Virus record (IMG/VR): IMGVR_UViG_3300032373_000057
Coordinates: 1-36,848 of that record
Reading direction: 5' to 3' (one strand)
Length of the DNA: 36,848 nucleotides
Source of the DNA: a virus
Taxonomy: Duplodnaviria > Caudoviricetes
Numbering within the stretch: the stretch's first letter is position 1; each line of letters starts with the position of its first letter. Position numbers and translations under genes: made by a program. The notes beneath the pieces are model-generated. The model ran no database searches and had not been told where the DNA came from. It saw only the letters and a list, made by a program, of their open reading frames with translations. Below, piece by piece: positions 1 to 36,848 of the stretch.

Positions 1-179
1 AAGGGTTAGGAAAATAATTTATAAAACCCGTGATGATGCGCGTTCAGAGATATTCGATTATATCGAAGTTTTCTACAACCGAAAACGTCGCCATAGCCAT
101 CTTGGGAACGTATCTCCAGTTGACTACGAAAGAATATTTTTAGAAGATAGCAAGTGTCTACTGAAATGCGGGTAGTCCA
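1..179 (+). mobile_element. IS3-family insertion sequence, right end (runs off window)
   Basis: OrfB C-terminus followed by a terminal segment ending ...GGGTAGTCCA. IS3 elements end in CA. Sequence from 180 onward switches to IS1595 transposase coding sequence. Confidence 0.85.
2..175 (+). CDS. IS3-family transposase OrfB, 3' part
   Basis: Frame 2 reads RVRKIIYKTRDDARSEIFDYIEVFYNRKRRHSHLGNVSPVDYE...*, the typical IS3 integrase-core tail (YIEVFYNRxRRHSxLG.SP). Not in the ORF track. Confidence 0.9.
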   Translation, partial: RVRKIIYKTRDDARSEIFDYIEVFYNRKRRHSHLGNVSPVDYERIFLEDSKCLLKCG

Positions 180-202
180 ATTAACTCGAAAGTGCTTAGA
201 GT
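180..202 (-). pseudogene. Short continuation of the interrupted IS1595-family transposase
   Basis: Joined through the TAGAGT duplication to 35971 onward, the minus strand reads ...VDVGYS-KHFRVN in frame, the expected continuation of this transposase family. Confidence 0.85.
197..202 (+). repeat. 6-bp target site duplication TAGAGT (left copy)
   Basis: Identical to 35971-35976 and directly abuts the terminal TG. Confidence 0.95.
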
Positions 203-243
203 TGATGCGGCGCGCGATAAATCTTGCTGCAAACGTGCGATAA
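203..243 (+). repeat. Prophage terminal inverted repeat / putative transposase-binding sites (late-gene end)
   Basis: TGATgCgGcGcGcGATAA versus the other end's TGATaCaGaGtGaGATAA (13/18 identical). A second GTrCGATAA box has GATAA at positions 37-41 from the end, at both ends. Confidence 0.85.
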
Positions 244-293
244 GTGGTTTTTTTCTTAATTTCATCATGTGTAATGCTATTTCATTATGCACA

Positions 294-324
294 ATAAAAA
301 AGCCCCGTTGAAATACGGGGCTTT
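294..324 (-). terminator. Intrinsic terminator after the last phage gene
   Basis: Perfect 10-bp inverted repeat AAAGCCCCGT/ACGGGGCTTT (299-324) with a U-tract on the minus strand. Confidence 0.85.
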
Positions 325-348
325 AAATTAAGAGGGGATTAAATTTTC

Positions 349-807
349 TTATATTGAGACTTCAAACTCCTGGTTGATGCATCCTCTTAAGTAACATCTA
401 GGCTCTGTATCGGAAGCTCCAAAGCCATCAAATGAATTCAAGATTTCATCCATGCTTCCGAACAACTCTCTAGCAGCATTTAGCCTTGAATATCCATCTT
501 TAATTTTATTGTAGGCGAAAGCCATGCCTTCTTGCAGCACTTGCTCCAGTGTAACTAGAACTTCCTCATATCCGTCAATTTCATAAATGTTCCACTTATT
601 TGAAATAACTAACTCTGCCAGTTCGATATTGCCTGCCACTTGCCATTCACGAACCCTGTATTGAAGTTCTTCCCAGCTAGATTTTTCTGAGCCTTGGGGA
701 CATTGTATGATGGCACCTGTTCCATCTGTGAAAGAAATATTCCAGGCACCATCTTTAGGTTTCCCTAACACCGTGATCATTCTGTTATATGGGTGAGCAA
801 TTTGCAT
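349..807 (-). CDS. Hypothetical protein (terminal moron), 152 aa
   Basis: ORF with strong RBS (AAGGAGGG) and its own terminator, inside the prophage end. No family recognised. Confidence 0.75.
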   Translation of the reverse strand: MQIAHPYNRMITVLGKPKDGAWNISFTDGTGAIIQCPQGSEKSSWEELQYRVREWQVAGNIELAELVISNKWNIYEIDGYEEVLVTLEQVLQEGMAFAYNKIKDGYSRLNAARELFGSMDEILNSFDGFGASDTEPRCYLRGCINQEFEVSI

Positions 808-870
808 ATTTCCCTCCTTGTTTCTATGTAAATAATTTTTGCTCTGTTCGCCCTCATAGTCCAGTCTTTT

Positions 871-1635
871 CTACCAGTTCCAAATCAACAGTTCACCAGC
901 TTTTTTGCCTTTGCCGCCTTTGGGTAAGGTGTAGGTGATTTGTAGCTTTTTCATGGCCAATCCAGAGAAGACTTCACGCATAGCTGGATGATCGTTAACC
1001 GTGATGATGCCCTTACCTTTCATGGTCTTCATCAGCTCGGCCATTTGTTCGTATTGTTCAATGCCAAAATCAACACCGTAACCTTCTGTTTCCCAGTACG
1101 GTGGATCAATGAAAAAGAGTGTGTGTAGTCGGTCATATTTTTCCATACACTTTTCCCAGCTCAAGTGCTCAACCTGCACCCTGGACAATCGCAAATGTGC
1201 AGCCGATAAATCCTCTTCTATCCGAAGCAGATTTAATCGAGGAGCGCCTGTTGTGCTGGTTCCAAAACTCTGACCAGCAACCTTTCCACCAAATGCGTTT
1301 TTTTGCAGGTAAAAGAATCGTGCTGCGCGCTGGATATCAGTCAGCGTTTCAGGGTTTTTCATCTGTTCCCATTTGAACATTGTCCGAGACACCAGCGCCC
1401 ATTTAAATTGTTTCACAAACTCTTCCAAATGATGTTGAAGCACACGATACAAATTGATGAGCTCACCATTAATATCGTTAAGCACCTCACACTTGGATTC
1501 GTCCTTAGCAAAAAGCAGGGCAGCAGCTCCGCAGAAGGGCTCCACGTAGCAGGTATGTTTGGGGAACATTGGTAGTATATCTTTAACGAGTCGGCGTTTG
1601 CCACCGATCCACGGAATTATTGGTTTTGCGGTCAT
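871..1635 (-). CDS. DNA adenine methyltransferase (Dam-like, D12 class N6), at the position of Mu mom
   Basis: PIIPWIGGK, motif I YVEPFCGAA, motif IV FIDPPY. Start moved to ATG 1635, which has a GGAGG RBS. Confidence 0.93.
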   Translation of the reverse strand: MTAKPIIPWIGGKRRLVKDILPMFPKHTCYVEPFCGAAALLFAKDESKCEVLNDINGELINLYRVLQHHLEEFVKQFKWALVSRTMFKWEQMKNPETLTDIQRAARFFYLQKNAFGGKVAGQSFGTSTTGAPRLNLLRIEEDLSAAHLRLSRVQVEHLSWEKCMEKYDRLHTLFFIDPPYWETEGYGVDFGIEQYEQMAELMKTMKGKGIITVNDHPAMREVFSGLAMKKLQITYTLPKGGKGKKAGELLIWNW

Positions 1636-1765
1636 CTTGTGAGCCTCCATTTTATGTGTAAGCTCTCCGCGTCTGATCAGACAGGGGGAGCCTTGGCTGT
1701 GCTCACTGTTGTTGCAGTGTGTACGGTGGCTGGAGGGATGTTGACGCATCACTTCAGCCGCTTCC
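1636..1765 (-). promoter_or_regulatory. Structured leader upstream of the methylase
   Basis: Three hairpins (1728-1759, 1704-1719, ~1664-1690) plus a possible RBS-occluding pairing GAGCUU/AGGCUC. Confidence 0.5.
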
Positions 1766-1771
1766 TTCGTT

Positions 1772-2755
1772 TTATTTCGGATTCATTTCTAGCTCTAAAT
1801 CAGCTGACCATGAACGTGATTTGTTCAACGTGTGTGTGGCTGTTTTAATCTGCCATACGCCATCAAGACCTGGGCGCATGCCTTTTAATGTAACTTGTGC
1901 TTCAGCGACCAAGCGAGCATCGCCATCCGTAGAGATAGACCCTTGACCAAGCCCTCTATTTAGTTCCTTTAGTTTTGCTTCTGCTGCAAGGATGGCCTCT
2001 TGTTCGCTCGCATAAGCTCTTCGGATAATGTGAGGAGACCTCCCACTTCCAGCAGTGACCCGAATATCGGAAGCAGAAGCATTATCATGATACTTCGCAA
2101 CAACAGATTCATATTGGTCACGATCCGCGAAAAACAAAGCCCAGTGGGCAAGTTGATTCTTATTTAATACGGTTGACGGCAAGTGTTCCCCCGAAACGGT
2201 TTTCGCTTCTCCTTTGGGAACTATAATCAACACACTCCCGACATATTTAATCACTGTGCCATAGCTTCTGGAAATGCGAGTCATCAAGTGCAGGTCACTC
2301 TCATCTAACTGGTCAATGCGCGTAATAATTGTGTTAGAAATTGAAGCTGACACCTTAGCAGTCATCACGTGTTCACTTGCAATCGTAGCTGCCAAATCAC
2401 CAAACGAAATATTGTCCAATCCTCGTGTCCGCTTCTCTTTTAAACGCCCCTTCATATCTGCGGCAGTGGCATTAATTGTTAGTTTTTCAACAGCTCCCGT
2501 TGCCCGTGTTTCATTTACGGTGAAACTCCCCATTTTGTGGAGTGTCGAACCACGCCCAAGCTCAACTTCAAGCTGCACGCCAGTCTTTGGCATTTCAATA
2601 TAGTTCCCCGACAAATCGGGTCTATCATCAATCACGATTTCTAAGGTGTCAGATTTCCAGCCCCGCTCATCTTGTATTTTGAGTGATATAAAACGCCGCG
2701 CAATTGCATCGGTAACATCTTTACCATCTGCTGTGATTTTAAAGTTTGCATTCAT
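1772..2755 (-). CDS. P2 GpD-like tail/baseplate hub (late control D) protein
   Basis: F.I.ADG.DVT..I..R.ISL.I.D.RG..SD.LEI.IDD and IDQ.DESD..L..R motifs. TGATG overlap with the GpX gene. Confidence 0.92.
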   Translation of the reverse strand: MNANFKITADGKDVTDAIARRFISLKIQDERGWKSDTLEIVIDDRPDLSGNYIEMPKTGVQLEVELGRGSTLHKMGSFTVNETRATGAVEKLTINATAADMKGRLKEKRTRGLDNISFGDLAATIASEHVMTAKVSASISNTIITRIDQLDESDLHLMTRISRSYGTVIKYVGSVLIIVPKGEAKTVSGEHLPSTVLNKNQLAHWALFFADRDQYESVVAKYHDNASASDIRVTAGSGRSPHIIRRAYASEQEAILAAEAKLKELNRGLGQGSISTDGDARLVAEAQVTLKGMRPGLDGVWQIKTATHTLNKSRSWSADLELEMNPK

Positions 2756-2961
2756 CAGTCCCAAAGCCTCGTTATAGGGGCTGGCTCTGCCGTTGTAATT
2801 TCAGGCATCTGAATCTCAATCCCAGATGGCAAAACCACACCCTGATCTGCCAGCCCAGAGTTTGCCTCAAGTACCTTTTCAGTCATTCCTACATCTTGTC
2901 CATAATATTTATAGACCACTTCATCAAGCACATCACCTGTTCGTGTTGTGTAAGTTGCCAT
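2755..2961 (-). CDS. P2 GpX-like tail protein (LysM-like), 68 aa
   Basis: MATYTTRTGDVLDEVVYKYYG...VLEANSGLA...LPSG..I.MP...LWD. Start at ATG 2961, overlapping the upstream stop. Confidence 0.92.
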   Translation of the reverse strand: MATYTTRTGDVLDEVVYKYYGQDVGMTEKVLEANSGLADQGVVLPSGIEIQMPEITTAEPAPITRLWD

Positions 2962-3362
2962 CAGCTTTCTTCCCCGTAAGCAGACAACCGAACTCGGAAC
3001 TCCTGTTTGCCTGGTACACCCCATGCGCCAATCTTGCTTTGCACTTCTTCAACGCGCTCGATGCACCACAAACCATGAATCACACCAAGCCCCATTGAGG
3101 GCATGGCCACCATCAGCTGCGGTTTGCCTGTGCCTGCCAAGGCACGGATGGCAGAGAGCTGAAGCACACCGCCTTTCCAGTGTGGATAAATAACACCAGA
3201 CAAATCAATCACATCATCGCCCAAACCTGTAAATTGTTTGGAGGGTGCTTTGCCATAAGTCTCACTCTTTGCCCATCGGTATTCAGTGACCCTTTGAAGC
3301 TGTTGATAAGCCGCCGTCTCGATTGAAAATGGGAACAGACCTAGTTGCATTAACACGCCCAT
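2961..3362 (-). CDS. P2 GpU-like tail protein
   Basis: LMQLG.F.FSI.TAAYQ.LQR..EYRW, QF.G.G.D.I.LSGVIYP. Confidence 0.92.
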   Translation of the reverse strand: MGVLMQLGLFPFSIETAAYQQLQRVTEYRWAKSETYGKAPSKQFTGLGDDVIDLSGVIYPHWKGGVLQLSAIRALAGTGKPQLMVAMPSMGLGVIHGLWCIERVEEVQSKIGAWGVPGKQEFRVRLSAYGEES

Positions 3363-3364
3363 AA

Positions 3365-5545
3365 TTAGTAGTCCCCCTGATCATTCAGAGCAGCACGATT
3401 ACGCAAGCCATCGCGGCGTTTTATTTCTCTTTCCAGCTCATCGGCCAGCTGACCGATATCTTGTCCAGGCTGCGCTTGGATGTTAATTTTATATGTATTG
3501 TTAGCAGGTAGCGGGGCAGCTAAGGCTGGAGATGTCACAGCAAGAGCACCAACGGTAGCTGCAACTAATGCTTGCTTAGGTATCGAAGTAGTGCCTCTCC
3601 TCTGTTTGCGACTTCCTCGACCTTGATTAGACTCAATGGTTTGCTTAATATTTTGGGACACATCTTTTTCTTCATCACCAAAAATAGAGTTCCAAGCATC
3701 TCCAACCAAGGCAAACTTATCTGTCAGCCACTTCAACTTATCGCCAAACCATTTGGTCACAGTGTCCCAATTATCATACAATAAGTGTGCGCCTGTAGCT
3801 AAAGCTGCAACGCCTGCTATCACTAGCCCGATGGGGTTGGCTGTCATTGCCGCGTTCCACAACCACTGTGCAGCCGTCATTACACCCGTTGATACAGCTA
3901 ATGCTTTGTTTTTAATGGCCAAGCCTGTGGCAATCACACCGTTAGCAATCATGCTCGCATTAGCCTTAAGTGTGCTGAGTCTAAAGAAGTCGATCACACC
4001 CTTACCAAACACCCAAGCATCAGAAAGAGCCGTCATCGCATAGCGACTAGCCAATGAAGCCACTTTAAATGTAGTGAGTGCAACCGCCGCACCAACCAGT
4101 CCTGTGGTTAACCAAGGCACAGATTGTGCGGCATCATTCACTACGCCTACAACACCACCAAGCGCAGACATTGAACTATTTAATGCAGGTAACACTGTTG
4201 CGCCTATTGTATTGCCCAACCATGTCAGTTTATTGATAAACATACCCAGATTCGCTTCAGTCGTTTTAATGCGTGTGGCATACTCATCATTCATCGCACC
4301 TGCAAATTTCGTTTGGTTTGACACCTTGGCAATTGCATCTTCATAAGTAGATAAGCTGCCAACCAGCTTGGATACATCATCTGCATACTCAAGCCCAAAC
4401 AAGTCAGATAAATTACCCATCACATCTTCAGAGTCTCGGACTGCTTTTAGAAACTCCATTAATGCGCCCTGAGCATCTTCCTCGATGGCGTATTTCATAT
4501 CCTCAGCAGAGTAACCTATCCGATCTAAAGCACCCTCAAACTTAGCACCTTGTTTATCGGAGGTGGCCAACTTCATAAGTATGGCATTAATAGCTGTGCC
4601 TGCCACATCAGTTGGCGTTTTCAATGCTTTAAATGTTGCTCCCAAAGCACCCAACTGAATACCATTTAATCCAAACAATCTTGCGGTTGAACCAGCCTTG
4701 TTTGCGATTTGAACAAGGTCTGCTGCAGTCGTATCCATATTATTATCTAGGTAGTTATATGCATCTCCCAGCTTGATGACCTCTTGCTGGTTAATCCCAA
4801 AGATTGTACGCATACCAACCATTGCATCACCAGCTTCCCCTCCAGCCATATCAAAGGCAATACCCATTCTTACGGCATCTTTAGTAAATTTCATGAGTTC
4901 GGAGCGCGCAATACCAGCCCGTCCTGCAGCGGTCACAATTTCTGCAATTTTCTCGGCGGCCATCGGCATTTTGGTAGACATCTCAAGGATGTCATATTGC
5001 ATGAGTTTAAATTGTTCTGGTGATTCAAAGTCTATCACTTTGCGGACATCAGCCATTGCTGATTCAAAAGCCATAGCTTTCTTGATGGGCAATGCCGCAG
5101 CCATCACTTGCGCCACCGTGCCAAGCATCTGACCTTGCACTTCGCCACGCACATCTTTGTTGCGCTGTCGTGTTTCTAAGCGCTTAAGTTTTCGATCAGC
5201 CTTGTCTGCTGAAGAAGAAAGCAGCCGATGCTGTCGAACCACATCCCCAATCTGAATACCATAAGCTTTTGCAGCCTTTTTAGAACGCTTGTACTGATTG
5301 CTGATATGGGCAATCTGGCTGTTGAGTTTATCCGACGAGTCGCCTGTCGCGCGTTGTTTTTGTTTAAGGCTATCAAGTACTGTGCGATATTTAATTACAT
5401 CAGCAGCCAGCGCTTTGCCAAGGCGGTTTTTTTGCAATGATTTGGTGAGCCCATCTGTTTTGCCCTTCACGGTCTGAAGCGCACGGCCTAGCGAACTGTT
5501 AACACCTCCACCAATAACCAAACCAAGCGACATTGTCCTATCCAC
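3365..5545 (-). CDS. Tail tape measure protein (TP901 family core)
   Basis: 726 aa, Ala-rich. Contains FESAMADVRKV and AQWLWNAAMTANPIGLVIAG. Follows the chaperone gene. Confidence 0.95.
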   Translation of the reverse strand: MDRTMSLGLVIGGGVNSSLGRALQTVKGKTDGLTKSLQKNRLGKALAADVIKYRTVLDSLKQKQRATGDSSDKLNSQIAHISNQYKRSKKAAKAYGIQIGDVVRQHRLLSSSADKADRKLKRLETRQRNKDVRGEVQGQMLGTVAQVMAAALPIKKAMAFESAMADVRKVIDFESPEQFKLMQYDILEMSTKMPMAAEKIAEIVTAAGRAGIARSELMKFTKDAVRMGIAFDMAGGEAGDAMVGMRTIFGINQQEVIKLGDAYNYLDNNMDTTAADLVQIANKAGSTARLFGLNGIQLGALGATFKALKTPTDVAGTAINAILMKLATSDKQGAKFEGALDRIGYSAEDMKYAIEEDAQGALMEFLKAVRDSEDVMGNLSDLFGLEYADDVSKLVGSLSTYEDAIAKVSNQTKFAGAMNDEYATRIKTTEANLGMFINKLTWLGNTIGATVLPALNSSMSALGGVVGVVNDAAQSVPWLTTGLVGAAVALTTFKVASLASRYAMTALSDAWVFGKGVIDFFRLSTLKANASMIANGVIATGLAIKNKALAVSTGVMTAAQWLWNAAMTANPIGLVIAGVAALATGAHLLYDNWDTVTKWFGDKLKWLTDKFALVGDAWNSIFGDEEKDVSQNIKQTIESNQGRGSRKQRRGTTSIPKQALVAATVGALAVTSPALAAPLPANNTYKINIQAQPGQDIGQLADELEREIKRRDGLRNRAALNDQGDY

Positions 5546-5570
5546 TGCAAAGCCTCCTGTAAATTTGAAT

Positions 5571-5597
5571 AAGGGGCAAAGCTAAGTTTGCCCCCTT
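5571..5597 (-). terminator. GC-rich hairpin between tail chaperone and tape measure genes (weak terminator or attenuator)
   Basis: AAGGGGCAAA-N6-TTTGCCCCCTT with only a short U-tract. Confidence 0.5.
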
Positions 5598-5599
5598 GG

Positions 5600-5986
5600 T
5601 TATGATTGTGCTGGTTTGGGGATGGCCTTTAGCCATGCAAGCAAATCTTCTTCATCCAAGTCCATACAGTCTTGTAATGACCAACCCGTAAACCCGCAGA
5701 GTGTCATTACCGCTGCTCGAAGTTCAGTCACATTGATACTGCCCATCAGCATGTACATGCGCTGGCACTTTTCATAATCAAAAGAGTCCAGCCTATGAAT
5801 AACAGAGGGGTCAACGTTGCAGAGGTTGGCAATTAAAATAACCTCTTCAGACTCGATATCACCTTTAGATTTTTTGCTTGCAATCAGATGGTCACCCACC
5901 TTCTTTCGCCGCATGGTCAATTCAGTAAGCTTTTCACCATCCGCCTCAAAAGAAAAATCCAGTCGAATCACTTGCTCATGGCTCAT
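5600..5986 (-). CDS. Tail assembly chaperone, P2 GpE + E'-like extension in a single frame
   Basis: LTMRR.KVGD...E..LIANLC.V.P..I..LD..DY (GpE-like), then TGWS....DL.EE.LL.WL (E'-like). Confidence 0.85.
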   Translation of the reverse strand: MSHEQVIRLDFSFEADGEKLTELTMRRKKVGDHLIASKKSKGDIESEEVILIANLCNVDPSVIHRLDSFDYEKCQRMYMLMGSINVTELRAAVMTLCGFTGWSLQDCMDLDEEDLLAWLKAIPKPAQS

Positions 5987-6147
5987 ACCACACCACCTTT
6001 AGGTTTTTTGCTGGTCTTTAATTCAACTTGAGCACCCGCAATCAAGAACTGCGCCTGACGATCATTCATTGTCACTTCATCGCCTTTAGCGTGCCCACCA
6101 AAAGCTTTGAGAATGGTATAAGTTTTATCTTTAGAGTTCGTCATCAT
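5983..6147 (-). CDS. Small hypothetical protein, 54 aa (missed by ORF track)
   Basis: MMTNSKDKTYTILKAFGGHAKGDEVTMNDRQAQFLIAGAQVELKTSKKPKGGVV. TGATG overlap with the tube gene and ATGA overlap with the chaperone gene. Confidence 0.75.
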   Translation of the reverse strand: MMTNSKDKTYTILKAFGGHAKGDEVTMNDRQAQFLIAGAQVELKTSKKPKGGVV

Positions 6148-6653
6148 CACATCCCCAACGCGCTGCGGATATCCGCAGTTTGGTCTTTGCCCGCGATAAT
6201 CACGGTATTGGTCATTACATCGATGTCATAAATTACTTCGCCATCAAGCTCAAGTTTGAAGTAGCGCAAGTTCATATTATATTTAGTGGTGTTTTCACCC
6301 ACTTTGACAGCGCCAAGGTCAACTTCTTTCAACACACCACGTGTAGATACAACCATCGGTTTAATCGTGCCACCTTCAGCTTGAATGGCGCCACGGAAAG
6401 TCAGTGGCACATCGCCACCTTCCACAATGCCAAACAGCTTCAAAGTGCCTGCATCAATGCCTTTCAAAGAAAAGTCAGTATCGAGCTTTTCTAAGGTGCC
6501 CATCAGCAAATCAATGGGGGCTGCCATGCCGCCACCCTGAAATTCTTCAGTAGCAGCCACAATTTTGGGCAAGGTCATTTCTTCGCAAAGACCAGCCTTG
6601 CCGACCCCGTCAACAAATGTGTTAAAGTTTGTAATCCGCTCTGGAATGCTCAT
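6147..6653 (-). CDS. Major tail tube protein (P2 FII-like)
   Basis: NFN.FVDG...G..EE.TLPK....EEF.GGGM..P, 168 aa, after the sheath gene. Confidence 0.95.
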   Translation of the reverse strand: MSIPERITNFNTFVDGVGKAGLCEEMTLPKIVAATEEFQGGGMAAPIDLLMGTLEKLDTDFSLKGIDAGTLKLFGIVEGGDVPLTFRGAIQAEGGTIKPMVVSTRGVLKEVDLGAVKVGENTTKYNMNLRYFKLELDGEVIYDIDVMTNTVIIAGKDQTADIRSALGM

Positions 6654-7822
6654 TTAAATACCTCCGTAATATAATCATTTACTAAATGTGAACGCATAGT
6701 GATGCGTTCACCGGGATATGGTGGGGTAAAGTCATAATCAAAGGTCACGTTACCTTGTGTGATATTAGCCGCTGTATTCAGTGCAGGGTCTACCCAAGCT
6801 TTACCACCTAAAATCACATCACGTGCAACAAGGCTACGTAAGTAAGCATTGATGCCTTCCAACACATCTTCGACATATGTTTTAGTGATGTTGCGATCCA
6901 CTGCCCAAAGGTGAGCTTGCAACATAGCTTCATTGATCATGTCGTTGGTGCGCACCACTGAAAGGAAAGCCCACTTAGGATCAGCGCTGCATGTGCGATT
7001 GCCCCATAAGCGAAATCCGTCCTGACGAATGATTGTGGCCACTTCATTTTCGTTGAGCACGTTCGCTCTGCAAGTAGCATCACCAAAGTTGAAGTCGATA
7101 TCACGCGCTAAGCCAGTAATGCCATTGATTTGCTGATTTGATGGCGAATGCCAGTATCCACGTTCTGCATCTGAGCGCGCAATCAACCCCGCTACGCGAC
7201 CTGAAGCAGGTCGAATCACATGGCTTGCCGAAATAACATCAAATACTTCCGCGTTGGGGTCAACCACGTAAACACGGCGCGAACCAAAGTTACCACGATA
7301 AGCAATCGCATCAGCATCCGTAGTATTTGAGCCATCGGCAATGATAATGCCACGCAATTTGTCTGCGATGGCAATCATTTCGCCAACCACAGCAAGGTCA
7401 TTTGTCCAACCTGGTGCAATTAGAATCCGTGGCACAAAGCCTGTTTTAGTTTGTGAATCAAGGAATGCTTGGATGCCCGTTCGGAATCCACCAACATCCA
7501 CGCCACCAATCACATTCGCTTTGGTCGTAGCTGGCAAAGCACCTTCAGCAACGCGAATAAACACCACCAGCGCACCAGCTTGATCAAATATATCATCTGC
7601 AATAGCTGGTAAAGTGCCCAAACCTGTGCCTACCGTATCAAGGCCTGCCGCTTCGGTGCGGCTTCCCGCCACCAACACAGGTGTATTGAGCGGGAATTTT
7701 AAAGAGTCTGCATTGGGCGCTGTGCCAACCACCCCAATAATTGATGATCGTACTGCGCGAATGGGGCGTGCTCCACTCTGGTCTTCAATAATTTCAACGC
7801 CATGTAAAAATGCTGCTGGCAT
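6650..7822 (-). CDS. Tail sheath protein (P2 FI-like)
   Basis: FLHGVE, PRILIAPG, GYWHSPSN, GFRLWGNRT motifs. Confidence 0.97.
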   Translation of the reverse strand: MPAAFLHGVEIIEDQSGARPIRAVRSSIIGVVGTAPNADSLKFPLNTPVLVAGSRTEAAGLDTVGTGLGTLPAIADDIFDQAGALVVFIRVAEGALPATTKANVIGGVDVGGFRTGIQAFLDSQTKTGFVPRILIAPGWTNDLAVVGEMIAIADKLRGIIIADGSNTTDADAIAYRGNFGSRRVYVVDPNAEVFDVISASHVIRPASGRVAGLIARSDAERGYWHSPSNQQINGITGLARDIDFNFGDATCRANVLNENEVATIIRQDGFRLWGNRTCSADPKWAFLSVVRTNDMINEAMLQAHLWAVDRNITKTYVEDVLEGINAYLRSLVARDVILGGKAWVDPALNTAANITQGNVTFDYDFTPPYPGERITMRSHLVNDYITEVFK

Positions 7823-7824
7823 GA

Positions 7825-8187
7825 TTAGCCTCCTATTTTTCCTGTTTTGATTTCTCTACCAATTTTTTCTTTGTTTTTATCGCTTTCCCAAAGAAATGCG
7901 TTGTAGCAATGATTTTTTCCAAACAAAAAGTTGATCACTTGCTCAAATCTTTGGGCATATTTGTTGCCGCGTGCGGCATGGAACCCTGTGCAGCTCGACA
8001 CTGTCCAATCTTGCTCATTGTAAATGATTGACCCACCGACTTGGTCGATGCCAATCGCAACATTGAAGAAAAATTGCCCCACATCTTTGTGCAAAATTGC
8101 AAAGCGCGATGTTTGCAAAATGAATGCGAGCGGCGCAATCAACACAAACAAGGCCGCTGCAATGATAAGCAATGCCAAGTTTTTCAT
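7825..8187 (-). CDS. Conserved-type phage membrane protein, 120 aa
   Basis: N-terminal TM helix, AIGIDQ.G.....DWTVSS and F.GKNHC motifs. Coupled to its neighbours. Confidence 0.75.
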   Translation of the reverse strand: MKNLALLIIAAALFVLIAPLAFILQTSRFAILHKDVGQFFFNVAIGIDQVGGSIIYNEQDWTVSSCTGFHAARGNKYAQRFEQVINFLFGKNHCYNAFLWESDKNKEKIGREIKTGKIGG

Positions 8188-8549
8188 GGTGCTGTTAACG
8201 CATCAACAACAGCAGTGCTACGCAATTTAATATCTGCAAGCACAGCATCTTTGCCTTTGAGCGCGTATGTCATTTTTGTTGTGCCAGCAGCTACGTCAGC
8301 AAGCAAAGTGGCTGCATCAGCAGCAAGGGTGTTGCTTGCTGCCGCAGCCTTTATTTCTGCGATAGTGCTGGCTTTAGCAATCGCATCAATCAGCTCACAG
8401 TGCGCGACTAAAAGCATCTGTGCGGCATCACTCACAGTACCCAACATGCTTAACACATCACCCGCACCGCTTTTAATTTTGTCTCGCACAATGTCACGTT
8501 GTTCGACTGCACTTACCACATCTAATGAATAATCAATATCAACTTGCAT
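8184..8549 (-). CDS. Hypothetical tail-fibre-associated protein, 121 aa
   Basis: GGAG RBS 6 nt before ATG 8549. Position directly after the fibre gene suggests an assembly chaperone. Confidence 0.65.
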   Translation of the reverse strand: MQVDIDYSLDVVSAVEQRDIVRDKIKSGAGDVLSMLGTVSDAAQMLLVAHCELIDAIAKASTIAEIKAAAASNTLAADAATLLADVAAGTTKMTYALKGKDAVLADIKLRSTAVVDALTAP

Positions 8550-9228
8550 ATGCATCTCCAATGTACGGGAATTTACCCCATTTGTTTTGTCCCAAAGGCA
8601 CATGCCCCGTCACGGCAGCTGGTAAGGCAAAGAGCATTGAACCTGCTGCACTCATACGCATAGGGTGTATGTTTGCGTAACGAAGATTTGTTAAGGCATA
8701 GTGTATTCCAGCATTCACCCACTGACCTGCTATTGCCCCCTCAGCCCAAAAGCCGTTTATAGCGCCCGATTCGAGCTTCACCATCGCGCCGATTGTGAGC
8801 GCGACAGATGTGGGTATGTATTGATGTAATGTGTATGCCGTAGGTGCGTTTGACGTCCAAGACATTCTCCAAACATCAAAAGCACCATCAATATAAACCG
8901 CGTCAGCTAAACCCATAGCCGTTAAAAGAGCTTGCTCTTCTAACGTTCGATTTGCCCAAAGTGTTCCTGTGGTTACCGTAAATACTCTTGTAAGCACAAC
9001 GCCTGCGGGAGCCGACCAAAAATCAGGCACTGCACCAATCCCAGTCAACACTTGATTTTTAGACATTCTGAAAAAGGGAGCTTCATCGCGCGCAGTCGCG
9101 AGATAGTTATCCACCTCTAGTTCTTTTGCTGCTACTTTTGCATCAATTGCACCCATCTTGCCCACAACTTCAGTAGTGAGGGCATTGGATGCCGTGGTTA
9201 AATCTGCAATTTGTTGTTCTAAGGCCAT
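8539..9228 (-). CDS. Putative tail fibre / receptor-binding protein
   Basis: N-terminal coiled coil MALEQQIADL..ASN.LT..V.GK..AID, beta/Trp-rich C-terminus, located in the fibre locus. Confidence 0.7.
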   Translation of the reverse strand: MALEQQIADLTTASNALTTEVVGKMGAIDAKVAAKELEVDNYLATARDEAPFFRMSKNQVLTGIGAVPDFWSAPAGVVLTRVFTVTTGTLWANRTLEEQALLTAMGLADAVYIDGAFDVWRMSWTSNAPTAYTLHQYIPTSVALTIGAMVKLESGAINGFWAEGAIAGQWVNAGIHYALTNLRYANIHPMRMSAAGSMLFALPAAVTGHVPLGQNKWGKFPYIGDAYAS

Positions 9229-9229
9229 A

Positions 9230-9745
9230 TTATAATCCTCCGTTTCTTAATCGTTGTTCAAGCTGGATGTGTCGTGTCATATTGCTGATGCTGGCTGTGG
9301 CCAGTTGCGCAAGTTCGGTTGCGAAATTGAGATTGAGCGATGCTCCTGTGGATACAATCGTGATGGCATTAGCTGGCAAAGCCGCCAGTGCCAAATCAAA
9401 TGCAAGCAATAACCCCACATTTGCTGATTTATATGCCAGAGAGATACCAGTGTCGCTCCATACCGCGAGCAATGTTCCGTCAGCCAAGAAAAATCCCACT
9501 TCCTTCACCCAAAAATTCTGAGCATCGTTTGCAATAGCGGTCACATGTAGCTGCTTTACATCAAGCATTTTGCCATCGGCAATCGGCACCCTTAGTTTTT
9601 CATTGGTCAACCCTGTTTGATTGGCTGTTGGCACATAACTTCCTGTGCCAAGCCCGATATGCGTGATTTCAGCAGCAAAACCCGTGCTACTTGCATTAAA
9701 TGCTGCTTGCAGCCCAGCATCCGTAATCAATGGCTGTAATTCCAT
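9230..9745 (-). CDS. Tail-collar fibre (DUF3751-like) baseplate-attachment protein
   Basis: ITDAGL.A, ITHIGLG.G, F.VKEVGFF..DGTLLAV, like the N-terminus of P2 gpH but stand-alone. Confidence 0.85.
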   Translation of the reverse strand: MELQPLITDAGLQAAFNASSTGFAAEITHIGLGTGSYVPTANQTGLTNEKLRVPIADGKMLDVKQLHVTAIANDAQNFWVKEVGFFLADGTLLAVWSDTGISLAYKSANVGLLLAFDLALAALPANAITIVSTGASLNLNFATELAQLATASISNMTRHIQLEQRLRNGGL

Positions 9746-10377
9746 TACAACACTCCTACTCGAACAAATGTCTGCACATGAGCATGTGCTGCGAAGCTAA
9801 TAGATGATACCCCGTGTAGCGGTGCAATTACTGTTTGTGCAGCACTGCGTGTCACCATCACAGCTTTTAGCGCGCCAGAGGCGAGAGCCAAGGCATCTTT
9901 GAATTGTACGCCAACAGTTAAAGAGAAATGGCGAGAAACGGGAGCTGCTTCTTTGATGGCTTTTTCAAGGTCGGCATACAACTTGGCATTTAATACTGTG
10001 TTGCCAGCACCTAAATTATTGTTCGCCCAAGCAAGCAGGCTAAATGTTCCTGGCACCCCCGCATTGTCGAACCACTCTGTGATTTCTACCTGTGCGCCCA
10101 AGGCATCTAATGCTTGCTGCACCGCAGCAACAGTGCCTTTGGTTTGATGCAATAGGATTGAGCCTTGAATCACCTTACGTTTCGCATCATCCGACCAAGT
10201 CGAATCCCAGTTGTCCACGCTCACAGCCCAAGCCAGCCAAGGCAACAAATGTGCAGGGCAAGTGCTGGCGTTCCATACGTCGCGCACAGGCACATTCACA
10301 TCGTGTTTGACGGCTGTGACTTGTTCAATATTGCGTTCTAACATTGTGACGTTAGGTGGCAGTAATGTATTAAACAT
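9745..10377 (-). CDS. P2 GpI-like baseplate/tail protein
   Basis: LLPPN.T.LER, TCPAHLLPWLAWA.SVD.W, H..KGT..AV. Confidence 0.95.
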   Translation of the reverse strand: MFNTLLPPNVTMLERNIEQVTAVKHDVNVPVRDVWNASTCPAHLLPWLAWAVSVDNWDSTWSDDAKRKVIQGSILLHQTKGTVAAVQQALDALGAQVEITEWFDNAGVPGTFSLLAWANNNLGAGNTVLNAKLYADLEKAIKEAAPVSRHFSLTVGVQFKDALALASGALKAVMVTRSAAQTVIAPLHGVSSISFAAHAHVQTFVRVGVL

Positions 10378-11269
10378 TGGTTGCCCCCATTGTCACGTTG
10401 ATAGTTGTCACATGAGCAGCTTGATATGCTGTAGTCACTACATCATCAATGGGTTGGGCGAGGGTCACATTTTGCACGCCTTCAACATGTAATGCTGCCA
10501 AAATGCCGCTGCGTGTAATGTCATGGCCAAGTTTGTGGTGGGCATCTAAATATGTAGCCAGGCGAAGCTCCGCTTCGGTTTGTAATACCGCTGCATCAGG
10601 CCCTGGGTACACAGTAAGCGTCGCGGCAATGGCAAAATCAACAATTGTCGCAGGAAGTACGGTCACGCGATCACCAATCGGGCGCACGGTTTGATCAGAC
10701 AACGCCGCGAGCACGGTATTCATTAAAATTTGTGTCGGTATACCAGTACCCGTGCGAGATAATATCACTACATTCACGACGCATGGTGTAGGTGATTCCA
10801 CGGCTGCATCAAGCACTTCTGCATCCGCCGACATCGCGTGATACAAATATGACCCCGCAGGACCAGCCACTGATTCTCCAGAAAAGGATAATAAAAAACG
10901 GTGACGAAGTTCCGCATCGCTTTCCATGATGGGCGCAACGGGAGGCACCGCGTTGGCATCGCCTGGCACAAGCTCTAAGCGCACAATGTTTCGCCACGCA
11001 CATAAGTTATCTAAGTCCGTGCCTACAGCATGAGCAAGCGTCACAGCTTTAACAGCATCATTCACGCGCTGACGTAAGATCAACTCTCGATACGTATCTT
11101 CTTCGAGCAATTTTGTGAGAGGCTCAGATTCAACAGCAAGCACAACTGCCAAAGATGGGTCACGTGTTATCAAATCACTTTTACGTTGTTGCAATAGCGT
11201 TTCAAAATCCAATGCTTCTACAGCGTTTGGGAAAGGTATTTTGGATAGATCAATCACAGCGCCACTCAT
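10370..11269 (-). CDS. Baseplate wedge protein J (P2 GpJ-like)
   Basis: IDLS..P.P..VE.LDFE, ESEPL.KLL, SVAGP..SY.YHA, VRP..DRV.V. Confidence 0.96.
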   Translation of the reverse strand: MSGAVIDLSKIPFPNAVEALDFETLLQQRKSDLITRDPSLAVVLAVESEPLTKLLEEDTYRELILRQRVNDAVKAVTLAHAVGTDLDNLCAWRNIVRLELVPGDANAVPPVAPIMESDAELRHRFLLSFSGESVAGPAGSYLYHAMSADAEVLDAAVESPTPCVVNVVILSRTGTGIPTQILMNTVLAALSDQTVRPIGDRVTVLPATIVDFAIAATLTVYPGPDAAVLQTEAELRLATYLDAHHKLGHDITRSGILAALHVEGVQNVTLAQPIDDVVTTAYQAAHVTTINVTMGATNV

Positions 11270-11601
11270 ATAACCACCCCTTCAAGTTTGACGGTTTTAC
11301 CATTCATTAAATCGGTGCCTTCAATACCTAACGTCACATGACCAGGTGTCTTCATATCCACAAAAACCTGTGATACCTGAAACTCTGTTTCCCATTTTGC
11401 AATGGCTTCGGCGGTGGCGTGAATCATGTCAATCATCAGCCCTGGACTCATCGGTTTGTCTGTTAAAGAGAATAAACGTGAGCCATAATCACGACGCTTG
11501 ACCCTTGACCCAATTGGTGTGCTCAAAATATCAGCAAGGCGTTGCTTCAAGTGCGCACGACCTCCCAGCGCTTTGCCTGTAGTTGCGTTGAGACCCATCA
11601 T
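11266..11601 (-). CDS. Baseplate GpW/gp25-family protein
   Basis: G.NA.TGK.L...HL.Q...DIL.TPIGSRV.RRDYGS. Confidence 0.95.
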   Translation of the reverse strand: MMGLNATTGKALGGRAHLKQRLADILSTPIGSRVKRRDYGSRLFSLTDKPMSPGLMIDMIHATAEAIAKWETEFQVSQVFVDMKTPGHVTLGIEGTDLMNGKTVKLEGVVI

Positions 11602-11795
11602 GAGACCTTATAACTCCCAACACTTGAGCCAGTTGTTACTGCTACAGCTGCGTTTGCTTGCACTTCATCCACTACGGCATTGGCAATGGCTTCCGCAAAC
11701 TTATTCACCCATGAGTGCGCGCCAGTGGCTTCGGCACCCAAAACTGTCATCTCATTTACAATTCGGGTTTTAAGTCCCGCTTTAGAAAGTGCCAT
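11598..11795 (-). CDS. Small conserved-type baseplate-region protein, 65 aa
   Basis: Overlaps the stop/start of both neighbours. FAEAIANAVVDEVQANA.V motif. Confidence 0.75.
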   Translation of the reverse strand: MALSKAGLKTRIVNEMTVLGAEATGAHSWVNKFAEAIANAVVDEVQANAAVAVTTGSSVGSYKVS

Positions 11796-12373
11796 TATTT
11801 ACCTGCCTTCACAGTTGCAGACCCGTCTGAATGCGGAAGCCCCGTCAGGGCGCAAATGCATTCTTTGGTAACGACGCCTGCGCCATTATTCATCGCGACC
11901 ACTGTGCCTGTGATATTCACATTGCCGCCTGCCTGAACTGTTGCACCTTTGGTTGTTGTAACATTCAGCGTGCCTGCGCTGGTGATGACCACATCAGAAG
12001 TGGCATCTGGCAAATCAATGCGCAATCGATGTGCTGCTTGTTCATATTCAATCACTGCACCGTCTTTAAAATGAATGGATGTAGCATCAAGGTTGTTGTC
12101 GGGTGCAGCATGTGCATTTTGGTACAATGCAGGAATAACAAAACCCTGAGCCAAATCTCCAAAGGGTGAAAACACCACCACCTGCTCACCCACGCTTGGA
12201 GCCCACCAGCTTCGCGCATTGCCAGCACGTGCCGCTAGCCAGGGTAACTCTGCCGTGGTTAACTCATCAATCATAATACGGCAACGTGCAGCACCTGCGT
12301 TTACAGACACGACTTCACCCACACGAATCATATTCGCCATGCGGCGTTCAAGCTCTGCTAATTCAAAACTCAT
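11795..12373 (-). CDS. Baseplate spike protein (P2 GpV-like)
   Basis: ELERR.AN.IR.G, LPW...RAG....WWAPSVGEQV, F.DGA.IEY. Confidence 0.95.
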   Translation of the reverse strand: MSFELAELERRMANMIRVGEVVSVNAGAARCRIMIDELTTAELPWLAARAGNARSWWAPSVGEQVVVFSPFGDLAQGFVIPALYQNAHAAPDNNLDATSIHFKDGAVIEYEQAAHRLRIDLPDATSDVVITSAGTLNVTTTKGATVQAGGNVNITGTVVAMNNGAGVVTKECICALTGLPHSDGSATVKAGK

Positions 12374-12888
12374 GAGAGCACCTGCTCAACCTGATTGCCT
12401 GTCTGCACAGCCACACTAGACGGCAATGAGCTACCATCCACTGGCAGCTCATCAAGGTTGATGGTTTGTTTCCACACCACCAACCAGATTGCATAACCAG
12501 CCTTATCAGCAGCACCTGAAGAACGATTTTCTAATTTTTCAATTTGAGCCGCATACACATCAGTGAGCGCCCATTGGTTATTATTGATTGTTAGCATAAC
12601 AGAGCGCGCCAACTGACGCGCTGCTTTAGCGCGATCAACTGAACCTCTGGCACTTCGCGTAATAATGAATGCACCCGTGCGACACACGAACGCAAGTTGC
12701 CCAGTGCTTGGTTGCTCACCAGCAGGTACACCGCCGAGGGGAACCATCAGAATGCCACCGTCTCTAGGCGCAATTTTCTTTAATGCTCCTGCTGACAAAT
12801 CACCAGAGTATTCTTCAACTTTGGCAATCCCAACAATACTCTTTAAGCCATTGGCCATTGCGGCTTCGTATGCTTCAAATGTCGGCAT
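12370..12888 (-). CDS. Mu gp37-like (DUF1834) tail terminator/neck protein
   Basis: Follows the gp36 homologue, with matching size and VEEYSG.L...W.V.W.Q pattern. Confidence 0.7.
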   Translation of the reverse strand: MPTFEAYEAAMANGLKSIVGIAKVEEYSGDLSAGALKKIAPRDGGILMVPLGGVPAGEQPSTGQLAFVCRTGAFIITRSARGSVDRAKAARQLARSVMLTINNNQWALTDVYAAQIEKLENRSSGAADKAGYAIWLVVWKQTINLDELPVDGSSLPSSVAVQTGNQVEQVLS

Positions 12889-13319
12889 TAGAACGAACCG
12901 CTAGTATTTTCACGGCTAAATACTCTGCCACCCGACACCATTTCAGCTTGATTGCTTTCCGCAGGTTTACCACCAGCTTGATCAACACCCACGCTAGCAA
13001 CACCTTTGCTCACATCTTTGAGAAACGAAATTGCTTTGTCGTATGCTTTTTCAACGCGTTCCGTAGCGTCATCATCATACAAAAAGTAGCGCGCAATATC
13101 TGCGGCATAACGTGCCAGCGATGTGGGGATGTTCGCCAAAGGTAAAGTGTACCTAGCTGACAAATAACCATTAATCACACTATCCGCATCTGCCAATGCC
13201 TGATTAAGAACAGTGTCATCAATGATATCTGAAGGAGGGACGCTCCGATCAGTGAGCTGGATAAGCTCATTCTGACCGAAGCGATCAATCATACCTTGTT
13301 TGGTACAATATAAAGGCAT
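12888..13319 (-). CDS. Mu gp36-like (DUF1320) head-tail connector
   Basis: Y.T...MIDRFG..EL.QLTDR, ADA...I.GYL..RY.LPL, DIARY.L. Confidence 0.93.
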   Translation of the reverse strand: MPLYCTKQGMIDRFGQNELIQLTDRSVPPSDIIDDTVLNQALADADSVINGYLSARYTLPLANIPTSLARYAADIARYFLYDDDATERVEKAYDKAISFLKDVSKGVASVGVDQAGGKPAESNQAEMVSGGRVFSRENTSGSF

Positions 13320-13322
13320 GCC

Positions 13323-13592
13323 TTAAGCCGCCTCTACCTTGATGGTTGCTGTTGACACAGCCAAACATGGCTCATCTTCAAGTTGTTTCATTTGCGCTTT
13401 GGTCAAATCAGTTACAGCAATAACTACAGCTTCTTTGCCAAAGGAAAATCCAGCACGGCGAAAGCCTTGCTTAGTGGATGTTACTTTGATTGCAGGCTGG
13501 GTTTTTGTAGCATCTTTCTTAGCTGCTGGCTTTTGTTCAGCAGAACCTAAATCCTGTTTTTGTTCTGGGGCGTCTTTCTTTAGTTCAGTCAT
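13323..13592 (-). CDS. Mu gp35/HI1506-like small head protein
   Basis: GFRRAG..F......I....LT..Q...L..EP.L.V motif, directly after the capsid gene. Confidence 0.8.
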   Translation of the reverse strand: MTELKKDAPEQKQDLGSAEQKPAAKKDATKTQPAIKVTSTKQGFRRAGFSFGKEAVVIAVTDLTKAQMKQLEDEPCLAVSTATIKVEAA

Positions 13593-13620
13593 ATGTACCT
13601 CGATGAGAAATTGGATTTAA

Positions 13621-13648
13621 GGGAAAGAAGGAGCGGCCTCAGCCGCCC
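13621..13648 (-). terminator. Weak terminator-like hairpin after the major capsid gene
   Basis: GGGCGGC-TGAG-GCCGCTC followed by CTTCTTT on the minus strand. Confidence 0.5.
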
Positions 13649-13666
13649 ATTCAGTTAGTTAGTTAA

Positions 13667-14749
13667 TTATGCAACCGTGCCATCTGAAGCCCAGGCCAGT
13701 TGCCAGAAGCCATAGCCAGCTGCACCACGTGCTTCTGCACCAAACTTGAACATACGGCGGTTGAACACATCATCAGAAGCCATATCTGTTTGTGAAACAA
13801 ACACAGGGTCTTTACGTTTCTGATAGATGAATGGTTTGACCACTTTGCGTGTATCAAGCAGGAACCATGCGGTGTCAGATGTTAACCAGTCTCCAACGAC
13901 AACCTCAGCTTTGCCCTTGTATGGGTTTGGTTTACCATCTTCCAAACGGTCGTTGGTCATCAGTGCATCGGCGGTATCTTCCAATGCTGGTGGCACCAAT
14001 AAGACGTTTGGCCGAACGCCCAGTGGGCGGCCTTCATTATCCTTGAACTTCCGCATCGCAGTACGTGCAGCACCAAAGCTTCCTTGTGCTAGTGCCAATG
14101 TTGCGATGGATAGCTTCTTGGTACCTTTATTTGATACACTTGCTGATTGGCCAGTGGCAGGATCAGTCACAGGGTGATCAACATCAAAGAAGTACTGTCC
14201 ATCATAACATTCAGTGGTGAATGCTTTGTTTACTGCTTCATAAACCAACTCATCTTTCATTTGAGCTGCTGACTCGCCAGCCATTTGCGCCTGGGGGCTA
14301 TAAATACCGAGGGCATCATCTTCGATATCATTACGGTCGACTTCGACTGTTGCCTCAAAATCATCATTGGTAATAGAGTACTTTGAAGCCTTTAATGACT
14401 TGATTGATTTTTCATCAATCCATTTTTTCATGCGAGGAAATTTGGACAACCATGCATAATCATTTTTACTGCCCGTTGAAGGCACTTCCATTGCAATTTT
14501 AGCCCATGTTGATTCAGCATTATTAAAGGCATTGTTAAATAACGTTTTGATTGTGGTAAAGGCGGCAGTGATTGATTCTTTATTTACTAATATGCCACCA
14601 AAGGCCACTGATGTGAGCAGCTCAGGCGAGTTCACAGTAAGCAAGTAGCTCCCAGAAAAAGCAGCCGCTGGGTCTATTGCTCCAAACCCGAATACTGCGA
14701 CAACAGCAAGCACCGCAAGGACAGGTGTATATAACATTAATTTTTTCAT
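13667..14749 (-). CDS. Major capsid protein (Mu gpT family) with ~52-aa hydrophobic N-terminal extension
   Basis: Y.WL..FP.MK.W, FE.TV.V.R.DIEDD..G.Y.P, CYDGQYFFD.DHP, AGYGFWQLA. GAGGAG RBS before ATG 14749. Confidence 0.95.
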   Translation of the reverse strand: MKKLMLYTPVLAVLAVVAVFGFGAIDPAAAFSGSYLLTVNSPELLTSVAFGGILVNKESITAAFTTIKTLFNNAFNNAESTWAKIAMEVPSTGSKNDYAWLSKFPRMKKWIDEKSIKSLKASKYSITNDDFEATVEVDRNDIEDDALGIYSPQAQMAGESAAQMKDELVYEAVNKAFTTECYDGQYFFDVDHPVTDPATGQSASVSNKGTKKLSIATLALAQGSFGAARTAMRKFKDNEGRPLGVRPNVLLVPPALEDTADALMTNDRLEDGKPNPYKGKAEVVVGDWLTSDTAWFLLDTRKVVKPFIYQKRKDPVFVSQTDMASDDVFNRRMFKFGAEARGAAGYGFWQLAWASDGTVA

Positions 14750-14778
14750 GATTGTCTCCTCAGACTTTTATTTTTTAC

Positions 14779-15180
14779 TTATTTGATCCAGACACCATCA
14801 GCATCTATGTTTGCAACAATTCCAGTAGCAGAACGAGTTCCTACGCCATTTGTTCCAGCCACCGTTTCATCATCAACGATGTAGGCCACTTTACCTTGTG
14901 ATGCCTGCGTTACAGGATCTGCAGCCAAGTTTTTAAATTGGAAGCGTTTGCCTGTGCGAACCTTCACCTTTACTGCTCCATCAACACCAAGGGTGTTGTC
15001 CACGGCTTCTTCAGCGCGACCCTCATAGATCAAGTTCAAAGCCGTAGTGCCTGGCGCAGCAAAACCAGCTACATTCGCAACAATAAGCGCGCCTGCATGG
15101 ATGTTTACTCCAGCAGCCACGGGAATTGAGCGTAGCTCACTATCTTTCATGGGTGTATTTCGATCTTGAGTAAGTGCCAT
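14779..15180 (-). CDS. Capsid decoration/cement protein
   Basis: AL..DRNTP, PVAA...I..G, YIVDD.TV...G.RS..G......DGVW. Lies between protease and capsid genes. Confidence 0.8.
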   Translation of the reverse strand: MALTQDRNTPMKDSELRSIPVAAGVNIHAGALIVANVAGFAAPGTTALNLIYEGRAEEAVDNTLGVDGAVKVKVRTGKRFQFKNLAADPVTQASQGKVAYIVDDETVAGTNGVGTRSATGIVANIDADGVWIK

Positions 15181-15183
15181 TGT

Positions 15184-15693
15184 TTATTCCTCACCATCTT
15201 TGTTTTTGAGATATTCATTAGGGTTAACGCCCATCTGAGAGCAAACAGCCATTTCAGTTTCTGACAACATATGTGCGTCTTCACCTTCAGGCGTTTTACC
15301 TTTTGTCTGAGTACTTTTAAGAGCTGCGATTCCAGTAGCCGTATCCAGATATGTTTTGAGCGCCGTGATATCGCTATCACCAAGTTTCTTAGCCCATGCT
15401 TCCTGAGCAGGAAGTAGACGGCCATCTTTAAGGCCTGCAACAACCAGTTCGCTTACTTCATTATCAAGGTTACCTTGCTTCAGAGTTGCCAATTCAGTTT
15501 TGATACCCTCAAAAGCAGCCAAATCAATGTGTTTGGTTGGGTCAAATTGCGTTTGTTTTAATGCGGTAACTTCTACACCTTGCGCATTAGATGCTTTTGC
15601 TTGTTGCTTTAGCGCAGCAATGGCTGACTCAATGTCATCATCACTGGCGTCCGCAGACAGGCTTAACATCGCGATAAGTAGTTTGCGATCCAT
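15184..15693 (-). CDS. Scaffolding protein (Mu gpZ-like), in-frame internal start in the protease gene
   Basis: AGGAGG 7 nt before in-frame ATG 15693 (MDRKLL...), the same arrangement as Mu I/Z. Confidence 0.8.
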   Translation of the reverse strand: MDRKLLIAMLSLSADASDDDIESAIAALKQQAKASNAQGVEVTALKQTQFDPTKHIDLAAFEGIKTELATLKQGNLDNEVSELVVAGLKDGRLLPAQEAWAKKLGDSDITALKTYLDTATGIAALKSTQTKGKTPEGEDAHMLSETEMAVCSQMGVNPNEYLKNKDGEE

Positions 15694-16218
15694 AGTGTTA
15701 TCCTCCTGAGATAGGTTGTTATATTTAGCCGCCAGCGCGGCGACTTCGTTCATGCCGTCAACGGCAGGGGTGTTGGTGAGTGCTGCGTGTAAAAAACCAC
15801 GCACTTCACCAGAACCTTTTGCATAAGGGAGGACGGGAGAAATAAAGCCGTATTCGCCAGAGTCTATAAACTGGCGAGCCCGCTCAGTCCATTGAACATC
15901 AACAGCAAAAAGACCAATTCCTTCGCGCCATTCAAATTTTGAAAATGTTGCTGCACGAGGCGCGGGCTGACCGTTCTTATCAGATAGAAGCGTCTGATGT
16001 TCATAATCAATAATGTAGGGGGTTTTACGAACTTCGGCTCTTTGAATGATGCGTGCGGCAATCGCAGCATTTATAAACCAGAAAGGAGCATCATGAGGGC
16101 GACCATCAATTGATCGAAACTCCCCTGCTGGGGTCAGCTGAACTTCATTGCTGGCTTGGGTAACCTCAATAGAGCAGACCGCAATAGCAGTCTGAATATG
16201 TTTTTGCTTGTGCTTCAT
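15184..16218 (-). CDS. Prohead protease (Mu gpI family)
   Basis: QL.PAG.F...DGRP, IDYEHQT, WT.RA...I...EY..ISPV, ALTN.PA.DGM. Confidence 0.95.
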   Translation of the reverse strand: MKHKQKHIQTAIAVCSIEVTQASNEVQLTPAGEFRSIDGRPHDAPFWFINAAIAARIIQRAEVRKTPYIIDYEHQTLLSDKNGQPAPRAATFSKFEWREGIGLFAVDVQWTERARQFIDSGEYGFISPVLPYAKGSGEVRGFLHAALTNTPAVDGMNEVAALAAKYNNLSQEDNTMDRKLLIAMLSLSADASDDDIESAIAALKQQAKASNAQGVEVTALKQTQFDPTKHIDLAAFEGIKTELATLKQGNLDNEVSELVVAGLKDGRLLPAQEAWAKKLGDSDITALKTYLDTATGIAALKSTQTKGKTPEGEDAHMLSETEMAVCSQMGVNPNEYLKNKDGEE

Positions 16219-16225
16219 GCAGCGA

Positions 16226-16273
16226 AGTGTGCGGCTTTGCGTGAGCTAGTCCGCCTGAAGCACTTCAGGCGAG
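16226..16273 (-). promoter_or_regulatory. Late promoter for head genes with activator-binding palindrome
   Basis: CGCCTGAAG-CA-CTTCAGGCG (16252-16271), then 20 nt, -10-like CACACT, 7 nt, ATG. Near-identical copy at 23673-23696. Confidence 0.75.
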
Positions 16274-16350
16274 ATATATGTATTCGATGAGCCTACCGTA
16301 GAACAAGGTTAGCAATGCTGTCAATATGCATTACAACTATTGAAACAGTG

Positions 16351-16806
16351 TTACATAGGCGCAAGATGATCCAGAAGAAATGTCTCTGCTAAATCAAGAA
16401 TAACATCTTGATCCTGTGCATTCACGCCAAGGATATTCCGCGCAGGTATATTTCTATCATCATTACCATAGTGCATGGTGGCTGCGCGAATATCACTGCT
16501 GCCAACGATAGCTTCAGATGCAGATGTTTGTGTATGAAAAGAATCCATCAACTGACCATGCTCAACAAGAATCAAATCAGCATTCTTTGTTTTACGTTCA
16601 CGCGTCGATTCAGCCAACTGCTCCCAGGGCAAGCCATCAGGGTCAACCTGATCCTTAAACCTTTGCTTGGTGGATTCCAAAAGATGTTCGCCGATATCAG
16701 CAAACAATGGCGCCATGTTATGCCCCACCTGTTGTAGTTTACCAAACACTTGCTGCATTTGCCTATCATCCACATCAATCGATATGAGCTCACTTGCACC
16801 TGCCAT
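16351..16806 (-). CDS. Virion morphogenesis protein (Mu gpG family)
   Basis: PL..DIGE.L..ST..RF....DPDG.PW..L, IL...G.L..S, IPAR..LG. Confidence 0.93.
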   Translation of the reverse strand: MAGASELISIDVDDRQMQQVFGKLQQVGHNMAPLFADIGEHLLESTKQRFKDQVDPDGLPWEQLAESTRERKTKNADLILVEHGQLMDSFHTQTSASEAIVGSSDIRAATMHYGNDDRNIPARNILGVNAQDQDVILDLAETFLLDHLAPM

Positions 16807-16822
16807 GATTTACTCCTAAACT
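16794..16822 (+). promoter_or_regulatory. Sigma70-type promoter for the candidate small RNA
   Basis: TTGCAC (16794-99), 17 nt, TAAACT (16817-22), pointing against the late operon. Confidence 0.6.
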
Positions 16823-16828
16823 TCGCTT

Positions 16829-16913
16829 ATGCTCATTGTGTACTAGAGGTTCCCAGTACCGTGCAATGATACACAGAGTTAAGGCTGCGCTGGGACGTGG
16901 CCTTTCTTTTTTT
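16829..16913 (+). ncRNA. Candidate structured small RNA convergent with the MuF-nuclease gene
   Basis: Promoter upstream, hairpin 16833-16869, terminator hairpin 16881-16904 with U-tract. Terminator loop CUGGGA is complementary to UCCCAG (16851-56). Confidence 0.55.
16881..16913 (+). terminator. Intrinsic terminator, + strand
   Basis: AAGGCUGCG/CGUGGCCUU 9-bp stem whose two G-U pairs work only on the + strand, followed by UCUUUUUUU. Confidence 0.7.
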
Positions 16914-18153
16914 AAGGCTCTCGCTTATATAAACGCACACCTACACGATTCTTCTCAATTTTCTGATTCAGTTCATCGACACTCAATGACGCATGTGCCG
17001 TAATACCGTGCCAGCCATTACGATAATCCATGACCACCAATGATGTATAATCTTCATCGCCTACCGTGTAACGCGAAATATAAATGCGCTCCGTAATGGC
17101 TTTCCCTTGCTTGTTGTGCCACACCATGCGTGTCCATATTTCATCAGGGTCTTTTATCGTTTCCGCCAGCATCACAATTTCTTGGCTGCGTGATCGTTTA
17201 CCAATCTTCCAAGAGCCATCGTGCTTTTTAAATAAACTCTCTGATACAACAACCGCTTCGCCTGTAGCATCTGTATATATTGCGTGCTTGCCAATATCTG
17301 CACCAAACGGTTTTAAGAATGCGCGCACATAACCTTCTTCTTGCCCTGCCTGCATCACAGGCAGCAGCTTATTTTTTTCAAATTCACGTGGGGAAGGCAT
17401 CAGGTCACCTGCAGAATTGGCTGGCAACGCTTTTTCAAAGCCGTGAGGTGCGGAGCTTGCAGAGGGGGGCACATGGTGATGTATCCACGCACTGCGGCCA
17501 GGTGCATACGCAAAGCCTGGGCTCACGCCTTCAGGCACATCCACTGTGCGCGGATTGAGCGTGTTGTTGCCCACAAGCACCTTGCGCATTGGAATATCTG
17601 GTGAAATAGCTGGTGACAAACCTTTCTGCTTCATCCGTGTTTTACTCATGCCTGTCACATAACAACGGCAACCCCAACCATTCGGTGGATAGTGCGTATT
17701 CCAGAACGAGTCATCTTTTGATAACACCAAACCATCCCAAGCCAAGTGTTGTTCACGCGGATTGTTGACACCAATCGAATGATGGTACTGCCAGTACTCT
17801 AACTTTTGCAGCTGCTCGTGCCGACCTGCAGCATAAGATGTGCGCAAATTAGTTTCGTAAATCACACGTGTACGCCAACCGCGCTCACCGTTGTATGCCC
17901 AACCATGCTTGGCAACGCTCTTATCAAAGTCCTTGCGGAACTCTGCAAGCGTGGTGCCGTGCTCGATAGCCTTCTGTACAGCTGCTTGCATATCTTCAAG
18001 TAAGGCCATTTTGGTTGCACCTGCAACCACGAATGCGTGGTCATGATTGCTTTGCCAAATGTCAGTCCACCCACGGGTGGGCAGAGCTAGTTTTTTTCTA
18101 AAAAATGCTATCTGTGCATCAAAAGGCAGCGATCCATACTTTGCATCACGCAT
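16912..18153 (-). CDS. MuF (gpF) minor head protein fused to a C-terminal PBECR2-like nuclease domain
   Basis: MuF motifs AFVVAGA, IYETN.RTSY.AGR, H..WDG.VL..DD.FW..HYPPNGWGCRC. C-terminal FL..FGA...D..G...V.S..LF....G.WK..KR.R.....LA.TI.DPDEIW...W.G.T pattern. Confidence 0.88.
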   Translation of the reverse strand: MRDAKYGSLPFDAQIAFFRKKLALPTRGWTDIWQSNHDHAFVVAGATKMALLEDMQAAVQKAIEHGTTLAEFRKDFDKSVAKHGWAYNGERGWRTRVIYETNLRTSYAAGRHEQLQKLEYWQYHHSIGVNNPREQHLAWDGLVLSKDDSFWNTHYPPNGWGCRCYVTGMSKTRMKQKGLSPAISPDIPMRKVLVGNNTLNPRTVDVPEGVSPGFAYAPGRSAWIHHHVPPSASSAPHGFEKALPANSAGDLMPSPREFEKNKLLPVMQAGQEEGYVRAFLKPFGADIGKHAIYTDATGEAVVVSESLFKKHDGSWKIGKRSRSQEIVMLAETIKDPDEIWTRMVWHNKQGKAITERIYISRYTVGDEDYTSLVVMDYRNGWHGITAHASLSVDELNQKIEKNRVGVRLYKREP

Positions 18154-18313
18154 AACTGCAATCTGTAACAGCATTGTAACACGTCAGTGCGCGTTTTCGG
18201 GCTGCCAGTCGGGTGAATACTCGTTTCAACCCGTTAAAATACATCTGTGGCGATTTACGGTGATCATTATGCATTGCTTTTCCCCAGGGAATATTCTCTG
18301 CTGAAGCATTCAC

Positions 18314-19876
18314 CTAATCGACCACCACTTCTCGCTGACCTGCGAGGTCGGCAGTGGCAAATGCTTTGGTCATGAGTTCTGTCAGCTGATTGGCATTCAT
18401 CTCGCCAAGCAATTCAGGAATACGGTCAGCCAACTCTTCCAAGCTTTCCACCTCATCCATCAGCCCGCGCACCTGGTCAATCATCTTATCGGTAATCGGA
18501 GCAGCTTGCGCTTCAAGTTGGTCGGCAAGGTTATCGACCACATAGGTGTTGTCGCTAGCATTGGCTTTTAAAGCATCTATGCCCACTTGCTTAAGCGCAG
18601 CACCTGCACTGGGCACACCCAACACGCCTTCGTCTTTATCTGGCTGAGGGATATTCAGCTTGTCATGCACGTAACGTTCAGGGATGCGCATGCCAACACC
18701 CACCAGCTTCGGAATAGCTTCAGCATACAGCGCCATATCTTCAGGCTCCCGTGTATCAAAAACAAAGCTTGGTGCTCGGCGCGGGCTGATGCCTGCGCTG
18801 TTCAAAGCTGCAATTGGATACACAAGATACTTCTTCAGCGACGATGCAACCTGGCGCGCATCGGCCACAAGAAGATCATGACGCACTTCATTGTGGACAT
18901 TACCCAATGCGTTGGTACTTGAAGCACCATCGGCTTGACTGGTTAGTGTGCCACCAAGGATTGCCTTAGATTGTGTTTTCTCACACCAATCAAGCATAGC
19001 TTGGTAAGGGTCGGACTGACCTTTAGCAGCATCCTTAAACTCAATTTCCATTCCTTGCGGAATAATACCTGCAGCAGCATGCCCAATACCAACGACCGCA
19101 CGCAGCAAAGTTGCCTTGTCATCATCTGATGCACCTGATTGATATTTACCCAGACGTAAAGGCAAACCATAAATTTCAAGGAACTCTGCTAAGTCGCGAA
19201 TGCTGTAATTTTTAAACAAGAATGGCCAAGCCAGTACGCGATGCAAGCCACCACGTGTCACATAACCCGACTTGGCTTTGTGAACATGTTCAATCCATCC
19301 AAACGGCTGCAGAGGTTCTCCCATACCGCTGGGATCACGTAAACGGATATCATCACGATCATGCTGAGGAACCATAAACCATGAGGCTGGTCTGTGTGTG
19401 ATTTCAGAGGGTAGCCATTCTTTGCTATGCTGCTCCCACTCTATTTCAGCGTTACTGAACCCTTTACCAATGGCATCTGCCATATCAAGAATCACATCTT
19501 CAAAGTTATCAATATCTCGAATAATTTCTTCAACTAGTTCGGCTTGCCTCTTCTCTTCAGACGTGGCGTTGCGCGGAGCGCGAATGCTCCATTCAAGACC
19601 AGCGATTGCTCGCTTACGCTTGGAAAGCTCTGCGTAGATATGGCCGTCTTTTTCTTCCATATCTTCAAATAAGTCACATTGACCTTTAAGGTTGCCTGTC
19701 TCTGCTTCATCAAGAATGCGTGCCAAGCGAGCTGGTGTTAGCCCTCGCGTTGGATGGTCAGCAAACTCACGGTGCAACATGCCAAGCTTGGATTCTTGTC
19801 GTTCTGCTTGTTCTGCAAGCAACAAGCCTGTATCGATAGGGTTGCCGTTGAGGTCTAAAATTCGTGAGTCTACCAT
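18314..19876 (-). CDS. Portal protein (Mu gp29 / DUF935)
   Basis: GLTP.RLA.IL, DLFEDMEEKD.H, EFLEIYGLP.RLGKY, SKAILGGTLT, ALGNVHNEVR. Confidence 0.97.
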   Translation of the reverse strand: MVDSRILDLNGNPIDTGLLLAEQAERQESKLGMLHREFADHPTRGLTPARLARILDEAETGNLKGQCDLFEDMEEKDGHIYAELSKRKRAIAGLEWSIRAPRNATSEEKRQAELVEEIIRDIDNFEDVILDMADAIGKGFSNAEIEWEQHSKEWLPSEITHRPASWFMVPQHDRDDIRLRDPSGMGEPLQPFGWIEHVHKAKSGYVTRGGLHRVLAWPFLFKNYSIRDLAEFLEIYGLPLRLGKYQSGASDDDKATLLRAVVGIGHAAAGIIPQGMEIEFKDAAKGQSDPYQAMLDWCEKTQSKAILGGTLTSQADGASSTNALGNVHNEVRHDLLVADARQVASSLKKYLVYPIAALNSAGISPRRAPSFVFDTREPEDMALYAEAIPKLVGVGMRIPERYVHDKLNIPQPDKDEGVLGVPSAGAALKQVGIDALKANASDNTYVVDNLADQLEAQAAPITDKMIDQVRGLMDEVESLEELADRIPELLGEMNANQLTELMTKAFATADLAGQREVVVD

Positions 19877-21324
19877 GCGCCACCTCCAGTATTTACATTC
19901 AAGTCATTGTCATTATTCGAGCCACCACCCCATTTACTTGCTTTGCTGGGGGCTGATGTCCACTCACTTTTAAAGGTTGGTGTAGAGGCAGCCTCACACG
20001 CCAAAGCCAAAGCCCAAAACCTATCTGCATGACCATCGTCTGTGCGCTCAGCAGTAAAACGAATGTTCCCCGATGGTGTTGTTGTTTTTGAGACCATGCG
20101 CAAATCGGCACGGATCACTGGATCAAAAGGCAGACGAATCTTCTTATCTTCCATGCGACCACGAACAGGGTATGCAAGCCGCTCTTTGACTGCCCCTGAA
20201 AAAGTTACCAGCTCAATGCAATATTCACCGAACTCATCCTCTGCATCATCGCCCCAACCAATGCCAAGCCCCGTGTAATCAATACAGGTACGGCGCATGC
20301 ATGCCAACCACGGCCACAATATTTTCTCTTGGGCTGACTTACGCATCTTCTCCAGGCAAATAACTTTGCGTGTATAAAACACATCGCCCAAACGCTCAAT
20401 AACCCATAAAACCGTCAAATCTTTTTTGCGCCCAATATCCATACCTGCGTATAGTTCACGATCACCACGTTGTGCCTCTTCCAATGATATTTCCCAGCGC
20501 TCAAAACTTTTATATTCTGAATCCGCAATGAGGTCATATTCAAGAAATGCACCCTCGTCATCACCTGGCACGCACATATACTCTTGCTGAAAGGTCTCTT
20601 CATCAGCACAACCCGATTTGATGAAATCGAAGTACTCGGCTTCATCCATTGACTGCTGCTCGGCTGAATCGGGCAATGCTTGTTGTAGTTTATAAAGGAC
20701 GCCTTGATTCAAAGCATCTTCCAATGTGACACGATGCAAGCTTATTTTCTTCGGATTGTCCCGCTCACGCACTTCAGTAATCAACTCATTAAAAAAGTTC
20801 TTGCTACCACGATGCGTTGAAAAGGCTTCCATCTGACCGCCCCACGTTAGTCCAGGGTAGGCAATCGACCAAAGTTTGCGGGGGTCTTTATGCAAGGCAA
20901 ATTCATCAAGCACACGACCACCACGTTTGCCTGCTTGAGCATCAGGATTGCTGGACATGGAGTAAATCTTTTTGCCAGTATCAAATTGCAATACCAAAGC
21001 CATCATGCCTGTCTTTACATCAAGAACCACCTCGCCAAGGTCGTGTGCCGCCATATTCAGAAGCTTCGCCCACATCTTACAATCATCAAGAAATAACCTT
21101 GCCTGAATCTCATCGCGTGATGATATCCACTGATCGTTACGTGCCCCTTGAATCGCTGTGCGTTCAACAGTCGGATATGCGCTAGTCCATGTCCAGCCAA
21201 TCTGGCGCGATTTTTCAGCCAACTTCAAGCGTGACGTATCATCAATCCATGCTTGCTGATAAGGCAGGAAAATTGCATCTGGGTTGGCAGGTAGGCATTT
21301 TGCATTGCCTTTATGCTTGGTCAT
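19870..21324 (-). CDS. Terminase large subunit (Mu gp28 family)
   Basis: FLPYQ..WI.D, EKSRQIG, VLDEFA.H, F.QEY.C, GMDIGR..DL, GHADRFWA. Start set at ATG 21324. Confidence 0.96.
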   Translation of the reverse strand: MTKHKGNAKCLPANPDAIFLPYQQAWIDDTSRLKLAEKSRQIGWTWTSAYPTVERTAIQGARNDQWISSRDEIQARLFLDDCKMWAKLLNMAAHDLGEVVLDVKTGMMALVLQFDTGKKIYSMSSNPDAQAGKRGGRVLDEFALHKDPRKLWSIAYPGLTWGGQMEAFSTHRGSKNFFNELITEVRERDNPKKISLHRVTLEDALNQGVLYKLQQALPDSAEQQSMDEAEYFDFIKSGCADEETFQQEYMCVPGDDEGAFLEYDLIADSEYKSFERWEISLEEAQRGDRELYAGMDIGRKKDLTVLWVIERLGDVFYTRKVICLEKMRKSAQEKILWPWLACMRRTCIDYTGLGIGWGDDAEDEFGEYCIELVTFSGAVKERLAYPVRGRMEDKKIRLPFDPVIRADLRMVSKTTTPSGNIRFTAERTDDGHADRFWALALACEAASTPTFKSEWTSAPSKASKWGGGSNNDNDLNVNTGGGAW

Positions 21325-21889
21325 TATCCATGCCCAAAACATCGCGGCGAATAGCTGCAATCGTTTCTTCAGACACGCCTGCTTTACGTGCTGTTTTGTC
21401 CACTTGCTTCGCAGCTTCTTCCTTTGCAATCTGGCGCTCATCTTCGCGAATATCGCGTTCACGATCATCATTGATCACTGCTGTTTTAGCCATGCGTGAC
21501 ATCGCTAAAGAAATGTTAGCCAGAAACTCTTCATCCACATCCACATCACCGTTCATGGCTGCTTGCACACGCTTCCACGCTAGCATTTGCGCCATGTTGT
21601 TTCCGTTGACCAAGAACGATGTAGGGTCATCACCAAACTCTTGTTGAATAGCCCGCATCTGACGCACACTGTCACCGATAGACTGCTGCTCTAGCTTACG
21701 CATGCGGCTGTATCTACCAACCGCTGAGCGGCTAATCGGTTCAGGTAATTCAATCTCACGCTTATCAAGTTCAGCAAGCAGCCAGTCATGATGACCATCA
21801 ATATCATGATACTGTGATGCCAACAATCGCTGATCGAGCTGCTCTAGCAAATCATCGGGCAAGGATTCAAGCTTGCTACGTGGTGCCAT
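21311..21889 (-). CDS. Terminase small subunit (Mu gp27 / DUF3486)
   Basis: RSK...LP, ISRSAVGRY, G.SEE....IRR..LG. Directly upstream of TerL. Confidence 0.88.
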   Translation of the reverse strand: MAPRSKLESLPDDLLEQLDQRLLASQYHDIDGHHDWLLAELDKREIELPEPISRSAVGRYSRMRKLEQQSIGDSVRQMRAIQQEFGDDPTSFLVNGNNMAQMLAWKRVQAAMNGDVDVDEEFLANISLAMSRMAKTAVINDDRERDIREDERQIAKEEAAKQVDKTARKAGVSEETIAAIRRDVLGMDNDQA

Positions 21890-21891
21890 TA

Positions 21892-22188
21892 TTATTCACC
21901 AGGACGAAGGCGACGAATGCCAGGCACACGTGCCGCGCCATTCGCTACATCAAGCCCACGCTCAGTAATCGTTGAAACTGTGGAGGCACTAACTTTTTCA
22001 ATGGTTACCAACCCTTGCTCTTCAAGCCACGCGAGGTCTATCCGAATGGTATCGGAAGATTCGGTGTGGCCGTATTCACTTAAAAGACCACGCAGAACCA
22101 TATCAGAAATAGCATAATCATTTTCGCTTGCTAAAGCCTTGAGAATTAACAAGCGGCGGTCTTGTCGTTTGTGTTCTGCAAAATCCAT
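21892..22188 (-). CDS. Mu gp26-like winged-helix protein
   Basis: DRRL.IL..L, DLAWLEEQGLV, T.RGLDVA.G.A.VPG..R..P. Confidence 0.9.
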   Translation of the reverse strand: MDFAEHKRQDRRLLILKALASENDYAISDMVLRGLLSEYGHTESSDTIRIDLAWLEEQGLVTIEKVSASTVSTITERGLDVANGAARVPGIRRLRPGE

Positions 22189-22517
22189 TATTTGTTACCT
22201 CCTTTTATCATAAATTCGTGAATCAAATCAAGTGTGTGCAACTTGCCTTTAATCTCGCTCACATTTTTATCTACGCTGCCAATGCGCTGATAGATAGGAG
22301 ATAGGTCATTGTGTCCGATGGCTTGGCTTAATCTTGATTCCATCCCAGCCATTTTTTCTTTAATCGCAGCAACATCTTCATGGGTGGCCTGTTCTAACGA
22401 TTCAATTCGCGTAGTGTTTGTATTACGTTTTTTTTCTAGGTAGATATATATGGCGATAACGCCAGTAATTAAAAACTGAGCAATATCAACAATGGTCTTG
22501 ATATGAGTAGCATCCAT
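22188..22517 (-). CDS. Mu gp25/DUF2730-like membrane-anchored coiled-coil protein
   Basis: N-terminal TM helix plus coiled coil, in the canonical position before gp26. Confidence 0.7.
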   Translation of the reverse strand: MDATHIKTIVDIAQFLITGVIAIYIYLEKKRNTNTTRIESLEQATHEDVAAIKEKMAGMESRLSQAIGHNDLSPIYQRIGSVDKNVSEIKGKLHTLDLIHEFMIKGGNK

Positions 22518-22738
22518 TATGATTCACCCTCGTGTATCTCTTGGCATGGAACGCAGCGCACTGCATGCGGCAAAACCATCAGGCGCATTTTCTTGATGAT
22601 ATCGCCACACTCTTTACATATCCGATCTCCATGCTCATCAAGTTCAGGGGTTTCATGCTTTCGATATCGAATAGCATCAATAGCATGCTGACGCGACTCT
22701 GCTTCTAATTTTTCTGCTTGATCTGCAATATCAGTCAT
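22517..22738 (-). CDS. TraR/DksA C4-type zinc-finger protein
   Basis: M.D.AD.A...E, CKECGD.I...R....P.A.RCV.CQ. Confidence 0.93.
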   Translation of the reverse strand: MTDIADQAEKLEAESRQHAIDAIRYRKHETPELDEHGDRICKECGDIIKKMRLMVLPHAVRCVPCQEIHEGES

Positions 22739-23151
22739 TATTTAGCTCGCCCCTGCAGCTTTTCAACCGTTCGCAAGCCTCCCAAGCCGAGCAGGGACAC
22801 AACGACTGTCATCAGCGGCGCAAAATCCAATGAAGGCGGTGGCGCCATAGCTGGTGAATAAATGAAAAGTGCGTAATTTAACAATGGCTGGATCACGAAT
22901 TGATATAGCAATGCAAGTGCACACACCCAGCCAATGGCTGGTCGCCATCCCGCGACAAAAATCGTGCGGTGAGCAGCTTCAATCTTGTTTAATTCTATTT
23001 GCGCAATATTCGGCTTTTGCGCAAGTCGTGTTAGAACCTCTTCGTGGGTCAATCGCTCATCATCAGATGTGAATAGCTTATCCATGACGTTTCCAACTGC
23101 TTCGATAGGCTGGGCAGCGGAGCTTCCTAAAATTGATGATAATATGCTCAT
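22738..23151 (-). CDS. Holin (3TM, GTA-type family)
   Basis: DKLFTSDDER, N..EA.H...FVAGWRPAIGWVC, LLGLGGLRT.EK..G. Start at ATG 23151. Confidence 0.9.
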   Translation of the reverse strand: MSILSSILGSSAAQPIEAVGNVMDKLFTSDDERLTHEEVLTRLAQKPNIAQIELNKIEAAHRTIFVAGWRPAIGWVCALALLYQFVIQPLLNYALFIYSPAMAPPPSLDFAPLMTVVVSLLGLGGLRTVEKLQGRAK

Positions 23152-23152
23152 A

Positions 23153-23572
23153 TCAGCCTTCCCAGAGATGCTGTTGTTGAATACGTACTGGCTCAGTAAG
23201 CCACTGGCTGACATTAAAATTCGGGCAAGTTTTATCAGCGTTGAATTCATGATGACCATGCACCGTGCTCGCGGGGTATTGCAGCCCGAGATCGGCAAGC
23301 AGTTGATGCAGACAATCCCATTGGGGTCTGGTGAACTTATCATCACCGATTAAGCAAATACCAATAGAATTCTTATTGTGCCCTTTGACATGCGCACCAA
23401 CCTTCTCAATGGGGCGACCTTGCTCAACCATGCCATCCAATGTGATGACATAATGATAGCCAATACCCGACCAGCCGCGCTCTTTGTGCCAGAGATCAAT
23501 ATCTGAGGCGTGGGTTTCGCGGCCGTTTGGCACATCCGCTGTATGAATTATAATTTTATGAATGTCCCGCAC
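23153..23572 (-). CDS. Endolysin, N-acetylmuramoyl-L-alanine amidase (T7 lysozyme-like)
   Basis: IIIH, WH..RGW..IGYHYVI, GAHVKGHN..SIGIC, GH......K.CP.F. GTG start at 23572. Confidence 0.93.
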   Translation of the reverse strand: MRDIHKIIIHTADVPNGRETHASDIDLWHKERGWSGIGYHYVITLDGMVEQGRPIEKVGAHVKGHNKNSIGICLIGDDKFTRPQWDCLHQLLADLGLQYPASTVHGHHEFNADKTCPNFNVSQWLTEPVRIQQQHLWEG

Positions 23573-23648
23573 AACAGCTACCCCTGCGGGTATAAATTGA
23601 GAGGCATCGGGTTTCGCGCCCAATGCCCCTCTCACCCACAACAGGGCA

Positions 23649-23696
23649 ATACTGAATATCTATCTTGATGATTCCGCATGAAGCACTTCATGCGAG
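23649..23696 (-). promoter_or_regulatory. Late (lysis) promoter with activator-binding palindrome
   Basis: CGCATGAAG-CA-CTTCATGCG (23675-23694), 20 nt, -10-like CAGTAT. Same geometry as the head promoter. Confidence 0.75.
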
Positions 23697-23748
23697 TGGG
23701 GTTTGGCTTGAAAGCCTACGTTAGACTTGAAATGTCAAGCTTGTCAAA

Positions 23749-24123
23749 TTACTTATGGTCATCTATTTTAACAATTTCCACAGATAAGTTATCTCTTAGG
23801 TATTGTAGTTTTTTTTTCGTTTCTGCCGAAACATTATTATCTAACATTTGTTCATCAATTCTTTTTATCTTTGCTTTTAAGTTGCGCCGTTGCCCGATGG
23901 CTTCCCCGTTAGCAGGCCTTATCAATATATATAACCATGTAGTAGTAGCCACTAAAATCGCACTAAAAAAAGGAACAACTAAAATAAGCTCCTCTTGTAT
24001 AGGGCAAACTTCCGCATATTTTTGAATAAGCCCGGTTATTACAAGTCCCAACGAACCAATAGGAACAACCTGCTTTCCAATTGTTACAGAAGTTTTTTTT
24101 TGTCTAGAGGCTTTCGCCATCAA
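23749..24123 (-). CDS. Hypothetical 2-TM membrane protein with C-terminal coiled coil (cargo)
   Basis: 124 aa, two hydrophobic segments, overlaps the upstream stop, AT-rich. Confidence 0.75.
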   Translation of the reverse strand: MMAKASRQKKTSVTIGKQVVPIGSLGLVITGLIQKYAEVCPIQEELILVVPFFSAILVATTTWLYILIRPANGEAIGQRRNLKAKIKRIDEQMLDNNVSAETKKKLQYLRDNLSVEIVKIDDHK

Positions 24124-24353
24124 TGATCTTGTGCTTTACGGTTTTTTTGTATCTTATCAAGTATGGAAAGAAGCTTATCATCATTATCTAAATGTATAGA
24201 GTCACTATGCTTCATACCACTTTTATCTATATAAGAAAGCTTTATGTTTTTTCCAAAATATGCGGTTAAAATAAATCCCATTAGGCGATGAAAGAAAATG
24301 CAAACATAGACTAATATAATTAGTCCTCCTAAGAGAATTAAAGCCTCCATCAT
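24120..24353 (-). CDS. Hypothetical single-TM protein (cargo)
   Basis: 77 aa, N-terminal hydrophobic helix, overlaps both neighbours. Confidence 0.7.
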   Translation of the reverse strand: MMEALILLGGLIILVYVCIFFHRLMGFILTAYFGKNIKLSYIDKSGMKHSDSIHLDNDDKLLSILDKIQKNRKAQDH

Positions 24354-25210
24354 TTCTGTTTCACTTCACTTTTCACATGCGTAATATATCGTGTTGTTGC
24401 AGATCTTGCTATAGTACGACTAACAACTGTTTTTAAATTTACTTCGAACCGGCGCCCAAAAACATAGCTTTCTTCCATATTTAATAGCCTATCTCGAAAT
24501 GCCTGATCTTCCATTTTAACAACATATTCTTTGCCACTTAATTCAATTCGCCAGCCAGTCTTCTTTTTAATGTCAGCCGCAATGAATTTCACTCTAGCAG
24601 AAACATTCTCGTCAGGCTCTTGAGTTTTTGCCAAAGACAATCTTGTGAATGACTCTGATTGAGCCTTGTCTATCTGCAATGCAGGAAAGTCATCCTGCTT
24701 GTCCTTTTTAAATGCAACCGTTGTTGTTCCTTCATCCATAAGTGGAGCCCGCACAATATCTTCAAGAGCATTTCGAATCTTAGGATTGCTTACCAAGGCA
24801 GCCACATCTTTAGGGCAGTTAACAGCGTCACCATTCACATATATCTGAGCCTCAATAGAGTCATCAGCCGACTCTACCGCCATAATTTCCTCACCCTTAA
24901 GCCAGTTGATTGCTCCAATAACAGTTCCAGTTGCTGCTGCTCCACCCAAAAGACCAAGGGGAACTAGAATATTCTTTGCATTTACAAGCGACTGAATGAG
25001 TTCCACTTCAAAGCCAAATGAACCCTCAATAAACTCTGCATTAATGCGAACATCAATAGAGTTTCGCTCACCATTAAGCACATCATTGGTTTCATAGAGA
25101 AGAGTACCAAGAGCGGTTAAGGAATGCCCCAGTGTAATGATATCAATCTCATGCTTTTCATGGGCAGGTCCATCATATAATGCTACAAATTTAGTTGTGG
25201 TTGAATCCAT
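24350..25210 (-). CDS. Hypothetical soluble cargo protein, 286 aa
   Basis: GGGAG RBS before ATG 25210. Y.G.A...HEID...L..SL and A.F.EGSF pattern seen in prophage accessory proteins. Function unknown. Confidence 0.8.
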   Translation of the reverse strand: MDSTTTKFVALYDGPAHEKHEIDIITLGHSLTALGTLLYETNDVLNGERNSIDVRINAEFIEGSFGFEVELIQSLVNAKNILVPLGLLGGAAATGTVIGAINWLKGEEIMAVESADDSIEAQIYVNGDAVNCPKDVAALVSNPKIRNALEDIVRAPLMDEGTTTVAFKKDKQDDFPALQIDKAQSESFTRLSLAKTQEPDENVSARVKFIAADIKKKTGWRIELSGKEYVVKMEDQAFRDRLLNMEESYVFGRRFEVNLKTVVSRTIARSATTRYITHVKSEVKQK

Positions 25211-25281
25211 CTTATTAAAGCTCCCTTTATATTTTAAGTTTTTAACTCTACACCTTACTTGTAACAGTCTGTAGCGGAGAT

Positions 25282-25347
25282 TCAGAGGGGGCTTTGACTG
25301 CATGCTGCCAAAGATATCAAGATCGCAGCTATTAAAATTCGTTTCAT
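25282..25347 (-). pseudogene. Lipoprotein signal peptide remnant or mini-lipopeptide (21 aa)
   Basis: MKRILIAAILISLAAC-SQSPL*. Lipobox LAAC, and ATGA coupling to the upstream small ORF. Confidence 0.55.
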
Positions 25348-25460
25348 AAAAACTCTCGAAGCTGAAGTGCCAGCTTGTTACATGCCTGACTTGCAGGTTT
25401 GCTGTCTAAATACTTTAATATAGCAGATATTAAAATGCGTGGAATTTTTACTGTCTCCAT
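25344..25460 (-). CDS. Small hypothetical protein, 38 aa (missed by ORF track)
   Basis: GGAGG RBS. METVKIPRILISAILKYLDSKPASQACNKLALQLREFL*. Confidence 0.55.
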   Translation of the reverse strand: METVKIPRILISAILKYLDSKPASQACNKLALQLREFL

Positions 25461-25474
25461 CAAACCCTCCGCTT

Positions 25475-26071
25475 CTAGCGTTCTTGCTCAACTAGAAGCT
25501 GCAAATCCTTCCATGCGATATTATGTTCTACAGACTTTTCAGCACAAACAGCGGCATCAGGCAGCAGCTTTTCCCTTTTACATGCCAGCCTCATTTTATC
25601 ATAGATTGCCGCAAGTTCAGCATGCATAGAGGCTTCCCATGCAGCCTCACCATAATGTTTTGGTTTACGGTGCATACGCCGCTTGGTCGATGCAATTAAG
25701 CGTTTAAACTCAACTCTTGATTCATCAAATCGCCCAGCCTGCTGGAGAAATAGGGGCAATCGAAGATAGTGCTTTATGGGGTATTCCACATGAATCTTTA
25801 AAGATAGCTTCTGTGACTCTTCTAGGCATTCAATAGCCTCATCCCATTCTTTATTTTTGGATAGCTGTGTCGCCTCTTTATTCAGATCCCGAATTTTATC
25901 CTCAGCATCAGTGTTTTTACGCACAACTATTTTGACTGTACTATGCCGCTTCTTTGGCGAAACAGGTTTTCTATTCGATTGTTTTTTAAGTTGCTGGAGC
26001 GTTTCAACTTCATGCTGAAGGTTATCCTTTACTTCTCCTTGGGTGCCAAACAAATCCTTAAAAAAGCCCAT
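25475..26071 (-). CDS. Hypothetical TPR-like helical protein (cargo)
   Basis: AGGAG RBS. EAT.L.K.K.WDEAIECL, YLRLPLFLQQAGRFDE TPR-like helices. Confidence 0.75.
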   Translation of the reverse strand: MGFFKDLFGTQGEVKDNLQHEVETLQQLKKQSNRKPVSPKKRHSTVKIVVRKNTDAEDKIRDLNKEATQLSKNKEWDEAIECLEESQKLSLKIHVEYPIKHYLRLPLFLQQAGRFDESRVEFKRLIASTKRRMHRKPKHYGEAAWEASMHAELAAIYDKMRLACKREKLLPDAAVCAEKSVEHNIAWKDLQLLVEQER

Positions 26072-26146
26072 GTTCCTCTCCTTAGTCCTTCACTTTTAAT
26101 ATTAAACCCTCTGTTGCGACGCTTGTTCTATTGTATCATACATACC

Positions 26147-26503
26147 TTAGGCTCGCTTCTTTTGCAGGGCTATGAACTCTGCAAGCTGCTTTTTCTCTTC
26201 CATAAGTTTTTTAATATCTGACTTACCTGCTGCATCGAGCTGTGCATACAACATAGCGATAGCTTCGCCTTCGCTGCGTGGCAAGACAGGCGCTGCACTG
26301 GCAACTCTTTGACCTGTTAATATATAATTGACATCGGCACCAGCGGCGGCGATTGCGGATAAATATGCGGAATCAGGATTCCTCTCATCTTTCTCATAAA
26401 GGCTTTGAGTCTTTCTTGTGACCCCTGCAATCAAAGAAAAATCAGCTTGATTTAGACCTAGACTACCCCTCTCAACTTTCAATCTGACACCGATAGAGCT
26501 CAT
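26147..26503 (-). CDS. Prophage repressor, XRE/Cro-C1 HTH (no S24 peptidase domain)
   Basis: IG.RLK.ER..LGLNQ..F....GV...TQ..YEK.ER.PD..YL..IA..G.DV.YILTG. Divergent from the Ner-like gene. Confidence 0.9.
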   Translation of the reverse strand: MSSIGVRLKVERGSLGLNQADFSLIAGVTRKTQSLYEKDERNPDSAYLSAIAAAGADVNYILTGQRVASAAPVLPRSEGEAIAMLYAQLDAAGKSDIKKLMEEKKQLAEFIALQKKRA

Positions 26504-26518
26504 TTATTCACATTCCCC

Positions 26519-26583
26519 TTGACTATGTAACCATATGGTTTCATTATTCGCCTTAATAAGTGGCTAGATAAGGTTGACTTATC
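26519..26583 (+). promoter_or_regulatory. Early promoter/operator region of the lysis-lysogeny switch
   Basis: TTGACT-17-CATTAT with a perfect palindrome AACCATATGGTT (26529-40) in the spacer. Second dyad GATAAG-N5-CTTATC (26567-83). Confidence 0.6.
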
Positions 26584-26644
26584 AGGACACTTTTTAATGC
26601 AAAAATTAACAATTGCCGTTTTGAAATCTAAATAGGAGGAGCTT

Positions 26645-26905
26645 ATGACCCCATCAGATATTAAGTCCGCGATGTTAAAACGCGGCATCACCCAATCAGA
26701 GATTTCTCTGGTTATTAAAAAAGACCCGTCTCTCATCGGAAAAGTCATCAACGGAAAATCCACCAACTTGACCATTCGAAAAGCTGTAGCTGATGCCATC
26801 AACACGCCGCTCATTGAGGTATTCCCCGACGAAGCATATCGCCGAGCGTCAGGTCGCATCCGTATCCCATCGGCTTATTATCAAGCTGCAATGGCGAGTG
26901 CTTGA
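26645..26905 (+). CDS. Ner/Cro-like HTH regulator
   Basis: MTP.DIK.A..KRG.TQ..I.......S....VI.G......IR..VA..I..P..E.FP. AGGAGG RBS. Confidence 0.85.
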   Translation: MTPSDIKSAMLKRGITQSEISLVIKKDPSLIGKVINGKSTNLTIRKAVADAINTPLIEVFPDEAYRRASGRIRIPSAYYQAAMASA

Positions 26906-26923
26906 TGTTTAACTCGACAGGTT

Positions 26924-27178
26924 TCATTGCTGACCAGCCTTTGATTGGTGCCGACTACGTGAAGCGTCAAGCTGGTCAGCTAACTCACCCAAAGTCTTCC
27001 GAGCAGCATTTAAGATGTGATTCTTGTCATCTTTTGGCTGAACAGACTGGCGCAAACCCTTCGAAAAACGAGGGCCATCTATAATGTTATTTTTTTCTAA
27101 TGCCACAGTCAGATCTAAACAAAGCCTACAAACGGCTTCTATTCTGCCTGCTAATTCATCAAAGTCATCGCTTTCCAT
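26924..27178 (-). CDS. Hypothetical protein antisense to the early operon, ~84 aa
   Basis: Fills the gap between the Ner-like and CII-like genes. Helical, protein-like sequence (FDELAGRIEAV...LE....IDGPRF). Confidence 0.6.
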   Translation of the reverse strand: MESDDFDELAGRIEAVCRLCLDLTVALEKNNIIDGPRFSKGLRQSVQPKDDKNHILNAARKTLGELADQLDASRSRHQSKAGQQ

Positions 27179-27265
27179 GCGTGAAACATTACACATGGTG
27201 AAATACTGTTACAATTACAGAAACGTAAAAGTTTTGCCAAGTACGCCTAAAACAGGCTTACAATC

Positions 27266-27724
27266 ATGAAGCGATTTTATAAACCCGCGACTTTAGACGA
27301 TGCCGTTCAAGGCATGGTTCGGCATGGCAAACACAGCCCTGAACAACTTGCTGACTTAATCGGGTGGAACATTAGCAGCCTCTATCGAGCGGCAAACCCT
27401 AACGATGAGCAGGTGAAGTTTCCTGCGGATAAACTGATTGCCTGCATGATTGTTCAGGAAGATTTCTCACCACTTTACCACATGGCATCACGCTGCGATC
27501 AACTTTGTATTCCACAACCTAAAAAGCGTGGTCGCATGACTGTGGATGAGCTTAATTCATTACAACAACATCAGCTTGATGCTGTGGTGGCGCTTACGCA
27601 GTTCTTTTCGGGCAAGAAAAATCCCGACGACACCCGCAAAACAATTGAAGCAGCAATGGGATCTCTGGCGCGCGGTCGTTTAGCAGTAAATCACGGCATC
27701 AAGCAGGAGGAGCTGAACCTATGA
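27266..27724 (+). CDS. Phage regulatory CII-family (186/P2-type) protein
   Basis: N-terminal HTH (LADLIG...S.LYR.ANP.D), D.SPL..MA pattern. Confidence 0.7.
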   Translation: MKRFYKPATLDDAVQGMVRHGKHSPEQLADLIGWNISSLYRAANPNDEQVKFPADKLIACMIVQEDFSPLYHMASRCDQLCIPQPKKRGRMTVDELNSLQQHQLDAVVALTQFFSGKKNPDDTRKTIEAAMGSLARGRLAVNHGIKQEELNL

Positions 27725-28038
27725 GTGAAAGCAAAAAGCTTTATTCGTCAGATCAAATAACGCGCGCTTATAAATTAATCGAAGTCCTTGCGGGGCATGA
27801 ATTTGAGCCGCTTGAAGCCAAGGAAATAAAAGAACTTACTGGTTGGGAAGGCGCAACTGTGACCCGCCAATGCCAGGCCGCCATGTCGGCAGGCATGGTA
27901 GAGCGAACGGTTGATGGTCGCTGGCGCTTAAAAGTGGGCGCATTCACCAATATCGCGATGTCTGTCATGCATGGGTCGCAACGCGCCAAAGCTCGCATGG
28001 ATGATGAAATCAACAATTATACTAGGAGTGCATACTGA
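27721..28038 (+). CDS. IclR-like winged-HTH DNA-binding protein
   Basis: R...LIE.LAGHEF.PL...EI......ATVTR......G.VE...DGRWRL, typical of B3-like early operons. Confidence 0.8.
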   Translation: MSESKKLYSSDQITRAYKLIEVLAGHEFEPLEAKEIKELTGWEGATVTRQCQAAMSAGMVERTVDGRWRLKVGAFTNIAMSVMHGSQRAKARMDDEINNYTRSAY

Positions 28039-28931
28039 TGCCTAAAGCCACCTCGCAAGAAAAGAAGGTTGAGCAAGCCGACACTAAACGTGTTGGAAAG
28101 CAAGCCGAAGAGACTGTCGCACAAGCTGATAAGGAGCGCATGTTGGCAACACAGCACGAGGGTGAGTTGAATCGTATTGCTGGCGATTTACCTGATGACC
28201 CGAAGGCGTTATGGATGTTTACTGAATCCAGCTTTATACAAGCAACAACATCTATCTTTGATACTGGACGTGCGTTGATTAAGCTAAAAGAGATTTTACC
28301 GCATGGCGCATTTGGCCCTGAATTAAATGAGCGGGGCATACCAGCCCGTACGGCGCGCAACTTCATGGCTGTGGCTCGCGCTTTTTCTGAACGTGGTGAG
28401 AAGCTTAAAAAATTAAGCCGTGCTAAATTATTCGCATGCTTGGAGCTATTTCCAGAGGAGCTTGATGCACTCGAAGATGGCGATTCAGTTTTAGGCATCA
28501 CGCTTGATGACTTTGACCGCATGACTCCGAAAGAGCTTAAAGCGGCCATTAAAAAACGTGATACTGATCTTGAGATTAAAGATCAGCTTCTCGAATCCAA
28601 AAACAAGCAAATTGATTCGATTGCCACGGAACTTGAAAAGTCCAAAGGCAACATTACTGAAGGAGATGCTTCGCCTGTTGTTCAAGAGATAGAATCTGCG
28701 CAAGCGCAAATTCTCATACCTTTAATGAAACTGCGCGCTCGCGCTTTAAATTTTGAAGTTGATGCAGGCAACGGCAAAGAGCCTAACCGTGCAGAATACT
28801 TTGCCCTGCAAGCTGCATTGAATGTTTTGCGCGATGAAATGGCGCAGGCAATGGATGCCTTATACAACTGTGGCGGATCATTTCAGGCAGCTATTGCTGA
28901 AGCATCCATGCCAACGGATGCAGAGGGATGA
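28038..28931 (+). CDS. DUF3102-like early protein
   Basis: GRALI.LKE..PHG.F...L...GI..RTA..FM.VA, G.TLDD.DRMT..EL. Confidence 0.8.
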   Translation: MPKATSQEKKVEQADTKRVGKQAEETVAQADKERMLATQHEGELNRIAGDLPDDPKALWMFTESSFIQATTSIFDTGRALIKLKEILPHGAFGPELNERGIPARTARNFMAVARAFSERGEKLKKLSRAKLFACLELFPEELDALEDGDSVLGITLDDFDRMTPKELKAAIKKRDTDLEIKDQLLESKNKQIDSIATELEKSKGNITEGDASPVVQEIESAQAQILIPLMKLRARALNFEVDAGNGKEPNRAEYFALQAALNVLRDEMAQAMDALYNCGGSFQAAIAEASMPTDAEG

Positions 28932-30655
28932 TCCGCGAGGGCGCATTGATTGAAGCTGCTGAAGCACTTCGCAATGCGAAGGGCGGAAAGTCAGCGATTG
29001 CTAAAGTGCAAGCGAAGCTTTTGGGGATATCGCCACAAACGCTGTACCGCCAGCTTAAAGCAAAAGGCTTGTATCAATCCGACCGTAAAAAACGCACGGA
29101 TAAAGGCGAGATTCGGATTGATGGCATCACCGATGATATGATTATGGAAGTGGCTGCTTTGATGTTTACATCAAAGCGCAACCAAGGGCGCATCATCATG
29201 CCTGCTGAAGTAGCTATCGAAATTGCAGAGAGCAATAATAAGATACCTAAAGGTGTGCTACAGCCTTCCACATTGAACAGGCACTTGAGAAAGCTTGAAG
29301 CGGATAAACGCTCACTGCTTGCGGCAGAACCACATATCAAAGTGCGAAGCTTACATCCGAACCATTATCACCAGCTGGATTATTCAGTGTGTGTGCAATG
29401 GTATCTTGATAAAAAAGGCATGGGTGAGCGCGATATGGTCACCCAAGTTTATAAAAACAAGCCTGACAACGTTGCCGAGGCTCACGCGAAAGGTAAGCCC
29501 AAGCTCATTCGTGCTGTGCTTACCGACCATTTTACTGGATTGATATTCATCCGTTACTACTACATTGCTGGTGAGTCTGCTCGTATGGCCATTGATTTTT
29601 TAAGCCACGCTTGGCGCGAAAAAGATGATGGCAACCCTTTTCATGGTGCCCCTCTTTTGCTGGGTATTGATAAGACAGGTGCGCACAGAGACAGCGGATT
29701 TTTGGCTTTTCTTGATGCACTAGGAGTTCAGCCTGAAACACATGCGGCTGGAAACTCCAAAGCATCGGGACAAGTGGAATGTGCACAGCGTATTGTGGAG
29801 CAACGCATTGAATCAAGGCTACGTATTTCACCTGCTAAATCGGTGGATGCATTGAATGAAGTCGCAGCCCAAGAATGTCGTAAGTTAAATGCCACTATGC
29901 GCCATTCCCGCCATCGCCAAACACGCGCTGGATTATGGCAAATGATTAAACCTGAGCAGCTACGCTCCATTCAGGTGGATCATGATGATTTGCTTGCGCT
30001 GGCAAATAAAGAAAGCCGCAGCGTAAAAGTGAAAGGTGATTATACCGTTCAATTTGATGGTGATGCTTACAAGGTTTTTGATATACCAGGCATTACACCA
30101 CGCATGAAACTTGAAGCTCGTCGCAATGTGTTTGATGCGGGTGTGATTCAGATTCGTACCCATGCCGATGAGCCTTGGATTTCAATAAGCAAAGAAGAGC
30201 GCATGACCGACCTTGAAGGCGGTTGGGCGGTGGGCGCCCAAATTGTAGGTGAGGGATATAGCAAGGCACCTGAAACAACAGCAATGCAACACAGCAAAGC
30301 CATGACTAGGGCGGCATATGGAGCTGACACAGACCGTGATGCTGAGAACGCTATCAAACGACGCGAAAAACCATTCGCTGGTGTGGATGCATTCCAATCA
30401 AGCAAAGACTTCAAACACCCATCATACATGAAGCGGCAAGGCACAAGTATCCCACTTGCTGCAACTACTGAACCAGCGCCCATGCCATTGCTACAAGCCT
30501 TTAAGCTTATCCGTAAACGCCTTGGCCGAGCATTTAGCACTGAGGAAAATATTCAACTTAGAACCGACTACCCCAACGGCATGAACGAGGATGATATCAC
30601 GACTTGGCTCAAAGGTGATCAAGCAAGCAACCCAGTACTAAAAGCTGTCGGATAA
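28928..30655 (+). CDS. DDE transposase (MuA analogue, B3-type)
   Basis: N-terminal HTH and RK.R.DKG. Catalytic-region motifs HPNH.HQLD.S, L..D..GA, GN.KA.GQVE. Confidence 0.95.
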   Translation: MIREGALIEAAEALRNAKGGKSAIAKVQAKLLGISPQTLYRQLKAKGLYQSDRKKRTDKGEIRIDGITDDMIMEVAALMFTSKRNQGRIIMPAEVAIEIAESNNKIPKGVLQPSTLNRHLRKLEADKRSLLAAEPHIKVRSLHPNHYHQLDYSVCVQWYLDKKGMGERDMVTQVYKNKPDNVAEAHAKGKPKLIRAVLTDHFTGLIFIRYYYIAGESARMAIDFLSHAWREKDDGNPFHGAPLLLGIDKTGAHRDSGFLAFLDALGVQPETHAAGNSKASGQVECAQRIVEQRIESRLRISPAKSVDALNEVAAQECRKLNATMRHSRHRQTRAGLWQMIKPEQLRSIQVDHDDLLALANKESRSVKVKGDYTVQFDGDAYKVFDIPGITPRMKLEARRNVFDAGVIQIRTHADEPWISISKEERMTDLEGGWAVGAQIVGEGYSKAPETTAMQHSKAMTRAAYGADTDRDAENAIKRREKPFAGVDAFQSSKDFKHPSYMKRQGTSIPLAATTEPAPMPLLQAFKLIRKRLGRAFSTEENIQLRTDYPNGMNEDDITTWLKGDQASNPVLKAVG

Positions 30656-30681
30656 AAAAAAGGAGGAAAGGAGGAGATGAA

Positions 30682-31959
30682 ATGCACTCACAACAACAGC
30701 GCAAGCCCATACCACCCAGAAAAAATACCACGCCAAGAAAACGTGATATTGGGCGGTGGGACACGATGAAGCCGATCAAGCTTAAGGGCATCCTTGTGGG
30801 ACATAATATCGCAGCAGGTGATATGGCTGAGCAAATTAGGAATAGGAAAGGAGCAACGCTCTCTCGCTCAACGATTTACCAAGCTATGAACAAAAGCATT
30901 TTTCCCGAAGTCAGCACACCTGATTTTAAGGCTCAAGTTGAAGCATTTTTGCGCGCCAATGACGTGTCTGAGGCGAAAATAAAAATCTGCTGGGAGCTGG
31001 CTCCTGAAGCCGAAATCATTCCACTTCATACCATGCCTAGCGACCAAAAATATCGCATTTTAACAGGCATCGCGAAAAAGAAAGGCGAAAAAATAACAGA
31101 CTTAATCACGGAGGCCACAATGCTTACACCCGCTGCAAACAAACACTTCACATTATTCAGAAGCCCATTTCTTTCGGATATCAATCAGGCATCGGATGTA
31201 TACATGTCATCATCACACCGATATGCGCTAGCAAAGATGGATGATGCGGCAAGAAATGGTGGCTTTGTTGCCGTGGTTGGTGAATGTGGAGGCGGAAAAT
31301 CGGTGTTACGGCGCATGCTTGTTCAGCAGCTTTTAGATGATGGTGAAGTGAGGGTAATCCAACCCCAAACGATTGACAAAAACGCGCTGAATTCAGGGCA
31401 TATTCTTGATGCGATTATTGATGATATAAGCCCTGGCACTTCGGCGAAACGCTCACGCGAAGATAAAGCTCGGCAGGTGAAGAGTATGCTAGTCAACTCT
31501 AGCAATGCCGGTCAAAAACATGTGTTAATCATTGAAGAAGCGCAAGACCTATCCGTGTCTACTATGAAAATCCTTAAACGGCTTTGGGAAATTGAGCGAG
31601 GCATGAGTAAGGTGCTCGGCATTATCCTGATTGGGCAACCTGAACTGCGCAATACGCTCGACATACGCGCTCATTTTGAGATACGCGAAGTGATTTTAAG
31701 ATGCTTGGTTGCCGGCCTTGGGCCACTGGATGCAGACCTTGAACAATACGTGGAATTCAAGCTGGCTCGCATCGGCAAGAAAACATCCGATATCATGGCA
31801 GATGGTTGGGCTGATGCAGTGCGCCAATGCTTAACCAACCGTGATGGTTATTCAGCCCTCTATCCATTGCACATTCATAATCTTATGGCTCGAAGCATGA
31901 ACATGGCTGCCGAATATGGTGAGCCGCGCGTGACCCCTGACATCATCAAGGGGGCTTGA
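30682..31959 (+). CDS. AAA ATPase (ExeA-like MuB analogue) with N-terminal HTH; alternative start 30766
   Basis: Walker A GECGGGKS, Walker B LIIEEAQ, IILIGQPEL. Follows the transposase. Confidence 0.93.
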   Translation: MHSQQQRKPIPPRKNTTPRKRDIGRWDTMKPIKLKGILVGHNIAAGDMAEQIRNRKGATLSRSTIYQAMNKSIFPEVSTPDFKAQVEAFLRANDVSEAKIKICWELAPEAEIIPLHTMPSDQKYRILTGIAKKKGEKITDLITEATMLTPAANKHFTLFRSPFLSDINQASDVYMSSSHRYALAKMDDAARNGGFVAVVGECGGGKSVLRRMLVQQLLDDGEVRVIQPQTIDKNALNSGHILDAIIDDISPGTSAKRSREDKARQVKSMLVNSSNAGQKHVLIIEEAQDLSVSTMKILKRLWEIERGMSKVLGIILIGQPELRNTLDIRAHFEIREVILRCLVAGLGPLDADLEQYVEFKLARIGKKTSDIMADGWADAVRQCLTNRDGYSALYPLHIHNLMARSMNMAAEYGEPRVTPDIIKGA

Positions 31960-32178
31960 ATGAATCAACTACTGACACAAGAAAAAATTGGTCGGTGTGA
32001 TGGGTGTGCGCTTATTGATCATCATTTGATTGGGGGGCTTTGCCCAGTCTGCAGAGGAACGGGAGGAAATAAAAATGAACTTAGAATTATTACTGATACT
32101 GATTGCATCAATTGGGCTGTCCTTAAGCGGATACTGTCTGTGGGTCATCCTTTGCACGTCAAACCCTCGCGCAGATAA
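31960..32178 (+). CDS. Small hypothetical protein with two CxxC motifs
   Basis: GRCDGC..IDHHL..GLCPVC. Abuts the ATPase stop. 3' half overlaps the next ORF. Confidence 0.55.
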   Translation: MNQLLTQEKIGRCDGCALIDHHLIGGLCPVCRGTGGNKNELRIITDTDCINWAVLKRILSVGHPLHVKPSRR

Positions 32179-32221
32179 GACACTTATGATCAACAGAATT
32201 TTGGATAAAGGAGATAAGTAG
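32075..32221 (+). CDS. Small single-TM protein, 48 aa
   Basis: GGAGG RBS, hydrophobic helix, stop overlaps the GTG of the next gene. Confidence 0.55.
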   Translation: MNLELLLILIASIGLSLSGYCLWVILCTSNPRADKTLMINRILDKGDK

Positions 32222-32832
32222 TGAGTGATGCATACATGACAAATAACAAAGGGCACTTGGTGCCCAAAGAGCAAGTATCAGATTTAGATATGCTCCGCGA
32301 CAACTTGGTAAGCAACATTGCAGCAACCTTTATCGCGGAGCGCGAATCACTACGGCTTCTTAAGCAAACCGTGCTTGATGAAATTGCTGCATTCGTTGAA
32401 TTAAGTGCTGAGCAGTACGGTGCGAAGGTTGGTGGTAAAAAAGGAAACATCAACCTGCTTAGCTTTGACGGAACTTATAAAGTCAGCGTTCAAATATCTG
32501 AATACATTGTATTTGATGAGCGCTTGCAAGTGGCTAAAAGCCTGATTGATGAATGCATCCACGATTGGAGTAATGGTGCAGATGATAAAATTCTGACCTT
32601 GGTCAACGATGCGTTTCAGGTCGATAAAGCAGGCAATGTATCTACCAGTCGCATACTTGGCCTTCGCCGCTTAAAAATTGATAATGAGAAATGGCAGCAA
32701 GCCATGCAAGCCATTGCTGATTCGATGACTACGGCAGGCAGTAAGACCTATATCCGTGCTTATGAGCGTGTTGGATCCACTGATCAGTGGAAAGTCATCT
32801 CGCTTGATTTTGCTGCGCTAGAGGTGGTGTGA
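32221..32832 (+). CDS. DUF3164-family protein
   Basis: G.LVP, F..LSAEQYG...GG.KGN..L.SFDG, FDERLQ.AK.LIDEC..W, AFQVDK.G. Confidence 0.92.
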   Translation: MSDAYMTNNKGHLVPKEQVSDLDMLRDNLVSNIAATFIAERESLRLLKQTVLDEIAAFVELSAEQYGAKVGGKKGNINLLSFDGTYKVSVQISEYIVFDERLQVAKSLIDECIHDWSNGADDKILTLVNDAFQVDKAGNVSTSRILGLRRLKIDNEKWQQAMQAIADSMTTAGSKTYIRAYERVGSTDQWKVISLDFAALEVV

Positions 32833-33365
32833 TGACGGCTCCTAATCAGCCTAATATTGATCAGTCTCATGAAAATATACAGCAAAATAGTGTAGAAAAC
32901 ATTATTCATCCAGAGATGTCAGAAACAGCAAAAAGAAACTTGATCAAAAAAGCCATCTGCGTGTTAGATCACTTTCAAAAAAAGCGTGGCTTGAGTGATA
33001 AAGAAGCCTCAATCACATTGGGTTTTTCAAAAAGTAATATAGCTCAACTACGCAAGGCATTTGCTACCAACAGGATGGGTCATAAAGCTGCTGAGAAACT
33101 TATGAGCCGAATAGAAGAATACCTTCTTAATGAAATTAACAACTACCAACATTCTGAATCTAACCCGCTGAAAGAACCTGAAGAGCCAACATCAACAAGT
33201 GATTATATCCGCGATATTCTATCCGCTCACTTTGAGACTCAAACAGATTATTCAATCCGTGAAATTCAAGAATCAGCCAATGAGATTGATTTGATTTTAA
33301 GCGCCAAAAGAGTCGGTGCGATTGTGCGTATTACCGCTGATTTAAGCGTTGGTTCATTGAAATGA
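32829..33365 (+). CDS. Hypothetical protein with HTH-like segment
   Basis: Coupled to both neighbours. GLSDKEASITLGFSKSNIAQL segment. Confidence 0.65.
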   Translation: MMTAPNQPNIDQSHENIQQNSVENIIHPEMSETAKRNLIKKAICVLDHFQKKRGLSDKEASITLGFSKSNIAQLRKAFATNRMGHKAAEKLMSRIEEYLLNEINNYQHSESNPLKEPEEPTSTSDYIRDILSAHFETQTDYSIREIQESANEIDLILSAKRVGAIVRITADLSVGSLK

Positions 33366-33994
33366 AAGTAACATGTCCAGCATGTGGTTCTGGAGGCTCT
33401 ATCAGTTTATTTATTGCCGATATTGATGCACGCAAAGCGGTGTTATCAGCCGCCAAGCTGCCGTCGGACTGTGGCGCATTGGTACTCGAATACATTGGCT
33501 ATTTTGCACCGCAAGAACGATTCTTAACAGCCTCGCGTGCAGCAAATCTAATCAATGATTGCTGTAACATGATTCTCAATGGTGTGAACTTTGATCGCGA
33601 TTTTATTCAAGCACCAAGTCACATCTGGCAGAGAGCCTTTCAATCTATAGATAGTGCTCATATCCGTAGACCTTTAAAAAACCATCATTATCTCTTGCGC
33701 ATTGTGCAATCTGAGCTTGGTAAAAAAACCGATATCGCGCAACACGAACAACATCAAAGCAGGCGTTCTGAAGCACGAATCAATAACTCGGAAATGAAGT
33801 CCGTTGGCAATATTCTTCAACAAACAGATGCGCCTGATTTACTAGCAGAACTTACACCTGAAGCGCGCATGCAAGCCATGCAAAGTGCAGAGAAAGCCCT
33901 GCTTGAAGAAGACTTTAATCCGCAATTTATTGTACCCCCTTTGATTGAGCAAAAAGCGCGTGAGATGTTGGAGGTTAAAAATGTCAGTGATTGA
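33362..33994 (+). CDS. Conserved-type Mu-like early hypothetical protein
   Basis: M...CPACG...S.......DAR, Y.G.F.P....L, PLKNH.YL..I. Confidence 0.8.
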   Translation: MKVTCPACGSGGSISLFIADIDARKAVLSAAKLPSDCGALVLEYIGYFAPQERFLTASRAANLINDCCNMILNGVNFDRDFIQAPSHIWQRAFQSIDSAHIRRPLKNHHYLLRIVQSELGKKTDIAQHEQHQSRRSEARINNSEMKSVGNILQQTDAPDLLAELTPEARMQAMQSAEKALLEEDFNPQFIVPPLIEQKAREMLEVKNVSD

Positions 33995-34322
33995 TCAAAC
34001 AACGGTACTAGCAGAACTATGCATGCATATTGGTAAGGCAAAAGGTGTCACATGTAAATCTCTAGCAACGGCTATTCGTGGAGGCTATGCAAGCCCTGCT
34101 GACTTACGTCGCATTAGATACGTGATCGAAGCATTACGCTTGGAGGGTCATCATATTTGTGCCCACCCATCACAAGGCTATTTCATTGCAATATCGGATA
34201 AAGAGCTTAATGAGACATGCAACTTCTTAATTAACAGAGCTATGAAATCGCTTGCCCAAGTATCGCGCATGAAAAAGATATCGCTGCCTGATATTCATGG
34301 GCAGATGAGGCTTAAAGTATGA
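33981..34322 (+). CDS. Winged-helix hypothetical protein, 113 aa
   Basis: H.G...GV....LA, R.IR..I..LR.EG..ICAHP..GYFIA. GGAGG RBS before ATG 33981. Confidence 0.8.
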   Translation: MSVIDQTTVLAELCMHIGKAKGVTCKSLATAIRGGYASPADLRRIRYVIEALRLEGHHICAHPSQGYFIAISDKELNETCNFLINRAMKSLAQVSRMKKISLPDIHGQMRLKV

Positions 34323-34675
34323 CTGCTTATAATTTTAAAGCGCAGTTTGCTGATGATATTGAGTCAGGCCGCAAGCAACAAACCATCCGCACCGAACGTA
34401 AAGATAGCCGCGTGCCACGCGAGGGTGATGCTCTCCAGCTTTACACAGGCATGCGCACAAAAAGCTGCCGAAAACTGCGTGATACGGTCTGTAAATACAC
34501 ACGTGAAATCATCATGACTGATTGCGGTGTAAAGCTGGATGGTCAAGCTGTTTATCCAAGCACCATTTTGAATATTGCCAAGGCAGATGGGTTCGATTCT
34601 GTAGAGTCGTTTCGCACTTTTTTCAAAGACACGTATGGCTTTCCATTTCGTGGGCACTTAATCAAATGGTTGTGA
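34319..34675 (+). CDS. ASCH-domain protein
   Basis: F...FA..I.SG.K.QTIR, GD.LQLYTG.RTK.C, A.ADGF.....F..FF. Confidence 0.88.
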   Translation: MTAYNFKAQFADDIESGRKQQTIRTERKDSRVPREGDALQLYTGMRTKSCRKLRDTVCKYTREIIMTDCGVKLDGQAVYPSTILNIAKADGFDSVESFRTFFKDTYGFPFRGHLIKWL

Positions 34676-34682
34676 CTATTCA

Positions 34683-34970
34683 TTGGCAAAATATAGCGGC
34701 TGCAATGTGGTGCTATGTGCTACTTCTTGGGTGGGTTGTGGCGTGGTCTCAGCCGTGGGTGTAACCATTCGCCCAATCTCTTTTCGTGGTGTTGATTCTC
34801 GACCTAAAGCAATGGCTTCGGTGCTTTGTCCATCTGTTAAAAGCTGGCCTACAGGTGAAAAAATAAGTGCGTGGGTAGGAACCATTTATTGCAATACTTG
34901 CCCAGCAGCTCGCGAGCTTCATATCAATTATAAACTAAGCATGGGTGAGGTGCATTGTGCCGCCGAGTAA
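34683..34970 (+). CDS. Hypothetical Cys-containing protein (start uncertain)
   Basis: Fills the gap between ASCH and GemA. LCP...VGTIYCNTCP motif. Confidence 0.45.
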   Translation: MAKYSGCNVVLCATSWVGCGVVSAVGVTIRPISFRGVDSRPKAMASVLCPSVKSWPTGEKISAWVGTIYCNTCPAARELHINYKLSMGEVHCAAE

Positions 34971-35388
34971 TACATCCGTTCAAATGCGCAATAAAGAACT
35001 GGCTAAAATTCATATTGCAAAGAAAGATTTGTGCATTGATCGTGATACGTATGAAGATATTTTATGGACTGTTTGCCGTGTAAAATCATCTGCTGATTTA
35101 GATAGCAAAGGTCGCTTTAAACTGATCAAACACTTTGAGTCTTTGGGGTGGGGTTCCTCGCGTAAAAAGAAGCGTAAAATCGAGGATCCAAAAGAAGCTA
35201 AAATCTGGTCTCTTTTGTATCAGATAAAAGAGGCTGGAGCCATCAAATCTGTGTCCAAAATGACTGTGCGAAAGCAGATCGAGAAATATACTGTCTGCTC
35301 TGATGCTCGCTTCTGTACTGAAGGCCAAAAATCACATGTTATTGAATGCCTGAAGCAATGGCTTGCGCGAGTGAAATCATGCAAATAA
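34957..35388 (+). CDS. gemA: GemA (Mu gp16 / DUF1018) regulatory protein
   Basis: LAKIHIAKK.L..D.DTY...L.......SS.DL, KI..L, VIE.LKQW..R. Confidence 0.92.
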   Translation: MPPSNTSVQMRNKELAKIHIAKKDLCIDRDTYEDILWTVCRVKSSADLDSKGRFKLIKHFESLGWGSSRKKKRKIEDPKEAKIWSLLYQIKEAGAIKSVSKMTVRKQIEKYTVCSDARFCTEGQKSHVIECLKQWLARVKSCK

Positions 35389-35813
35389 CGGATGAGGTTA
35401 TTGCTGCAATTTCAGAGCGTATAAATCCAGAGGATTTGCCTGGTGATTTGGGTGAAGCCGCAGATTTTATTGGTGTGCATAAGGCACTTTTTCTGGCCGC
35501 ACGTGTTCATGGTTCTCCATACCTTTCAAGCTGGTCTAACGACCCTTCAAAATGGACGGTTCATGTTCAAGAAATCGTGGATGTTATTGGTATTGAAGAT
35601 GCCGAGATTATTATCACAAACTTTAGAAACACACACTTTGTCATCCCTAAGTGTGATGCATTTTGGCGCGAATGGACATATCGCATCATCGCCGAGTTAA
35701 AATCGGAGGATCGTGCTGTACTCGGTCGTAAATTCGGTTATTCGGAACGCTGGATTTATCATATTTTAAGTAACCAAAAGAAGAATGAAAACCAACTCGG
35801 TTTATTTGGCTAA
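35379..35813 (+). CDS. mor: Mor/C-family late transcription activator
   Basis: LP..L.E.A..IG...A..L, IPKC, C-terminal HTH L.RKFG.SERW.Y.IL. Follows gemA. Confidence 0.85.
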   Translation: MQITDEVIAAISERINPEDLPGDLGEAADFIGVHKALFLAARVHGSPYLSSWSNDPSKWTVHVQEIVDVIGIEDAEIIITNFRNTHFVIPKCDAFWREWTYRIIAELKSEDRAVLGRKFGYSERWIYHILSNQKKNENQLGLFG

Positions 35814-35817
35814 TCAT

Positions 35818-35869
35818 TGTAATGGTGGTTTAATCACACATTACAAGCTGTTTCATATATTGAAACAGC
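35818..35869 (+). other. Two inverted repeats after the last early gene (terminator or protein-binding sites)
   Basis: TGTAATG...CATTACA (35818-45) and GCTGTTTCA-N5-TGAAACAGC (35847-69). Confidence 0.5.
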
Positions 35870-35929
35870 ATTTCATTTTTAACTTTTCTATCTGCTTATT
35901 TTAGCAATCTCATGTCGCTTGAGAGTAGG

Positions 35930-35970
35930 TTATCGTACTTTATCCCCTATTGTTATCTCACTCTGTATCA
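35930..35970 (-). repeat. Prophage terminal inverted repeat / putative transposase-binding sites (early-gene end)
   Basis: Reverse complement TGATACAGAGTGAGATAA...AAGTACGATAA. GATAA at positions 14-18 and 37-41, as at the other end. Confidence 0.85.
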
Positions 35971-35976
35971 TAGAGT
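35971..35976 (+). repeat. 6-bp target site duplication TAGAGT (right copy)
   Basis: Identical to 197-202 and directly follows the terminal CA. Confidence 0.95.
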
Positions 35977-36418
35977 AACCGACATCAACAAGCCCATTAT
36001 AACCACGCCATCCATCACTATAGATGACACTTTCAATCGAGACTTTCCCTTTAATTACAGCCTGTAAAGTGACTTGCTTACAATCAGGAAAAATCTCTGT
36101 ATAGACTCTTCCATCACGTTCAAATATGCCAAACACAGGTTGTTTTAATGTGCCGAGACCTCGTTTTAGTTTACCATGAAAACCTCGTTGACGTGTCGCT
36201 CCAAAGTAAGCTTCATCGACCTCAACATTGCCAATAATTTGTTCTTTGGCCGCTTCCTGATGAATGTGGATCATTCGACGAAAAACATTGAACCAGTTGT
36301 TGATCGTGTTGCGGTTTAAACTAAGTAAAATCGCTGTTTGAGTAGCATTTACATCGACGCAAAAACACCAAGTAATCTTTCTAACTTTAAAATCACTTAA
36401 CTTACTGTTTCTAAATAT
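35971..36418 (-). pseudogene. IS1595-family (IS1016-like) transposase, 5' part, interrupted by the prophage
   Basis: IFRNSKLS.FK..KI..CF..D..ATQTA.LL.LNRNTIN, VEVDEAYFG, KRG.GT.KQPVFGIFER, SDGWRGYNGLVDVGY. The presumed start codon reads ATA. Confidence 0.9.
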
Positions 36419-36848
36419 AGTATCAGACCGTCCATGATAATCTGCTAGTCTAGACCCTTTCTGATTATAACGTGATGAAAAATGACTACTGAACAGCCAA
36501 AAAGTATCAATAAATGAATAGTGATTAGCTACAAGAAAGAGGGCGCTTATAGCGCTTTGAATTTCGCTGTATCGTGAAGATGTGCTTAAGTTATTAACAC
36601 AAGCTGGTGCAAACTCGATTGATTATGCTGTTTTTGTTAGCTTCCTTCGTATAATATTTGCGATATACTTATGAATAATCCAAAATATTAAAAATTTAAC
36701 TAGCGCACCTCCATCTCTTTCTCACATGGTCATAACAAATGAATAATAAAACGATAGCAACGCACAACGGTAACTTTCATGCAGATGATGTTTTCAGCAT
36801 CGCTGTATTTAAGAGCATACTTCCTTCTTTTAAGCTTATTCGCACACG

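Follow-up and report, generated by a model that had tools for sequence, protein, structure and literature searches.

A Candidate RNA Antitoxin Convergent to the MuF-PBECR2 Predicted Nuclease Gene of a Mu-Like Phage

Introduction

Type III antitoxins are described in passages of PMC5086642 as pseudoknots that occlude the active sites of RNases. The locus analyzed here lies in the viral record IMGVR_UViG_3300032373_000057, which was taken whole (36,848 nucleotides, 36.8 kb; hereafter, the window). It resembles the ToxIN, CptIN and TenpIN systems, as far as these are covered in the same passages, in that a small RNA with pseudoknot-type pairing is found beside a (predicted) endoribonuclease, and the mode of action is likely the same. 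Unlike in those systems, the presumed toxin, a PBECR2 domain, is fused to a virion protein, and the RNA is single-copy, downstream, convergent and equipped with its own predicted promoter instead of being an upstream co-transcribed repeat array. A terminator precedes the toxin in ToxIN, CptIN and TenpIN, while here the kissing fold includes the terminator of the RNA itself. The pseudoknot expected of a type III antitoxin is seen here as covariation, although it is of the kissing type rather than the H-type. By analogy, the RNA would act like a type III antitoxin and stand outside ToxIN, CptIN and TenpIN by toxin family and gene layout. Another related pair, AbiF and RCd22 from a Clostridioides difficile prophage (portions of PMC12373285), also consists of a prophage RNase-type toxin and a neighboring ncRNA that neutralizes it by direct binding, but that toxin belongs to the Abi_2/AbiF family, which is linked to Cas13 and to the abiF RNA motifs.

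The protein side of the locus recalls the MuF polymorphic toxins treated in parts of PMC5576092, with which it shares a MuF N-terminus, a C-terminal toxin-like domain and a place in the head module of temperate phages. A small ORF usually follows downstream of those toxins (89.4% of 191), whereas no small immunity ORF is present downstream here. The C-terminal extensions of proteobacterial MuF proteins (Ct_MAD) were left in that work as of unknown toxicity. PBECR domains are predicted BECR RNases for which virion delivery was also predicted (PMC5512222, passages of section 19), and they were placed in a colicin-like group whose characterized members mostly cut tRNA (bioRxiv 10.64898/2026.08.28.747851, passages of section 10). 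The passages of these two works make no mention of an RNA partner for PBECRs.

The arrangement of the RNA has precedents as well. In txpA/RatA and bsrG/SR4, which belong to prophage elements of Bacillus, the toxin gene is likewise part of a prophage-like element and has a small convergent RNA at its 3′-end, and the 3′-ends overlap by ~75–120 nt (parts of PMC4147584). The present locus differs in that the toxin is a 420-aa virion-nuclease fusion and not a small peptide, the RNA shares 2 nt or none with the ORF, and a pairing between loops of the same RNA is conserved. The DUF3800, drum and skipping-rope motifs (parts of PMC5737381) are also structured RNAs that end in a terminator and are tied to one protein family, with both orientations and several unrelated folds found per family; the protein partner is a different one here. 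The literature found on PBECR domains, with or without RNA antitoxins, does not describe the element, and the supplements of PMC5737381 and PMC10690425, as well as subscription papers, may hold the motif. The sections searched of the catalogue of structured phage RNAs (PMC10690425) contain no mention of PBECR, and the two of its three MuF rows covered both have the RNA upstream of the MuF gene. Searches of Rfam 15, which includes motifs of the DUF3800 type, with the window region returned nothing at the gathering score and one sub-threshold terminator match; those with 20 homologous loci gave no match at that score except a distant tRNA, and no abiF-type match. The unit is apparently new to both the literature and Rfam.

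Results

The window has a Mu-like gene content that includes the Mu portal, gpF, gpG, the Mu protease, Gp27, GemA, Mor and an AAA ATPase, and gpF is located between the portal and gpG, i.e., in the packaging module. The nearest named relatives of gpF among the matches listed are from Zetaproteobacteria (57–60% identity), and a member of this group is the likely host of the phage. The features of the protein-coding part of the locus are as follows.

16351..16806, − strand: gpG (PF05069, virion morphogenesis; Pfam), the next gene and not an immunity ORF
16912..18174, − strand: gpF gene, 420 aa, MuF plus a C-terminal PBECR2 predicted RNase
17656..17994, − strand: MuF domain PF04233, aa 61–173 (E 1.7e-15)
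16924..17322, − strand: PBECR2 domain PF18810, aa 285–417 (E 6.5e-25)
17206–17208 (K323), 17188–17190 (R329) and 16999–17001 (T392), together with K326: predicted PBECR2 active-site residues, with a putative catalytic role

The profile search agreed with the sequence-only reading of this DNA, which had recognized the C-terminal extension as PBECR2-like: PF18810 was matched over its full length with 88.1 bits (curated cut-off, 27.1). MuF and PBECR2 were the only Pfam domains in gpF, with no membership in the ToxN, CptN or TenpN families, and PADLOC had no model for the protein. At E ≤ 0.001, 2707 proteins of similar length match gpF, and all 120 among the matches listed have both domains. An AlphaFold model of the domain (pLDDT 89.7) shows a helix followed by a meander sheet, with K323 and R329 just before and at the start of helix H59–73 and T392 in strand E120–128. 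K323, R329 and T392 correspond to the arrangement given for PBECR domains in passages of PMC5512222 (section 19), a basic residue or His located at the N-terminal helix plus Ser or Thr in the last strand, and this putative active site is assigned from conservation and topology rather than from residue-level superposition. Structure comparison gave weak matches, the best being a Salmonella toxin-antitoxin chain (Z 4.6, rmsd 3.7, 82 aligned), followed by CDI toxins, colicin D, colicin E5 and BrnT (Z 3.1–3.6), several of which are BECR RNases. Foldseek found nothing in the PDB at E ≤ 0.001, and neither did a sequence search of the PDB. The PBECR2 domain is predicted to have RNase activity.

Elsewhere in the window, a 317-aa ORF (24350–25303, − strand) between the lysis and repressor regions has no Pfam domain and matches the PADLOC candidate defense model PDC-S42 (E 4.8e-38). 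An IS1595-type transposase fragment (35930–36274, − strand) at the contig end is probably flanking host DNA.

A 105-bp spacer that no ORF fills separates the stop of gpF (16912) from the start of gpG (16806). The possibility of an overlooked immunity ORF was therefore rejected, in agreement with the sequence-only reading, in which the spacer holds an RNA unit instead. The positions given there for promoter, loops, terminator and U-tract were all correct on recheck, and the predicted elements are listed below with the first hairpin as revised in this work.

16794..16822, + strand: predicted sigma-70 promoter, TTGCAC (16794–16799), 17-nt spacer, TAAACT (16817–16822)
16829..16913, + strand: predicted small RNA of ~85 nt, its ends inferred from the promoter and the U-tract
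16836..16876, + strand: hairpin 1, P1 UUGUGUA (16836–16842)/UACACAG (16870–16876) and C16843–G16868
Upper part of hairpin 1: P1b GGU (16848–16850)/ACC (16858–16860), above an asymmetric internal loop
16851..16856, + strand: loop 1, UCCCAG, kissing partner
16881..16913, + strand: hairpin 2, an intrinsic terminator with U-tract, stem 16881–16889/16896–16904, loop CUGGGA (16890–16895)

The promoter overlaps the start codon and the RBS of gpG on the opposite strand. At the other end, the U-tract reaches 16913 and shares 2 nt with the gpF stop codon, so that the RNA barely overlaps the toxin ORF, as had been noticed before. The terminator stem (16881–16904) contains two G-U pairs that form on the + strand only. 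Taken alone, the window gave weak signals: a consensus scanner found no promoter, the terminator occurred at chance frequency, and folding yielded a z of −1.25 for the + strand and −2.67 for the − strand. For this reason, homologous loci were collected.

The collection consisted of 83 distinct PBECR2 loci (after dropping duplicates and five truncated ones), seven named phages and, as control, a MuF-domain scan, for a total of 163 distinct loci. They were classed by protein alone: 92 have a full PBECR2 with K323 and R/H329 (intact), 32 have a full PBECR2 lacking one or both (degenerate), 5 are partial or distant, and 34 are MuF proteins without PBECR2. A hairpin finder blind to the pairing partner was run after each stop codon and located a strong hairpin in 80 of the 92 intact loci, which provided 63 unique loops. 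The longest complement of a loop 15–45 nt further on averaged 5.11 nt within its own locus and 3.72 ± 0.11 nt when loops were permuted, and none of 20,000 permutations reached the observed complementarity (z about 12). Complements of at least 6 nt were found for 40% of the cognate pairs versus 4.7% of the permuted ones. Since relatives share loops, this swap test is conservative. The loop sequences differ between loci yet stay complementary, and a chance origin of the structure was rejected.

In 12 sequences that could be aligned, all four helices covary (85% of cells paired; two-sided changes in 23 of 27 pairs), and the kissing helix is paired in 90% of cells with two-sided changes in five of six pairs. 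RNAalifold found no pairs in a plain MAFFT alignment of 25 divergent sequences, which was out of register. A covariance model built from the 12 sequences (R1) is narrow; it produced 20 matches in 100 sources, all antisense to MuF and including the previously unseen L151 and L102 as well as a tandem pair in L074, and none in the 18 degenerate loci given to it, but it misses most intact loci too. As far as sequence comparison goes, the RNA is real as a conserved sequence-structure unit.

These data upheld the kissing of UCCCAG with CUGGGA that the sequence-only reading had proposed and spoke against its first hairpin, UCAUUG/CAAUGA with GUACU/AGUAC. In the five closest sequences, the latter is 74.5% paired, and its covariation score was reached by 43 of 500 shuffles. 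In the same sequences, the alternative helices P1 and P1b are 90% and 100% paired, respectively, and, when they are counted with the kissing and terminator helices, pairing rises to 94.6% and none of 500 shuffles reaches the score. In the alternative, a short stem closes the loop that holds UCCCAG, and CAAU falls within an internal loop. Although the two competing folds are near-equal in energy in the window (−18.8 vs −18.4 kcal/mol), covariation favors the P1/P1b hairpin as the predicted one.

The strand of the unit could also be read from the homologues. In 43 of 63 cases, the hairpin is preceded by 8 nt that include at least five A residues, part of this run being stop and lysine codons, while at least five T residues follow the hairpin in 1 of 63. 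Of 88 regions, 79 had a higher sigma-70 score on the antisense than on the sense strand and 82 scored above the shuffle mean, after four displaced loci had been shifted by eye and L151 left out. The −10 box lies at stop+75 to +99 in 76 of the 88 regions, mostly as TTG-17-TAnnnT, and the surroundings of the boxes vary, being the interior of gpG at some loci and non-coding DNA at others. No such antisense promoter signal was present in 30 degenerate loci. Wobble pairs in the stems favor the antisense strand weakly (55 vs 37). Promoter and U-tract polarity thus give comparative support to the idea of a convergent, separately promoted RNA-like unit.

The loss of the RNA is coupled to the decay of the predicted catalytic residues. 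A scanner that combines promoter, terminator and kissing loops, with thresholds set after seeing the data, detected the antisense unit in 69 of 92 intact, 2 of 32 degenerate and 3 of 34 PBECR2-less MuF loci; in controls it was positive in 5 of 92 sense strands and 5 of 85 coding sequences. One of the two degenerate positives (L070) has ambiguous bases at the Lys codon, and the other (L201) is from a distant subfamily that keeps basic residues and the Thr. The next ORF abuts the stop codon in 3 of 92 intact, 29 of 32 degenerate and 22 of 34 PBECR2-less loci, and the three intact cases are two inserted genes and one spurious ORF call. Among loci with intact residues, none has gpG abutting while lacking the unit both in place and at a displaced position. 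The absence of the element beside nuclease-less MuF genes (3 of 34 scanner-positive) agrees with the sequence-only reading, and none of the testable observations that it had named as contrary was made.

A FastTree phylogeny of 88 non-redundant full proteins (of 102; L070 and L201 excluded) needs 10 changes to account for the degenerate state, i.e., about 10 independent lineages. On this tree, the scanner-defined RNA is present in 51 of 71 intact and none of 17 degenerate rows, and 7.6–8.4 of 9–10 independent pairs agree, with none opposed (p about 0.008); the result was the same on a MuF-only tree. Residues not used for classing follow the same division: T392 is conserved in 97% of intact and 23% of degenerate proteins, K326 in 84% and 3%, and a Tyr at position 332, where the window has Glu, in 60% and 0%. 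The degenerate copies keep the core residues P343, E345, W347, Y365, W388 and R410. Among named phages, JBD25 and UMP151 of P. aeruginosa are of the degenerate type, and RcapMu, RR1-B, RcWaterboi and EBPR siphovirus 4 have intact residues and the RNA unit.

In five loci, inserted ORFs have pushed the unit downstream and it has nonetheless been kept, with the hairpin 250 (L017), 394 (L151), 481 (L011), 503 (L012) or 907 nt (L225) from the stop codon. Genes have been inserted between the PBECR2 stop and the terminator of the RNA in these loci, among them a GapR-like one in L017 and ORFs with hydrophobic N-termini. In L001, a 74-nt deletion removed the last helix and strand of the domain, and the RNA was kept with loops that are changed but matching; the unit is also present in L057 and L060. 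Two tandem copies were found in L074 (2457–2629), the first inside a read-through extension of the PBECR2 ORF, and the RNA is single-copy elsewhere. In L222 the unit lies inside a C-terminal extension.

The 23 intact loci that fail the scanner comprise 3 displaced ones, 2 found by the covariance model, 11 in which the unit was identified by eye (once 95 nt downstream) and 7 (L023, L044–L046, L049, L090 and L110) in which only a gap plus an antisense promoter is seen and the fold is a different or unverified one. Intact PBECR2, an antisense promoter and a compact fold unlike the two-hairpin type were observed in L023, L044–L046, L049, L093, L110, L211 and L212, which possibly represent structural subclasses. 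Of 33 further loci, many from His-type subfamilies, 15 were scanner-positive, with four re-finds and one likely false case (L232), and most have an antisense promoter and other folds.

Discussion

We consider it rather probable that the spacer yields a ~85-nt kissing-loop RNA that binds and neutralizes the PBECR2 nuclease in the manner of a type III antitoxin. Made from a host sigma-70 promoter independently of the late operon, the RNA would be available both in the lysogen and shortly after DNA entry. Its two loops would pair into a compact tertiary fold that may occupy the K323/R329/T392 pocket, and the nuclease, which is likely packaged in the head along with MuF, would have its effect only in cells without the RNA. 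After decay of the catalytic residues, the protein fold would be kept while the RNA gene is deleted until gpG abuts the stop codon. Here we infer that the unit is transcribed, that the RNA folds, that the nuclease is toxic and that RNA and protein bind. Direct inhibition is preferred because antisense action needs no intramolecular loop pairing, because the unit tolerates displacement, and because no immunity ORF exists and in the intermediates it is the protein that decays first. Protein binding, antisense control and a cofactor role all predict co-loss, which does not discriminate between them.

Antisense control similar to type I systems is rather unlikely. In this reading, pairing of the RNA with the gpF-gpG part of the late mRNA, or interference by its transcription, would reduce leaky expression of the toxin in the lysogen, like RatA and SR4 in prophage elements of Bacillus. 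The convergent layout with its own promoter and terminator does resemble txpA/ratA and bsrG/SR4 (parts of PMC4147584), the RNA is complementary over its full length to the late mRNA as inferred, though only to the polycistronic spacer, and co-loss with the catalytic residues is predicted equally. However, such pairing needs no covariation between the loops of the RNA itself, which is strong, and it is difficult to reconcile with an ORF overlap of 2 nt and with the five loci where the unit lies 250–907 nt away behind other ORFs. Control of the mRNA would, moreover, presumably not protect against protein already made or delivered by a virion.

That the RNA is instead a cofactor, activator or preferred substrate of the nuclease, as part of an RNP with a phage function, seems unlikely. 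An obligate partner of any kind would fit the strict coupling to intact active-site residues and the occurrence of family-specific RNAs beside other PBECR-like domains. Nevertheless, an active nuclease without an immunity ORF would need another restraint, and both the retention of the RNA in L001 after the 74-nt deletion in the domain and the lack of intact loci that abut gpG without the unit fit a history in which the toxin dies first and the antidote is lost later. The sequence-only reading had raised the idea of the RNA guiding the nuclease, which was rejected: the RNA has no variable guide segment, and it shares no exact match of at least 11 nt with the rest of the phage except 12 nt of the terminator tail. 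The same findings argue against a cofactor. Finally, a sense-strand cis element of the late mRNA (a processing site or stabilizer between gpF and gpG) with incidental antisense signals would agree with the better folding of the − strand of the window (z −2.67 vs −1.25) and with the strand symmetry of Watson-Crick loop pairing, but it is very improbable given a U-tract and promoter boxes of fixed spacing and position on the antisense strand in changing contexts.

If neutralization by direct binding is correct, the lack of an immunity ORF in many proteobacterial MuF-nuclease fusions would have an explanation, and PBECR domains, predicted RNases for which no partner was mentioned in the literature found, would gain a testable function. 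The range of RNA-type antitoxins would also grow to take in polymorphic virion toxins as well as a nuclease fold and a gene arrangement that are both new, and active PBECR domains could be predicted from presence or absence of the RNA. The element is carried by a cultured, non-pathogenic lysogen, Rhodobacter capsulatus SB1003 with RcapMu (L124, about 1940–2015, antisense to gene 37), which makes it directly testable. Five short segments of this RcapMu element, along with guessed prefixes of locus tags, were compared with the portion covered of the R. capsulatus sRNA table (PMC5546546, Table S1) and were not found there.

More tentatively, PBECR-fold nucleases on MuF may be a widespread class of virion-delivered toxins with RNA immunity, in which every family has a separate convergent structured RNA; these RNAs are possibly decoys shaped like tRNA that act on colicin-like tRNases. 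A kissing-loop RNA would serve PBECR2, and multi-branch folds would serve PBECR3 and a third family; the injected nuclease would poison any cell in which the incoming DNA is destroyed ahead of transcription of the antidote. Thirteen PBECR3 loci were fetched and 12 examined, one at a contig edge being left out. The domain is internal in 3 of the 12; the nine terminal ones all have a gap, eight with an antisense TTG-17/18 promoter, and five loci (L247, L249, L251, L253 and L254) share a small UUCG-type hairpin after the stop in predicted folds. PBECR3 loci are thus candidates for carrying a second, different class of convergent RNA, judging from their sequences. The third MuF tail family (L152, L165, L186 and L189) has no Pfam domain and is PBECR-like by language-model features, a weak lead. 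In these four loci, ~0–85 nt after the MuF stop, an antisense promoter of the form TTG-17-TA is found together with an RNA-like multi-branch fold that an outer stem closes and whose loops are complementary (GGAA/UUCC), and a His-less relative (L195) abuts gpG. A classical protein-immunity layout was observed in L183, L207 and L208, where a MuF protein with an HExxH peptidase-like tail is directly followed by an ORF of 86–87 aa.
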